A DNA stretch of 64,000 nucleotides from contig CAWDDT010000004.1 of assembly GCA_963801165.1 (NCBI GenBank), forward strand, positions 480,001 to 544,000. Direction: 5' to 3'. The notes under the pieces are model-generated. The model did no database searches. It saw only the letters and a list, made by a program, of their open reading frames with translations, and had not been told where the DNA came from. Shown piece by piece: positions 1 to 64,000 of the stretch; the first letter of the stretch is position 1; the number at the start of each line of letters is the position of its first letter. Origin of the DNA: an uncultured bacterium. Lineage in GTDB: Bacteria; Actinomycetota; Acidimicrobiia; Spongiisociales; UBA5794. Both the position numbers and the translations under genes were made by a program.

Positions 1-20
1 TATGCGAAGGAGTTGTTGAA

Positions 21-1055
21 ATGTTCAAAGGCTTTGGAATCTCGATATCAAATGAAGACCACGTCGATACCACGTTGGGCATGGTCCAACGTGCCGACCG
101 GTTGGGCTTCGATGAGGTTTCGCTCCCGGAGAGCCGCCACTTTCGATCGGTGTTCAGCGTTGCAGCAGCCGGTCTCGCCACGACCGATCAGATCACAGTC
201 CGTATAGGGGTCGCCAATCCGGTTACCCGCCATCCGGCAATTCTCGCAATGGAGGCGGGGACTCTGGCCGAGATCGGTCCAGGGAGGATTCGGTTTGGTA
301 TCGGCGCCGCGGCGTGGACCATGCGCAAGTTCGGGTACGTCTCCGATAGCTGGAAGCCGTATACCAACACCGTCGAGTCTGCGAAGGCGATTCGCCAACT
401 CGTGCGTGGCGAGCCCCTCGGATTCACTCCCAAGACGTTTCTCGCGACGCCCGCAACCACCCTCGACTTCACGCCACCGCAGCCGATCCCCGTTGACCTG
501 GGTGCCGTCAACGAGAGGATGATGGAAGCAGTAGGCGAGGTCGGCGACGGAGTACAGCTGGGTGCGTTGGCGACCCCGGGCTACGTGGCGTGGGCCCGGG
601 AGCGGATCGCCGTTGGCGCGGCGCGCTCCGGTCGTGATCCTTCCGGCATGCGGATTGCGTCCAACGTGCTGACTTCGGTGGGCCGCGATCGTCGCGCCGC
701 CCGCCTCGCGGTGCGTGAAGTCCTTGCGTACTATCTCCACCGGGTGGAGTCCGTCATCATCGAGAAGAGCGGTGATGTGGACCAGGATCAACTAGCCAGG
801 ATCGGGGCCACGGTTAGAGAAGATGGTGTCGAAGCGGGGGCCAAGCTGGTGAACGATGACCTGATCGACGGCTTCGCCGTTGCCGGCACTATCGACGACG
901 TTGTCGAAGGCTTCGGCCGCTACATCGCAGCAGGTCTCGAGGTACCCCTCGCGTGGTACACGTTTGGACCCGATCCCGATTGGGCGATCGACGTCCTCGC
1001 CAGCGAGGTCCGACCCGCACTTCTCGGTCTCGTGAAGGGGGGTTTGCATGACTGA
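21..1055 (+). CDS. LLM-class (Mer-like, probably F420-dependent) oxidoreductase
   Basis: 344 aa; LLM motifs (ADRLGFDEV, GIGVANPVTRHPA-like segment, GRIRFGIGA, GEVGDGV); overlaps the FrhB-like gene. Confidence 0.85.
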   Translation: MFKGFGISISNEDHVDTTLGMVQRADRLGFDEVSLPESRHFRSVFSVAAAGLATTDQITVRIGVANPVTRHPAILAMEAGTLAEIGPGRIRFGIGAAAWTMRKFGYVSDSWKPYTNTVESAKAIRQLVRGEPLGFTPKTFLATPATTLDFTPPQPIPVDLGAVNERMMEAVGEVGDGVQLGALATPGYVAWARERIAVGAARSGRDPSGMRIASNVLTSVGRDRRAARLAVREVLAYYLHRVESVIIEKSGDVDQDQLARIGATVREDGVEAGAKLVNDDLIDGFAVAGTIDDVVEGFGRYIAAGLEVPLAWYTFGPDPDWAIDVLASEVRPALLGLVKGGLHD

Positions 1056-2193
1056 TCGATGGAGGCGCAACTGGCGTGATCTAGCCAGCGAGGTTATCGA
1101 CCTGGGCCTTTGCACCGGCTGCTCGGGGTGTGTGGTTGCTTGTCCGCAAGGCGTCCTGCACCTGGATCGGGAGACGTGGATACCCGGTCTCGACTCGGAT
1201 GCGTGGCATGAAGACCAGGACTCGTATTGCCGTTTCGGGGATCGGGGGTGCACGCTCTGCGCTCGTGCTTGCCCGCGTCTCGGCGCCTGGGAGACCGAAG
1301 CGGATTTGGCACGGTGGTCGAGAACGCGCCGGGTCGACGAGGTGCTTGGCGTCTACCGGCGGATTCTGATGGTCGACGCGACCGACCGTGCGGTCGCGGC
1401 CGCCGGTCAGGACGGCGGACTTGGCACGGCAATGCTGCTCTACGCCATCGAGAAGGGCTACATCGATGGTGCTCTGATCAGTCAATACGACGAGAAGATG
1501 AACACCCGACCGGGCATCGCCCGGACTCGCGAGGAATTGCTCGCCTGCGCCGGCTCTCGCTACACGTACTCGCCCAACCTGCTCGCCATCAAGGAGGCAG
1601 ACCGTGCAATGAGGATCGGTCTGATCAGTGTTGGGTGCCAGGTTTCTGTTCCCGCCATCGCCAAGAGCAGGGGCGCCAACAAGCTTGCCAAGCGCTTCGA
1701 GCTTGTTGTCGGGCTGCTCTGTTCGAAGACGTTTGCCGACCGCATCTACGAGGATCTGCTGGAGAACCAGTACGGCATTGCGCGGCACCAGATCACGAAG
1801 GTCAACATCAAGGGCATACTCCAGGTTTGGTACGAAGGCAACGACGCCGAGTCGTCCTATGTGGAGGTGCCTCTCTCGGAGTGCAGGGAGTACTCTCGGC
1901 TCGGCTGCTCCCACTGTCCAGATTTCGCGGCCCAGCACGCTGACGTATCGCTCGGCGGGATCGGAAGGGAGCCCGGTCGTACGCTGACGATCATCCGGAG
2001 TGAGCTCGGTGATGAGATCATCACGGCCATGCAGCGTGACGGTCTCGTTGTTGCCTCTGACGCAATGGATGATGACCCTGGTGCAGTTGCCCTGATTGAG
2101 AAGCTTGCCGCCCGGCAACGCAAGCGATGGCCGGGAGCCTCTTCGTCGTTGGAACTGGTCGACCCAGCGCCGGTAATGGTGTCCTCTACTTGA
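1048..2193 (+). CDS. Coenzyme F420 hydrogenase/dehydrogenase beta-subunit family protein (FrhB/FpoF-like) with N-terminal ferredoxin domain
   Basis: CTGCSGCVVACP and GCTLCARACP Fe-S motifs; GQDGG, AGSRY, GCQ, GLLCS, GCSHCPDF..ADVSLGG family motifs. Confidence 0.85.
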   Translation: MTDRWRRNWRDLASEVIDLGLCTGCSGCVVACPQGVLHLDRETWIPGLDSDAWHEDQDSYCRFGDRGCTLCARACPRLGAWETEADLARWSRTRRVDEVLGVYRRILMVDATDRAVAAAGQDGGLGTAMLLYAIEKGYIDGALISQYDEKMNTRPGIARTREELLACAGSRYTYSPNLLAIKEADRAMRIGLISVGCQVSVPAIAKSRGANKLAKRFELVVGLLCSKTFADRIYEDLLENQYGIARHQITKVNIKGILQVWYEGNDAESSYVEVPLSECREYSRLGCSHCPDFAAQHADVSLGGIGREPGRTLTIIRSELGDEIITAMQRDGLVVASDAMDDDPGAVALIEKLAARQRKRWPGASSSLELVDPAPVMVSST

Positions 2194-2230
2194 GGTTTGG
2201 TTTGTTCCCAATCAACAGGAGTGTTGCGAA

Positions 2231-2794
2231 ATGGCGTACATACGGCAGATCGAGCCCGCCGATGCGACTGGAGAGTTGAGGGCGTTTTACGATGCTCTCT
2301 TCGATACCGTCGGCAGCATCCCCAATATTGTGAAGCTTTCCAGCCTCAAGCCGTCCGCGGCATCCGCCGCGCAGGATCTCTATCAGAGTGTCCTCTACCA
2401 CGACTCGGGGCTGGCGATGGAGGAGAAGGAGATGGTGGCGACCGCCGTGTCCGTCATCAATGGCTGCGTCTACTGCTACGAGCATCATGGTGGGGCGCTC
2501 GCCAGACTCACGGATGATCCCGATCTCGCCGCGCAGGTGATTTCGGATTTTCGGTCGGCGCGGATCGGCCCGCGGGCGATGTCTTTGCTCGAGTTCGCCG
2601 ACAAGCTCAGCCGCACGCCGGGTGCGATGACCGAGGCTGACATCGACGCGCTGCGTCCCCTCGGCTTGTCCGACGAGGATATTCTGGACCTGGTCCAGTT
2701 GGTTTCCTACTTCGCCTACACCAGTCGCCTTGCGGTCGCGCTGGGGGTTGACCCGGAGATTCCGAAGGAGCCACCTGGTCCGGATCCCACGTGA
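2231..2794 (+). CDS. AhpD/carboxymuconolactone decarboxylase family peroxidase-related enzyme
   Basis: EKEMVATAVSVINGCVYCYEHHG motif. Confidence 0.85.
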   Translation: MAYIRQIEPADATGELRAFYDALFDTVGSIPNIVKLSSLKPSAASAAQDLYQSVLYHDSGLAMEEKEMVATAVSVINGCVYCYEHHGGALARLTDDPDLAAQVISDFRSARIGPRAMSLLEFADKLSRTPGAMTEADIDALRPLGLSDEDILDLVQLVSYFAYTSRLAVALGVDPEIPKEPPGPDPT

Positions 2795-2819
2795 TGCGGT
2801 CATGACGCGAATCGGCTAT

Positions 2820-2835
2820 TGTCAGACATCTGACA
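2820..2835. promoter_or_regulatory. Palindromic operator, copy 1 (TGTCAGACATCTGACA)
   Basis: Near-perfect inverted repeat just upstream of the GntR gene; core recurs at 3769 and 11664. Confidence 0.7.
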
Positions 2836-2841
2836 TGAATT

Positions 2842-3693
2842 GTGGTCTCCAGCTGCTGGCTACTGTCTGTCGGTTCCGGAGCGGTGGTTCACGCCAGCCC
2901 TAGTACGTGCGAGGTCGCCGATGGCAGAAGTACACGGACAGAAGGGACTCCGGGCGGACCGCGTCCTCTGTACCTGCAGCTGGTGGATGCGCTGCTTGAC
3001 TGGATCGTAGAAGAAGGGAAGGGGCCGGGGGACCGAGTACCGGGGGAGCCGGAGCTCGCGCGCCGATTCAAGGTCGGTCGATCGACGGTGCGTGAGGCCC
3101 TGGTGTATCTGGAATACGAAGGAATCGTAAATCGCTCCCAGGGCTTCCATACCACCCTGACTTCGCTGGCGCGGCGCCCGGCGTTGGGTTTGGAGGTGTT
3201 GGAACCAGTTGAGGCTCTCGCGACGCGGCAGGGATGGGAGTGCAAGACACGAGACCTGGTCTTGATGCAGAGTACTGCTGATGAAGTCCGGGCCGACAAG
3301 CTTCATGTCGAGCCCGGTTCCGATGTGTCGATCATCCGAAGAACGAAGTTCACCCAGGATGGCCCGTTTGCCTTGATGGAGAGCGTTGTCCCCAATGCAG
3401 TCAAGTCGTACGACATGCTGCGGAGCGAGTTCCAGGATTCCATAACGGTACTACTCGACGATGTCGCCACCCTTCGGTTTGCGGCGGCCGAGATCACCGC
3501 GGCGACCGCCGAGGGTCACGTCGCAGAGGCACTGGCCCTAGAGGTCGGGTCCCCGGTGCTGCTGCTCGAGGAGCTGTTCTATGGGGATGGTGAGGACCCT
3601 CTTGCCTGGAATCTCAACTACTTCGTACCGGGAACGATCCGGTTCGAGTTGCTGCGCAAGGTTCCGAGCGTAAAGTTGTCGGACCGCCGCTGA
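2842..3693 (+). CDS. GntR family (HutC/UTRA) transcriptional regulator
   Basis: PLYLQL...PGDRVPGEPELARRFKVGRSTVREAL wHTH plus C-terminal UTRA-like domain; start uncertain. Confidence 0.85.
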   Translation: MVSSCWLLSVGSGAVVHASPSTCEVADGRSTRTEGTPGGPRPLYLQLVDALLDWIVEEGKGPGDRVPGEPELARRFKVGRSTVREALVYLEYEGIVNRSQGFHTTLTSLARRPALGLEVLEPVEALATRQGWECKTRDLVLMQSTADEVRADKLHVEPGSDVSIIRRTKFTQDGPFALMESVVPNAVKSYDMLRSEFQDSITVLLDDVATLRFAAAEITAATAEGHVAEALALEVGSPVLLLEELFYGDGEDPLAWNLNYFVPGTIRFELLRKVPSVKLSDRR

Positions 3694-3759
3694 GTCGCTA
3701 GCTGAGTTACCGTTCGGCCGAGTCAATCGGCTCACGGAGGGTCACCTGGAATTCAACCT

Positions 3760-3784
3760 GGCAACTTATCAGACATCTGGTAGG
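3760..3784. promoter_or_regulatory. Operator copy 2 (GGCAACTTATCAGACATCTGGTAGG)
   Basis: 23/25 identical to copy 3; upstream of the ABC operon. Confidence 0.7.
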
Positions 3785-3853
3785 ATACCACCTTGAGAAG
3801 CAACCCATCCCAGAACGGGCGGTGTCTCTCGGGATGGACATCAGGAGAGATCG

Positions 3854-4609
3854 GTGATCTGGGTGAACAACTCCAATGGTGTGGCCCTCAGATTCGAAGA
3901 GGTAGGCCTCACGTATCCGGACGGAACTGAGGCATTGCGCAATGTCAGCCTCGACGTTACCCCCGGCGAATTCGTCAGCGTGGTCGGTCCTTCAGGCTGC
4001 GGTAAGTCGACTCTCCTGAAGCTGGCATCGGGGCTGATCCCGGAGACTGTCGGCAAGGTCGTGGTGGATCGTGCCCGTCTTGGCTACGTGTTTCAAGACG
4101 CGACCCTGGCGCCATGGCGCACGGTGCGGAAGAACGTCGAGCTTTTGCCAGAGTTGCATGGAATCGCGAAGGCGGAACGGAGTCGCATCGCCACCGAGGT
4201 GATCGGCCTGGTCGGATTGGGTGCCTTCGAGGACCACTACCCGAAGCGTCTCTCCGGCGGGATGAAGATGCGCGTCAGCCTGGCGCGGTCCTTGACTCTG
4301 GATCCGACCGTGTTCCTGTTCGATGAGCCGTTTAGCGCTCTCGACGAGATAACCCGGCAACGGCTCAATGCAGAGCTGCTCTCTCTGTTCCTGGCGAAAG
4401 GTTTCGCGGCCTTGTTCATCACTCACAACGTCTTCGAATCAGTGTTCCTGTCGACTCGGGTATTGGTGATGTCGGAGCGGCCGGGTCGGATCCTCGCTGA
4501 GATCGAGGTTCCGTTCCCCTTCCCCAGAGATGACGAATTGCGGTTTCAAGCGGAGTTCGCGGCAAAGGGCGACGAAGTGTCGCGGGCATTGCAGGAGGCG
4601 TACTCATGA
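3854..4609 (+). CDS. NitT/TauT-family ABC transporter ATP-binding protein
   Basis: GPSGCGKST, LSGGMKMR, LFDEPF, FITH. Confidence 0.92.
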   Translation: MIWVNNSNGVALRFEEVGLTYPDGTEALRNVSLDVTPGEFVSVVGPSGCGKSTLLKLASGLIPETVGKVVVDRARLGYVFQDATLAPWRTVRKNVELLPELHGIAKAERSRIATEVIGLVGLGAFEDHYPKRLSGGMKMRVSLARSLTLDPTVFLFDEPFSALDEITRQRLNAELLSLFLAKGFAALFITHNVFESVFLSTRVLVMSERPGRILAEIEVPFPFPRDDELRFQAEFAAKGDEVSRALQEAYS

Positions 4610-5535
4610 CCGCAGATCCATACGATGGAGTCGATGTTGCGTTGCTGGTAAAGGAAGAGGAGCAGGAGATCCCCCGGGAGGGATCGCAGCCCACCAGAAA
4701 CTCCGGACTTCGGGGCCACCTCAAGAAGCTGGTTGCGCCGGCGATCGTCTTCGTGGTGTTCGTCGGGATCTGGTATCTGCTGTCGTGGAAGTATCTCCCA
4801 GTGCTTATGCGCCGCGATTCACCTCCGCAGTTCATGCGGAGCATCCTCCTGCCTTACCCGCACGATGTGGTGAAGGTTGCCTACCTCGACTCGGCGAACC
4901 TCCACGAGATCCTTTCCGGACTGTGGCTCGACACCCGCCTGGCGTTCACCGGCTTGGCGATTGCGATTTCGATCGGGATTGCGGCTGCCATCGCTATGAG
5001 TCAGGCCCGTTGGGTCGAGCGTTCCTTCTATCCGTATGCGGTCTTCTTGCAGACCGTCCCCATTCTCGCCCTCGTCCCGGTGATCGGACTCTTTCTGGGC
5101 TGGGGATTCACCTCACGTGTCGTCGTGGTGGTGATCATCTCGTTGTTCCCGATAATCACGAATACGCTCTTCGGCTTGAAGTCGGTCGATCGCGGTCTCG
5201 ACGACCTGTTCGCATTGCACACGTCGTCGCGGTGGGTCCGGCTGTGGAAGCTGCAGCTGCCCGGCTCGCTACCAGCGATGTTCGTTGGGTTCCAGATCGC
5301 GGCGGGCCTGTCGGTCATCGGCGCCATCGTCGGCGACTTCTTCTTCGCTCGAGGGGCGAAGGGGCTCGGGAACCTCATCGGTATCTATGCCAACCGCCTC
5401 CAACCCGAGCGGCTCTGGGGAACTGTGTTCTTCTCCACCCTGCTCGGCCTCTTCGTCTTCACAATATTTGGGACCCTCCGGACCCGCCTCGTCGGCCACT
5501 GGCACGAATCGGCGGGACCGGAGAAGCAAGCGTGA
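4606..5535 (+). CDS. NitT/TauT-family ABC transporter permease
   Basis: Multiple TM helices; QTVPILALVP and KLQLPGSLP segments; ATGA overlap with the ATPase. Confidence 0.9.
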   Translation: MTADPYDGVDVALLVKEEEQEIPREGSQPTRNSGLRGHLKKLVAPAIVFVVFVGIWYLLSWKYLPVLMRRDSPPQFMRSILLPYPHDVVKVAYLDSANLHEILSGLWLDTRLAFTGLAIAISIGIAAAIAMSQARWVERSFYPYAVFLQTVPILALVPVIGLFLGWGFTSRVVVVVIISLFPIITNTLFGLKSVDRGLDDLFALHTSSRWVRLWKLQLPGSLPAMFVGFQIAAGLSVIGAIVGDFFFARGAKGLGNLIGIYANRLQPERLWGTVFFSTLLGLFVFTIFGTLRTRLVGHWHESAGPEKQA

Positions 5536-5582
5536 ACAAGCGAACGGCGCTACGGAACCTGTTGAGAAAGGAAATAAACCCT

Positions 5583-6788
5583 ATGGGTATCCCGCGTAAG
5601 GCCATGCGGTGGGTGGTATTGCTAGCGACACTCGCCATCGTCGCATCGGCATGTGGTGGCGACTCCGAGCCGGAAACCACGCAAGCAGCGACGACCACGG
5701 AGGCGACGTCGACCACACAAGCCGCGACTAACACGACTAGTACGGTGGCGGCCACAACCACGGAGGCAGCACCAGTTGGGGATCTGTCGACGTGCCCCAA
5801 TCCGCTCGTCATCCAGACGGCGTGGTTTCCTGAGCCCGAGTACGCAGAGTTGTACCAGCTAACTGGTGGGGAAGGATCCATCGATCCTGAGAGCGGCATC
5901 TTCAGCGGTCCGCTCGCCGCCGACCCGAGCATCACGGTTGAGGTTCGTACCGGCGGTCCGTATGCGGGCTATACCCCGGCGCATGTTCACATGTACGCCG
6001 ACGACGAAGTCTTCCTCGGACTGGTACCGACGGACGCACAGCTGACGGCCCAAGCGGCAACTCCCGTGATCGGCGTGATGGCCACGATGGAGAAGAGCCC
6101 GCTCGGCGTGATGTGGGACCCGGCGACCTACACGATCAACTCCTGGGAGGATGTTGGCAAGACGGGTGCGGTTGTCAACTACTTCGAGAGCGCCTTCTGG
6201 CCCCCGTTCGTGGTTGCCAAGGGTTACGTCTCAGAAGACCAGCTCGACGGCTCGTACGACGGCTCCCCATCGCGGTTCGTCTCCGAAGAGGGCGCCATCA
6301 TTCAGCAGGCATACATAACCCAGGAGCCGTACAAGTACGAGAATGACCTCGAGGGGTGGAACAAGCCCGTTCAGATGCTCCTCGTGCACGACTCGGGATA
6401 TGAGTACTACGAGCAGCAGCTCGCGATTCGTGCCGACCGGCTCGAGGAAGCACGCCAATGCCTGACGGCGTTCATTCCTCTCGTCCAGCAGGCAACCGTC
6501 GACTACATGAACGATCCCAGCACCGTGAATGCCACGATGCTGCAAGCCGTTGAGGACCTGGCAACCTTCTGGACCTTCACGCCAGAGAGCATCGCCTACT
6601 CCAGCCAGGCCCTGGACGAATACGGCATCTTTGCCAACGGCGCGAACGACACCATCGGTGATTTCGACATGGACCGCCTGAACAAGTTCATCGAAGACAT
6701 CCGCATCGTGCCGGCCTTTGCCGACATGACATGGACCGCCGAGGATCTGGTGACAAACGAGTTCATCGATCCGTCGATCGGAAGGTGA
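5583..6788 (+). CDS. ABC substrate-binding lipoprotein (NMT1/THI5/SsuA-like)
   Basis: RBS GAAAGGA before ATG 5583; lipobox IVASAC; Thr/Ala linker; QTAWFPEPEY motif. Confidence 0.85.
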   Translation: MGIPRKAMRWVVLLATLAIVASACGGDSEPETTQAATTTEATSTTQAATNTTSTVAATTTEAAPVGDLSTCPNPLVIQTAWFPEPEYAELYQLTGGEGSIDPESGIFSGPLAADPSITVEVRTGGPYAGYTPAHVHMYADDEVFLGLVPTDAQLTAQAATPVIGVMATMEKSPLGVMWDPATYTINSWEDVGKTGAVVNYFESAFWPPFVVAKGYVSEDQLDGSYDGSPSRFVSEEGAIIQQAYITQEPYKYENDLEGWNKPVQMLLVHDSGYEYYEQQLAIRADRLEEARQCLTAFIPLVQQATVDYMNDPSTVNATMLQAVEDLATFWTFTPESIAYSSQALDEYGIFANGANDTIGDFDMDRLNKFIEDIRIVPAFADMTWTAEDLVTNEFIDPSIGR

Positions 6789-8077
6789 GTCGAATCCATC
6801 GAACGTGGCGCCCCGGTGACGAACCGGGGCGCCATCCCATTCGGGCTTTCGACGACGCCCGGGTCGTGCTGCATGATGGGCTGTTGACCACGGGGGACCG
6901 GGTCGACGTCGTCCTTGCCGGCGCCTCGATCGACGAGGTTGTTCCGACTGGGGCGGGCGTGGCTCGAGAAGCCGAGATCGTCGACCTGGAAGGCAGGCTC
7001 CTGCTGCCCGCTCTCGTCGAACCGCACGCACATCTCGACAAAGCACTGACTGCCGACACCTTTCCCAATCCTGCAGGCGACCTCGCGGGTGCGATCGAGG
7101 TCATCACTGGGGCCTGGGAGACGTTGACCATTGAGGACACGGTCGAGCGGGCGGTGGCCGCGGCTCGAAAGCTGGTGGTGGCGGGGACGACGGCCATTCG
7201 CACCCATATCGATGTGATTCCGGCGAACGCATCGAAGTCGCCGGAAGCTCTTGCCGAGGTCAAGCGGCGGCTTCGTGGTGTCTGCGATCTCCAGGTGGTC
7301 GCGCTGGTGCACCCGCTGACCGGGCCTGATGCGGCGCAGGGCCGCGCTGCGTTGAAGAAGGGTCTTGCGTGGGGAGTCGACGTAGTAGGCGGTGCTCCGC
7401 ACTTCGAACCGGATCCTGCGGCTGCCATGACCTTTGGTATCGAGACCGCAGTCGAGAACGGACTCGCGGTGGATTTCCACTTGGACGAGGTGCTCGATGT
7501 GAGGGTTCAGCACCTCGCCGAGCTTGCGCGCCAGACGGCGAAAAACGGGATGGAGGGTAGAGTCACCGCCTCACATTGTGTCAGCCATGGGCTTTTGCCA
7601 CCGGCCGACCAACGCGAGCTTGGCCGGATCCTGGCGGACAGCGGCATCTCGGTCGTGACCCTGCCGCGGACCAATCTCTTCATTCAGGCAAGGGGTGTCG
7701 AGTCTGCGCCGCCACGCGGTCTCCCCGGACTGCGTGCTCTTCTCGATACAGGAGTCACGGTCGCCGCCGGCGCCGACAACGTTCAGGATCCGTTCTACCC
7801 GATCGGTCGGTCTGACCCGCTGGAGACGGCGATGTTTCTCATCGCGGTCGCTCACCTCGATGTGGCGGAGGCGCTGGCGGCCGTGTCGGGTGCGGGCCGT
7901 CGTGTGTTGGGCTTGGAGCCGCTGGCAATCGAGGCGGGGTTCCCGGCTGAGCTGGTGGCGGTGCGCGCGTCTTCGCCGCGCGAGGCTATAGCCGAGCAAC
8001 CCGGCGACCGGGTCGTGATCCACGAGGGGCGCGTCGTAGCCTGCACCAAGACGGAATCCTGGGTCATCGATGGGTGA
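6785..8077 (+). CDS. Cytosine/creatinine deaminase-like (CodA-type) amidohydrolase
   Basis: EPHAHLDKA, RTHID, DFHLDE, TASHC, AGADNVQDPF motifs; start uncertain (may lie downstream of the 6806-6834 hairpin). Confidence 0.85.
   Translation: MSRIHRTWRPGDEPGRHPIRAFDDARVVLHDGLLTTGDRVDVVLAGASIDEVVPTGAGVAREAEIVDLEGRLLLPALVEPHAHLDKALTADTFPNPAGDLAGAIEVITGAWETLTIEDTVERAVAAARKLVVAGTTAIRTHIDVIPANASKSPEALAEVKRRLRGVCDLQVVALVHPLTGPDAAQGRAALKKGLAWGVDVVGGAPHFEPDPAAAMTFGIETAVENGLAVDFHLDEVLDVRVQHLAELARQTAKNGMEGRVTASHCVSHGLLPPADQRELGRILADSGISVVTLPRTNLFIQARGVESAPPRGLPGLRALLDTGVTVAAGADNVQDPFYPIGRSDPLETAMFLIAVAHLDVAEALAAVSGAGRRVLGLEPLAIEAGFPAELVAVRASSPREAIAEQPGDRVVIHEGRVVACTKTESWVIDG
6806..6834 (+). other. 12-bp perfect GC-rich hairpin after the SBP gene
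   Basis: TGGCGCCCCGGT-GACGA-ACCGGGGCGCCA; no U-tract. Confidence 0.6.
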
Positions 8078-8110
8078 GTGATGCCGCGTAGGTCGCCGCG
8101 TAGCTGAAGG

Positions 8111-10482
8111 GTGTTGAAGATCTTGAACCGGAACACCGCCAACGAGAACGAATCCTTTGCGTATGTCGATTTCGCGGGTTCGATTGGTCGAACCTTCTTC
8201 GACTCGGAACCGGATTGGCCCGCCGAATCGATAGTCGTCGAGCTCAACCAAACGTCGTGATCGTGCTCGTTGACGACATGGGATACTCCGACGTGGGCTG
8301 CTACGGGGGAGAGATCGATACGCCGAACATTGATCGGCTGGCGGAACGTGGGCAGCGGCTCACGAACTTCCACGTCACGCCGATGTGCGCTCCGACGCGG
8401 GCGTCCCTGCTGACCGGAGTCAACCACCATCTGGCGGGAGTGGCTGACGTGCTCTACGACGATCCAGGCTTCCCGGGCTACCTTGGAGAGCTCCGAGAGG
8501 ACGTCGTCACGTTGCCCGAGATCCTCCAGTCGGCCGGGTATCGCACGCTCATGGTGGGCAAATGGCATCTCGCCAAGGAGTCCCACACATCCTCCGGATC
8601 TCCGAGGCGCTCCTGGCCATTGCAGCGTGGCTTCGACGAGTTCTACGGGGTGCTCGGTGCCTGCACGAATCTGCACCATCCCCACCAGCTCGTCGAGGGC
8701 AACTCGATCGTCGAGGTCGACACCTACCCGAGCGGCTACTACCTGACCGACGATCTGACCGATCGAGCCATCCGGATGGTTCGCCAGCACCGAGCGCACG
8801 ACCCGGTCTCGCCCTTCTTCCTTCATTTGGCCCACCTCGCGGTCCACGCGCCGCTCCACGCCAAGCAGGCGGACATCGCCAAGTACGCAGACAAGTACGG
8901 GCTCGGGTGGGATGTGATCCGGCGGGATCGATACGATCGGCTCGTCGCGCTGGGAATCCTGCCGGAGGGGACCGTACTCCCCGACAACGTCGAAGATGGT
9001 TTGGATGTCGTTCCGTGGGATTCGCTCGACGCGAAGTCCCAAGCAGTCTTCGCCCGGTACATGGCGGTCTATGCGGCGATGGTCGACAACATCGACCAGA
9101 ACCTCGGCCGGCTCGTTGCTGCCTTGGATGAGATGGGCGAGATGGAGAACACCATCTTCATGTTCCTCTCCGACAACGGATCAACTCACGAAGGTGGTCA
9201 GGTGGGCTCGGTTCACTACCTCGACTACATCGCTGCCGTCCACGTGCTGTCCACCGAGGCCGAGACGTCTCAGCATGCGGTGCAAGACGCGTTCAGGCGG
9301 CTCGAAGAGATCGGCGGCCCCCGCACCATGCCAATCCATCCCCGGGGTTGGGCCCAGGTGAGCAATACGCCTTTTCGGCTCTACAAATCGTTCACTCATG
9401 CCGGGGGACGTCAAGTCCCGTGCATCGTCTCGTGGCCATCGGCGCTTGCCGACCTTGGGTCGCTGCGGTCCCAGTACGCCCATGTCACCGACGTGCTCCC
9501 GACGGTGCTCGACATGATCGGTCTCAAATCTCCTGCCTGCCGCAAAGGACGCCCTGCGGTGCCGATCTCCGGAGTGTCGTTCCTTTCCGTGTTGCGGAAT
9601 GGCGATGTTCCATCGGATCACCATGAGCAGTACTTCGAGCGCAAGGGGAACCTGGCGTACTACCAGAAGGGCTGGGAGATTGTCGCCGCGGTGGCGCCCA
9701 TCCCGGTCTCGAACAGCCGGCCTGGGAGCTCTATCACGTCGCGACGGATCCAACCGAGGCCCGCAATCTCGCTGGCGCCCATCCGGATCGCATCGCAGAG
9801 CTGGCCCAATCCTGGGAGCGGGCCGCGTGGCGAATCAGGTGTTCCCGCTCGATGACAACACCGGTCTCCGGCGGGCCTTTCGAAACCCCGCATCCGCACG
9901 CGACCGGGACCGATCGGTCGTCCTATACCCAAGAACGGCAACGATGAGTCACCATCGGAGCATGGAGCTGATCGGAACTCGATCATTCCGCATCATCATC
10001 CGCCTGGATCACGCCCGGCCGACGAGGGGGTGCTCGTCGCTCACGGAGATCAAGGCGGTGGCTACCTGATCTATGTCGAGGATGGTCGTCTCCATTTTGC
10101 CCACAATCACCGGGGCAAGCTCAGGGTCGTGTCGACCGATGCAGTGCTTCCCGAAAGTTCCCTTAAGGTGGAGGTTGATGTTGCCGCACCTGGAAGTTGG
10201 TTGTGGGACGTGAGGCTGTTGGTCGACGGCGACGCGGCCGCACCCACCATGGAGGTCCCGATGCTATGGGGCCAGGTCCCATTTCAAGGCATCGATATCG
10301 GCGCAGACCGCGCCTCGCCGGTGTCCTGGCCGTTGCGCGAAGCTCACGGGGCCTTTGGGTATCGCGGCAGAATTCGCAGTGTCACATATCAGCCGGGCGA
10401 ATTCGCTCCGGACTCGCCCTATCGAGCTGGCCCCGACGAAGTCAGAGCGATGGCTCGGGCGATCTTTGATGCGATTCAATGA
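8111..10482 (+). CDS. Arylsulfatase (AtsA-like), split by several frameshifts
   Basis: PNVVIVLVDDMGYSD, CAPTRASLLTG formylglycine motif, GKWH, SDNG; N-terminal FAGSIGRTFFDSEPDWP in another frame; continues in ORFs 9599-10069 and 10030-10482. Confidence 0.8.
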
Positions 10483-10523
10483 CGCCGACGGCGCCTTTTC
10501 GTCAACGAGTTGGGGGAGACGGA

Positions 10524-11446
10524 GTGAGGTTCAGCTACTGGAGCACTGCCGGGGATCCGTCGGTCGAGTTGCGCGGGATCGCCGCTACGTCGAGCAAACC
10601 GGGTGGGATGGATTCTGGATCGGCGACCACTTCATGCCTCCGCCCGGCGGCTTCGGGGATTCTCCCGGTGATCGATCCGGGGAACTGCGAGAACGCATGA
10701 GGCATGGACTGTTCTCGCCGGGCTGGCGGCGTTGATCCCGCGCATCCGGATCGGGCCGCTGGTGAGTGGAATACTTACCGTAACCCATGCGTGCTGGCGA
10801 AGATGGCGGCGACGGTGGACCACATCTCAGGGGGCCGCGCGGTGCTCGGGCTAGGGGCCGGCTGGCAGGAGAACGAACATGTCGCGTACGGCATCGAGTT
10901 CCCGCCTTTGGGGGAACGGATGGACTGTCTCGAGGAGGCGGCTGCCATCATCAAGGGCCTCTTTGCCGACGAGAGGACCGATTTTGCAGGCCGTCACTAT
11001 GAAGTCATTGCAGCGCCGCTGGCTCCCAAGCCGATCCAGTCTCCATTGCCGTTGCTGATTGGCGGAGGGTGAGAAGCGAACCTTGCGGATAGTGGCCGAA
11101 TACGCCGACGAATGGAACGTGTGGGGTACGCCTGAGATCGTGCGAAGGAAGATGGACATTCTAGATCGTCACTGTGCAGAGGTTGGGCGAGACCCTGCCG
11201 AGATCCAGCGTTCGTCTACCGCTCTCGTCTTCTTGACGTCGGACCGGCTACGTTGCGAGCCCTGCGGGCCAACCCGCCCGCACGGCCGAGTCTCATCGGT
11301 ACCGCCGATGAGATCGTGGCGCGGATCGCCGAGTACGGCGAGCTTGGGGTCGACGAGGTGATCGTGCCCGGATTCAACGTCCCGGTGTCGCGGCGCCGAG
11401 AATTCTCGATGAATTCAGGTCCGAGGTTGCGGCACCACTCCGCTGA
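10524..11446 (+). CDS. LLM-class F420-dependent oxidoreductase, frameshifted
   Basis: Pieces GWDGFWIGDHFMP, NTYRNPCVLAKMAATVDHISGGRAVLGLGAGW, LLIGGG/EKRTLRIVAEYADEWN lie in different frames. Confidence 0.75.
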
Positions 11447-11572
11447 GGTCTGCGATGCAAGGATCTCGGACCGCGGAGACTCGCGCCGATCTCCGAGAAC
11501 TGGGTTGACGAAGACCCCGGGCCGCTTGGCTTGGCCGGGCAGTTTCCCGCAAGCTGCGCCCGTCCCGGCGTC

Positions 11573-11626
11573 CCCGTGGTTCGGATCGGCCCCGTGTTCC
11601 GGACCGGCCCCGTGTTCCGGACCGGC
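11573..11626. repeat. 3 x 18-bp tandem repeat (CCCGTGTTCCGGACCGGC)
   Basis: Two identical copies and one degenerate copy, intergenic. Confidence 0.75.
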
Positions 11627-11654
11627 ACGAGCCCATCGGTATGCACCCTCGGTA

Positions 11655-11679
11655 GGCAACTTCTCAGACATCTGATAGG
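11655..11679. promoter_or_regulatory. Operator copy 3 (GGCAACTTCTCAGACATCTGATAGG)
   Basis: Near-identical to 3760-3784; upstream of the acyl-CoA ligase operon. Confidence 0.7.
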
Positions 11680-11739
11680 CTAGGGGAAGTTCGCAACTAT
11701 GGTCATCCAACCTCGGCGAAACCACACTGGAGGTACCTC

Positions 11740-13185
11740 TTGGACATCGTGACAGTCTTTCGGCGATCGGCGGGCCGCTACCCGGACCGGTGTTTCGTCT
11801 TCGACGCGAATGGCGCCGTTACCTATGGCGAAGCCGAAGCGCGTACCGACGCCATCGCTGCCGAATTGGTCACCCACGGCGTTCCCGCCGGTAGCCCACT
11901 CGGACTCTGTAGCCCGGATCGGGTGTCACTGTGGCTAGCGATCATCGGGGCGTGGAAGGCCGGGGTTCTCCCGGCGTTGATCGATGCGAGAACAGTCCGG
12001 AGGACCTGCCTTTCTTCGTCGAGGATATCGACGCTTCACTGGTGGCCGCCGCCTCCGAACTCCACGATGGGCTTTCCGCTGCCGGGGCCACCGACCTGGT
12101 AGACCTCGACTCCCTCGGAACCGGCGGTGCCGGTGTCGCGGTGGATGCCCATGGTCCCGAGGCACCTTTGTACCTCTCCTACACGTCGGGGACGACCGGC
12201 GCCCCCAAAGGTGTCGTTCTCCTTTCGGAACCGGTGACCCTCGGCACCGCGGTATCGCCGATCGGCTGGATTGACGAAAGACGACGTTCTCATCGCTGCA
12301 ACACCGACTTCGAGCAGCTTCCAGCTTGTGCCGCGATGATCCCCGTGGTTCACGTGGGTGCGTCGATCGGGTTGGCGGACAGAAGCACGACCGATGGCAT
12401 CTGGGCGATGGCCTCGCGAGCCGCCGCGACCGTACTGGTTGCGTATCCGTTGACCCTGGCGGATGTGGTGAACGCACACAGGCGCTCTCGGCTCGTCATC
12501 CTTCCGGCTCGCCATGTCCGGTGGCTCACCGTTGGCGCCCCGGATCAAGCGTGAGTATCGGAATCGGCTCGGCATCGATCTCGTGGAGAGCTACGGCCAG
12601 AGCGAGATCGGCGGCTTCATGGCCATGGGCAGCCCCAACGACGGAGAGCGCAGCCTCACAGGATACGCGGGTCGGCCGCTCCCGGATCGTCCCACCTACA
12701 TCGGGGCCTCGTCGGGCGACGAATTGCCGTTTGGGGAGGTTGGCGAGGCGCTGGTCCCAGATGGGTATTTCTCTCACTACAAGGATGCGCCCGACAGAAC
12801 CGCCGAGACTCTCGCCGGCGGCGTGCTCCATACCGGAGACCTAGCGGTTTCAGATCCGGGTGGCTACTTGAAAGTGCTGGGCCGGACGGGCGAAGCCGAT
12901 GCTGCAAAGCGTCGGGGCGGATTCCTACGGCAAGTCGAAGACGCCTACTACGAGCACGACGACATCCTGCATGCAGCGGTTGTTGAGGGCAGCGGCGGTG
13001 AGGTCGAGGCGTTCGTTGAGCTGCTGGTAGGTCACGTGGCAACGGCTGCAGACATCGAACAGAAGGTGTGCGCCGACCTTCCTGCGGAGCTCGTGCCACG
13101 CCGGACCACGATTCTCAAAGCGATGCCGCGTACCTTCAGCGGCAAGGCGGACCGAGCCGGGTTGTCGGCAATTATTCACGAATAG
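11740..13185 (+). CDS. AMP-binding acyl-CoA synthetase family protein, frameshifted
   Basis: YTSGTTGAPKGV, ESYGQSE, LHTGDL, PRTFSGK across ORFs 11740-12102, 11931-12554, 12514-13185; RBS GGAGG before TTG. Confidence 0.8.
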
Positions 13186-13213
13186 CGAACCCTACGAGTA
13201 GTGGAGGTAAGGA

Positions 13214-13860
13214 ATGAGCGATCTCACAGTCAGATTCCGCGAGCGTACACAGGTGTCGTCGCAGACGTTCTCGACGGCAGAGGTCATCGGAATCAGGTCC
13301 TTCCGCGGCGGATCGCTCCGATGGCAGAGGGCTTGAAGATAGCCGGGCCGGCCTTTCCCGGCAGGGGGGAGCCGACCGACGACCCGACGCAGGACGATAG
13401 CTTGCGGCGGCTCGCCATGCTCGAGAGCGTTCCGGCCGGGTCGGTGTCGGTATGGGACTGCGGCGGCCATGAGGGAGCGGCGCATTGGGGCGAGATCATG
13501 TCCCGTGCCGTCATGGAGCGGGGATGCGTCGGTGCGGTGGTCGACGGCGGGCTTCGTGACAGCGACTTCGTGACCGAGATCGGCTTCCCGGTGTTTTCCG
13601 CGTTTCGATCGGCGGCATCGTCGATAGGTCGATGGAACATAGTGGAATGGAACCAGGAGATCACAGTGGGATCGACCCTCGTACGACCCGGCGACTGGGT
13701 CTTCGGAGACGTCGACGGAGTTGTGATCATCCCGGCCGACCTGGTTGAGGACGTTCTGGCCGAGGCCGAGGAGCGTGCTGGAGCGGAAGCGCAAATGCGC
13801 GCCGAGCTCGCCACTGGCGCCTTGCCCAGTGAGGTCTACGCCCGCCTCGGCACCTTCTAG
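13214..13860 (+). CDS. RraA/HMG-CHA aldolase family protein
   Basis: TGVVADVLD, AHWGEIM, VVDGGLRD, PGDWVFGDVDGVV; likely ATG 13214 with a frameshift near 13240. Confidence 0.85.
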
Positions 13861-13964
13861 CGAGGCGAGGTGAGCCAGAACCCTGAGGCCCGTCAGGATC
13901 AACACCGACAATCACCCCCTGGTCAACCGGCACCATCCACCCTGGCCGGACTGGAGCAGAAGCT

Positions 13965-15094
13965 ATGAACACAATCGAACGTGCTGTTGTGCTCGGCAGT
14001 GGCGCCGGCGCTCTCACCATCGCTGCCGAGCTCGGATTGGGAGGCGCCGCGGTCACCCTCGCCGACCTCCCGCAATTCGGTGATCGGCTCGAACCGGTCG
14101 AGGCGGCCGGCGGTGTCAAGATCGCGTATCGCGACCTACCCGAGCTTGGCGTGCAACATGCCCCGATCGCGGCCACTTCAGTTGACGTCAAAGGCGCGAT
14201 TGCCGGTTCACCGCTGGTTATCGTTTCGGTTCCATCATTCGGTCACAGGCCGTTCGCCGAGCTCCTCGCACCGACTCTCGAGGATGGACAGACGTTGATG
14301 TGGGTTGGCGAGGGCGGTGGCGCCTTCGCAACAGTTGCCGCGCTGCGAAAGATCGGAAGTCGTCCGGCGATCCTGCTTGCTGAAACGAACACACTGCCTT
14401 ACAACGGTTCGTTGGTCAATGGACCGGGCAGCGTGACTACGGTTCACAAGATCGGGGAACTTACGTGGCCGGACTTCCCGCTCGCCTCACCCAAGAGGTC
14501 GCACACACGGCGTCGCAGATCTGGCCCTGGTCCGCGGCTGCGACCAATGCCTGGGAAACGGTGCTGATCAACTACAACGCCATTGACCACGTTGCGACTG
14601 TGGTGGCGAATCTGGGCAGCCTGCAGAGTCGGTCCGATACGATGTTGCTGTGGGGCGAGGGAGCCTCGGTTGGGGTAGCCAACTTGATTCATGCAGTCGA
14701 CGGTGACTACCTGGCGCTGCGCGCCGCCTTGGACCTCCCGACCGAATTGCGATATCACGACTTTCTCATCCGCCAGGGTGTCGCCGCCAAGAAGGCGGAG
14801 ACGCTCTACGAGACTATCCACGCCAGCGATCTGGCCAAGGCCCGGTTCCAGTGCGGTCCCGAAGCGCTCGAGCATCGCTATATCGCAGAAGACGTGCCCT
14901 ACTCGTTGGTGCTTGCTTCATCGATCGCCGCCGAACTGGACGTCGCGGTACCGACAATCGATGGTCTGATTGCGATAGTGTCGGCGGCCGCCGGAAAGGA
15001 CTACCGAGCCAGCGGGCGCACCTTGGCAGACTGGGGATTGGAGGGTGTTGGACGCGACGGCCTGCTTCGCGCAGCCGTCGATGGGTGGTGGTAG
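13965..15094 (+). CDS. NAD/NADP octopine/opine dehydrogenase family protein (one frameshift ~14455)
   Basis: VLGSGAGA Rossmann motif, AETNTLPY, HRYIAEDVPYSL, GRTLADWG. Confidence 0.8.
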
Positions 15095-15158
15095 CGCCGC
15101 CAGATTGCCCAGATGCAGACGGACCGGATAGGAACGGCAGAGGACCGGAGTTAGATCT

Positions 15159-17393
15159 ATGACAACCGAGAGTGTCACGACACCAACAAGAACTCGTTAC
15201 GTCGGCCGTTCGGTGCCGTCGCGGAGCGCGGATGTTGTGGTTACCGGGGAGCTGGAGTATCTAACCGACATCTCCCTTCCCGGCATGCTCTATGGCAGAG
15301 TCATTCGTGCCAAGGTAGCCCACGGTCGTCTTCTGGGACTCGAGACGGAGGCGGCCCGGCAAGTACCCGGTGTGGTTGCGGTGCTGACCGCCGCAGACGT
15401 TCCCAACAACGTCTCGGGAGCGATTGTGGTTGACCAGCCGGTCCTGGTCGACGGCCTGATCCGCCATTCGGCGATGCCGTCGCGCTCGTTGCGGCCGATA
15501 CACCTGCAGCGGCGGAGGCTGCCGCTGCCGCGATCGAACTCCACGTAAGGCCATCACCCCCATCACCGACCCCGTTCAGGCGTTGCAGGCGTCGGCACCG
15601 TCGCTCCATGAAAACGGGAATCTTCTGCTCGAGCTGAATCACCAACGGGGTGACGTCGAGGCAGCGCTGGCGGCGGCGGCAGTGGTCGTCGTGCGCACGT
15701 TCCAGACCCAGGTCCAGGAGCACGTATGCCTCGAGCCGGGTGGCGGCGTCGGCGCGGACCAGAACGGTCAATTCACTATCTGGGTGGGTACCCAACTTCC
15801 CGGTAATGCGCAGCATGAGGTGGCCAGAGCACTACAGGTCGAGATCGAAGACGTGCGCATAATCTCGACCCCTATCGGCGGCTCGTTTGGGAGCAAGAGC
15901 GAGGGCCCATTTCCCATCTTTCTCGCCCTGCTGGCCAAGGCGACGGGGCGGCCGGTGCGCATCGTCCTCACACGTGAAGAAGTGATGGCCGTAGGCGCAA
16001 AACGCCACCCATTCCGGGTGCATTTCGCCTGGGACTCAATGAGGAAGGGGCAATCGTCGTGCTCGACACAGACGCCGTCGTCGATGCGGGGCCCTATGCG
16101 GGCTTCACTCCTGCGGTGCTGGGTGTGGCCGCCGAGGCTTCCTCGGGGACCTATTCCATGCCGAACGCCCGTTTCCGTGGTCGCGCTGTCTACACGAACA
16201 ACAGCAACGGCGGGGCGTTCCGTGGCTACGGTGTCCCTCAGATGACGTTCCCCCTGGAGAGCTCTCTCCTCGAGGCGGCGGAACGGCTGGGGCTCGACCC
16301 GGCGGAGGTCAGAAGACGCAACATGCTTCACCCGGGTGATGCGCACGCCCTCTATGGTCACACGATCGGGCCGAGCTTCCGCGGCGCGGAGGCACTCGAC
16401 GCTATCGTCGCTCATCCGTGGTGGCAAGACCGGGTCGCATGGAAGGAACAGGCCGCCGATCCGTGGAGGCGCGGTACCGGAATTGCGGCCGCACTGAAAG
16501 GCTGCGGATACGGCAGCGGCAAGGGAGACCGTGCCGGAGCACGACTTCAGATCGGTGTCGACGGGTCGATCACGATCTGGGCCGGCCCGAACCACTCGGG
16601 TCAGTTTGTCGAGACCGCATACGCCCAGGTTGCCGCCGATGCTCTGGGTCGGGACTATGACGAGGTCACCGTCGTCGTCGGGGATACGGAGTTGGTGCCA
16701 GAGTCGGGTGCCTGTGCGGCGTCCCGGAGCCTCTACGTGGGGGGCGGGGCCGTGTTGCGAGTCTGCGAGGAACTGAAAGCCCGGATCCGCGCCGGGGGGA
16801 TCGAAGGCCCGATCGACTGGCGAGAAGCTGGGGCGCTGACTGGGGGCGGCCGGTCAAGCGCTCGTCGAGGTCTATCACGACGCTCCAGACGTGACCGAAC
16901 TGGGCGAGATGGATCTCGAGGATGTGAAGCGTCTCAACCCGCATCGTGTCTTCTCCAGCGCGGTCCAGGTGGCGCGGTTGAAGTCAATCGATTCACCGGA
17001 CAAGTGGAGGTTCGCGGCATCGTCTGTGCCGTCGACTGCGGCGTAGCCGTCAATCCTGCAGGTGTGGTCGGCCAGACCGAAGGAGCGATGCTCCAGGGTA
17101 TGGGCTGGGCTCTGATGGAGGACTTCAAGCTCGAAGGCGGCGTGCCTCAGACCGGCTCGTTGGAGACATACTTGATTCCCACCGCAGGTGACGCGCCTTA
17201 TCTGGAGACGATCATCATCGAGGGAGGCGAGGAGACCGGACCGTTTGGCGCCAAGGGCATCGCAGAGGTTGTCCTGGTACCGACGGCTCCAGCGATCACG
17301 GCCGCCATTCGCGATGCTGTCGGTGTGACGGTAGACCGGCTACCGGCGAGCCCGGAGCGGGTCTACCGGCTCATGGAAGGGTTGGAATTGTGA
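15159..17393 (+). CDS. Xanthine dehydrogenase family molybdopterin-binding subunit, frameshifted
   Basis: QEHVCLEP, GGSFGSK, AFRGYGVPQ, GPFGAKGIAE across three ORFs. Confidence 0.82.
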
Positions 17394-17827
17394 AAGTCAA
17401 CGGACGCGACGTCACGCCAACCGACCCGGCGCTGCGACTGCTGGACTACCTGCGCGACACGCTCGAGCTCACCGGGGCCAAGGAGGGATGCGGCATGGGT
17501 GAGTGTGGAGCGTGCACCGTCCTCGTGGATGGGATCCCCGTGTGCTCGTGCCTGGTCCTTGTCGGCCAGGTTGCCGACGTGGCAGTGGTGACGGTCGAGG
17601 GCCTGGCGGACGCCGAGGGTCTTCACCCCGTCCAGCAGGCGATCGTCGACCATCTCGCCAGCCAATGTGGGTACTGCACGCCCGGTGTCGTCGTGTCTGT
17701 TGCTGCGTTGCTCGCTCGCGGGCCGTGGCCGGATGATGAGGCGATGCGGGAGGCGCTTGCGGGCAATCTCTGCCGCTGCACCGGCTACCAGGCGATCTTT
17801 CGTGCGATCGCCGCGTTGGGAGAGTGA
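17390..17827 (+). CDS. XDH-family (2Fe-2S) subunit
   Basis: GAKEGCGMGECGACTV, QCGYCTPG, GNLCRCTGY. Confidence 0.92.
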   Translation: MKVNGRDVTPTDPALRLLDYLRDTLELTGAKEGCGMGECGACTVLVDGIPVCSCLVLVGQVADVAVVTVEGLADAEGLHPVQQAIVDHLASQCGYCTPGVVVSVAALLARGPWPDDEAMREALAGNLCRCTGYQAIFRAIAALGE

Positions 17828-18645
17828 CCATGGCAGAACTTCTCACCCCAAAGTCGTTGGCAGAGCTGAGGGCGGTCGCCGGAAGTGGACGGCTGATCGC
17901 CGGAGGGACGGATGTCATCGTTCAGATGCGGGCAGGTCGCCGCTTCACTCGCCTGATTGACATCAGCAACATCGGAGACCTCCCTCCTGCCGTCAAGGCG
18001 GATACCGGTCAGATCGAGCTGTCAGCGATGGCTCCGATCACTGCGGTCGTGGGCGAGTTGGGTGGCCAGTTGCCGGGGATCGCGGCGGCGGCGCGCGTCT
18101 TTGCCTCACTCCAGATCCGCAATCGGGCAACGATCGGCGGCAATCTGGCGAACGTGTCACCGGCAGGCGACATGATCCCACCTCTCGTTGCCGCTCACGC
18201 TCAAGTCGTGGCCGACGGTCCAGCGGGCCCGCACGCTATCGCGGTGGAAGATCTCGCAACCGGGCCGGGGCACACCGTGCTGAATCCAGATGAGTGGTTG
18301 TCGATCATTCGCCTTTCTCCTCCTCAGGGCGAGGAGGGCTTCATCAAGCTGGGCGGCCGAACCGCGACGGCGATATCCATTGTGAGCCTGGCGTGGCGCT
18401 GGCGGAGAACGGACGATGGATCGCTCGCCGGTGTGAGCCTTGCAGTGGGTGCGGTGGCTCCTACGGTCATCCGGGCACGACAGGCGGAGTCGGCGCTCGA
18501 AGGCAAGCAGCCAACGCCTGAGGTAGTAGCCGACGCGATCGAGGCTCTCAGGGCTGAGATCTCTCCGATCGATGACGTGCGCGCGAGCGCATCGTATCGC
18601 CGCCAGGTGGCGGGCGGCCTACTGCGACAGGCGCTCTCGAGATGA
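17824..18645 (+). CDS. XDH-family FAD-binding subunit
   Basis: IAGGTD, QIRNRATIGGN, SPIDDVRASASYR. Confidence 0.9.
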   Translation: MTMAELLTPKSLAELRAVAGSGRLIAGGTDVIVQMRAGRRFTRLIDISNIGDLPPAVKADTGQIELSAMAPITAVVGELGGQLPGIAAAARVFASLQIRNRATIGGNLANVSPAGDMIPPLVAAHAQVVADGPAGPHAIAVEDLATGPGHTVLNPDEWLSIIRLSPPQGEEGFIKLGGRTATAISIVSLAWRWRRTDDGSLAGVSLAVGAVAPTVIRARQAESALEGKQPTPEVVADAIEALRAEISPIDDVRASASYRRQVAGGLLRQALSR

Positions 18646-19677
18646 TCGCGATGAACCCGACGGCAACCGGGCGCCGCGGGATTCCGGCGGTGGCCCTGGT
18701 TGCCCTGGCCGCTGCGCTCTGGGGCACGGATGGTGTTTTCCGATTCTGGCTGGCCGTCGAGATGCCCGCGACCGTGGTTGTGCTTCTCGAACATGTCGTC
18801 CTCGTACTCATGACTCTCCCGTTCTTGATTCGCGTAGGGCCGGCGTTGCGGCGGCTGAACGCTGGGGATTGGGTTTCCGTGATCCTGGTTGGCGCGGGCG
18901 CGGTCGGTACTCGGCACCGTGCTGTTCACAATGGCTTTCTCCTACGGAGACCCGAATACACCTCTGCTTCTGCAGAAACTACAGCCCGCGTTTGCCGTGT
19001 TGGCTGCCGCCCTCATCCTCGGCGAACGGCTGACCAGCCACTACTGGCGCTATTTTGCGTTCGGGATTGGGGGCGCCTATCTGATCAGCTTCCCCGACCT
19101 CACTCCGAGTTCGGTTGACCAGGCCGCACCGGCCCTGCTGGCACTCGGAGCCGCAGGACTCTGGGGCCTGGGGACTGTCCTGGGGCGCCGCCTCACCGAG
19201 AAGGTGCCTTTCGCCCAACTCACCGCACTGCGGTTCGGCATCGGTATGCCCGTGGCTGCGATTGCAGTGGCGCTTCGCGGAGAGTGGCCTCGCCTCACGG
19301 AGGTCACGCCCGCAGAGATCTGGGGCGTCGCGGGCTTGGCATTGGTTCCTGGTTTCCTCGCCATCATGCTCTACTACCGCGGTCTCGGTGGGACCCCTGC
19401 CTCGACTGCAACGCTCGCCGAGTTGGCTTTTCCGGTCAGCGCTCTTCTCCTCAATTGGCTGGTTCTCGGCAGTACCCTCGAGGTCGGTCAGGTGGTGGGG
19501 GTGGTGGTCCTCGTTGCGACGATCACGGCAATGGGTTTGGCCCAAGCGAGATCACCGATCCGGCTGGGAGTGCGGGTGAAGAGAATGGCGGCGACAGAGG
19601 GCGAGCTGATCGGGGCTCGCGGATCTGGCCAAGTGTCCGACGAGTTGTTGAGAACACGAGATTCGATGGAGGCGTAG
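18642..19677 (+). CDS. DMT/EamA family transporter (one frameshift ~18900)
   Basis: About 10 TM helices; AAALWG, LLLQKLQP, ATLAELAFPV. Confidence 0.8.
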
Positions 19678-19683
19678 CACACC

Positions 19684-20670
19684 ATGAAGGTTGGAACAGC
19701 AGTTTGGCTCGATCGTCCGGCGCGAGACGCGGCACGCATAGCCGCGGCCGCGGAGCAGGCGGGGTTCGACGCCATGTGGGTGCCGGATCACTACTTCCTA
19801 CGCGACTCGTTTGTTGCTCTGGCGTTGGCGGCGGAGGCAACGTCCACCATCAAGCTTGGCACGGCAGTAGCGAGCCCGCTGCTGCGTCATCCTGCGCAGC
19901 TCGCCGGTTCCTTCGGAACCCTCCAAGAGGTATCCGAGGGCAGGGTGATTGTCGGGATCGGTCCCGGGGGAGCGGAGTTCGGTCGGCAACTCGGTCTGCC
20001 GATCAGACGACCGCTCAGCTTGATCGAGGAATCGGTCGAGATCATTCGCGGCCTCGGGAATGGCCCAATCAGCATGGCGGGGGATCATTTCGAAGTCTCA
20101 GGTGCCGAGCTCGGTTGGCGATGCCAACCGATGCCGGTGTATCTCGCAGCCAGGGGGCCCAAGATGCTGGAGCTCTCCGGCCGGATCGCAGATGGGATCT
20201 TCGCCCACGGGCTTGCTCCGAGCTGCGTGGAGTTCATTCAGGACCGGGTTGCCGCGGGGGAGGAAAGCGCCGGCCGCAAAGGCGCTTGCGAAATCAACTT
20301 CATGTTTGTCTATGAATACGACACGGATCGAGAGGCGGCGATCGATCGGCTGCGATCGAGTGTCACCTACATGGTGGCCGGCAACTACCCCGAGGAGCTG
20401 ATTCCGATATTCGGTCTGGACCCAGAAGAGGTTCTTCCGATTCGGGAGGTCGTTGCCAGAGGAGATCTCGATCGCGCTAACCAGATGATGACTCCGGAGA
20501 TGATCGAGGCATTCAACGTTGGGGGGCCGGAATCTGCTCTCATCGACCGGCTCCGCTTGTTGGCGGACCACGGTGTCGAAAGCGTGACGCTCCAGTTGGG
20601 TGGAGACACAGTCGAGGAGGCCATTGCCCGAACCGAACGCGTTGGACGAGCGATTGCGACGTTGGTATGA
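19684..20670 (+). CDS. LLM-class (Mer-like) oxidoreductase
   Basis: AEQAGFDAMWVPDH, LRHPA, YLAARGPKMLELSGRIADG. Confidence 0.87.
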   Translation: MKVGTAVWLDRPARDAARIAAAAEQAGFDAMWVPDHYFLRDSFVALALAAEATSTIKLGTAVASPLLRHPAQLAGSFGTLQEVSEGRVIVGIGPGGAEFGRQLGLPIRRPLSLIEESVEIIRGLGNGPISMAGDHFEVSGAELGWRCQPMPVYLAARGPKMLELSGRIADGIFAHGLAPSCVEFIQDRVAAGEESAGRKGACEINFMFVYEYDTDREAAIDRLRSSVTYMVAGNYPEELIPIFGLDPEEVLPIREVVARGDLDRANQMMTPEMIEAFNVGGPESALIDRLRLLADHGVESVTLQLGGDTVEEAIARTERVGRAIATLV

Positions 20671-21965
20671 CGGATCTTCAGATCAAAGGCGGAACAGTCA
20701 TAACGATGGACGACGAGCGCTCTATCGTGGAAGCGGACGTCTATGTCGACGCCGGGCGGATCGTCACGATCGGTGGTCCGCAACGTCCTGCCCGCAGGAC
20801 AATCGACGCTACCGGGATGGTCGTCATTCCGGGGCTCATCAACCTTCACGATCACTTGCGCGACCTTACCCCAGGGATCCGGATCGGTGAGGGCCTCAAG
20901 ATCGACGAATTGTTGCGGGCCTACTGGCGGCTCACCGAAGCCATGGGTGTTGTTGAGTACCGGGTCGGTGCAATGCTCGGCGCCGCTCGCCTCGTCAGGG
21001 CCGGTGTCACCTCGGTGGTCGATCACGTGTATCCGTTCCATGTTCCCGGACTGGCGGAATCGACGGTGGCAGGTTATGAGGCCGTCGGCATTCGATGGTT
21101 CATGGCCCGCGGCATAATGACCCAACCGTACGAGCCGATTTGCGAAACCGAGGCCGAAGCCTTCCGGGGAATCGACGAGCTCTCCGAGATTGTGCCCACC
21201 GAGCGCCTGTTCGTAGCACCGGTGTCGCTGCGACAGGCACCACCAGAGCTCTATGCAGAGGCTCGGCGGTTTGCTGACCAGCGGGGCCTGCGTCTCTACA
21301 CCCACATCGCCGAGACACCCGACGAGGTGACCAAGACGAGGGAGGAGTATGGTGCCCGCCCCGTCGAGTTACTCCACAAGCTCGGATTCGCCGGCGAGGA
21401 CACCGTCTTGGTCCATTGCGTTCAGCTGTCTGCGCAAGAGATGCGTCTTCTGGCTGCGAGCGGCAGCCACGTGGTTCACTGCCCCACGAACCACATGAAG
21501 CTTGCCAAAGGAGTGACCGCCGTCCCGAAGCTACTCGAGCGTGGCATCAACGTGGGGATGGGCGTCGACACAATGGGTGACATCATCGCCGAGATGCATC
21601 AGGAGGTATTGATCCAGAGCTTGGCCACGGGAGATCCGGGTGCGATTGACCCCGTAACGGCGCTGGAGATGGCTACCCGAAACGGCGCTGCCGCTTTGGG
21701 ACTGGCGGATGAGCTGGGATCCATCGAGGAGGGCAAGCGGGCGGATTTGGTATGCGTCGATCTTCGCGCCATCCATCTGCGGCCAGTCCTCGATCCGATC
21801 TGGACGCTGGTGAATCGCGCCCAGGGACACGATGTCGCGCATGTCGTTATCGATGGCCGCCTTGTCGTACGCGCCGGCAAGCTGACCATGGTTGACGAGC
21901 CGTCACTCATGGAAGAGGTAGATACCGTCGCATCCGCGTACCTCCGCAGGACCGGCATGGCGTGA
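20667..21965 (+). CDS. Amidohydrolase, Atz/Trz/MTA-SAH deaminase-like
   Basis: PGLINLHDH, THIAET, LVHC, HCPTNHMKL, GVD, GSIEEGKRAD. Confidence 0.87.
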   Translation: MTDLQIKGGTVITMDDERSIVEADVYVDAGRIVTIGGPQRPARRTIDATGMVVIPGLINLHDHLRDLTPGIRIGEGLKIDELLRAYWRLTEAMGVVEYRVGAMLGAARLVRAGVTSVVDHVYPFHVPGLAESTVAGYEAVGIRWFMARGIMTQPYEPICETEAEAFRGIDELSEIVPTERLFVAPVSLRQAPPELYAEARRFADQRGLRLYTHIAETPDEVTKTREEYGARPVELLHKLGFAGEDTVLVHCVQLSAQEMRLLAASGSHVVHCPTNHMKLAKGVTAVPKLLERGINVGMGVDTMGDIIAEMHQEVLIQSLATGDPGAIDPVTALEMATRNGAAALGLADELGSIEEGKRADLVCVDLRAIHLRPVLDPIWTLVNRAQGHDVAHVVIDGRLVVRAGKLTMVDEPSLMEEVDTVASAYLRRTGMA

Positions 21966-22131
21966 CCAGCATCGCCATTCGGATCGTCTCCTGCGGGGCC
22001 GGACAGCGCTTGGCGTTTCCGTGTCTCTTGCGTGCCGCCAATGATCGGACCGACCAAGAAGGGCCTTCCGGCCGTATTCAGTGGTGTCGCTCCGCGATAC
22101 CGTTATATCATCCATTAGGGAGCAGGACGTG

Positions 22132-22389
22132 ATGGCATCTGTAACCAGATTCGGCGTCAGTGTCGTTGATGGCGACGGCATGCAGGTACCTGGTTTGCAA
22201 CTCGGTGCCCGTTTCAAGTACGACAGCGAGCCAGCGTCGTGGGACTGGGAGACAACCGATGGATATGGAGTGGCCACCTTCTGCGACGAGCATCTCGAGC
22301 CTCCGCGCGAGGTGAGCATCTATGTGGGCGACACCTTCTGCGATAAGTTCCCAGTCGTGGATGGCGCAAACCTGGTCTTGGAGATGTGA
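22132..22389 (+). CDS. Small acidic hypothetical protein (possible prealbumin-like beta fold)
   Basis: 85 aa; purine-rich upstream region; TTDGYGVATF motif. Confidence 0.5.
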   Translation: MASVTRFGVSVVDGDGMQVPGLQLGARFKYDSEPASWDWETTDGYGVATFCDEHLEPPREVSIYVGDTFCDKFPVVDGANLVLEM

Positions 22390-22509
22390 TCGGCGCTAGC
22401 CGGTTGCATTCCCTAGGCGTACCGCGCATCGCTGCGGTGCGGCCATTTCATATTGCCAATTGTCACTCGGAACGAGTCGTGCGGTCGGGCCGTCGCCTCA
22501 GCTCCGTTA

Positions 22510-22610
22510 ATAGTCGGGTGGAAAGGACAATGGCAAGCCCAAGCACCTGCCGGTACTGGCGGCGATAGAACGCCTCGAAGCTCACGCTGGCCCTCACTAC
22601 CGGCAGGTCA
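22510..22610 (-). pseudogene. Remnant of an ECF sigma-70 factor N-terminus
   Basis: SFEAFYRRQYRQVLGLAIVLS resembles the start of ECF region 2; the frame then degenerates; bounds approximate. Confidence 0.45.
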
Positions 22611-22750
22611 TCCACCAGGCTCGACTCACCCCATATCTGAATCGTTGCCACGCCTAGTAAAAACGCATCAGCTACACCATTTGGGGGACACCGGCGCAAG
22701 GAGGAGGCCGGGACTCGCGTGATGGGGCGGCTTGGTCCGGGCTTCTTTGG

Positions 22751-23158
22751 TCAGCGGTCCGGGTGGGGGACGGCGACGACGGTGAGCCCGTCGATCCCCG
22801 TGAAGTCACGCGGGGTGCGCGTGTGGAGTGGTAGATCGTTGGCGAGGGCGATGGCGGCAATCATTGCGTCGTAGGCGCGGGTTGCCGGCTTGCGCCCGGC
22901 TCGGCGTAACCCGGCGGCAACTTGGCCGAAGCTGCGAGCAGCGGCAGCGTCAAAGGGAAGCGGATCGAAGTCGGCCTCGGCGTGCTGGAGGTGCGCCTGC
23001 CGGGCGGCCCGTTCCTCGTCGGCCGAAGCTACGAGTGGTCCCACCGAAAGCTCGGCGAGTGTGATTGCCGTTATTACTGGCTCGTCCGGAAGTGGGTCGG
23101 TCTCCCGAAGACGTCCGAGCAGTATGAGTGTGCTGGTATCGAGTATCCCGCGCGCCAT
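22751..23158 (-). CDS. vapC: VapC PIN-domain toxin
   Basis: ILDTS, ITLAEL, LPFD, YDAMIAAIA, RDF. Confidence 0.9.
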   Translation of the reverse strand: MARGILDTSTLILLGRLRETDPLPDEPVITAITLAELSVGPLVASADEERAARQAHLQHAEADFDPLPFDAAAARSFGQVAAGLRRAGRKPATRAYDAMIAAIALANDLPLHTRTPRDFTGIDGLTVVAVPHPDR

Positions 23159-23161
23159 GAG

Positions 23162-23398
23162 CTAGACGGTGGGGTCGAGGATCTGGTCGAGATCTTGGCG
23201 CAACCGGTCCGGGTCTAGGAACGAGAGATGCCGACGTCGCCCAAGAATGACGCTGAGCGACACAGGTTCGCGACCGAGGCGTCGGATTTCGGCGACTGGT
23301 TTCCCCGATCGTGTGATGGTGAGTCGCTCGCTTTTGGCAGCGCGGTCGACCACGTCGCCGCCATGGTTGCGTAGGTCGCGGATAGATACTTCTGACAT
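23162..23398 (-). CDS. Phd/YefM family antitoxin
   Basis: MSEVSIRDLRNHGGDVVDR...ITRSGKPVAE; 78 aa, 3 bp upstream of vapC. Confidence 0.88.
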   Translation of the reverse strand: MSEVSIRDLRNHGGDVVDRAAKSERLTITRSGKPVAEIRRLGREPVSLSVILGRRRHLSFLDPDRLRQDLDQILDPTV

Positions 23399-23408
23399 AC
23401 CCCAGATG

Positions 23409-23424
23409 GTATTACGCGTGATAC
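23409..23424. promoter_or_regulatory. Probable toxin-antitoxin autoregulatory operator (GTATTACGCGTGATAC)
   Basis: Near-palindrome 10 bp upstream of the antitoxin start. Confidence 0.55.
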
Positions 23425-23695
23425 AAGCATGGAAGGCAGCCGAGTTGACCTCACAGATCAATGATTCCCGAGTGATGAGACACATTTCGGAGGGTGCGCG
23501 AATGCGGCGTGCGGGAGCAGGCTGTGTTGGCAAGGGCGGCTTCGGGCTGCATCGGCGGCTCCCAACGAGATGCGTTCTACTGGCGGCGAAGATCCCCGCA
23601 CCGCGTTTGGGCGGCACCCGGGCCGAAACGCCGCCGGATCGCATAGACCGCCGGGTTGTCTCCGAGTGGCTGCTCAGGGAGGACGTGTTCTCGGC

Positions 23696-24490
23696 TCAGA
23701 CGTCGGTGTCTGCCCACCACAGGCGGAGCACGGTTTCACACCCCAACCGGGCGAGACGATCGATATGGTCGGCGCCGTGCTCCAACTGGTCTTCGGGGTC
23801 GAAAGCACCTTCGTCCCCGCTCACGCGGAGCACGTTGTCGAGAACCACGGCTGCGCCACCGGAACGTAGTCCCCAGACGCGTGCCAGCACGAAGATGAGG
23901 CTCGCCTCCATCTCGGCGGCGACGACGTTGAGACGCTTCAGGTCTTCGAAATGATCGCGCCACCATCCTTGCCAGAAGCTGTTGAAGGACGATCCCGGCC
24001 TCGGATGGCGGGCATAGAAGGTGTCCGCCGAGCGCGTCGTTCCGATGTGGTACGTCAGCCCGAGAGCCTCGGCAGCATCGGCCGCCGCAGCGACAACGTC
24101 GTAGCTGGCCACCGCCGGGAACTCCGGTGGGGCGTAGCCGTGGGAAGCGCCATCGAGCCGTACCGCCGAATCGAAGATCGCCATGTCGCCGTTGGCGACG
24201 GTGTCTAGGAACGTGCCGCATGTGCCCACCCGGAAGAATGTCGTGGCCCCGCAGCGGGCGAGCTCTTCCATGGCGATCGACGTCGACGGCGCACCGATGC
24301 CGGTCGATACACAGCTGATGGGCGCCCCTTTGTAGCTGCCGGTGTATGTGACGTACTCCCGGTTGCTGGCAACATGTCTCGCCTCGTCCCAGAACGAGGC
24401 GATTGTCTCTACCCGACCCGGATCCCCGGGCAGAAGGACATACGGGGCGACGTCGCCGGAATCGATCTGCAGGTGGTACTGCACCGCCAC
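23696..24490 (-). CDS. udp: Uridine/nucleoside phosphorylase
   Basis: QYHL, LLPGDPGRV, STGIGAPS, RVGTCG, EMEAS. Confidence 0.85.
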   Translation of the reverse strand: MAVQYHLQIDSGDVAPYVLLPGDPGRVETIASFWDEARHVASNREYVTYTGSYKGAPISCVSTGIGAPSTSIAMEELARCGATTFFRVGTCGTFLDTVANGDMAIFDSAVRLDGASHGYAPPEFPAVASYDVVAAAADAAEALGLTYHIGTTRSADTFYARHPRPGSSFNSFWQGWWRDHFEDLKRLNVVAAEMEASLIFVLARVWGLRSGGAAVVLDNVLRVSGDEGAFDPEDQLEHGADHIDRLARLGCETVLRLWWADTDV

Positions 24491-24656
24491 GGGGATCTCC
24501 TTCGTTGGCTCTGTCTCAACCTAGCTGAGCAGGCCACCCGTGGTTTGGTCTTGACCTCCGGGTATGGAGTTCGGTAGGTCCGCCGACCCTTTCTCGCCAA
24601 CTGCCTCGTCCGGACGCCGGAGATCGTCGAACCCACGGCTTCCCGGCGATGGTGCC

Positions 24657-24796
24657 GCCCTCACCGCCTTCGCTTCGCTCGGCACCCCTCCCAGAGGGAG
24701 AGGGATTCACCCTCCCTCTGGGAGGGTCGGGCGCCCGAAGGGCAGCCCGGGGAGGGCCTTCGCAGCTTCGCTCAGCCGTCAATTCCTGTTGACGGC
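24657..24796. repeat. REP-like palindromic repeat cluster A
   Basis: GCCCTCACC..CTTCGCTTCGCTCG.CA..CTCCCAG.GGGAGAGGGA and ACCCTCCC..GGGAGGGTCG hairpins, also present at 27590-27860. Confidence 0.65.
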
Positions 24797-24881
24797 GAAG
24801 GTGGACCCTGATCGTCCAGAAGACGCCAGGGAATCAGCCTCCCGACGTATTTCGGCGCAGGGAGTGGCAGACGCAGCCGCG

Positions 24882-27494
24882 CTATTCGTCGAGGATGTCG
24901 TCGGTGTTGAACCACTCGAGCGTGTCGAAGTCCTCCGGCGGTGGGGGAGGCGTCGGTTCCTCGGGGCGGCTGTTAGCGCGGGTGGCTAGAGGCGGAGGCT
25001 CGTCTCCCGGGGCCGCCTGCTGTGGCTTCCAGGTGCGGTAGCGCTCGATGATCGTGGTGTCCGCGTCATCGTCGTTGTTCCAGCTATGCGCCAGACGGTC
25101 CTTGAGATCGGTCCAGGTTGCTGTGGCGTTGGGAGGGTTCTCTCGCAGATACATCGGGACCTGTTTCGCCCAGCCGACCGCACGCAGGGTGAACATCATC
25201 ACCGTGCCCGTGATGGCCACCACGCCGATGGCGGCCACGAGCACGACGGCGCGGGGCAAGTCGAGCTCGAAGAATCTCTGCGAGGCACCGGAGAGAAGGA
25301 GCAGCGTCAGCAGCGCGATCATCGCCCCGATCAGGATCTTTTTCCACGGCAGAAGCGGGCGGCTGACGATGCCGAGGGCAAACAGCCCCACCGCCGCCAG
25401 CACCAACGTTGCTGTGGTGCGGGCTTGCTGGAGCGATACCTCCTCCGTGATTGCCAGCTCGTAGGCCGCATAAGTCGCCAGACCGGCGGCGAGGCCTGTC
25501 GGGAGCGAGAAGCTCAGCACCCGGCGTACGAACCCACGGCGGGCTCGCTCGGCGCTGGGAGCCAGCGCCAGGAAGAAGGCGGGGAGCCCGATAGTGATGG
25601 TGCCCACCAGCGTGAGGTGGCGGGGGAGGAACGGGAATGGTCTGCCGGCGAGCCCGACCGCCAGAGCGATAAACACGGCGTACACGGTCTTGGTGAGAAA
25701 GAGGTTGGCAACCCGCTCGATGTTGGCGATGACCTTCCTGCCTTCAGCGACGACCTCGGGCAAGGTGCTGAACTGGCCGTCGATGAGCACCAACTGGGCC
25801 ACGGCACGGGAGGCGGCGCTGCCACCGCCGACGGCCACCCCGACGTCCGCATCCTTCAGTGCCAGCACATCGTTGATCCCGTCGCCGGTCATCGCGACAA
25901 CGTGGCCGCGTGACTGGAGCGCCTGGACCATCACCCGCTTCTGATGCGGGGTCACCCGGCCGAAGACGGTCCCCTGCTCGATGGCGTCGGCAAACCCCTC
26001 GGGGTCGCGGGGCAGGTTGCGGGCGTCGACAGCCTCAGCCGAACCGGGCACACCGACCTCGCGGGCGATGGCTGCGACCGTTTCCGGATGATCGCCAGAG
26101 ATGACCTTCGCCTGCACACCCTGAGCGGCGAAGTAGCGCAGCGTCGCCGCCGCATCCGACCGGATCTTGTCGCCGAGTGTCACCAAGGCTGCCGGCTTGA
26201 GTTGCCGCGGTAGCCGGTCGCCGCTGAGCGGGTAGTCGGTCCATGCCAACAGGACGACCCGGTTTCCCTGCTCGGCGAGTTGCTCGGCATGGTCGTTCAC
26301 CCTGGCGTTGCTGGAGAGGACGATCTCGGGTGCGCCCAACACCCACGTGCCTTCGCCTGCGAAGGAGGCTGCGCTCCACTTGCGGTCGGAAGAGAACGGG
26401 ACCACACCCGTGTTGTGCCACGTGTGCTGGGCGGGATAGCGGGCTGCGATTGCCTTGAGGGTCGCGTTCGGCTCCGGCTCGGAGGCGACGAGCGCACCCA
26501 GCGCCGCTTCCGGGTCCACGTCGCCCAACTCGATGACCCCGCGTACGACCAGGGTCCCTTCGGTTAGCGTTCCCGTCTTATCGAAGCACACGGTGTCGAC
26601 CCGGGCGAGACCCTCGATGGCAGGCAGCTCCTGCACCAGCACGTTGCGTCTTCCCAGCCGGATCACCCCGACCGCAAACGCCAGAGATGTCAGGAGCACC
26701 AGGCCCTGGGGGATCATCCCCACCGCACTGGCGACTGCGGAACTGAGGGCGTCGTGCCAGCCCGTATCGAGACGCATCTGGGTCCACAACAGCAACAGGA
26801 TCATCGGCCCGACGATCCACGACACACCGCCGATGATCCAGTCGACGCCATCGCGCAATTCGGATCTGACCAGCACGAACTGCTTCGCTTCCTTCGCCAG
26901 GGCGGCCGCATAGGCGTCATCGCCGACCCGGCGGGCACGGAACCAGCCGTTGCCCGCGACGACGAAGGAGCCCGAAAGACAGGTTTCGCTCTCAGACTTG
27001 GCGACGGCGTCGGATTCCCCGGTCAGCAGCGACTCGTCGATCTCGAGACCGCGGCTCTTCGTCACCGTTCCATCGACAGGTACCTGGTCCCCGGTGGCGA
27101 GTGCGATCAGGTCGTCACGCACGATCTGGTTGACCGGGATCTCGATCTGGCGGCCGTCACGGATCACATTGGCCACCGGTGCCGTCAGCAGGGCCAGCCG
27201 ATCGAGCGTCCGTTTCGCCCGCAGCTCCTGGATGATGCCGATGGCGGCGTTGGAGACGAGCACGAACCCGAATAGCGCATCCTTGGGTTCCCGAATCACC
27301 GCCAGGACGACGACGAGCAAGATCCCGAGCAGGATGTTGAACCGGGTGACCACGTTGGCTCGGACGATGTCGGCGGTCGTCCTGGCGGCGGTCTCCGTCA
27401 CCCGGTTTACCTGCCCGGCGGCCACCCGCTCGGCCACCTCTGCCGAGGTCAAACCCTGCGGGCCGGCCGCAACCTGTTGCGTTTCCGAGGTCAT
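24882..27494 (-). CDS. Cation-translocating P-type ATPase (CtpE-like)
   Basis: LTGES, FDKTGT, TGDGINDV; TM4 MIPQGL. Confidence 0.92.
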   Translation of the reverse strand: MTSETQQVAAGPQGLTSAEVAERVAAGQVNRVTETAARTTADIVRANVVTRFNILLGILLVVVLAVIREPKDALFGFVLVSNAAIGIIQELRAKRTLDRLALLTAPVANVIRDGRQIEIPVNQIVRDDLIALATGDQVPVDGTVTKSRGLEIDESLLTGESDAVAKSESETCLSGSFVVAGNGWFRARRVGDDAYAAALAKEAKQFVLVRSELRDGVDWIIGGVSWIVGPMILLLLWTQMRLDTGWHDALSSAVASAVGMIPQGLVLLTSLAFAVGVIRLGRRNVLVQELPAIEGLARVDTVCFDKTGTLTEGTLVVRGVIELGDVDPEAALGALVASEPEPNATLKAIAARYPAQHTWHNTGVVPFSSDRKWSAASFAGEGTWVLGAPEIVLSSNARVNDHAEQLAEQGNRVVLLAWTDYPLSGDRLPRQLKPAALVTLGDKIRSDAAATLRYFAAQGVQAKVISGDHPETVAAIAREVGVPGSAEAVDARNLPRDPEGFADAIEQGTVFGRVTPHQKRVMVQALQSRGHVVAMTGDGINDVLALKDADVGVAVGGGSAASRAVAQLVLIDGQFSTLPEVVAEGRKVIANIERVANLFLTKTVYAVFIALAVGLAGRPFPFLPRHLTLVGTITIGLPAFFLALAPSAERARRGFVRRVLSFSLPTGLAAGLATYAAYELAITEEVSLQQARTTATLVLAAVGLFALGIVSRPLLPWKKILIGAMIALLTLLLLSGASQRFFELDLPRAVVLVAAIGVVAITGTVMMFTLRAVGWAKQVPMYLRENPPNATATWTDLKDRLAHSWNNDDDADTTIIERYRTWKPQQAAPGDEPPPLATRANSRPEEPTPPPPPEDFDTLEWFNTDDILDE

Positions 27495-27589
27495 AGAGAG
27501 AGCCTACAGCAGCGGGGTTTGTCCGCCCTCGGTGTCGTTGGCCGTTGCTGGTTCCACCGGGTATGCCACTCAAAGTGTGTCGTGACGAG

Positions 27590-27858
27590 GCCCTCACCTG
27601 GCTTCGCTTCGCTCGCCATCCTCTCCCAGGGGGAGAGGGAAAGATCACTGTTGTTTCTTGTGGTGGCGGGATCAGTGACCGTCCCTTGCGGGGGGTGGGG
27701 ACGGCGGTGGGCGTCGTGTGTCGTTCTCCCTTTGTCCGGGTTGCGCCGGGCCGATCTCCCCGAGCTGGGGGATCACTGTTGTTTCGTGTGGTGGCGGGAT
27801 CAGTGACCCTCCCCTAGCGGGAGGGTCGAGGGAGCGTAGCGACCGAGGGGAGGGGAGA
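27590..27858. repeat. REP/BIME-like mosaic B with two 38-bp direct repeats
   Basis: GATCACTGTTGTTTC(T/G)TGTGGTGGCGGGATCAGTGACC at 27643-27680 and 27771-27808, interleaved with GC hairpins. Confidence 0.7.
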
Positions 27859-27995
27859 AACAACGGCGGTCGCGATGTCCTGCTCCCTTGAGAACCGCTC
27901 GGGTGTTTACGGATTGTGGCCGATGAACTACACTGTTGTAACTTCCCGAGTGTAACTTCTGCAAGATGCTGGACCAGGAGTAAGGGGCAGCCGAT

Positions 27996-28385
27996 ATGGC
28001 TATGGCGGTGCAAGTCGGTCTGATCGGAACCGAGCGTGTGGTCGATCGGGTCTTGGCAATTTATCGCGTACATCTGGAGCGGGCCATCGAGGTGCCGCTC
28101 GGCGATATGGTCGATCGCGAGATTTCCCTCGATGCGGCTCGACTCTCCGTCGTGGCCGCAGGTGACAGCAGGACGGCCGAGATCGTGGTGGACCAGACGG
28201 TGCAATGTGCCGAGCTGACGACGGCACTGTGGTCGCTCGAAGATCAGGGCTGGCGGGCCACCGTCGTTGTGCCCACCGCACGGCTCGGTGAGGCGCACAC
28301 CGCCCTGCGTGGGGTGCCGTGCCGTCTCCAGGGATGGTGGGAGGATTCCACCGGAATCTGCTTCGGCAGCCACGAGCTCCCGTAG
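27996..28385 (+). CDS. Hypothetical protein
   Basis: 129 aa ORF with purine-rich RBS region, co-oriented with downstream genes. Confidence 0.55.
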   Translation: MAMAVQVGLIGTERVVDRVLAIYRVHLERAIEVPLGDMVDREISLDAARLSVVAAGDSRTAEIVVDQTVQCAELTTALWSLEDQGWRATVVVPTARLGEAHTALRGVPCRLQGWWEDSTGICFGSHELP

Positions 28386-28427
28386 GCCACTCCGCAGAGT
28401 CGCAAGCGTGTTCTCGGCACTACGCTG

Positions 28428-29387
28428 ATGGAACTGATGCCTGTTCCCCTGCACACACAGACAGTCATTGCGTTCATCTGGGACTTCGATCGCACGCTGA
28501 TCCCGGACAACATGCAGTGGCCGATCTTCCAGGAATACGGTGTCGACGAGGCAACCTTCTGGCGAGAGGTAGACGGCCTCATCGACTACCACAAGGCCCT
28601 GGGTGAGACCATGGGGCGCGGTCTCGCCTATCTCATACATATCCTCAGCTACGTCGAGCAGGGTGTCTTCAAGGGTTTGAGCAACCGCAAGCTCCGTGAG
28701 CTCGGGGCGAAGCTCGAGTTCTGCCCCGGTATCCCCGAGTTCTTTGCGGAGACCCGGAACCGGGTCAAAGACATTCCGGACTTCGCCAAGGAGGACATCA
28801 GCGTCGAGCACTTCGTCGTCTCGACCGGGATCCGGCCCATGATCGAAGGGTCGGCCATCGCCCCATACGTCGATGGGATCTGGGCGAACAGCTTCATCGA
28901 GCAGACCGCCCCGGCCGGCTTTCTCGACCAGCTTCCGGTCGCCGGCAAGAGCGGCGAGATCAAGTACATCTCGGATTACATCGGCCACACGTCGAAGACC
29001 AGGGCGCTGTTTGAGATCAACAAGGGTGTCAACGTGAACCCGTCGGTCGATGTCAACGCCAGGATGTCAGAGTCGCAGCGCCGCGTGCCGCTGCGGAACA
29101 TGATCTACATCGCCGATGGGCCGAGCGACGTCCCCATGTTCTCGATTCTCAACAAGGCGGGCGGCAAGACGCTCGGGGTGTACAACCTCGAGCCCCGCAA
29201 CAATCATCGCCAGGTCAAGCAGCTACAGGAGCAGGGCCGTATCCAGGGGATGGCCGAGGCCGATTACCGGCCCGGTAAAGCCGCCCATCTATGGCTGATG
29301 GACAGCCTCGATCAGATCGCCTTCGAGATCGTAGAGAACCGGAGGTTGGCCTTCGCCGAGATCAAGAACCCGCCGGGCCACACCTGA
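28428..29387 (+). CDS. HAD-superfamily hydrolase
   Basis: WDFDRTL (DxDxT), VVSTG, IYIADGPSDVP. Confidence 0.85.
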   Translation: MELMPVPLHTQTVIAFIWDFDRTLIPDNMQWPIFQEYGVDEATFWREVDGLIDYHKALGETMGRGLAYLIHILSYVEQGVFKGLSNRKLRELGAKLEFCPGIPEFFAETRNRVKDIPDFAKEDISVEHFVVSTGIRPMIEGSAIAPYVDGIWANSFIEQTAPAGFLDQLPVAGKSGEIKYISDYIGHTSKTRALFEINKGVNVNPSVDVNARMSESQRRVPLRNMIYIADGPSDVPMFSILNKAGGKTLGVYNLEPRNNHRQVKQLQEQGRIQGMAEADYRPGKAAHLWLMDSLDQIAFEIVENRRLAFAEIKNPPGHT

Positions 29388-29400
29388 GGAGGAACCGACA

Positions 29401-30258
29401 ATGAGCATCGACAAGGTAGGGGTCGTAGGCGGGGGCCAGATGGGCGCCGGAATCGCCGAGGTCTGCGCCAAGGCCGGTGTCGACGTGGTCGTCCACGAGG
29501 TCACCGAGGAGTTGGCGGCCGCGGCGCAGGCCCGGGTCGAGAAGTCGCTGGCCAAAGCGGTCGACCGTGGCAAGTTGAGCGGCGAGGATCGCACCGCGGC
29601 GCTCTCCCGGATGAGGTTTGTCTCGGATCTCGGTCTCATGAAGGACCGGCTACTGGTTGTCGAGGCCGTCGTCGAGAACGCGGGCGTCAAGGCCGACGTG
29701 TTCGGCAAGCTCGATGAGATCGTTGCCGCACCGGACGCAATCCTCGCTTCCAACACGTCATCGATCCCCATCACCAGGATCGGTCAGGCGACGAGCCGGC
29801 CCGGGTCGGTGGTGGGGATGCACTTCTTCAACCCTGCGACCGTCATGCCGCTCGTCGAGATCGTGCACAGCGTCACCACAAGCGACGATACCGCAGCGCG
29901 GGCAACCGGGTTTGCGCAGGAAGTACTCGACAAGGTCGTGGTGCACACCAAGGACCGGGCGGGGTTCATCGTCAACATGCTGCTTTGCCCGTACATCTTC
30001 GAGGCGATCAAGATGTTCGAGTCGGGGTTTGCCACCCGGGAGGACATCGATGCGGCGATGGTCAACGGCGCCGGGTACCCCATGGGGCCGCTGACGCTCA
30101 GCGATCTCATCGGTAACGACACCATGCTCGCCGTGGCCGAGTCGTTCTACGAGGAATACGGCGAGGCCCGGTTCAAGGCTCCTCCCTTGCTCAAGCGCAT
30201 GGTCGAGGCAGGAATGCTGGGCAGGAAGAGTGGCCAGGGCTTCTACTCGTACACCTGA
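29401..30258 (+). CDS. 3-hydroxybutyryl-CoA dehydrogenase
   Basis: GGGQMGAGIA, EAVVEN, ASNTSS, GMHFFNP, GYPMGP, LGRKSGQGFY. Confidence 0.92.
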   Translation: MSIDKVGVVGGGQMGAGIAEVCAKAGVDVVVHEVTEELAAAAQARVEKSLAKAVDRGKLSGEDRTAALSRMRFVSDLGLMKDRLLVVEAVVENAGVKADVFGKLDEIVAAPDAILASNTSSIPITRIGQATSRPGSVVGMHFFNPATVMPLVEIVHSVTTSDDTAARATGFAQEVLDKVVVHTKDRAGFIVNMLLCPYIFEAIKMFESGFATREDIDAAMVNGAGYPMGPLTLSDLIGNDTMLAVAESFYEEYGEARFKAPPLLKRMVEAGMLGRKSGQGFYSYT

Positions 30259-30330
30259 GGCCGATCGGCCGGAACTTGCGTACTTACGTCGCCCTCACGG
30301 GTGTACGCCAGAAGGGTGGACGGAGGCCAT

Positions 30331-30765
30331 TCAGCCTCCGATCTGGCTGGCCCCGTTGCTCTCTAGCAGGCGTTGCAGCGCGTTCTTCTTCACCAGACCG
30401 ATGGTGCGCCAACGCGAGGTGATCTTGCCCGTCGGAGCGGCCGGGCCGCCGTCCCGCTGAGCGCGCTGGCGGGCCTTCTTCGATTGCTTGGCCGGGGCGG
30501 CTCCGAGCAGCACGAACGTCGGTGTCGACCGCACGTTGAACGCTTCGGCGGCACCGGCGACTTTGGTTACGTCGACCTTGACGATGTGCGCCGTGTCTGC
30601 GTACTCGCGGGCCAGCTCGTTCATGATGCCGTCCATCACCTGGCATGGAGCGCAGCCGACCTGGAAGAAGTCGAGGAGCACGGGCTTGCCCGATTTGAGC
30701 ATCGGCTCGAGCTCATCGAGCGAGATGAGACGGTGCGGTTTCGGTTTGCGGGAGAAGACAGCCAT
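30331..30765 (-). CDS. Thioredoxin family protein
   Basis: LLDFFQVGCAPC, VKVDV, VRSTPTF; basic insertion. Confidence 0.8.
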   Translation of the reverse strand: MAVFSRKPKPHRLISLDELEPMLKSGKPVLLDFFQVGCAPCQVMDGIMNELAREYADTAHIVKVDVTKVAGAAEAFNVRSTPTFVLLGAAPAKQSKKARQRAQRDGGPAAPTGKITSRWRTIGLVKKNALQRLLESNGASQIGG

Positions 30766-30893
30766 TCGACCTCGTGTTGTTGATGTGAACAACCAGCATG
30801 ATCCTGCAGTATTCCCGGGAGAAGAAGACCCGGGCAACTTGGCATGATCGGTTATGCCATGATGGACACTTCTGTCAGACCAAGGTTTTTGCA

Positions 30894-32282
30894 GTGGACA
30901 TCTTCATCAATCAGAACGCCGGCGTCGGTCTGAGCACGCAGATCTATGAGGAGATTCGGAGCGGGATTCTCGAAGGAAGGCTCGCACCCGGCGATCGGCT
31001 CCCACCCAGTCGGGAGCTCGCCGAGACGCTCGGTGTCTCGCGGTCCACCGTTACTACCGCGTACGGCCACCTCGCCGCCGAGGGGTTTCTGGAAGGGCGG
31101 CGCGGTGGAGGCACCGTCGTTTCCGAGCTGTCGGTCCTCGTTGCGGCCGATGCCCCGGCACGGCCCGTCCTCAGTCCGACGAGGCGTGACCGGGCCGAGG
31201 ATGCAGTTTTCGATCTCCGTCCGGGGACTCCCGATCCGCGGCTGTTCCCGACGACCGAGTGGAAGCGATATACCCGGTGGGCGGTCGATCGGCATCTCGC
31301 GATCTACGGCGACCCGGCTGGTCTGCCAGACCTGAGGCTGGTTCTGGCGCGGTGGATCGGACGCTCCCGCGGGATCGCGGCGGGTTTTCGCCAGCTCGTG
31401 GTGACCTCGGGAGCCCAACAGGCTTTCTATCTACTGACGGCTACGAGCATCACGCCCGGAGACGTCGTCGCGATGGAGGATCCCGGCTACCGCCGGTTTC
31501 GCAGGCTGGCCGAGGCCTGTGGTGCCAACGTCGTCCCGGTCCCGGTGGATGAGGAGGGCATCGTCGTCGCGGACATCCCGTCTGAGGCACGGCTCGTTTG
31601 TGTCACGCCGTCGCATCAGTTCCCAACGGGGGTAACCATGTCGCTGCCACGGCGGCTGGCACTTCTCGAACTGGCGGCGCAGCACGGCATGGTTGTTGTC
31701 GAAGACGACTACGACTCCGAGTTTCGCTACACCGACCGACCACTCGAGCCTCTCTACCGCCTCGACCGGACCCGGACCGTCGCCTACGTGGCGAGCTTTT
31801 CCAAGACGCTGTCGCCTGCGCTCCGTCTGGGCTACATGGTCGTTCCGCCCGGGCTGCTGTCCCGGGTGCTCGAGCTTCGGCAACACATGGACTGGTCACC
31901 GGCCCACATCGAACAGGAAGCACTGCGGGCTTACATCGCCGATGGAGCGCTCGATCGGCATCTGCGCAGGACGCGTCGCATCTACGAGCGCAGGCACGCG
32001 CTCTTGACCGCGTTCCTCCGGCGCACCGCCGCCGCTGGTCTCATGTATCCGATGGCTTCCAACGCCGGTCTTCACGTCTGCGGGCGGCTGGATGAGCAGG
32101 TGGACGAGTCGCAACTTTGTCTTGCTCTTGCGTCGCGCGGCGTCGCCGCTGAGGGTCTTGCCGGGTATACGACCGGGTCGGTGAAGATCGCCGGTCTGGT
32201 GCTCGGCTTCGGCCGCGTCGACACCGTGCAGATCCCGGAAGCTCTTGACATTGTCGGCAGCGAACTTGGTCTGGACAAATAG
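30894..32282 (+). CDS. MocR/GabR-family regulator (GntR wHTH + PLP aminotransferase domain)
   Basis: LPPSRELA..LGVSRSTV, TSGAQQA, TPSHQFPTG, EDDYDSEF, SFSKTL. Confidence 0.92.
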   Translation: MDIFINQNAGVGLSTQIYEEIRSGILEGRLAPGDRLPPSRELAETLGVSRSTVTTAYGHLAAEGFLEGRRGGGTVVSELSVLVAADAPARPVLSPTRRDRAEDAVFDLRPGTPDPRLFPTTEWKRYTRWAVDRHLAIYGDPAGLPDLRLVLARWIGRSRGIAAGFRQLVVTSGAQQAFYLLTATSITPGDVVAMEDPGYRRFRRLAEACGANVVPVPVDEEGIVVADIPSEARLVCVTPSHQFPTGVTMSLPRRLALLELAAQHGMVVVEDDYDSEFRYTDRPLEPLYRLDRTRTVAYVASFSKTLSPALRLGYMVVPPGLLSRVLELRQHMDWSPAHIEQEALRAYIADGALDRHLRRTRRIYERRHALLTAFLRRTAAAGLMYPMASNAGLHVCGRLDEQVDESQLCLALASRGVAAEGLAGYTTGSVKIAGLVLGFGRVDTVQIPEALDIVGSELGLDK

Positions 32283-32357
32283 CCCTCTCTTGGCTCTAGG
32301 CGCCAAACCAAAAGTGACATACCGTCTCCTCACAACAACGAGAGAAGGCGCACGATC

Positions 32358-33296
32358 ATGACCGACAAAGACGTCCCAACAACGATGAAGGCCGTTCGGA
32401 TACACCCGCCGGGTGGGATCGGCGGCATCACATTCGATGACGTCGCAACGCCCGAGCCGGGACGAGGCCAGTTCCTCGTCCGGGTTCATGCGGCGGCCAT
32501 CACCCGGGACGAGCTGAGCTGGCCCGCCGACCGGCTGCCCGCAATCCCGTCATACGAGCTCTCCGCAACCGTGGTCCGCGGAGGCGCTGGTGCCGTCGGG
32601 TTCGAGCCGGGCCAGGCCGTCTGGGCGATGACCGGGTTCGATCGCGACGGTGTTGCCGCCGCGTATGCGGCCGTCCCGGCGGATGAGCTGGGCCCGAAGC
32701 CGCAGTCGCTCCGCCATGCGGCGGCCGCAGCCGTGCCGCTGCCGGGTCTGAGTGCCATGCAGGGCCTTTTCGACCACGGTCGGCTGGCAGCCAACGAGCG
32801 TGTGCTGATCCACGGCGGAGCGGGGGGAGTCGGAGCCTACGCCGTGCAGCTGGCCCGGCTGCATGGGGCCTACGTGATCGCCACGGTCTCGTCCGAGCGG
32901 GTGGGCATGGCTCGCGAGCTCGGTGCCGATGAGGTGGTCGACCACACGACCACGGACTTCACCCGGATCGACCCGGTCGATCTCGTCTTCGATACGGCCG
33001 GTGGCGAACGTCTGCGCCGCTCGCCGGAGGTGCTGCGACGTGGGGGCCGTCTCATTTCGGTTGCCGAAGAGCCGCCGGCGGGAAGTGAAGAGAACGGGAT
33101 CACGGCCACGTGGTATCTCGTGGAGCCCAACCGGGCGCAGCTTGCCGAGCTCGCCCGACTTGTCGACACCGGGGCGCTTCAGGCGAAGGTCAGTCGGACC
33201 TTTCCGCTCGCAGACGCCCGGGAGGCGTTTTCGTTCCTGGCGGTGCAAGGCGGCACCGGTAAAGTCGTTCTGACAGCGATCGAGGACGAGTCATGA
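32358..33296 (+). CDS. NADP-dependent MDR-family (quinone) oxidoreductase
   Basis: MKAVRIH, LIHGGAGGVG, GKVVL. Confidence 0.88.
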   Translation: MTDKDVPTTMKAVRIHPPGGIGGITFDDVATPEPGRGQFLVRVHAAAITRDELSWPADRLPAIPSYELSATVVRGGAGAVGFEPGQAVWAMTGFDRDGVAAAYAAVPADELGPKPQSLRHAAAAAVPLPGLSAMQGLFDHGRLAANERVLIHGGAGGVGAYAVQLARLHGAYVIATVSSERVGMARELGADEVVDHTTTDFTRIDPVDLVFDTAGGERLRRSPEVLRRGGRLISVAEEPPAGSEENGITATWYLVEPNRAQLAELARLVDTGALQAKVSRTFPLADAREAFSFLAVQGGTGKVVLTAIEDES

Positions 33297-34240
33297 GTGC
33301 AGAACCCTTTGCCGATCAGGAGCTCGCGGATTTCATCCGCGGTCTCGCGGACTTGCCTCCGATGACCGCCGGGGGCGACGCAGTCGAGATGCGGCGGATC
33401 ACAGAAGAGCGCTCGGCGAATCGGCCGCCCGGGCCGGCGATGGCTATGCACGACCTCAGCCTCGGCGGAGGCGTCCTTCCTTGCCGGCTGTATCAGCCCG
33501 ACGGTGCCCTCGATGCGCTCATCATCCTCTTCCACGGCGGCGGCTGGACCATCGGCAGCCTCGAGACCCACGATCGAGTCTGCCGGCTTCTCGCAGATCG
33601 CGCCGCGGTTCCCGTCCTTGCGGTCGAATACCGCCTGGCGCCTGAGTACCCCGCACCGGCCGCCATCGATGATGCGGTTACGGCGCTGGAGACCGCCGCG
33701 GAGGCCGTTGGCCCGTTCGGAGTGCGACCCGAGGTCATCGCCATTGTCGGTGACAGCGCCGGTGGCACGCTTGCGGCATCGGCAGCGCTGCGCACCCGCC
33801 AGCGCGATGTCGCCCCCGATCTCGTGGGGCTCATCTATGCCAACACCAACCTCACCGCCGACGACGGTTCGATGATCAGCAACGGCCACGGGTTCGGTCT
33901 GGAGAGGGAGGACATCGAGTGGTTCCACGAGCAATGGGTGCCGGACCGGTCCTGCTGGTCCGACCCTGAGGTGAGTCCACTGTTGGTCGACGACCTCTCC
34001 GGCTTCCCCGAGACGATCATCGTCACCTGCGAGCTCGACCCGCTACGCGATCAGGGCGAAGCATTCGGTAATCGGCTCTCCGCAGCCGGGGTGAACGTCA
34101 CCGTCCGACGGGAGCCGGGCATGGTGCACAACTTCCTGTTGTGGGACCTCATCTCGCCGGCGTGTGCCGCCGCCGCGGATCGCGTCGCCGACGACATCCG
34201 CCGGGCTATCGAGACGATGCTCGGTAGCGCGGCCCCATGA
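33293..34240 (+). CDS. HSL-family alpha/beta hydrolase (esterase)
   Basis: HGGGW, YRLAPE, GDSAGG, DPLRD, GMVHNF. Confidence 0.9.
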   Translation: MSAEPFADQELADFIRGLADLPPMTAGGDAVEMRRITEERSANRPPGPAMAMHDLSLGGGVLPCRLYQPDGALDALIILFHGGGWTIGSLETHDRVCRLLADRAAVPVLAVEYRLAPEYPAPAAIDDAVTALETAAEAVGPFGVRPEVIAIVGDSAGGTLAASAALRTRQRDVAPDLVGLIYANTNLTADDGSMISNGHGFGLEREDIEWFHEQWVPDRSCWSDPEVSPLLVDDLSGFPETIIVTCELDPLRDQGEAFGNRLSAAGVNVTVRREPGMVHNFLLWDLISPACAAAADRVADDIRRAIETMLGSAAP

Positions 34241-34283
34241 CCCGTCGACGGGGGATCCTCGATCATCGCGGTACAGGCCCGGC

Positions 34284-35108
34284 CTATGACGGCAGCACGA
34301 CGGACTCGGTGGTGGGCTCCCAGGTGGCCTTGACGTAGAACACCTCCACGAAGTCGGTTGGGGTGTCGGCGATGGGATCGGCGGGGAGTACTCCTCCGGA
34401 GACGGACACGGACAACCCCCAGCTGTCGGCATAGAGCGGCGACGGGTTGCTCAGCGTGATGCACTCCTCAGTTGTGGACGAGTGGGTTGTCGAGTCGTTG
34501 ACCACGGAGTCGAAGCCCGTGCCCAGGTGTGCCACCAGCGCCAGGTTGTCGATAGAGGCGGCGCCTTTTGCCTCGTAGCACAGCTCGATGCCGGAGAGAC
34601 CGTAGGTGGTATCTCCCACCGAGATTGCAGATGTGAGCGACAGCTGTGACTCATTGAACAGGGCCGTGCCCCGGAGGTAGTACAGGGGCGCGCCGGCATA
34701 ATTGCCATTCTGCACCCATTCCGACGGACCATGCGTGGTGACGATGATGCCTGCGGCGAGCAGATCGGTGCTGTCGAGACCGTCCAAGGTGTCGGCGTTG
34801 TCTGCTTGGGCTGGTGTGCCGTCTTCGGCGCCGAGGTATTGGGCGAATCGCTGCATGAAGGCTGCCATCTGTCCCCGGGTGACGTTGTCGTCGGGGCAGA
34901 ACTGAGTGTTGTCTGGTGGGTTGCAGCCACGGGTGATGCCGGCGGAGGCCAGCCATTCGATGTTGGATTCGAAGACACTGGTGTCGTCGTCGGTGAAGGC
35001 GCCGCCGGCCGCCCAGACGGCAGGCGGGATGAGAACGACAGCGATGACGGCGGCGATGGACATTCTCCGCAGCCATTTGGCCGGGACGCGGACATTGAGA
35101 TCCTGCAT
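34284..35108 (-). CDS. Secreted/surface protein with SLH-like domain
   Basis: Signal peptide; FTDD...IEWLASAGITRGC...FCPDDNVTRGQMAAF; NADTLDGLDS linker. Confidence 0.75.
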   Translation of the reverse strand: MQDLNVRVPAKWLRRMSIAAVIAVVLIPPAVWAAGGAFTDDDTSVFESNIEWLASAGITRGCNPPDNTQFCPDDNVTRGQMAAFMQRFAQYLGAEDGTPAQADNADTLDGLDSTDLLAAGIIVTTHGPSEWVQNGNYAGAPLYYLRGTALFNESQLSLTSAISVGDTTYGLSGIELCYEAKGAASIDNLALVAHLGTGFDSVVNDSTTHSSTTEECITLSNPSPLYADSWGLSVSVSGGVLPADPIADTPTDFVEVFYVKATWEPTTESVVLPS

Positions 35109-35251
35109 GAACTCACTCCTCCCTCTCCCAATCGGAGGCTCGAGGCTCGAACCTTGTCAGGCACACTATCGCCCAGGGGGTCCAGACGGGACCGGAAATT
35201 CACGCCGGTCGTGAGCGCTTCGCTGCCTGTGTCCCCCGTGGCGACGCGACC

Positions 35252-36010
35252 CTACACGATGATCAGGGCAATGACACCGGCGATCATGCAGTAGACGCCG
35301 AATGGTGAGAGCCCGCTCTTTCCGATCAGACGCAGCAGAAACGAGATGGCGAAGTAACCCGAGATAGCGGCGACGGCGACACCAACGAGGACGTTGCCGC
35401 CGATTCCCGTGCCCGCGTCGATCAAGTCCTTGGTTTTGAGGAGACCGGCGCCGGCTATCGCCGGGATCCCGAGGAGGAACGAGTAGCGGGCCGCCTCTGT
35501 TTCGCTGAACTTGCGGGTCAGCCCGGTTGCGATGGTCGTCCCGGATCGGGAGACGCCCGGGATGAGCGCGACCGATTGGCCGAGGCCGATGAGGATGGTG
35601 TCCTTCATCGTGACGCTCTCCACGTCACGTTCCCCGACCTTCAGCCATCGGGTGGCAAACAGCACCACCCCGGTCAGCAGCAGCGCAAGAGCGACGACCT
35701 TGGGGTGCTCGTCGACCCAGTTGAGCTGGGATTCGAAGGCGAGGCCGAACACGGCAGCCGGGATGGTACCGACCACCAACAGCAACAGCAGCCGTCTGCC
35801 CTTCTCGGTGAAGGTGACCATTTCCCGCACCTCGGAACGGAAGTAGATCAATACCGCCAGCAGCGTGCCGAGGTGCAGCATGGCAGTGATGTCGAGACCG
35901 GGCGGATCCTGGCCGAGCAGGGCAGGCACCAGCACGAGGTGACCACTCGATGAAATGGGTAGGAATTCGGTCAGGCCTTGAATCAGACCCCAGAATGCGG
36001 CTTTGAGCAT
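35252..36010 (-). CDS. uppP: Undecaprenyl-diphosphate phosphatase
   Basis: IQGLTEFLPISSSGH, PGVSRSG. Confidence 0.93.
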   Translation of the reverse strand: MLKAAFWGLIQGLTEFLPISSSGHLVLVPALLGQDPPGLDITAMLHLGTLLAVLIYFRSEVREMVTFTEKGRRLLLLLVVGTIPAAVFGLAFESQLNWVDEHPKVVALALLLTGVVLFATRWLKVGERDVESVTMKDTILIGLGQSVALIPGVSRSGTTIATGLTRKFSETEAARYSFLLGIPAIAGAGLLKTKDLIDAGTGIGGNVLVGVAVAAISGYFAISFLLRLIGKSGLSPFGVYCMIAGVIALIIV

Positions 36011-36110
36011 GGCGGCGCAGCCTAACCCGTTGTGTTCTCAATGGCGGTAACCGCAGGGGGAGATGACGCTAAATGCGCTATGGCGCTGACGGGCCGGGAG
36101 GTTCGGCGTC

Positions 36111-36620
36111 TCAACGTCTCGGGGTGCCGATCATGACCACGACGGTGCTGTCGGCGGTCATGGCCGCGACCAGCGATGCCGATTCGGGCGGGAACGCTAC
36201 CGGCGCAGTCAGTTCGTAGCCGGCGTCGTTGATACCGCCGGCGACTATGCCGTCGGCGAAAGAGTCCCCCGCGGTCACCCGCACGGGGGTGCCCGGTGCT
36301 GCTGGTTGTGGCAGCGCCAGCGACACTGCCCACCAGCCGGCGGGCATAGTTGCCTCGGTGACGAGCGACGGGAGCAGCGGGCTCCCGGCCGGTATGTCCG
36401 TCACGGCAACACCGGCAACGGGACCTACCCAGGCGGGCAGGACGTCGCGTGGAACATCGCGCCAGGCGACCCCCTCGACGACATCACCGGTGGTGACCGG
36501 GGCGGCCGTGAACGGGTAGGCGACCACCGGTGCAGGCCGCATGTCGAGGTACATGCCACTGCACAGCATGAGCGCGGCGGAGATCCAACGGAGGTACGGG
36601 GGACGGCGAAGCCAGTACAT
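36111..36620 (-). CDS. Membrane-anchored SAF-domain-like protein
   Basis: N-terminal TM; GVAVTDIPAGSPL SAF-like segment; position resembles mycobacterial Rv0990c. Confidence 0.55.
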   Translation of the reverse strand: MYWLRRPPYLRWISAALMLCSGMYLDMRPAPVVAYPFTAAPVTTGDVVEGVAWRDVPRDVLPAWVGPVAGVAVTDIPAGSPLLPSLVTEATMPAGWWAVSLALPQPAAPGTPVRVTAGDSFADGIVAGGINDAGYELTAPVAFPPESASLVAAMTADSTVVVMIGTPRR

Positions 36621-36649
36621 GAACCGAACGTATCGGGTTGTGGCGGGCG

Positions 36650-36873
36650 AAAAAAGACCCTCCCCGTGTTTCCCCCACAAGGGAGGAAGCCTCACGCAAG
36701 CAGGGGGAATGGTGGGGGACTTGCGTTCGGCACACGGGGAGGGGACCTGGTGATCTTGTGTGCACCGTAGCCACAGTTGAGAAGCTACATGTGTTCCATC
36801 GGAGAGCAATGCAAATGTTGCCCGGTGGTGCTGCCTCCTGATCTGATGGGCATCTGCTTTATGTTGCTCTCCG
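36650..36873 (-). ncRNA. Candidate structured non-coding RNA or leader, ~220 nt
   Basis: Upstream TTGGCT-18-TAGACT promoter; 5' stem CGGAGAGCAA/TTGCTCTCCG; 3' multibranch closed by a 12-bp stem plus T-tract. Confidence 0.55.
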
Positions 36874-36876
36874 CTC

Positions 36877-36906
36877 AGTCTATCTATGCGCGCTCAGAGT
36901 AGCCAA
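36877..36906 (-). promoter_or_regulatory. Sigma-70/SigA-type promoter
   Basis: -35 TTGGCT (36906-36901), 18-nt spacer, -10 TAGACT (36882-36877). Confidence 0.55.
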
Positions 36907-37001
36907 GAGAATTCTTTTTCGCGACTCGATTGTTCTCAACCCCCGTCCGTATCGACTGTCATCGCTGTGTGCGGGGAGAGTCACTCCTAGACTCAGCGGT
37001 C

Positions 37002-37580
37002 GTGGACACCGTCGTTCGGCTCCTAATCGCATACCTTCTCGGCAGCATCTCCTCTGGCGCCTTCGTTCCGAGGCTGATGGGGGTTGACATCTATGCCCAC
37101 GGCAGCGGCAACCCGGGTGCATCCAACGTCATGCGGACGCTCGGCAAGAAGGCAGGCGCAGTGGTGATGTTGGTCGACGCGTCCAAAGGTCTGCTCGCCG
37201 CCCTCATCGGTGGAGCCGGTGGCACCGAACTCGGGTTCTGGTGTGCGCTGGCGGCCGTGATCGGTCACGTCTTCCCCGTATGGCAGCGGTTCCGGGGCGG
37301 GAGGGGGGTGGCGACGGCGATCGGTGCTTCGCTTTTCCTGGCGCCGTGGTTCGGGCTTGTGCTCGCCGTCGCCTGGGGAGTGACCGTGGCGTTGACCAAA
37401 ACCGCGTCCATTGCGTCATTAGGTGCCATGGTCCTGTACGTGCCCGGATATGCCCTCTACGGTCATCGGGGCTGGGCCCTGGTAGCCGCCGCGCTCACGG
37501 CCGCGCTCGTCGTTGCACGCCACGCAGCCAACATCCGCCGTCTCCTCGGCGGCCGCGAACAGACTGTTGATACTCAATGA
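37002..37580 (+). CDS. plsY: Glycerol-3-phosphate acyltransferase
   Basis: YLLGSI, HGSGNPGASNV, GHVFP..FRGGRGVAT, RHAANI. Confidence 0.9.
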   Translation: MDTVVRLLIAYLLGSISSGAFVPRLMGVDIYAHGSGNPGASNVMRTLGKKAGAVVMLVDASKGLLAALIGGAGGTELGFWCALAAVIGHVFPVWQRFRGGRGVATAIGASLFLAPWFGLVLAVAWGVTVALTKTASIASLGAMVLYVPGYALYGHRGWALVAAALTAALVVARHAANIRRLLGGREQTVDTQ

Positions 37581-38815
37581 GACCACTCTCCGAAGCGCAG
37601 CGCGACGTGCTGGCCGCCCTCGATCGACTACCCGTGACGCATGTCGAGTTGGCCGAAGCGAGCGGTCTTGCCCTGGCGGAGCCAATCGTCGCCACCCACG
37701 ACCTGCCTCCGTTCGCCAACTCGGCGATGGACGGGTACGCCGTTGTTGCTGCAGATACTGCTCGAGCACCGGTCGAGCTCGAAGTGCTCGAGGATGTCGC
37801 CGCCGGGAGCGTACCCACCAGGGCTGTGACCGCCGGTGCCTCGATCAAGATCATGACCGGTGCACCCATGCCCGAGGGTGCCGACGCGGTTGTTCGCGTC
37901 GAGGACACCCAGCCGGGTACCGGCAAGGTTCTCATCCTCGTCCCGGTTCCAAGCGGCGGGTCCGTGCGACCCGCCGGCGGCGACGTCGCTGCAGGAACGA
38001 GGGTGCTCGGGGTGGGCGAGCGGCTCACCCCGGCACGGTTGGGGATATGTGCGTCGCTCGGCTACCACGCGCCACTGGTGCGCCGGCGGCCACGAGTGGC
38101 AATCATGTCGACGGGCGATGAGATCGTCCCGCCGGAGACCGGGATTCTCCGCCCCGGGAAGATCCGGGACGCCAACCGATTCATTCTGCGCGGTGCTCTC
38201 ACGGAGTTGGGAGCCGAGGTGCTCGATTTCGGGATTGTCGGCGATGATCGCGACGAGCTGCGCGGGCGGCTGGCCGCAGCGGCCGCTGAAGCCGATGTCG
38301 TCGTTACGAGCGGTGGCGTGTCCATGGGCGAGTACGACCTGGTCAAGCATCTTCTGGCCGAGCTCGGCTCGGTCGACTTCTGGAGGGTGGCGATGCAACC
38401 GGCCAAGCCGTTCGCCTTCGGTCGAGTCGCGGATACACCTTTCTTCGGCCTCCCTGGCAACCCGGTCTCGGTCGCCGTGGCCGTCGAGCAGTTTCTGCGA
38501 CCCGGGCTTCTCCACATGATGGGGGCAACCCGGCTGTTCCGGCCCCGCCTCAAGGCCATCCTGGAGGAGGACGTCAACACAGAACCGCAACGGACCGTCT
38601 TTATGCGGGTCCGGTTGACCCCGGGTGACGACGGGGTGCTCCGGGCCCGGCTCAGCGGTGGGCAGGGCTCCAACATCATGACCGCACTGGCCGCCGCAGA
38701 CGCCTTCGCTGTGATCCCGGTCGGTACCGCCGAGGTGAAAGCGGGCACCATGGTCGATGTGGAGATGATGCACATGCCGGAGGCGCGAACCGCCTCGGAG
38801 GTGACTGATGGCTGA
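37577..38815 (+). CDS. moeA: Molybdopterin molybdotransferase (Glp/MoeA)
   Basis: SAMDGYAV, IMTGAP, STGDE, TSGGVSMG, GLPGNP. Confidence 0.95.
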   Translation: MRPLSEAQRDVLAALDRLPVTHVELAEASGLALAEPIVATHDLPPFANSAMDGYAVVAADTARAPVELEVLEDVAAGSVPTRAVTAGASIKIMTGAPMPEGADAVVRVEDTQPGTGKVLILVPVPSGGSVRPAGGDVAAGTRVLGVGERLTPARLGICASLGYHAPLVRRRPRVAIMSTGDEIVPPETGILRPGKIRDANRFILRGALTELGAEVLDFGIVGDDRDELRGRLAAAAAEADVVVTSGGVSMGEYDLVKHLLAELGSVDFWRVAMQPAKPFAFGRVADTPFFGLPGNPVSVAVAVEQFLRPGLLHMMGATRLFRPRLKAILEEDVNTEPQRTVFMRVRLTPGDDGVLRARLSGGQGSNIMTALAAADAFAVIPVGTAEVKAGTMVDVEMMHMPEARTASEVTDG

Positions 38816-39278
38816 AGGATTCACCCATCTCAACGAGAAGGGCGACGCCCGGATGGTCGACGTAGGAGCAAAGGAGACGACGGCGCGAGTTGCTGTGGCC
38901 GAGGCCCACTTGAGGATCTCACCCGACGTCAAGGCGCGGCTCTTTGCCGGGGACCTGCCCAAGGGTGATGCCCTCGGCGTTGCCAGGATCGCCGCCATCA
39001 TGGCTACCAAGCGCACGGCGACGCTGATCCCGCTGTGCCATCCCATACCGATCGATGGCGTCGACGTGACCGTCGACGAGACCGACGACGGCGCCAGGAT
39101 CGAGGTCACGGCACGCACGTCGTCCAAAACCGGGATCGAGATGGAGGCGATGACGGCCGCGGCCATTGGTGCGGTTGCCCTCTACGACATGGTCAAAGGT
39201 GTCGACCGGGGTGCCGAGGTGACCTCAGTGCGGTTGCTGCACAAGAGCGGCGGCAAGTCGGGGGAGTGGAACCGGTGA
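38808..39278 (+). CDS. moaC: Cyclic pyranopterin monophosphate synthase
   Basis: MVDV, LIPLCHP, TGIEMEA, YDMVK, KSGGKSG. Confidence 0.95.
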   Translation: MAEGFTHLNEKGDARMVDVGAKETTARVAVAEAHLRISPDVKARLFAGDLPKGDALGVARIAAIMATKRTATLIPLCHPIPIDGVDVTVDETDDGARIEVTARTSSKTGIEMEAMTAAAIGAVALYDMVKGVDRGAEVTSVRLLHKSGGKSGEWNR

Positions 39279-39754
39279 GAGCGATCGTTGTCACCGTCAG
39301 CGATCGGGCTGCCGCCGGGGCGGCGGAGGACCGGTCCGGCCCTGCCGCGGCGGCGAAACTTGCCGCCTTTGGCTTCGAGGGAGCGGAGGTGCGGGTCGTT
39401 CCCGACGGGATCGACAACGTCAAGGCCATCCTCGAGGAACTGGTCGTGGACTACGACCTGATCATCACAACCGGGGGCACCGGCTTCTCTCCGCGAGACG
39501 TGACGCCGGAGGCAACCCGGCTCATCATCGACCGCGAGGCACCCGGTTTGTCCGAGGCGATCCGCGCCGACACGTTCGGCAAGTTCCCCCACGGCATGTT
39601 GTCGCGCGGTGTCTCTGGGATCGCCGGGTCGACCCTCATAGTGAACCTCCCGGGCTCGGTGAAGGCGGTCGATGAATCGATGGATGTCATCGGCCCTGCC
39701 TTGAGACACGCCGTCGAATTGCTTATCGAAGGCACGAGTGACCACAATACGTGA
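39275..39754 (+). CDS. MogA/MoaB molybdenum cofactor biosynthesis protein
   Basis: TVSDR, DRSGP, TTGGTGFSPRDVTPEAT, NLPGS. Confidence 0.92.
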   Translation: MRAIVVTVSDRAAAGAAEDRSGPAAAAKLAAFGFEGAEVRVVPDGIDNVKAILEELVVDYDLIITTGGTGFSPRDVTPEATRLIIDREAPGLSEAIRADTFGKFPHGMLSRGVSGIAGSTLIVNLPGSVKAVDESMDVIGPALRHAVELLIEGTSDHNT

Positions 39755-39839
39755 TCACCCGCGAGGGACGGCGGGTCCAGAATGCTTGGTTACGTGCAGA
39801 GGCGTGCCTACGCTTTGCGGCGGACGGAGTAAGGACTAG

Positions 39840-40283
39840 ATGGACATATTGGCCTTCCTCATCATCGGGGGCGTGTGGGCGGCATTTCTGCTGCCCGCTT
39901 TCTTCGAGACCAGCAAGAGCGCTCCAATGCGATCGACGCGCAATTTTGCGCGTCACAACGATCTGCTGGCGTCGGTAACCAGGCAATCTGCGGCTGAGGT
40001 GCGGGCAGCTCGTCTTGCCCGTAGCCGTCGCCGCCGCACTGTCGCACTGCTCGGATCCGGGGCGCTGGGATCGCTGAGCGCCGCCGTGATGACCGGAAGC
40101 ACCCTCTGGCTGACGGTCACCATCGTCTTCGACATTCTGCTCGCCGGCTTCGTCACGGCGCTGCTGCAGGCGAAAGCCGCCCGGTTCCATCCCGTTGCTC
40201 CAGTCGTCGCGCTGGACCTCACGTCACCCGTCGTCGCAACCGCCGTCGAGCCCATCCAGACCATCCGCATCGTTGGAGCCTGA
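39840..40283 (+). CDS. SepX/GlpR-like membrane protein (compact)
   Basis: N-terminal TM ending WAAFLLP, then SRRRR followed by two TMs; syntenic after moeA-moaC-mog. Confidence 0.55.
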   Translation: MDILAFLIIGGVWAAFLLPAFFETSKSAPMRSTRNFARHNDLLASVTRQSAAEVRAARLARSRRRRTVALLGSGALGSLSAAVMTGSTLWLTVTIVFDILLAGFVTALLQAKAARFHPVAPVVALDLTSPVVATAVEPIQTIRIVGA

Positions 40284-40286
40284 TCG

Positions 40287-40910
40287 GTGTCTGAACCGCT
40301 GGACCTCGACGCCCTCGAAGCCGAAGTGCGTGCCGAGCTCGACGGGAAGTTCGCAGCCCGAGAGCTGGCGTTGCAGAACTGCCGCAAGATCATCCAAGCG
40401 GCGTCGAAGGCGATCCGGGCAATGCACCGGGGCGACGTCGAGACGGCAGACCGGCTGCTTGCGTCGGGGCGGGCGCTCATCGAGGAGGCCGAGGCCCCTC
40501 TTGCCGATCATCAGGACATCTATCACGCCGGCTTCTTCTACGACGCGGTCAAGGAGTACGCCGAGGCCGAGCTGACCAAGGCACTCGTGTTGCAGAAGCC
40601 GCTGCCGCTTCCCTCCGAGCTCGGCCTGCATGCGGTCCCATATCTCAAGGGGCTCGGCGAGGCGGTAGGGGAGATGAGGCGGCGGCTGCTCGACCAGCTT
40701 CGCACCGGCGAGCTGTCCGAAGCCGAGGTCACGTTCCGCTATATGGAGACGATCCACGAGTTGCTTGCCGCACTCGACTATCCCGACGGGATGACGAGCC
40801 AGCTGCGAAGGACCACCGATGTGGCGCGTTCGTTGATCGAGCGCAGCCGCGCCGACCTCACCACCACGATCGTCCAGGAGCGTCTCCGCCGCCAGCTCGA
40901 GGCGAAATAG
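40287..40910 (+). CDS. Translin/TRAX family protein
   Basis: All-helical 207 aa; ARE..SKAIRAMHRG, KEYAEA, YLKGLGEAVGEMRR, LRRTTD. Confidence 0.85.
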   Translation: MSEPLDLDALEAEVRAELDGKFAARELALQNCRKIIQAASKAIRAMHRGDVETADRLLASGRALIEEAEAPLADHQDIYHAGFFYDAVKEYAEAELTKALVLQKPLPLPSELGLHAVPYLKGLGEAVGEMRRRLLDQLRTGELSEAEVTFRYMETIHELLAALDYPDGMTSQLRRTTDVARSLIERSRADLTTTIVQERLRRQLEAK

Positions 40911-40911
40911 C

Positions 40912-40957
40912 TTCTGGCGTCGCAGACCGGAATATGTTCCGGTCCCGGACGCCAGAA
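40912..40957. terminator. Long hairpin between convergent genes (REP-like or bidirectional terminator)
   Basis: TTCTGGCGTC..GACCGGAA-TATG-TTCCGGTC..GACGCCAGAA. Confidence 0.6.
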
Positions 40958-40971
40958 AGGTCTTCGGCGTG

Positions 40972-42867
40972 TCAGTTGGAGGGGTCGGGGAGAAGGTCGG
41001 CGATCCGGTCGAGAAGCTGTCGGTGGCTGAATGGCTTGTGGATCAGTAACGCTTCGTCAATCTGCGTTCCCGCACGCCCTTCGGGTGCATAGCCCGACAT
41101 ATACAGCACTGGCATCCGGGGTATCTGTTGGCGGAGTTTGGCGGCCAGTTGGGGCCCTGAGAGCTCCGGCATGACGACGTCGGTCAACATGAGGTCCGGC
41201 CGCTGGCCGCTCGCCACGAGCTCCTGTGCCTCGCCCGGTCCCAGCGCCTCAATTACTCGATATCCGGCGCCGCGAATTATGTCGGCGGTGATCTCGAGGA
41301 TGGTTGCGTCGTCTTCGACAACCATTACCACCTGCCCGCGCGGCGCCGGTTGGTTCGAGGTTGGTGTCGTGTCTGCGGGACGGCTTGTGGAGCGGGTGCA
41401 TGGGAGGTCTATTGAGAAGGTGGTTCCCTGGCCGGGGACCGATTCCACCTCGATGACGCCGCCGGCATCGATGACGGCGTCATAGACCGACGCCAGACCC
41501 AACCCGGTGCCGAGGCCGGGTGCCTTGGTTGTGAAGAAAGGCTCGAAGATCCTCGCTCGCGTCTCGGCGTCCATTCCGATGCCCGTGTCCTCCACCGTCA
41601 GGCGCAGCCATGGCTGTTCTGTTCCGTCGGGTGTTTGCTCGGTTGCGGGCGTGGTCGCAGTGGCGATCGTGAGGAGTCCGCCGACCGGCATCGCGTCTCT
41701 GGCGTTGGTTGCGAGGTTGATCACAACGGCGGAGAGGCGACCTTCGCCGAACCTGACGAATGGCGCCGTGGCTTTGAGCTGCAGTTCGATCTTGACATCT
41801 TCGCCGACGATCCGTTCTATCGACACGACCGTCGCCTCGAGCACTTTGTTGACGTCGATCAACTCCGTCGTTGGAGCCTGGGGCTGTCCGAGCTGCATGA
41901 GTGACGCCACCATTTCGGCGCCCTTGGTCACCGCACGCTCGATCGATTGGAGGCGGACGGCGGCCTTGTCCGAGAGGCCTGGCTCACGGCCCACGAATTC
42001 GACTTGTCCGCGGATGACGGCAAGGAGGTTGTTGAAATCGTGGGCAACACCACCGGCAAGGTTCCCGAGCGATTCCATCTGTGCGGCATGGAGGAGTCTT
42101 TCGTCCATGCGCTTGTACGAGTCTATGTCGCGGACGGCTCCGACCAGGCGCGCCTGTGGCGTTTCGCCGTGCAGGACCGAAGTTCCGTGCAATCGAAGCC
42201 AGCGGGCGCGACCCTGAACGGACCGAACTTGAAGTTCGATGTCAAGGGTTGACTCGTTCTCGACTGCCGTGTTGATGGCTTCCTCGAGCCGGGACCGGTC
42301 GTCTGGAAGGACACGCTCGAGGTAGTCGGCGAGCAGGTTAGATCTTCCCTGTTCGCTTACACCAAAAAGGCGCCGCGTTGCCGGGTCGCTAGCGATGGTG
42401 GCGGCATTCAAATCCATTTCCCAGATACCAAGGCCGGCAGTGGCAACTGCCACTTGCAATCGCTGTTCTCGATCGCGGAGTTCTTGCTCGGCTCTGCGGG
42501 CGTCGGTCACGTCTCGCATGATCCACACCTCTTCGTCCCTTCCGCGATACGCGCTGAATTCGACCAGACGGGGCGAACCCTCTCTGCGATAGACCGTCAG
42601 GACCACTGGTCGAGGGAAGCCTTCAGCCCGGGCGGTGACGTATGCGGCCTTGGCCTGCGGCTCATCCAGGCGATGGACGGCGTTGCCCCATTCGTCGAGC
42701 GTCGTCAGCTCCGATGCACGGTATCCGACGATCTCCCCCGCTAAGCGGTTCAGCCAAATCGAGTCGCCCGTGATGTGCGCGGCGGCACCTGGAAACCCTT
42801 CTACCAGAGCGCGGAGAGGTGAGGCTTCTGCCCCTGTGGCGCTGCGATCGGTTGACGAATCTGACAT
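40972..42867 (-). CDS. Cytoplasmic PAS-PAS hybrid sensor histidine kinase with receiver domain
   Basis: [48 protein letters not shown]; no TM; start could extend to 42945. Confidence 0.92.
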
Positions 42868-42941
42868 GTCAATCACTTCTATCGTTGTCTCGGCAGCCAA
42901 TTCGGTCGAATCGCCTATTCCGCCACTGTGGCGGGGCAAGG

Positions 42942-42979
42942 TCAACAGCCACTCCCTGCTCCATCAACGGAACATCAAC
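42942..42979 (-). promoter_or_regulatory. GTTGA box array (11-bp phase) upstream of the kinase
   Basis: TCAAC at 42942, 42964, 42975 (spacing 22, 11). Confidence 0.5.
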
Positions 42980-43011
42980 GAACCGGCCCGGGGACTCCCC
43001 AAACGGCTTCA

Positions 43012-43758
43012 TCAGGGCGCGAATCGATATCCCGCCCCACGCATCGTTTCGATCCATTTTGGCTTGTCGGGATCCGTTTCGATCTTCCGCCGCAGCCGGT
43101 GGATGTGCTCACTCACGGTTGCTGCCGTCTGCCATTCGCCCGAGGAGCCCCATACGCGATCAAGGAGGACTTCTCGGGAAAAGACCTGCCGCGGTGACGA
43201 AGCTAGAAAAGCAAGGAGTTCGAACTCCAGGGCGGTCAGGGCAACGGTACGACCATCCACATTGACGTCGCGGCTCTTGAGGTCGATAGACAGGTCACCG
43301 AAGTCGAGTACTGCGGGAGTTCCCGTATCGGTGCTGCGTCGCAGAACAGCGTGCACCCGAGCGAGAAGCTCACGGTGTGAGAAGGGTTTCACCAAGTAGT
43401 CGTCGGCGCCCAGTTCGAGCCCAACAATCCGATCAGCTTCGCTTCCTTTCCCACTCACGATGATCGTGGGAACGCGGCCACCCTCCTGTATGCGCCGGAG
43501 TACGTCGAGTCCCGGCACCCCCGGCAGGCCCAAATCCAGCACAACTAAGTCGGGGTGGTGGCCGGGGAGCAGCCCGAGCAATGACTCTCCGTCGCCAACC
43601 GCGGTGACCTGAAAGCCGTCCTCCTCCAAAACGTCGCGGATGATCGCGCGGAGATCGAAGTCGTCGTCAACAACAACGATGTGGGATGTCCTACCACTTG
43701 CCACGGAGTGTCCGATCCGGTGCCGTCGTCTGATGTCGGCCTGATGATAGAAGCTCAT
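43012..43758 (-). CDS. OmpR/PhoB-family response regulator
   Basis: VVVDDD, LDLGLP, GADDYLVKPF, wHTH with LRRKIE..IETMRGAGY. Confidence 0.93.
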   Translation of the reverse strand: MSFYHQADIRRRHRIGHSVASGRTSHIVVVDDDFDLRAIIRDVLEEDGFQVTAVGDGESLLGLLPGHHPDLVVLDLGLPGVPGLDVLRRIQEGGRVPTIIVSGKGSEADRIVGLELGADDYLVKPFSHRELLARVHAVLRRSTDTGTPAVLDFGDLSIDLKSRDVNVDGRTVALTALEFELLAFLASSPRQVFSREVLLDRVWGSSGEWQTAATVSEHIHRLRRKIETDPDKPKWIETMRGAGYRFAP

Positions 43759-43776
43759 TCCGGGGCCGGCTTCACA

Positions 43777-43803
43777 GTTGATCTGGAGTTGAAGTTGCGT
43801 TGA
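43777..43803 (+). promoter_or_regulatory. 3 x GTTGA box array, 11-bp period
   Basis: GTTGAtctggaGTTGAagttgcGTTGA. Confidence 0.7.
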
Positions 43804-43870
43804 GCGCGTCTCGAGTCGCGTTCGTCACCATGGCAACAACGATCTTGTCAACGCGAGGAAGAGACGACTC

Positions 43871-45142
43871 ATGAGCTTTGTCCCGGGACGCTGGGTTGCC
43901 GCACGGAATGAAACGCCCACAGCAAGGCCGCGATCGCCCGTCTGGCGGGCGGTACTGGTACTCGCTGCCACAGCCACCCTTGCTGGGTGCGCTACCTCGC
44001 ACATTCCCTCGGCTCCCGCCGTGCCGACGTCACCGCTACCGACAACGCCGGTCCCTGTAACTGCGGTGACCGGCCCGGCACTGGCCCGCCTGCAGGAAGC
44101 CGTCGATCAGGCCCGCCTCGCATACGGCGCCCCCGGAGCGCTAGCCGTTGTTCACCGCGACGCGGAGCGTTTCGAGATCGCGTCCGGTATGGCCGACCGG
44201 TCGGGCACCCTTGTCTCGGCCGACATGCAATTCAGAGTCGGCAGCATCACCAAGTCCGTCGTCGCCGCTCTCGTGCTCGATCAGGTTGCACAGGGTCATC
44301 TCAGTCTCCAGGACGCCGCCGGAAATATCGTTGGAGATCCGCTGCGACCCGAGCCCCCGATCACTATACGCATGCTGCTCAACCACACCAGCGGGATCTT
44401 CGACATCGGAAACGAAGGGGACCCGGTAGCCGACATCGCTCGCCTCGACAGCCGCGATCTGATCGATGAAGCGCAGGCCCTTCAATACGCGGCCGCTGCC
44501 GGCCAGATGGTGGTTGCCTCCGATCGATTGACAATCGGTCTCGCCGAAACCCACGACCGCTACTTCCAGCCCGGCGCCGGCTTCCATTACAGCAATACCA
44601 ATTACCAGGTTGCCGCGATGGCATTGGAGGAGATCAGCGGTCGGGCGCTCGCCGAACTCGTTGAAGAACGGATCAGCCGACCCCTGAACCTCAACCAAAC
44701 GACACTGGCCCCGGATGATCTGCGCTCACCGGCGTTTCGCGGTAACGCCGTGGACACAATGACCGGCGAGCTCATCGACGCCACGGATGACCTGCTGGCG
44801 TTCGGCAACGGAGGGAGCGGCGGGCTGCTCTCTACCGCCGACGAGTTGACCACAATCATGCGCGCTATCGTCAACGGACCGTTGCTGCCTGCGGACCTAC
44901 GAGCCGAGATGATTCGGCCCACGCCCCAATCAGGTGACTCATACGGGCTCGGTATCGCCACCTACATCCTTCGCTGCGGAGTCTTCTACGGTCATGAGGG
45001 CAGCGTGAACGGAACGGCCTCGATCGCGCTCATCGACGGCTCCGGACGCAGCGTGGTGGTCGCCTTCAATCGGACCGGCGGAGATCCTCACCTCATCACT
45101 CTTGCGGAGCAGCTCGTTTGCTCATCGGTCCCGACATCATGA
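43871..45142 (+). CDS. Serine hydrolase (beta-lactamase/DD-peptidase family) lipoprotein
   Basis: Lipobox LAGC; GSITKS (SxxK), YSN, GHEG. Confidence 0.88.
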   Translation: MSFVPGRWVAARNETPTARPRSPVWRAVLVLAATATLAGCATSHIPSAPAVPTSPLPTTPVPVTAVTGPALARLQEAVDQARLAYGAPGALAVVHRDAERFEIASGMADRSGTLVSADMQFRVGSITKSVVAALVLDQVAQGHLSLQDAAGNIVGDPLRPEPPITIRMLLNHTSGIFDIGNEGDPVADIARLDSRDLIDEAQALQYAAAAGQMVVASDRLTIGLAETHDRYFQPGAGFHYSNTNYQVAAMALEEISGRALAELVEERISRPLNLNQTTLAPDDLRSPAFRGNAVDTMTGELIDATDDLLAFGNGGSGGLLSTADELTTIMRAIVNGPLLPADLRAEMIRPTPQSGDSYGLGIATYILRCGVFYGHEGSVNGTASIALIDGSGRSVVVAFNRTGGDPHLITLAEQLVCSSVPTS

Positions 45143-45182
45143 AGGTGGGTCGCATCCCCGACCGCGTTTCCCAGCATCGTGT

Positions 45183-45209
45183 GTTGAAGGGCAGTTGAAG
45201 TTGCGTTGA
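45183..45209 (+). promoter_or_regulatory. 3 x GTTGA box array, 11-bp period
   Basis: GTTGAagggcaGTTGAagttgcGTTGA. Confidence 0.7.
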
Positions 45210-45392
45210 CCGGAACGCCAAGTCGTCCATGCATCGTGGGCCTTGGTGATTGAGGGAGTCCGCAAATGTCGATGACCACAAGCCATGAGACGGCGGTTAT
45301 CCCTCGACCATCGGTGACCGGCCGGCGTACTGCCACGGTCTTCTCAGCAGCCCACACATATCCGTTGGGCGGTTCAGAGGTAAGGAGCACAA

Positions 45393-45668
45393 ATGCAATT
45401 AGTGATTTCCAGTGGTCTTGCGGCTGCTGCGGCTGCCGCGGCTGCTGCCGCCGTAGTCATCGTTGCCAGGCGACGCCAACCGTCTCCAAGCAGCAATCGA
45501 TCTCGCATATCGGATTCGGTAGCCCTGGCCATGCGGGTCGGGATGCTGGTCGGCATGCTCGTCGGACTCGCTGTCTGGTACTGGACCAAGAAGCCCGATC
45601 TCGGGATCTTGGTCATGGCGACAGGGGTGACAATTGGAAGTGGCATCGCCCGCAGAAGAGCCCGGTGA
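45393..45668 (+). CDS. Small membrane protein
   Basis: RBS AAGGAG; three hydrophobic segments. Confidence 0.6.
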   Translation: MQLVISSGLAAAAAAAAAAAVVIVARRRQPSPSSNRSRISDSVALAMRVGMLVGMLVGLAVWYWTKKPDLGILVMATGVTIGSGIARRRAR

Positions 45669-45704
45669 GCTAATGCCGCGGCAGCGAAACCCACTCCTCC
45701 ACGT

Positions 45705-45731
45705 GTTGATTGGGAGTTGAACTTGCGTTGA
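45705..45731 (+). promoter_or_regulatory. 3 x GTTGA box array, 11-bp period
   Basis: GTTGAttgggaGTTGAacttgcGTTGA. Confidence 0.7.
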
Positions 45732-45787
45732 CCGTGGCGCCAGATGTCCTCTCCATCATGTGCATCAAGTAACTGAAAGAGTCTCTG

Positions 45788-47371
45788 ATGACAATGACCG
45801 ATACCCCCGAAACGGCTGCCGAACAACTCCCACCGGCGGTGGCGAAGCGTGCGACTGCAGTTGGCGCGTCAGGCGTGAGGAGAGTCTTGGAGCCCGTATG
45901 GGCCGACTGGCGCATTGGTGTCGCCAACGCAGTATTCCTTGCAGCCGGTTTCGCGCTGATGAGCGCTTGGATCACTCCCCGCGGCCCGATAACGACGGCA
46001 GAAGCGCTGATCTCGATGGCGTTGGCGCTCATCGTGGGTGCCGGAGCCGGCCTGGCGACGGGGAGTCGGTGGAGCCTGTTGATCACGCCTGTCGTGTTTG
46101 CGATCGTTTTTGAGCTCGCGCGGGTTGGAACCAGTGGCCCGACAGTCGATGGGATCCACATCGACTCCATGCTGGAGGTCGTTGCCTTCGTAGTCGGTCG
46201 AGGCACCCACGGTGTCCTCGTGTTCATGCCGATGGTGGTGGGATCCTCGCTTGGTATCTGGATGGCCGGGCGGTTGGGTCGGCCGGCTACTCCCAGGCCG
46301 AGCCCGATCGCATGGATCATTGTCGGGCTACTCGCTGCATGCGTGGCCGTCGTTGCATTCTCCGTCGCCCGCCCGGCGTCAACTGCGCCGATCCTCGGAG
46401 CGGACGGGCAGCCGTTGGCAGGCAGTGTCGCCGAGTTGGTCTCGGTATCCATCGGGGGTCACGACCAGACGCTGATGATCCGAGGCAGGAGCGTCGACAG
46501 CCCGGTGCTGCTGTACCTCGCCGGCGGACCCGGCGGGACCGACCTTGGCGCTATGCGCGCGGACACCACGTTGGAACAGGGTTTTGTCGTCGTTACGTGG
46601 GACCAGCGAGGCGCCGGTAAGTCTTACGGCGCCCTCGACCCGATCGACACTCTTACCCTGGACCAGGCGGTCGACGACGCAATCGAGGTGACCAACTACC
46701 TGCGGGAACGCTTCGACGAAGAGAAGATCTACATCGTTGGCAACTCATGGGGCACGACCCTCGGAGTCCTCGCGGCACAACGCCACCCTGAGCTGTACCA
46801 CGCCTATGTGGGCACCGGCCAGATGGTCAGCCAAAGAGAGACCGATGTGATGTTCTGGGAGGACACCCTGGCCTGGGCAGAACGCACCGGAAACACGGGA
46901 CTCGCCGAGACGCTACACAGCAACGGCCCGCCCCCATACGACGACGTCACCCGCTACGAGTACGCCACCTCCTACGAACATGACTGGAATCCCTACCCGG
47001 AGTTTGATCCGGGCACCGAGATGCCGGCCGTCCTGTTTGTACCCGAGTACACATGGATGGATCGCGTCAACGGCTTCCGCGGTTTCTTCGACTCGGCGGC
47101 AGTGCTCTATCCCCAGCTCCAGGACATCGACTTCCGTGTCGACGTTCCTCAACTGGACGTGCCTCTGTACATGGTCCTCGGTGAGCACGAGGCCCGGGGC
47201 CGCGCCGTGCTCGCCGATGAGTGGTTCAACCTGGTCGAGGCACCGTCGAAGGAGAGGATTGTCTTTGCGGGTGCCGGGCACCGGCCGCAGTTCGACCAGC
47301 CGGGCCAATTCGCTGAAGTGATGAGCCAGGTTCTGGCCGAAACCTACGCCGATACCGCGGGAGGGAACTGA
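45788..47371 (+). CDS. Membrane-anchored alpha/beta hydrolase (proline iminopeptidase-like)
   Basis: N-terminal TMs; LAGGPGG, WDQRGAGKS, GNSWG, AGH. Confidence 0.85.
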   Translation: MTMTDTPETAAEQLPPAVAKRATAVGASGVRRVLEPVWADWRIGVANAVFLAAGFALMSAWITPRGPITTAEALISMALALIVGAGAGLATGSRWSLLITPVVFAIVFELARVGTSGPTVDGIHIDSMLEVVAFVVGRGTHGVLVFMPMVVGSSLGIWMAGRLGRPATPRPSPIAWIIVGLLAACVAVVAFSVARPASTAPILGADGQPLAGSVAELVSVSIGGHDQTLMIRGRSVDSPVLLYLAGGPGGTDLGAMRADTTLEQGFVVVTWDQRGAGKSYGALDPIDTLTLDQAVDDAIEVTNYLRERFDEEKIYIVGNSWGTTLGVLAAQRHPELYHAYVGTGQMVSQRETDVMFWEDTLAWAERTGNTGLAETLHSNGPPPYDDVTRYEYATSYEHDWNPYPEFDPGTEMPAVLFVPEYTWMDRVNGFRGFFDSAAVLYPQLQDIDFRVDVPQLDVPLYMVLGEHEARGRAVLADEWFNLVEAPSKERIVFAGAGHRPQFDQPGQFAEVMSQVLAETYADTAGGN

Positions 47372-47441
47372 TGGACGCCTCCTCGAAATCCAGCACCACC
47401 CGTACCGGCGAGCGCGAAATTCTTCGAAAGGAAGGAACACA

Positions 47442-48425
47442 ATGATTGCGATCGATTCTCCACCAGTCCGGTTGCCGGATCCGGGCCATCTGTCTTCCGA
47501 TCTGGCGCCTGCTGTCAAGATCGAGCACCTGACAAAACGGTACGGCCACAACACCGTTGTTGATGACCTGTCGTTCACCGTCCAACCTGGACGGGTCACC
47601 GGGTTCCTCGGACCGAACGGCGCCGGCAAGTCCACCACTATGAAGATCCTGCTCGGGCTTGCGTCGGCCGATCAGGGCCGGGCATTGATCGGAACCCAAC
47701 CCTACCGTGACCTCCCCGACCCGGCACGGACCGTCGGCGTTGTCATCGAGGCGGATGCGTTCCACCCCGGGCGGAGCGGACGCAACCACTTGCGCATCGT
47801 TGCCGATGCCGGCGGCTTTCCCGCAGAACGTGTCGACGAGATGCTGGAACTGGTCGGGATCGCCGATGCGGCCGACCGACGCGTCGGCGCCTACTCGCTC
47901 GGTATGCGGCAGCGTCTCGGATTGGCCGCTGCATTGCTCGGGGATCCGCCGATGCTCGTCCTGGACGAGCCGGGTAATGGGCTGGACCCACAGGGCATCA
48001 GAACGCTCCGTGATCTGCTGCGAGCTCGAGCCGCTGCCGGGAACACGGTATTTGTCTCCAGCCACCTGCTCGGAGAAGTGCAGCATCTTGCCGACGATGT
48101 CGTCGTCATCAACAAGGGACGTCTAGTCGCAAGCGGCTCGATCCGCGACCTGGAACAGACGGCCGCACTGGTGCGGACGGCTTCGCCCGAATTGCTCCGG
48201 GCGGTGCTCGAATCCGCAGGCGGTATCGCACAACCACAAGACAAGGACGCGCTCATCGTTCGCGGGCTGCCGATTGAAGAGATTGGCGACCGAGCCTTTG
48301 CAGCCGGTCTGGCTGTCCATGAGCTGTCGCAACATGCAGGTTCGCTCGAGGAATTGTTCCTGGACTGGACAAGCGCAACACCAAGCCACGCCGGCACGAT
48401 CGAAGAGGAGATTGAAACACGATGA
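47442..48425 (+). CDS. ABC-2 type exporter ATP-binding protein
   Basis: GPNGAGKST, YSLGMRQR, LDEP, SSH. Confidence 0.92.
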   Translation: MIAIDSPPVRLPDPGHLSSDLAPAVKIEHLTKRYGHNTVVDDLSFTVQPGRVTGFLGPNGAGKSTTMKILLGLASADQGRALIGTQPYRDLPDPARTVGVVIEADAFHPGRSGRNHLRIVADAGGFPAERVDEMLELVGIADAADRRVGAYSLGMRQRLGLAAALLGDPPMLVLDEPGNGLDPQGIRTLRDLLRARAAAGNTVFVSSHLLGEVQHLADDVVVINKGRLVASGSIRDLEQTAALVRTASPELLRAVLESAGGIAQPQDKDALIVRGLPIEEIGDRAFAAGLAVHELSQHAGSLEELFLDWTSATPSHAGTIEEEIETR

Positions 48426-49168
48426 AATGGTCATACCTCGTACGAGCTGAACTCCGCAAACTCACCAGCACCAGAATGCCGTGGGCGTTTGTGATAGTCC
48501 TTCTGATAATCAGTGCGCTAACAGCGACGGCGGTCATCGCTGGAACCGACATGGATGGCAGCAAAGGGTTCATCGCAACCACCGCTGACCAGCAATCGTT
48601 GATGGCGTTCGCCTGGAACGCAATGATGGGAGCGGTCATTTTCGGCGCTATCGCTGTGGCCCGCGAGTACGGCCACGGAACAGTCGTTCCCACGTTCTTG
48701 AGCGCTCCGCGCCGGCATCGAGCTGTGCTCGCGCAGCTGACGGCCGTGTCCGTCGTCGGTGGCCTGCTTGGTGGTCTGGGCGCCGGGCTCACCGTTGCCG
48801 CGGTTGCAGCCGCGCTCCCGATGACCGACTACAGCTTCCTGCTGTCCATCGGAACCACAGCCCAACTGATCGCAGCTTCGGCGTTTACAGGAGCAGTCGG
48901 TGCGGTCATGGGGGCAGGCATCGGCGCAGTCGTTCGCAACACCGGCGGCGCCGTCACCGGAGCGTTCGTGACCCTCATTGTCGGTCCGCCTCTGGTCGTG
49001 CAAATGGCGAGCGGTGCCGCGTCCTGGGTGCCCGGCACTCTCGCCGGTGTTCTGTCCGGCATTGGCGGCGAAGTCGGCTTGCTTGCGGCGATTGCCGCCC
49101 TCATCATGTGGGCGGCCGTTCCGGCGGCGATGGGGCTCATCTCCACAATGAGGCGAGATGTGGTGTGA
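48422..49168 (+). CDS. ABC-2 type exporter permease
   Basis: AELRKL, AREYGHGT, 6 TMs, RRDV terminus. Confidence 0.85.
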   Translation: MKWSYLVRAELRKLTSTRMPWAFVIVLLIISALTATAVIAGTDMDGSKGFIATTADQQSLMAFAWNAMMGAVIFGAIAVAREYGHGTVVPTFLSAPRRHRAVLAQLTAVSVVGGLLGGLGAGLTVAAVAAALPMTDYSFLLSIGTTAQLIAASAFTGAVGAVMGAGIGAVVRNTGGAVTGAFVTLIVGPPLVVQMASGAASWVPGTLAGVLSGIGGEVGLLAAIAALIMWAAVPAAMGLISTMRRDVV

Positions 49169-49216
49169 ACCCGGCGAGCGGTGGTCTGAGCAAGCCGGAC
49201 GACCGAGAGACCTCCT

Positions 49217-50149
49217 ATGACGGATCGACACGACAACACAATTGGCGGATCCTCTAGCCTCGACGGGTGGCTCGCCATCGGGCTCGTCATCTTGGGATTG
49301 GGCACGGCCGTAGTAGCGCTTCTCGGTCCACTTGCAACAGAAGTGATTCGCTACCACGCCTCGGACGCAGCCATAAACCAGGTCGCCGGTGGTGACATGG
49401 CCGGACTGGTGCTGGTGGCGCCAATCAGTGTGATCGCCGGCATTCTTGTATGGCGGAGGAACAGGGCGGGCCGGGTCCTTGCATTGGGCCCGGCGGTCTA
49501 TGCGCTCTATGTCAATGCCCAGCTATCGCTGGGCGGGGACGTCACTCGCTATCCGGGCAACAGCGAACGGTTCTTCCCCCTCTACCTCGGGCTGTTTGTG
49601 CTCGCCGGTGCCATCGCCATCCGAGCGTGGACCGGCGTAGATCCCACAGCGCTACCGGCTACCCAACGGCGGATCGGCCGGGTGCTCGGCTGGTACGCCA
49701 TCGTGGTCTCAGTTTTTCTCGTCGTCGGGCTTCACGTGCCGGGTCTGATCGATGCTTGGCGAGACCATCCGACAAGTACTGAATACTTAGCCGACCCGGT
49801 TGTGTTCTGGCTTGTCAAGATGATGGACCTGGGCCTGGTGGTTCCCGCGCTGATGGCCACAGGAGTCGCGGCTCTCCGGGGCCGCGGAGGGTTAGACAGG
49901 GCCGGGTATGCCGCTGCGGGTTGGATGGCGCTTCTTGGAACCTCGGTTGCTGGCATGGCGGTCGTCATGCAGGCCACCGACGACCCCGCAGCGACGACGG
50001 CAAACACGGTCGCCTTCACGCTCTTCGCACTCATCGGACTGGCCATTGCCGCAGTCGTCTATCGGCCGCTGCTGGCTAGCGGGCCATCGGCATCAAAGCC
50101 CGACACTGCTTGTGATCGGCGACTGTCGAAGGGAGGGGCCGATGCTTGA
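49217..50149 (+). CDS. Multi-pass membrane hypothetical protein
   Basis: About 8 hydrophobic segments; overlaps the next gene. Confidence 0.65.
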   Translation: MTDRHDNTIGGSSSLDGWLAIGLVILGLGTAVVALLGPLATEVIRYHASDAAINQVAGGDMAGLVLVAPISVIAGILVWRRNRAGRVLALGPAVYALYVNAQLSLGGDVTRYPGNSERFFPLYLGLFVLAGAIAIRAWTGVDPTALPATQRRIGRVLGWYAIVVSVFLVVGLHVPGLIDAWRDHPTSTEYLADPVVFWLVKMMDLGLVVPALMATGVAALRGRGGLDRAGYAAAGWMALLGTSVAGMAVVMQATDDPAATTANTVAFTLFALIGLAIAAVVYRPLLASGPSASKPDTACDRRLSKGGADA

Positions 50150-51008
50150 AGGACGTCTTCAGTTGACCGATGGGCGCAGCATTTCCTACTCCGAGTGCGG
50201 GAGGCCAGCTGCGTCCGCGGTCATGTACTGCCACGGGTTCCCCGGCAATCGACGCGAGCTCGAGCTGATCGAGCGCACGCTCGACAGATGCGGGGTGGAC
50301 GCCCGACTGATCGCCCTCAACCGCCCCGGCTATGGGAGCTCAACATTTCAGCCGCATCGCACGATCCTCGACTGGCCGGCCGATGTTTCAGAGGCAGCAG
50401 ATCAACTCGGCATCGACCGCTTCGCCGTCCTTGGTGTCTCCGGCGGCGGTCCGTATGCGCTGGCGTGTGGATATGGCCTGCCCGATCGAGTGACCAGCAT
50501 CGGCATCGTGGCTGGCATCGCACCCATCGAAGCGCCCGGTATGGACCAGGCATCGTCGATCTCAGGACCATCCCCTCACCTGGCTATCCGCAGGCTCCAA
50601 TTCGCGTTGGCCGCATTCGCCTTCAGGAAGGGTCAAGGATCGCGTTTCGTCGATCAATCCGTCGCCACGATGGGACCGGCCGACCAGGCCGCGCTGGCTC
50701 AAATCGACATACGATCATGGTTCACGGACACTCTGTGCGAATCCTTCGAACAAGGCGGGCGCGCCGCCGCCCACGAGGCAAGCCTCTACCGAAGGGAATG
50801 GGGTTTCAACCCGGGGCGAATCACGGTCAAGACGCGCCTCTGGTATGGAGAGGCCGACCGAACCGTGCCGGCATCCGCGGGGCGGTGGCTGGCCGACCGC
50901 ATCCAGGGCGCGGACTTCTCCTACTGGCCTGACCAGGGACACTTCACCTGGATGCTCACCGACCATGGCGCGGAAGTGATCAACTCCACAGTGGGAGCTC
51001 TGCGCTGA
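50142..51008 (+). CDS. Alpha/beta hydrolase
   Basis: CHGFPG, NRPGYG, GVSGGGPYA, QGHF. Confidence 0.87.
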   Translation: MLEGRLQLTDGRSISYSECGRPAASAVMYCHGFPGNRRELELIERTLDRCGVDARLIALNRPGYGSSTFQPHRTILDWPADVSEAADQLGIDRFAVLGVSGGGPYALACGYGLPDRVTSIGIVAGIAPIEAPGMDQASSISGPSPHLAIRRLQFALAAFAFRKGQGSRFVDQSVATMGPADQAALAQIDIRSWFTDTLCESFEQGGRAAAHEASLYRREWGFNPGRITVKTRLWYGEADRTVPASAGRWLADRIQGADFSYWPDQGHFTWMLTDHGAEVINSTVGALR

Positions 51009-51040
51009 TGCCATCACAGCGAAAGTAGTCCGGTTATCTC

Positions 51041-51679
51041 GTGTATGACGAACAGCATTCTGACCTCGAGCCCTCAAGGGCAAGCGTCGACCTGTACTGG
51101 ATTCCGCTCGGCGCAGGCGGTGCCGGCTTTGTTCGGTTCAACGGACGGGTGTACGAGGCCATCAAGGCTCGCGCAGAGCGGCGGAGGGCTCTCGATCTCT
51201 GTCACACGGCACTCGAGGTGCGGGTGCCTGCGGGGCGTTTCACAATCGAGAATGCATGGCCCAGCCCGGACAGCGACACCCGATCGCGAGGGGTGGTGCT
51301 CGAAGGCCCTGTCGGCGCTCGCTGGAACGCCCGCTTCCGAGCGCTTCGATACGAAGTGCGGTGCTGGCGCGACGGCATCATCCCCGACGCCGGTGAGGCG
51401 GTAGGGGGTCCGCAACATCTCAGCAACGATCCAATCCGGGCCCAGCGTCTTGTCGATCTGGTCGCCTCAGTGCCGCTACTCGCCTGGGGCCGGGACGAGC
51501 TGAGATGTGGAGACATGTGGAATTCGAACTCCGTGATTTCGTGGCTGCTGGCTCGTAGCGGGCTTCCGGTCGATGAGATTCATCCCCCTGTCGGTAAGCG
51601 CGCACCAGGATGGGAGGCAGGCAGGGTCGCGGCCCACCTCGGTGAGCAGGTCGAGCGCATCGCCCGACACGTCAAATGA
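51041..51679 (+). CDS. Conserved-looking hypothetical protein
   Basis: 212 aa; LYWIPLGAGG, HTALEV, WNSNSVISW, APGW motifs suggest a real family. Confidence 0.6.
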   Translation: MYDEQHSDLEPSRASVDLYWIPLGAGGAGFVRFNGRVYEAIKARAERRRALDLCHTALEVRVPAGRFTIENAWPSPDSDTRSRGVVLEGPVGARWNARFRALRYEVRCWRDGIIPDAGEAVGGPQHLSNDPIRAQRLVDLVASVPLLAWGRDELRCGDMWNSNSVISWLLARSGLPVDEIHPPVGKRAPGWEAGRVAAHLGEQVERIARHVK

Positions 51680-51729
51680 GCACCGACGCCAGCTCTAGCC
51701 CGTTCTGGCGTGACGGTCCGCACCCTTCG

Positions 51730-51950
51730 TCATACCAATAGAGGATCGGTGAGAATCTCAACGAGGGCCGGGCCTTGTGAGCGAGCGCCTCCGCCAGGGA
51801 AGCGCTGAGATCGTTCTTGCTCTCGACTCGCAAACCCATAGCCCCGCAGGATCGAGCAAACGCCGCCAAAATCGGGATTCGTCAACGATGCCTGCCACAC
51901 GTCGTACTCCGCCGAGCGCTGCTCTTTGCTGATCTTGCCCAACTCATCTG
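51730..51950 (-). pseudogene. C-terminal remnant of a TPP-dependent enzyme (pyruvate oxidase-like)
   Basis: ELGKISKEQ...SLTNPDF / AFARSCGA..LAEALA / GPALVEILTDP across frames; no N-terminus. Confidence 0.65.
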
Positions 51951-51989
51951 CTGCACTCCGGCACCAAATTCCTCGGCGGCCGATCGGTG

Positions 51990-52280
51990 ACAAGCGGCTC
52001 CGGTCGCACGATTCGCTTGGGGAGATCGATGGCGACGTCCTCTACGGTCTCGGAGCCGCCGACATGAAGGCTGGGCTGGTGGCTGCGGTCAAAGCGTTCA
52101 CCGAGCTGGCCACCGGAGCTCGTGATTTCGCCGGTGAGGTGCGGGGTGCCGCCACGCTGGTGTTCGGCCCCGGTGATGTCGCACATGCCTACGCGGTCGA
52201 TGAGCGAGTGAGCCTCCGTCAGGCCGGGCAGGTCGGCGAAGTGTTGGCAGCAGTGGCAGCGATTGCTCGTATCGCCATGA
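51990..52280 (+). pseudogene. Internally deleted ArgE/DapE (M20) deacylase remnant
   Basis: LYGLGAADMKAG fused directly to C-terminal FGPGDVAHA..DERV; bounds approximate. Confidence 0.65.
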
Positions 52281-52419
52281 AGGCCCGCTTTTTGGCGCCG
52301 ATTTCCGCCGCCATGTATTCCGGTCCCGGACGCCAGAGACTGTTGACCGTTCGCTGAGTTTGCGTTGCAAACCCAAAACCTCGGCGAAGCTGAGGCGGCT
52401 ACACTTGCGTCTCGCCTTC

Positions 52420-52496
52420 GGGGGTGTAGCTCAGCTCGGCAGAGCGCCACGTTCGCAACGTGGAAGTCAGGGGTTCAAATCCCCTCACCTCCACCA
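52420..52496 (+). tRNA. tRNA-Ala(CGC)
   Basis: Acceptor GGGGGTG/CACCTCC with G3:U70, anticodon arm CCACG-TTCGCAA-CGTGG, GGTTCAAAT T-loop, encoded CCA. Confidence 0.97.
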
Positions 52497-52529
52497 AGGG
52501 ACCGTCCTATTCGGCCGGTCCCTTTTCTT
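52496..52529 (+). terminator. Intrinsic terminator after the tRNA
   Basis: AAGGGACCG...CGGTCCCTT followed by TTCTT. Confidence 0.75.
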
Positions 52530-52587
52530 GGCTTCGCCGTCGCCGGGCTGCCACGATGAGCACGTCGTTTCGCAACTGGAGGAATGT

Positions 52588-52902
52588 ATGTGGCTGTTTG
52601 CGGTGGTGGCCGGTCTAGTCGCAGCTGTGGTGGACACGGCAGTCATGATCCCGCTCGAGTTTCCAACAGGCGCTGAGAAAAGAGAGGCAATGACGGCGGC
52701 CTTCGTCGAGCGCTTCGTCCTCGGCTTCGTGATCGGTCCCGTCGCGGCCGGTCTCGATGTCAACGGCGTTGCCATTGGCGCGGCCCTCGGTCTCGCCGCC
52801 AGTCTCGGGCCTGCCATCATCACCAAGACCTGGGCGCCGATTCTCGCCATGGGTCTGGTCACCGGCCTTGGTGTCGGGATCGCATACCAGCTGGTCTACT
52901 GA
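52588..52902 (+). CDS. Small multi-TM membrane protein
   Basis: RBS GGAGGA; 104 aa, about 4 TMs. Confidence 0.65.
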   Translation: MWLFAVVAGLVAAVVDTAVMIPLEFPTGAEKREAMTAAFVERFVLGFVIGPVAAGLDVNGVAIGAALGLAASLGPAIITKTWAPILAMGLVTGLGVGIAYQLVY

Positions 52903-52978
52903 AGAAGGACCGGCGTCCGGCGGTGCCCACATGTCACACCGCCCGGGTAGGTTGGATCGCAACGGATCCGGGGGTGTG

Positions 52979-53254
52979 ATGAGCCAGTCTGCCGATGAGC
53001 AGGTCGATAGAGCGAAGGAACAGTTGGAGCCGGTGCGTGACGATTGGCTACGCCGCGCCGGGGTGACCGGGATCGACATCGGGTTCCTCTGGCAGGGCTC
53101 GACCATGTCGGACCAGGTGGGGATCCGGGTCAAGGTGGAGAAGCTTCTGGAGCCGGGGGACATACCGGAAGGAGAGCTCTTCCCCAGGTATCTCGGGGAT
53201 GTTCGGGTCCAGGTCCGCGAGGAGTCGGCGATGGGTCCCCAGCCCGGCGGCTGA
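52979..53254 (+). CDS. Stand-alone homolog of the N-terminal (pro)domain of the downstream protease
   Basis: DWLRRAGVTGIDIGF..IRVKVEK..GDVRVQVRE aligns with DWLRRPGVTAVDVGF..VRVHVER..GDFPVDVLE. Confidence 0.75.
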   Translation: MSQSADEQVDRAKEQLEPVRDDWLRRAGVTGIDIGFLWQGSTMSDQVGIRVKVEKLLEPGDIPEGELFPRYLGDVRVQVREESAMGPQPGG

Positions 53255-53318
53255 TCCGAGCACCTGTATTTCCGGGAACCGACGACTGTCTACTACTGGT
53301 GACGAGGAGGGGAATCCC

Positions 53319-54574
53319 ATGCCAAGAAAGCCGGCAGACAAAAGAATCGAAGAAGCAACGGAGTTGCTGCGTCAGCGGCGAAGTGATTGGCTGCGACGCC
53401 CCGGGGTGACCGCCGTCGACGTCGGGTTCAAGATCTCGGAACGCGAGATCACAAGCACCCTCGCCGTGCGAGTTCACGTTGAGCGCAAGAAGCCGCTTGC
53501 CGAACTCGAGGACTACGAGATCTTCAACGTGTCCCAGGCCGACGCGACCGCCAAGAACAAGCCAAAGAAGGTCGGGGATTTCCCCGTGGATGTCCTGGAG
53601 GCGACCTACGTTCCTGCACAAAGGGTGATTGTTGACCCGGAGAACGTCGCCGCCGTCAACGAGGCCATCGACCGCACCGGGGTGGTTACGCCGCTAATCG
53701 GCGGGATCAGCTGTGGCAATGCCCGGGTGACCGCAGGCACTCTCGCCGCCATTGTCTTCAATCGCACTGATGGTTCCCCGCAAATCCTGAGCAACTGGCA
53801 CGTGCTGGCGGGGAGTTCCGACGCGGCCGCGGGCGAAGAGATCTGGCAGCCGGGACGGGTCGATGGCGGCAACTCATCGCACCTGGTTGCCCGGTTGGCG
53901 AAGTGGCGGCTCAACAAGGACATGGACGCCGCCGTCGCCAAGCTCACCGGTGACCGCGACTACGTGCGCGACATCATCGGTCTCCACCCCGTGTCCGGAA
54001 TGGAGGGGGCTCAGCTCGGGATGAATGTGGTGAAGTCGGGGAGAACCACAGGCAACACCGAAGGAATCGTCGACGGAGTCAGCTTGTCGACCTCGATCAA
54101 CTACGGCGGCTCGACCGGAACCGTGGCGTTTCGCGACATGATGCACATTGTGCCCCGTCCCCCGTGGCCCAGTGTCGACTACGAGGTGTCGGCGGGTGGC
54201 GACTCGGGATCGGTGTGGATCAACGAGGGCACCGGCAAGGCAATCGGTCTTCACTTCGCCGGTGAGACCGATGCGTCTCCTACCGCGGAGAATGCGATCG
54301 CCTGCCCGATCATCCCCGTGGCCGATGCGCTCGACTTCTCGTTCCTACCGGTTGTCGCCCCAACCCCGCCAACACAGCCACCGCCACCCCGCCTCCTCCT
54401 CCGGCACGTCCGCCCCGGGACACGCTGCGCGACATCATTTGCCGAATACTGCCGTTCCTGTGCGGGTCAGGTTCGCAAACGGCGGCATCCGGGCCGGTTA
54501 CCCAGGGCGGTCGCGATCTTGTCGACATGATCATCGACGCCATCTACGAGGACATCGCCGACAACCAGAAGTAG
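53319..54574 (+). CDS. Nal1-like trypsin/chymotrypsin serine protease (probable frameshift in Pro-rich linker ~54390)
   Basis: RBS GAGGAGG; LSNWHV (His), DMDAAV (Asp), GDSGS (Ser), KSGRTT, GLHFAG; as read the ORF ends at 54530, the shifted frame ends ..EDIADNQK* at 54574. Confidence 0.85.
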
Positions 54575-55351
54575 CTAGTCCTGGAAGAAGCCCTGCTTTT
54601 TCAGGTAGTCGAGCACGGTCCTGGTATAGCGGGCGTGGCCTTCCCGGGTGTACTTGAGCTCGGTGTAGATCTGGGCGAGGTTCTCCACCCCTTGTTCCTC
54701 GACGAGCCTGCGGAGACGGGGGATGTTCATGTAGCGATCCCAGCCGGTCTGGTCGCGATCCCGGTAGATCTCTCGGATCTCATCGTCGGAATGATCGTGG
54801 TATACGTCATGGTGCACGAGACCCGCAAGCGGGAGCCGATCTCTCTGCTGCGGGTCTTCATCGGGCCAACCGAGGACGAAACCGACCACAGGCACGACAC
54901 CCTCGGGAAGCTCGAGGATCTCTCCGACCTGGTCGGCGTTGGCAAGGGTCGAGCCCATGTAGCACACACCCAAACCGAGCGCTTCGGCAGCAATAGCCGC
55001 CGTCTGCGAAACCAGCACGGCATCGATTGCCGCCACCAGGAATGCGAAGAAGTCGTCGAAGTTGTCCGGTGCGTCGTTGAGACGCAACCACTTGCGCATA
55101 CGGCGGAAGTCGGCGCAGAAGGTGACCACGAGCGGTGCTTGCCGCACCATTTCCTGCTCCATGTGTGCCCGGTAGAGACGCTCGCGCAGGGCGTCGCCGG
55201 CGGTGACAACGATCGAGTAGGTCTGCATGTTTCCCGACGACGAAGCCCGGATCCCGGCGTTGAGGATCTCATCCACGAGATCCTGTGGAACCGGGTCGGG
55301 CCTGAACCGGCGAATCGAGCGATGGCGATGGATCACATCGAAGACGTTCAT
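54575..55351 (-). CDS. Nitroreductase (NfrA/NfsA-like)
   Basis: HRSIRRF, SSSGNMQTYS, GLGVCYMG, RLP. Confidence 0.9.
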   Translation of the reverse strand: MNVFDVIHRHRSIRRFRPDPVPQDLVDEILNAGIRASSSGNMQTYSIVVTAGDALRERLYRAHMEQEMVRQAPLVVTFCADFRRMRKWLRLNDAPDNFDDFFAFLVAAIDAVLVSQTAAIAAEALGLGVCYMGSTLANADQVGEILELPEGVVPVVGFVLGWPDEDPQQRDRLPLAGLVHHDVYHDHSDDEIREIYRDRDQTGWDRYMNIPRLRRLVEEQGVENLAQIYTELKYTREGHARYTRTVLDYLKKQGFFQD

Positions 55352-55455
55352 GGCGGCGGAATGGTAGGCGAGATAACCAATATCGAATTAGGCGGAGTGA
55401 ACAACAAAAGAGTAGTGTATAGGCAGCAAACCCTGAGCCGAGGAAGGTGTCCTAC

Positions 55456-56790
55456 ATGGCCGAGTTCTTCACCGACGTTGTCGAGCCGATCCGCTACGAG
55501 GGTTCGGACACCGACAACCCGCTCGCCTTCCGCGTCTACGACCCGGATCGCATCGTCGCCGGGAAACGGCTGGAGGACCACCTGCGAATCGCCGTGTGCT
55601 ACTGGCATTCCTTCACCTGGCCGGGTTCTGACATCTTCGGAGAAGGCACCTTCGATCGGCCGTGGCTGAAGAGCCCGGGCGACCCGATGGCGGCGGCTCG
55701 TGCCAAGATGGACGCGGCCTTCGAGTTCTTCTCGAAGCTCGGCACCCCCTTCTTCTGCTTCCACGATCGTGACATCGCACCCGACGGAGCCGACTACAAA
55801 GAGACGGTCGCCAACCTGCACGCCATGGTCGACTATGCGGCCGAGAAGATGGAGCAGACCGGAGTGCGGCTGCTCTGGGGGACGGCCAACCTCTTCAGCC
55901 ACCCGCGGTTCGCTGCGGGCGCCGCCACCAACCCGAACCCCGAAGCCTATGCGTTTGCGGCTTCCCAGGTGCGTCACGCCCTCGAAGCAACCAAGCGACT
56001 CAATGGCGAGAGCTACGTTCTCTGGGGCGGCCGGGAGGGCTACGACACCCTGCTGAACACGGACCTGAAGCAAGAGGGCGCGCAGCTCGCTCGCTTCCTC
56101 GAGATGGTCGCCGACCACAAGAGGAAGATCGGGTTCGACGGGCAGCTGTTTATCGAGCCCAAGCCGCAGGAACCGACCAAGCACCAGTACGACTATGACG
56201 TCGCCACGGTTCACGGGTTCCTCGAGAGGTTCGATCTCGTGGACGAGTACAAGGTCAACATCGAGGCCAACCACGCGACCCTCGCCGGGCACAGCTTCCA
56301 CCATGAGGTCGCCTATGCGGTGCAGCATGGTGTCTTCGGCAGCGTCGACGCCAACCGCGGCGACCCGCAAAACGGGTGGGACACCGATCAGTTCCCCAAC
56401 TCGGTTGAAGACCTGGTGATGCCTCTCCACGAGATCTTCGGTGCCGGCGGCTTCAAGAGAGGCGGCTTCAACTTCGACACCAAGCTGCGCCGCCAGAGCA
56501 TGGACCGGACCGACCTGTTCCACGGTCATATCGGCGGTATCGACACGCTGGCGAAGGCCACCCTCGTCGCTCTCGACATGCTGGAGAAGGACACCCTGCT
56601 CGAGGCGCGGCGTCAGCGATACGCCGGCTGGAGCGGTGAGCTTGGCCGGTACATCTTGTCGCCCGACTCCTCACTGGAGGCGCTGAGCGACAAGGTGTAC
56701 AACGACGGGATCGATCCGGCACCGGTGTCGGGGAGACAGGAGGCGCTCGAGAACCTGGTCAACAGAGCGATCTGGTCGGAGCGTTCGTAG
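55456..56790 (+). CDS. xylA: Xylose isomerase (class II)
   Basis: [40 protein letters not shown]. Confidence 0.95.
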
Positions 56791-56877
56791 CAAAACTCCA
56801 GCCGATCGGGTCCCCGGCCGATGACGTGAGTCATGGCAAACCCTGCAATATCGCTGATGCGGTACGCTCATCGCCTG

Positions 56878-58296
56878 ATGAGAGGCACACCCACCAAGCT
56901 CGCACGCTTTGGCGCGCTCTTCATCGCTGTGCTGTTGTTGGCGACCGGCTGCTCCTTTGTGACCGGGAGCGATAGCACCGGGGCGCCTACGACGACAATC
57001 GCGGACACGGCGCCGAGCGGCGAGACGACGACTACAGCGTCGGCGACGACGACTCCGACCGAATCGACGACTGCCCCGGACTCGACCGCCGCCCCGACCG
57101 TGACAGTAGGCGCCGGCGTCGATCCGGAGGTGGCCGACAGGCTCGTCGGCGAGGTCGATGACCTGATCACCGCCACAGAACAGCTGCGCGGCCTGGAATT
57201 CCTCGCCACGCCCACGATCACAATCCTTTCCACCGCCGAGCTGGCCGATCGTGTCGCCGCAGACGTCGCCGATGAGCTCGTCCCTGAGGACCTGGCCGTG
57301 GATACCCGGGTGTACCAGCTCCTGGGGCTTCTAGATCCGGGAGCCAGCCTCGACGACATGCTCGTCGCGCTGTACAGCGAAGGGGTCGCCGGTTTCTACG
57401 ACGGCGATACCGGTGAGCTCGTTATCGGCGGAGAGGCCGCCGATCTCTCGCCGTACACCAAGGATGTGATCGTTCACGAGCTGGTGCACGCTCTCACCGA
57501 CCAGAACTTCATCTTCAACGACGACTATCAGGCGATGTTCGACGAGCAGAGATACGACGAGGCGGCGGCATTCCAGGCACTCATCGAAGGCGACGCCACC
57601 TACTTCCAGTACATCTATCTCCAGGACATGCCGCTGGCCGATCAGGTATCGGCTGCGATGGAAGAGCTCGACCGTTTGCGTGCCGCCCCGTCCTACTCGA
57701 CCACCCCGGGCTGGCTGCTCAACGATCTCTCGTTCCCGTATGAGACCGGGCGCACCTTCGTGGCGGACCTCGTCGAGTCGGGCGGCATCGCCGCCGTCGA
57801 CGAGGCATACACGAACCGGCCCGTATCGACCGAGGTCGTGATGCACCCGGCGCGCTATGAGGGCGGCGAGGAGGTGTTGCCGGTGACCCCACCGGAAATC
57901 ACGATCGACGGGTTCGACACGCTCGAGACCTCGTCGTACGGGGAGTGGGGTCTGCGTCTATTGCTCACGAACGCAGCACCCGGGGTGGCGGTCCAGGCCG
58001 CCAACGGCTGGGGCGGGGACGAATATCAGATTCTCTACGACAACAAAGACGTGGTGCTCGCGCTGGCGTTCAAGGGTGACACCACCGATGATGCGTTCCA
58101 GATGGCAGATGCCCTCCAGGGTTTGGTTGCCTCGCTTGGATTCGGCGAGCCCGTCGCCTCAGGAGGCGGTGTCGCCTACAACGCCGAAGACGGACGGTAC
58201 GCCTATCTCAACAGGATCGGTGACGGCTTCGTCTTCGTGATCTCTACCAGCGCTTCGGCGGGGGCTGCGGCTGTCGATCAGATGCGGGTCCCGTAG
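56878..58296 (+). CDS. Lipoprotein, putative HExxH metallopeptidase
   Basis: Lipobox LATGC; Thr-rich linker; AGFY, HELVHAL, IEGDA, FPY. Confidence 0.75.
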   Translation: MRGTPTKLARFGALFIAVLLLATGCSFVTGSDSTGAPTTTIADTAPSGETTTTASATTTPTESTTAPDSTAAPTVTVGAGVDPEVADRLVGEVDDLITATEQLRGLEFLATPTITILSTAELADRVAADVADELVPEDLAVDTRVYQLLGLLDPGASLDDMLVALYSEGVAGFYDGDTGELVIGGEAADLSPYTKDVIVHELVHALTDQNFIFNDDYQAMFDEQRYDEAAAFQALIEGDATYFQYIYLQDMPLADQVSAAMEELDRLRAAPSYSTTPGWLLNDLSFPYETGRTFVADLVESGGIAAVDEAYTNRPVSTEVVMHPARYEGGEEVLPVTPPEITIDGFDTLETSSYGEWGLRLLLTNAAPGVAVQAANGWGGDEYQILYDNKDVVLALAFKGDTTDDAFQMADALQGLVASLGFGEPVASGGGVAYNAEDGRYAYLNRIGDGFVFVISTSASAGAAAVDQMRVP

Positions 58297-58397
58297 CACG
58301 AGGGTCTTCACCCGGGTTGGGGAATGACGTACGTTCGCCTCATGTTCCGGGCGCGCGCAAACAGCACCGATCGTGTGAGTCGAATCAGCGCGGCGGA

Positions 58398-58481
58398 TCA
58401 GCCGCGACCGGCGTTGGGGCGGCGCCCGTGGTTTGCCTTACTGCGGCGGGCGCGAAGCTTGCGTCGTTTTGCCTTGGCCAT
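58398..58481 (-). CDS. 50S ribosomal protein bL37
   Basis: MAKAKRRKLRARRSKANHGRRPNAGRG matches the actinobacterial SKANHGKRPN signature. Confidence 0.85.
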   Translation of the reverse strand: MAKAKRRKLRARRSKANHGRRPNAGRG

Positions 58482-58503
58482 AAGGCCTGGAAGCGTAGCA
58501 TGC

Positions 58504-58887
58504 TTGCCTGATCCGATCACCCTTGCCTCCCGCGAGGGCACGTGGGATGCGTCACCGGTGGCGATCGCCGGTACCGCCGGGCAGCGTCTTCTCGGGGTCA
58601 AGACGGGTGCAGACCGGGTGCTGCTCCGCACCAGAGCGGTCCACGGGCGTGGCGTGCGGCGCGGGCTACGGCTGGTTGCGATCAACGACGCAGGGGTCGT
58701 CGTTGCGGTCCGGGCGCTCGGTCCGGGTGGGTTTGCCTGGCTTCGCGGGGCAACCTGGGTCCTCGAGCAGCCGCTCGACGCTTCCCAGCCCGCAGTTGGC
58801 ACCCGGTTGGCAATCTATCCTCACCGCTGTGCCCGGACGTCTTCTTCTTTGTGCGACACCGATAGGAAACCTGAGCGACGCCTCTGA
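58504..58887 (+). CDS. DUF192-like hypothetical protein
   Basis: QRLLG..VLLR..VH...WVLE pattern; precedes and overlaps rsmI; start uncertain. Confidence 0.45.
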   Translation: MPDPITLASREGTWDASPVAIAGTAGQRLLGVKTGADRVLLRTRAVHGRGVRRGLRLVAINDAGVVVAVRALGPGGFAWLRGATWVLEQPLDASQPAVGTRLAIYPHRCARTSSSLCDTDRKPERRL

Positions 58888-59656
58888 CCGCTTGCGGACC
58901 GCGTTGCTCTCGGCCGACATGATCTACGCAGAGGACACCCGGCGCGCCGCCAAGCTGCTCCAAGCCCTCGGCGTCTCCACCGGAGTGCGCTCGTACTTTG
59001 TCGGTAACGAGGAGAGACGGGCGATTGAGCTACGGGAGCGGCTCGAGGCCGGGGAGACGGTTGCGGTGATCTCGGACGCCGGGATGCCGGCGATCGCCGA
59101 CCCGGGGCTCACTGCCGTGCGGGCCGCCCTGGCAGCCGACGCAGAGGTGAGCGCCGTCCCCGGACCGAGCGCGGTCACCACTGCTCTCGCCGTGTCCGGT
59201 CTGCCAGCAGAGCGATTCGTCTTCGAGGGGTTCCTGCCCCGAAAGGCCGGTGAGCGCAAGGCTCGATTCAAGGAGTTGGCCGCCGAGACCCGCACCACGG
59301 TTCTGTTCTCGGGGAAAGCACATGTGGTCGCCGATCTCGCGGATCTCGCCAAGAACGTGGGTGGGCACCGCACCATCGTTGTGGCCCGCGAGTTGACGAA
59401 ACTCTATGAGGAGGTCTGGCGGGGCACCCTGAACGAGGCCGTCGCTCACTGGTCGTCACGCGACGTGCGTGGCGAATTCACGCTCGTCCTCGGAGGAGCA
59501 GAACAGGCACGCACCAACATCGACCAGGTCGTGGCCGAAGTGCGCGATGCAGTTGTGACGGGGGAGTCGATGGCCGATGCGGTACGTCGTATCGCGTCGG
59601 AATCAGGGGTCAGCCGCCGACAGCTATACCAGGCTGTGCTAGACGTCCAGGAGTAG
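58829..59656 (+). CDS. rsmI: 16S rRNA C1402 2'-O-methyltransferase
   Basis: ATPIGNL, AEDTR, SDAGMPAIADPG, GFLPRK, RELTK, RGEF. Confidence 0.95.
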   Translation: MPGRLLLCATPIGNLSDASDRLRTALLSADMIYAEDTRRAAKLLQALGVSTGVRSYFVGNEERRAIELRERLEAGETVAVISDAGMPAIADPGLTAVRAALAADAEVSAVPGPSAVTTALAVSGLPAERFVFEGFLPRKAGERKARFKELAAETRTTVLFSGKAHVVADLADLAKNVGGHRTIVVARELTKLYEEVWRGTLNEAVAHWSSRDVRGEFTLVLGGAEQARTNIDQVVAEVRDAVVTGESMADAVRRIASESGVSRRQLYQAVLDVQE

Positions 59657-59685
59657 CCCCGGCGCTCTCGGTTCGGTCGTTTCTA

Positions 59686-59922
59686 TCAACCGGCCAAGGC
59701 GGAGCGGCAATTGGAGCAGACTCCACGTCCCTTGAATTCGCCGACCTCATCAGTCGATCCGCAGAAGACGCAGGTTGCGTCCAGTTTGCGGATGATGATG
59801 GAGTCGCCGTCCACCGAAATGGCGAGTTCATCCCCCTCACGGATATTGAAAAGTCGCCGAGTCTCGGCCGGGACAACAATCCTGCCGAGGTCGTCGATTT
59901 TGCGCACCATTGCGGTGTTCAA
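59686..59922 (-). CDS. abrB: AbrB-family transition-state-type regulator with C-terminal CxxC...CxxC
   Basis: VRKIDDLGRIVVP.E.RR; CVFC and CSNC; RBS GGAGG before TTG. Confidence 0.85.
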   Translation of the reverse strand: MNTAMVRKIDDLGRIVVPAETRRLFNIREGDELAISVDGDSIIIRKLDATCVFCGSTDEVGEFKGRGVCSNCRSALAG

Positions 59923-60129
59923 GAGCTTGTACCTCCATTCGACGGTGGTGAATTGCACCGCCCATGTCTTCGTCTGTCACTATCGAGTGTACCCCGGAAA
60001 GTGGAAACGGGGTGGCGGTTTTCTCATGAAGGTAAGTGCATTTACTGCGCGTTTCTCGGGTCGGCCCGCAGACAACAGGGCTGCGGCGTGAAGAGAGACG
60101 ACCAGTGAGGCTGGTACCATCCGGCGCCC

Positions 60130-61791
60130 GTGGAGACTTCACACCAACCCCGAAAGATCCTTGTGGCCGTGGCCTGGCCGTATGCCAGCGGATCACGCCA
60201 TCTCGGTCATCTCGCCGGCGCCTACCTGCCCGCGGACATCTTTGCCCGCTACCAGCGCGCCCGTGGCAACGAGCCCCTCATGGTGTCCGGCTCTGATGTG
60301 CACGGCACGCCGATCACGGTGCGCGCCGAAGCCGAAGGCGTGAGCCCACAAGAGATCGTCGACCGGTATCACCAGGAATTCGTCTCGCAATGGGATGCCC
60401 TCGGATTCGACTGGGATCTGTTCACCACCACCGGCACCGAGAACCATCACGAGGTCACCCAGGACATGTTCCTGCGCATCTATGAGAACGGTTACATCGA
60501 CAAGCGCACGTCCGAGCAGTACTACGACCCGGAGGCGGAGCGCTTCCTGCCCGACCGCTACGTCGAAGGGACCTGTCCTCACTGCGGGTACGCCGAGGCG
60601 CGGGGCGACCAATGCGACAACTGCGGCCGGACGCTCGACCCCATAGATCTGATCAATCCCCGCTCGGGCCTCACCGGGACTCCGCCGGTGCGCCGGTCGA
60701 CCGAGCACTTCTACCTGCGTCTCTCGGCCTTCGCCGACGATCTCAAGACGTGGCTGCATACTCGCGAGGGCTGGCGTAAACACGTGCTCAATTTCTCGCT
60801 CGGCTGGATCGAGGAGGGCCTGCACGACCGCGCCATCACCCGCGACATCGAATGGGGAGTGAAGATTCCCGTCGAGGGTCTCGGCGAGGGAAAACGGATC
60901 TACGTGTGGTTCGACGCCGTTATCGGCTACCTCTCGGCCTCAAAGGAGTGGTCCCTGCTCCAGGGCACCCCGGAGGCGTGGAAGGACTGGTGGCACAACG
61001 ACGAGGCCGACCACTACTACTTCATCGGCAAGGACAATGTGCCCTTCCACACGATCATCTGGCCGGCCATGCTGATGGGCTACGGGGGTCTCCACCTGCC
61101 CACGGACGTTCCCGCCAACCAGTACGTCACGTTCAAGGGCGGCAAGGCGTCGGCGAGCCGCGGCATCGGTCTGACAATCGGGGAGGCGCTCGAACGCTAC
61201 GAGCCCGATGCGCTGCGCTACGCCCTCGCTGCCAACCTACCGGAGACCTCCGACGTCGATATCACCGAGGCGGAGCTGGTCCGGCGGATCAACGAGGAGT
61301 TGGTCGCCACGTGGGGCAACCTGGTGAACCGGGTGGTGGCGATGACCCATCGCTATTTCGACGGGGTCGTCCCGGAGCCGGAGACCCTCACGCCGGCCGA
61401 CGAGGAGGCATTGGCAGCCGTAGACGGCGCACTGGATGAGGCGGCCGGTCTGCTCGATGGCGTGCACCTGCGGGGCGCGCTGGCGTCATTGCTCGGGGGC
61501 GCCCAAGCGACCAACCAATACCTGTCCGAGCTCGAGCCGTGGAAGACCGCCAGGACCGACGTGGCGCGCACCGGTACGACTCTCAACATCGCATTGCAAG
61601 CCATTGCCGGGCTTGCAGCCGGTTTTGCGCCGTACCTACCCGTCACGTCCGTGCGGGTGCTCGACACGCTCGGGATCGATACCACGGCACGTCAGCCCGC
61701 CTGGGGTCGCGCCCCGGTCCCCGCGGGAACAGAGCTCGGACCGGCGGTTCCCCTGTTCGCCAAGGTCGAGCTTCCCGAAGACGTCGGCTGA
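60130..61791 (+). CDS. metG: Methionine--tRNA ligase
   Basis: HLGH, GSDVHG, Zn knuckle, YVWFDA, GKDN, KASAS. Confidence 0.96.
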   Translation: METSHQPRKILVAVAWPYASGSRHLGHLAGAYLPADIFARYQRARGNEPLMVSGSDVHGTPITVRAEAEGVSPQEIVDRYHQEFVSQWDALGFDWDLFTTTGTENHHEVTQDMFLRIYENGYIDKRTSEQYYDPEAERFLPDRYVEGTCPHCGYAEARGDQCDNCGRTLDPIDLINPRSGLTGTPPVRRSTEHFYLRLSAFADDLKTWLHTREGWRKHVLNFSLGWIEEGLHDRAITRDIEWGVKIPVEGLGEGKRIYVWFDAVIGYLSASKEWSLLQGTPEAWKDWWHNDEADHYYFIGKDNVPFHTIIWPAMLMGYGGLHLPTDVPANQYVTFKGGKASASRGIGLTIGEALERYEPDALRYALAANLPETSDVDITEAELVRRINEELVATWGNLVNRVVAMTHRYFDGVVPEPETLTPADEEALAAVDGALDEAAGLLDGVHLRGALASLLGGAQATNQYLSELEPWKTARTDVARTGTTLNIALQAIAGLAAGFAPYLPVTSVRVLDTLGIDTTARQPAWGRAPVPAGTELGPAVPLFAKVELPEDVG

Positions 61792-61793
61792 CG

Positions 61794-62549
61794 ATGTGGG
61801 TTGACAGCCACTGTCACCTATTTGCTTCGGATGACACGCCGGACGCCCTGTTGCAGCGAGCAGCAGATGCGGGCGTCGACTGGCTCATGTGCCCGGGAAT
61901 CGACCTCGAGACATCTTTGCAGGCACATCGCATCTCGGCAGAAAATCGCAGCCGGGTGCTGTGGGCTGCCGGGCTGCATCCCCACGACGCAACCCGATGG
62001 GCAGACGAGGGCGGCAGGCTGACGTCGCTCATCGCTACGGCCGACGCGATCGGTGAATGTGGCCTGGACTACTACCGCGATCTCTCGCCGCGCCCGGTGC
62101 AGCGTGATGTGTTCCGGGAACAGCTCCGGCTCGCCGCCGAGATGGACAAGCCGATCATCGTCCATTGCCGTGACGCGTTCTCCGATGTCTACGAGGACGT
62201 CGCCAATGCCGGGCTGGGGGATCGGGTGGTCCTGCACAGCTGGACCGGCGGTCCCCGCTGGACCAAGCGCTTCGACGAGCTCGGCGTGACGTTCTCCTTC
62301 GCCGGCATGGTCACATACCCGACCGCCGACACGGTGCGGCGGGCCGCCGCAGTCGTGCCGCCGGATCGCTGCCTGATCGAGACCGACACCCCGTACCTGC
62401 CGCCCCAGGCTCATCGGGACCAGCCGAACGAGCCCGCCTTCGTGCCTCTCGTTGGCGAGCAGCTCGCCGCGACCTGGGACACCCCGGTATCCGAGGTAGC
62501 CCGGCTGACGGCAGACGCTGCGGCGCGTGTGTTCGGACGCGACATCTGA
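61794..62549 (+). CDS. tatD: TatD family hydrolase
   Basis: DSHCH, GLHPH, IGECGLDY, VHCR, LHS, IETDTPY. Confidence 0.93.
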   Translation: MWVDSHCHLFASDDTPDALLQRAADAGVDWLMCPGIDLETSLQAHRISAENRSRVLWAAGLHPHDATRWADEGGRLTSLIATADAIGECGLDYYRDLSPRPVQRDVFREQLRLAAEMDKPIIVHCRDAFSDVYEDVANAGLGDRVVLHSWTGGPRWTKRFDELGVTFSFAGMVTYPTADTVRRAAAVVPPDRCLIETDTPYLPPQAHRDQPNEPAFVPLVGEQLAATWDTPVSEVARLTADAAARVFGRDI

Positions 62550-63355
62550 TGCGCCAGGGCAGGGCGAGCATCAAGGATCTATTGGCGGCCCATGGCTTGA
62601 AGCCCCAACGTGGGCTTGGTCAGAACTTCCTCGCCGACCCCAACCTGGTGGACCGGATCGTTCGCACCGCCAACCTGGCGATTGGCGATCGCGTTATCGA
62701 GGTCGGCGCCGGAACGGGGGCGCTCACCCGAGCGCTTGCAGATACCGGAGCCTCCGTCGTCACCTATGAGATCGACAGAGGTCTCGTACCGCTTCTCGAG
62801 AGCGTGCTCGCCGGGACGGGTGTGGAGATCAGAGCCGAAGATGTCACCCGTGTCGACCTGAACGCGGCTCTCGGCGGTGGACCGTGGACGATGATTGCCA
62901 ACCTCCCGTACAACGTCGGAACTCCGCTCGTCCTCGACGCGCTCCGGCACGTTCCCGCGATCGGCAGATTCGTGGTCATGGTGCAGAGAGAGGTTGCCGA
63001 TCGTTTCCTGGCTGAGCCCGGGACACGGTCGTACGGCGTCCCCTCGATCGTCGTGGCCCTGCATGCGAAGGCGCGGCTGGCGTTCACCGTTCCCCGGGAA
63101 GTCTTTTACCCGATGCCCGATGTGGAGTCGGCAGTGCTGGAGATGAGCCGGATCGAGCCCTCGCCACTCGCCGAGCGTGCGATCGAGCTTGCCGGCGCGG
63201 TGTTCCGGCAGCGACGAAAGATGCTGCGCAGATCGCTCATCGGCGTTATCGCAGACCCACGTGACGTCTTGCTCCGCCTCGGCATAGCAGACACGGCCCG
63301 TCCCGAGGACCTTGCTCCTCGGGATTTCATCGAGCTGGCGGGGGCAGTTGCATGA
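62549..63355 (+). CDS. rsmA: 16S rRNA A1518/A1519 dimethyltransferase
   Basis: GQNFL, EVGAGTG, ANLPYN, MVQREV, QRRKML. Confidence 0.95.
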   Translation: MRQGRASIKDLLAAHGLKPQRGLGQNFLADPNLVDRIVRTANLAIGDRVIEVGAGTGALTRALADTGASVVTYEIDRGLVPLLESVLAGTGVEIRAEDVTRVDLNAALGGGPWTMIANLPYNVGTPLVLDALRHVPAIGRFVVMVQREVADRFLAEPGTRSYGVPSIVVALHAKARLAFTVPREVFYPMPDVESAVLEMSRIEPSPLAERAIELAGAVFRQRRKMLRRSLIGVIADPRDVLLRLGIADTARPEDLAPRDFIELAGAVA

Positions 63356-64000
63356 TGCGCGCCGAGGCGTACGCCAAAGTAAACCTCGGGCTGCGGGTAG
63401 CCGGCAGGCGCGAGGATGGGTTTCACCCGGTCTCGGGGATCTTTCAATCAATCGGAATTGTTGATCGGCTGGCTCTCGCCGGTGCCGAGGAGGACTCGAT
63501 CATGGGGACAGGGGGGCGCCCGGTGGCGGACGGCCTCGACAACCTCGCTTTTCGCGCCCTGGCGGCTGTACGTGCTGTCGCCGGATCATCTGCTCCGCTG
63601 GAGTTGACCCTGGACAAGGAGATCCCGGTGGCTGCAGGCCTTGGAGGGGGCAGTGCCGATGCCGCCGCTGCCCTCGGCCTCGCCGGTCGGCGTCTGGGAG
63701 TCGAGCCGGCGACGCTGGCGACGATCGCCCCGCAGCTCGGCTCGGACGTCCCCTTCTGTCTGATCGGCGGCACCGCCCGTGTGTCCGGGCGGGGCGACAT
63801 CGTCACCCCTCTCGATCCACTCACGGACATTGTGCTCGCCGTTGTGGTACCGCCCGTCGAGATCGCCACCCCCGCGGCCTTCCGCGCTTGGGATGAGCTG
63901 GGGCAACCCCAGGGCCTGCGGATCAAGCAATCGGCGCTACCGCCGGTGTTGCGTGACCAGGGAGATCTGCAGAATGACCTCTATCCCGCCGCTGTATCGC
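63352..64000 (+). CDS. ispE: 4-diphosphocytidyl-2-C-methyl-D-erythritol kinase (runs off the window end)
   Basis: AYAKVNLGL..RREDGFH, KEIPVAAGLGGGSADAA, LGSDVPF read directly from the sequence. Confidence 0.92.
   Translation, partial: MMRAEAYAKVNLGLRVAGRREDGFHPVSGIFQSIGIVDRLALAGAEEDSIMGTGGRPVADGLDNLAFRALAAVRAVAGSSAPLELTLDKEIPVAAGLGGGSADAAAALGLAGRRLGVEPATLATIAPQLGSDVPFCLIGGTARVSGRGDIVTPLDPLTDIVLAVVVPPVEIATPAAFRAWDELGQPQGLRIKQSALPPVLRDQGDLQNDLYPAAVS

Follow-up and report, generated by a model that had tools for sequence, protein, structure and literature searches.

The window, by which we mean the whole 64,000-nucleotide stretch of DNA analyzed, encodes a predicted cytoplasmic serine protease related to rice NARROW LEAF 1 (NAL1) and, immediately upstream of it, a second and free-standing copy of the N-terminal domain of that same protease. 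We put the probability at about 0.5 that this pair is a conserved, horizontally spread module in which the free copy serves as a trans-acting, stoichiometric assembly or regulatory subunit that docks on the protease. The features discussed below are as follows.

52420..52496, + strand: tRNA-Ala(cgc).
52588..52902, + strand: 104-aa hydrophobic ORF with four predicted transmembrane segments (4-TM).
52979..53254, + strand: small gene; its 91-aa product is a paralogue of the protease N-domain that stands alone, resembles the NAL1 ATP-binding domain (ABD) and may have a fold like that of the alpha-lytic protease pro region.
53042..53086, + strand: first arm (in the small gene) of a 45-nt direct repeat, 84% identical to the second arm at 53385-53429 in the protease gene.
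53087..53212, + strand: small-protein residues L37, L56 and Q78, which occupy the places of the NAL1 ATP/Mg ligands and of protease K38, K57 and D91 (alignment to NAL1, and codons).
53255..53318, + strand: 64-nt spacer between the small gene and the protease gene, with GAGGAGGGG ahead of the protease ATG.
53319..54574, + strand: NAL1-like serine protease gene; intact relatives encode 416 aa, whereas the frame shifts near 54388 in the window.
53319..53621, + strand: protease N-domain, equivalent of NAL1 ABD residues ~105-172, with K38, K57 and D91 retained (HMM coordinates, NAL1 alignment).
53622..54371, + strand: chymotrypsin-fold protease domain (HMM coordinates; weak Pfam Nal1_C and Trypsin_2 matches).
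54384..54391, + strand: frameshift site, a C-rich proline-coding run in which the window is one base short relative to a near-identical DNA contig.
54392..54574, + strand: protease C-terminal tail, consisting of a Pro-rich linker, a conserved Cys pair and a terminal helix; out of frame in the window.

The first-pass annotation of this DNA claimed that the 91-aa ORF aligns with the N-terminus (first ~100 aa) of the next gene, and both protein-level comparisons agree on homology to its first ~95 aa. BLASTP aligned the small protein with protease residues 5-102 at 30 identities in 98 positions (E 2e-13 in a single comparison), and profile-profile comparison (hhalign) of the small family with 134 proteases gave a probability of 99.5% and an E value of 2.1e-22 over 82 columns. 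When the 4.55-Mb genome was searched with either protein, the matches were these two genes only. The similarity claimed at the DNA level is also present as the 45-nt direct repeat, which overlies the conserved DWLRR.GVT..D.GF codons. These codons are the most conserved ones, and shared coding in a GC-rich genome is enough to account for the repeat.

The small ORF is a real gene that encodes a conserved, predicted-folded paralogue of the N-domain. Its ATG has GGGGG located 5 nt on the 5' side, and a word-indexed search recovered 13 clusters of the small family at 66-95% identity, 12 of which are 90-91 aa long with the same start position. Purifying selection was seen in dN/dS ratios of 0.08-0.28 for the small gene (six pairs), together with 0.08-0.22 for the protease N-domain (six pairs) and 0.07-0.13 for the protease domain (three pairs), all of which are rough owing to saturated dS (at least 0.9). 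The AF2 model of the small protein, built on a 50-sequence alignment, has a pLDDT of 88.5 and consists of two helices plus a three-stranded sheet. Foldseek searches with this model placed NAL1 chains at the top (probability 1.0, TM by query 0.57-0.61). The small protein itself matched no Pfam family at E values up to 1, NAL1_N (PF25608) included, although 17 of the 50 members of the wider alignment match PF25608, the sole family matched.

The protease carries the intact His/Asp/Ser triad that had been claimed for it: H161 (codon 53799-53801), D203 (53925-53927) and S296 (54204-54206) are present in the window and invariant in 134 relatives. A hydrophobic N-terminal segment is absent from both proteins, the highest 15-residue Kyte-Doolittle mean within the first 60 aa reaching 0.4 in the protease and 0.7 in its small neighbour, in keeping with the earlier view that there is no signal peptide. 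The NAL1-like family is defined by Pfam Nal1_C (PF25819) with NAL1_N, and the large protein scores below threshold with Nal1_C (18.7 bits, cut-off 26.1), NAL1_N (11.7, cut-off 27) and Trypsin_2, whereas many relatives at 52-62% identity have a precomputed PF25819 match. The likeness to NAL1 held up when a profile of 17 relatives was compared with the PDB, where it matched nine distinct NAL1 sequences at E values of 5.3e-9 to 3.2e-8. The alignment pairs query residues 22-156 with NAL1 105-235, which takes in the ABD and the first part of the protease domain, and a second, weak stretch lies over the Ser region. NCBIfam gave a chance-level match only (E 0.047), and the monomer model of the protease (pLDDT 62.8, 17-sequence alignment) was too poor to use. 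Judged by its sequence the protease is thus a cytoplasmic, NAL1-like S1 serine protease. A database search returned 888 matches to it, many of them at 52-62% identity and from Acidimicrobiia, Rhodobacterales and other groups. Note that some JGI records label NAL1-like relatives 'endonuclease G', which looks like a mis-annotation.

In NAL1 an N-terminal segment (residues 1-88) precedes the ABD (89-172) as well as the serine protease domain (SPD, 184-458), and the trimer is held together by ABD-SPD contacts between neighbouring subunits (PMC12012508). ATP stabilizes the ABD loops without being hydrolyzed, its ligands being R120, R122, K123, K139, D166 and V167, and a strand formed by residues 48-53 links two trimers into the active hexamer (PMC12012508). 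In our alignment R120, K139, D166 and V167 correspond to K38, K57, D91 and V92 of the bacterial protease, where, among 134 sequences, K57 and D91 never vary and K38 is nearly invariant. From the alignment and the ligand residues together, the bacterial N-domain is the counterpart of the NAL1 ABD with a nucleotide site that is kept by sequence, so that the predicted ATP/Mg ligand residues are retained. In the small protein the equivalent sites are occupied by L37, L56 and Q78.

The bacterial protein nevertheless differs from NAL1 (PDB 8PMM, 8PME, 8HAT and 7Y77) in several respects. Only ~21 residues precede protease residue 22 (the equivalent of NAL1 105), and the hexamer-building 1-88 segment is without bacterial counterpart. 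The C-terminal tail is different and contains cysteines, of which C373 and C380 are invariant in 17 sequences, and the window protein falls short of the Pfam cut-offs for both NAL1 families. Finally, the bacterial protease is paired with a separate gene for a second ABD-like domain, whereas the portions of the NAL1 report consulted describe no such partner (PMC12012508).

The protease gene begins at ATG 53319, and its end had been given as 54574. The conserved tail does end there, but that position is reached only across a frameshift, and the frame opened at 53319 stops at 54530. Both of the DNA contigs that span this site depart from the window there and restore the frame, one (X2) having one extra letter behind 54388 and no other difference from the window, and the other (X1) lacking five letters at 54384. 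Both contigs argue that the gene is intact in the population. A 416-aa protein (P0016) that is 99% identical to the window protease has the tail in frame. The frameshift in the window is probably due to faulty assembly, the alternative being a rare variant.

RNA-library contigs from two studies bridge the spacer between the two genes (53148-53351 and 53177-53404), and others cover parts of both genes. The bridging contigs are a weak hint of expression, as such contigs may contain DNA and do not by themselves demonstrate transcription or an operon. Scans of 52300-54800 against shuffled sequences gave no promoter-like site and one terminator-like site, which lies on the opposite strand and is no excess over the shuffles.

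If the free copy is a partner of the protease, stand-alone copies should neighbour NAL1-like proteases elsewhere. A pattern scan with one genome per species gave 195 loci encoding a relative, of which 80 were kept, and the open frames of these 80 were searched with three HMMs (small family, N-domain and protease domain). The 20 closest loci (L018-L036 and L052, 49% identity or more) come from Acidimicrobiia, Rhodobacterales, Kiloniellales and Geodermatophilus. In 18 of these 20 a free, co-directional N-domain-like ORF abuts the protease gene, upstream in 5 (L018, L019, L034, L035 and L036) and downstream in 13 (L021-L032 and L052). The other two are L020, which is cut by a contig end inside the protease gene, and L033, where the protease is present and no free copy was found. 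L018 probably duplicates the locus of genome G002, as the sequences are identical. This linkage, together with the conserved length and the purifying selection, bears out the proposals that the pair is a two-gene module and that the small ORF is not a fresh duplication scar.

A different picture emerges from the 60 more distant loci, which belong to Chloroflexota, Acidobacteriota and other groups: 55 of them had no free copy in the HMM search of their open frames. A weak downstream copy was found in five (L072, L074, L076, L081 and L087), of which L074 and L076 come from one MAG; a further locus, L060, has the N-domain of the protease itself in a different frame. Hence the protease in general does not need a free copy. 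No third gene was conserved around the pair in 22 loci.

The converse search also tied the small family to the protease. Among 401 genomes sampled from the class, a small-family match occurred in three, each with the protease ~1.1 kb away or less, and no orphan copy of the window's small family was found. Each of the three gave exactly two matches, one in a frame of 92-99 aa and the other at the N-terminus of an adjoining 444-487-aa frame (the short frame in the window's own genome is 173 aa from stop to stop).

A profile search run exhaustively over 1.84 billion representatives gave 171 proteins at E 0.001 or better. The 148 newly listed representative matches were classified with our HMMs: 63 have an N-domain plus a protease domain, 61 are short with one N-domain only (by eye, some of these are truncated proteases), 14 are long with one N-domain only, three have two N-domains plus a protease domain (a fused form, partly checked with Pfam), three have two N-domains, three have three N-domains and one was unclassified. 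One gene of the fused type, with two N-domains and a protease domain, is found in a genome of the same genus as the window. The ESM Atlas also holds clusters of 51-150 free-standing proteins of 81-94 aa under the name 'NAL1 N-terminal domain-containing'.

The origin of the free copies was addressed with a tree of 23 free copies and 32 N-domains (95 columns), in which many forks are unresolved. Eighteen of the free copies group together in a single clade (support 100/99, branch length 0.91) that stands apart from all 32 N-domains and joins upstream and downstream types as well as Actinomycetota and Pseudomonadota. This grouping argues that the window's small gene goes back to a single ancient duplication and has travelled between phyla together with the protease. 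Three free copies from Chloroflexota make up a clade of their own (99/95) beside their own N-domains, and two Kiloniellales free copies are placed among the N-domains; given these separate positions, free copies arose at least three times. A second N-domain copy, either free or fused, has been produced repeatedly in evolution.

The residues at the three predicted ATP-ligand positions (protease numbering) are as follows.

Protease N-domains (25): position 38, K in 24; position 57, K in 25; position 91, D in 25.
Free copies of the window subclade (4): position 38, L or I; position 57, L or V; position 91, Q.
Downstream-type free copies (13): position 38, R in 10; position 57, K in 7; position 91, D in 10.
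Kiloniellales free copies (2): positions 38, 57 and 91 all kept.

The ligand residues are also lost in L036 and in the Chloroflexota free copies. As the downstream-type copies mostly keep these residues and the Kiloniellales copies keep them fully, loss of the nucleotide site is a trait of the window's lineage rather than a general one.

Within the genus of the window the module is found in 3 of 15 genomes (G000, G002 and G005), in each case between tRNA-Ala and a nitroreductase gene; G002 and G005 are two other species that carry the same pair. The module was said to sit just downstream of a tRNA, and tRNA-Ala(cgc) does precede it. The nitroreductase and xylose isomerase genes found 3' of the module are present in all 15 genomes. 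This downstream flank is common to G002, G005 and the window, and the variation is confined to the tRNA-Ala side: across the genus, tRNA-Ala and the nitroreductase gene lie from ~1.6 kb to more than 14 kb apart. The module is therefore accessory, housed in a variable tRNA-linked hotspot. No att-like repeat of the tRNA-Ala 3' end flanks the module within 52300-54800; in genome G007 the same contig carries several incomplete copies of the tRNA 3' end. The hotspot is informative about the module's arrival but not about its mode of action.

The hydrophobic 4-TM ORF upstream of the small gene had been suggested as a partner or substrate, and this suggestion is not sustained. The ORF is absent between the module flanks in G002 and G005, and a stretch 70% identical to it occurs in G006, where no protease match was found. 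Its Pfam matches were sub-threshold noise only.

The recurrence of the pair in several phyla, together with the age and good preservation of the small gene, makes the small protein a probable functional partner of the enzyme, although adjacency and joint inheritance are no proof of physical contact. As a subunit, the free copy would dock in trans on the protease, either on or close to the position of the inter-subunit ABD-protease interface of NAL1. There it could cap the protease, act as a decoy or provide one more clamp, and thereby control whether an oligomer of the protease assembles and whether it is active. The predicted effect may have either sign, activating or inhibiting.

A more specific version of this scheme, which we regard as a long shot, would make the free copy an ATP-blind mimic of the ATP-dependent assembly domain and the pair an energy-state switch of a cytoplasmic protease cage. 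On this view the domain in NAL1 requires bound ATP for keeping the oligomer together; an ATP-independent competitor would win when ATP falls, and the cage would be assembled or dismantled accordingly, starvation and phage takeover being possible occasions. If true, the switch would be a general and undescribed mode of regulation of bacterial NAL1-like proteases, given at least three origins of free copies and the two-copy fusions.

The closest rival to a docking subunit, although we consider it unlikely, is the idea of the first-pass annotation that the free domain is a pro region acting in trans. It would then be a folding catalyst of the alpha-lytic type and a tight temporary inhibitor until degraded, possibly by inserting its C-terminal tail into the active-site cleft. 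The predicted fold of the small protein may invite this reading, but the match to the pro region is weaker than that to NAL1. Moreover, compared with the alpha-lytic protease pro region (PDB 2PRO, 3PRO and 4PRO), the small protein is without a sequence-family match, both window proteins lack a hydrophobic N-terminus and are predicted to be cytoplasmic rather than parts of a secreted precursor, and the window protease keeps its own N-domain copy fused.

Somewhat less probable again is that the protease has the small protein as its dedicated substrate or bait, or that the small protein serves another partner and is merely co-inherited. Linkage and co-occurrence fit an enzyme-substrate pair equally well, free NAL1_N-type proteins are common, as seen in the ESM Atlas clusters and the 61 short representatives, and most remoter protease loci (55 of 60) have no adjoining copy. 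A 91-aa domain that is predicted to be well folded and has conserved surface motifs is, however, better suited to a subunit than to a substrate, as are the forms in which two copies are fused to the protease, and the want of orphans of the window's small family in the 401 genomes speaks against this reading too.

The first-pass annotation had also raised a toxin-antitoxin-like or defensive module, and we consider an anti-phage or addiction role, with the protease as toxic effector and the small protein as antidote or sensor, to be quite improbable. Its patchy distribution (3 of 15 genus genomes and 3 of 401 class genomes), its spread across phyla at 52-57% identity and the variable region beside tRNA-Ala would suit such a system. 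However, no PADLOC family was matched by either module protein or by the 4-TM ORF at E values up to 0.1, mobile or defence genes are not conserved around the pair any more than another third gene is, and the gene order is not fixed, the small gene being downstream in 13 of 18 loci. Lastly, that the small ORF is a decaying, functionless duplicate of the protease 5' end, as its tandem position and the common 45-nt stretch could suggest, is refuted by the conservation data: length held across 66-95% identity, dN/dS of 0.08-0.28 at saturated dS, one long-branched clade across two phyla and a confidently folded model.

A docking subunit of this kind would have parallels. Free-standing NAL1_N proteins are already in the databases under automatic names, and those in the ESM Atlas clusters share the domain and size of the small protein (81-94 aa, TM 0.79-0.83), although the small protein of the window gives no PF25608 match. 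In the searchable literature we found no papers on the function of these clusters or on their pairing with a protease. In plants, 'microProteins' are single-domain paralogues that regulate their multi-domain relatives via a shared interaction domain. Like them, the small protein consists only of the putative interaction domain of a larger paralogue, but it is bacterial, and its gene and that of its presumed target share one operon-like unit. In the literature searched we found no report of bacterial NAL1 homologues or of a partner consisting of a free-standing N-domain, nor of the conserved pairing with a protease, the single old origin or the repeated independent origins. The protease is a new member of a known family that is unstudied in bacteria as far as the literature was searched.

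Bacterial NAL1-like proteases are numerous, as the matches to the window's protein alone attest, and plant NAL1 matters in agriculture, its ATP-stabilized cage having been described only recently. Should the two proteins turn out not to interact, what remains is an annotation of two uncharacterized families. The module offers a simple system, two small soluble proteins, for asking what an assembly domain does in trans, and culturable carriers of it exist in Tateyamaria and Geodermatophilus amargosae. If binding is true, the pair would provide a clear-cut bacterial example in which a single-domain paralogue regulates its multi-domain relative.

The NAL1-like protease gene of the window carries a one-base frameshift at the following position:

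54384-54391 of the window: one-base frameshift within a C-rich stretch of the protease gene that codes for proline.

As the frame is unbroken in two DNA runs and in one 99%-identical protein compared at this position, an assembly error in this genome probably accounts for the frameshift. The protease gene of another member of the genus, G005 (an assembly of 10 contigs), is in pieces at locus L017:

1823-3082 of G005 contig C5: protease gene in pieces; fragments lie at 1823-2476 and 2307-3005, and a third frame holds the tail.

The small gene adjoining these fragments, which encodes the free N-domain copy, is intact. The fragmentation reflects either a pseudogene or homopolymer errors of the assembly. 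An odd NAL1-like gene pair was also seen in the same genus, at locus L014 (contig C489 of G008), where the genes are given in their order:

2248-3393, minus strand: 381-aa protein with a hydrophobic segment and an apparent Asp/Ser half of the protease.
544-2238, minus strand: 564-aa protein that combines two N-domains in tandem with the His-bearing beginning of a protease domain and a long tail of unrelated sequence.

The two genes may represent a protease that has been split or rearranged.

The C-terminal tail of the protease family (window 54392-54574; columns 360-499 of family alignment A2) retains a terminal helix and two cysteines, the latter within an I-C-x-R-x-P-x-L-C-like motif, and the tails of many relatives have an extra C-x-C-G-G motif. 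No counterpart of this tail was found within the parts of NAL1 that were aligned. Three database proteins of 360-434 aa (P0147, P0187 and P0223) have three NAL1_N-like domains and lack a protease domain. JGI records label many of the protease homologues "endonuclease G", a name that does not fit a chymotrypsin-fold protein with a His/Asp/Ser triad.

The interval upstream of the module contains a further ORF:

52588-52902 of the window: 104-aa ORF encoding about four hydrophobic segments.

The ORF gave no family match, and a G006 contig unrelated to the module bears a stretch 70% identical to it. Across the genus (window 52420-54575 plus genomes G001-G014) the distance from tRNA-Ala(cgc) to the nitroreductase gene is about 1.6 kb at its shortest and exceeds 14 kb at its longest, and contig C90 of G007 contains several partial copies of the 3' end of this tRNA. 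The interval from the tRNA to the nitroreductase gene looks like an integration hotspot.
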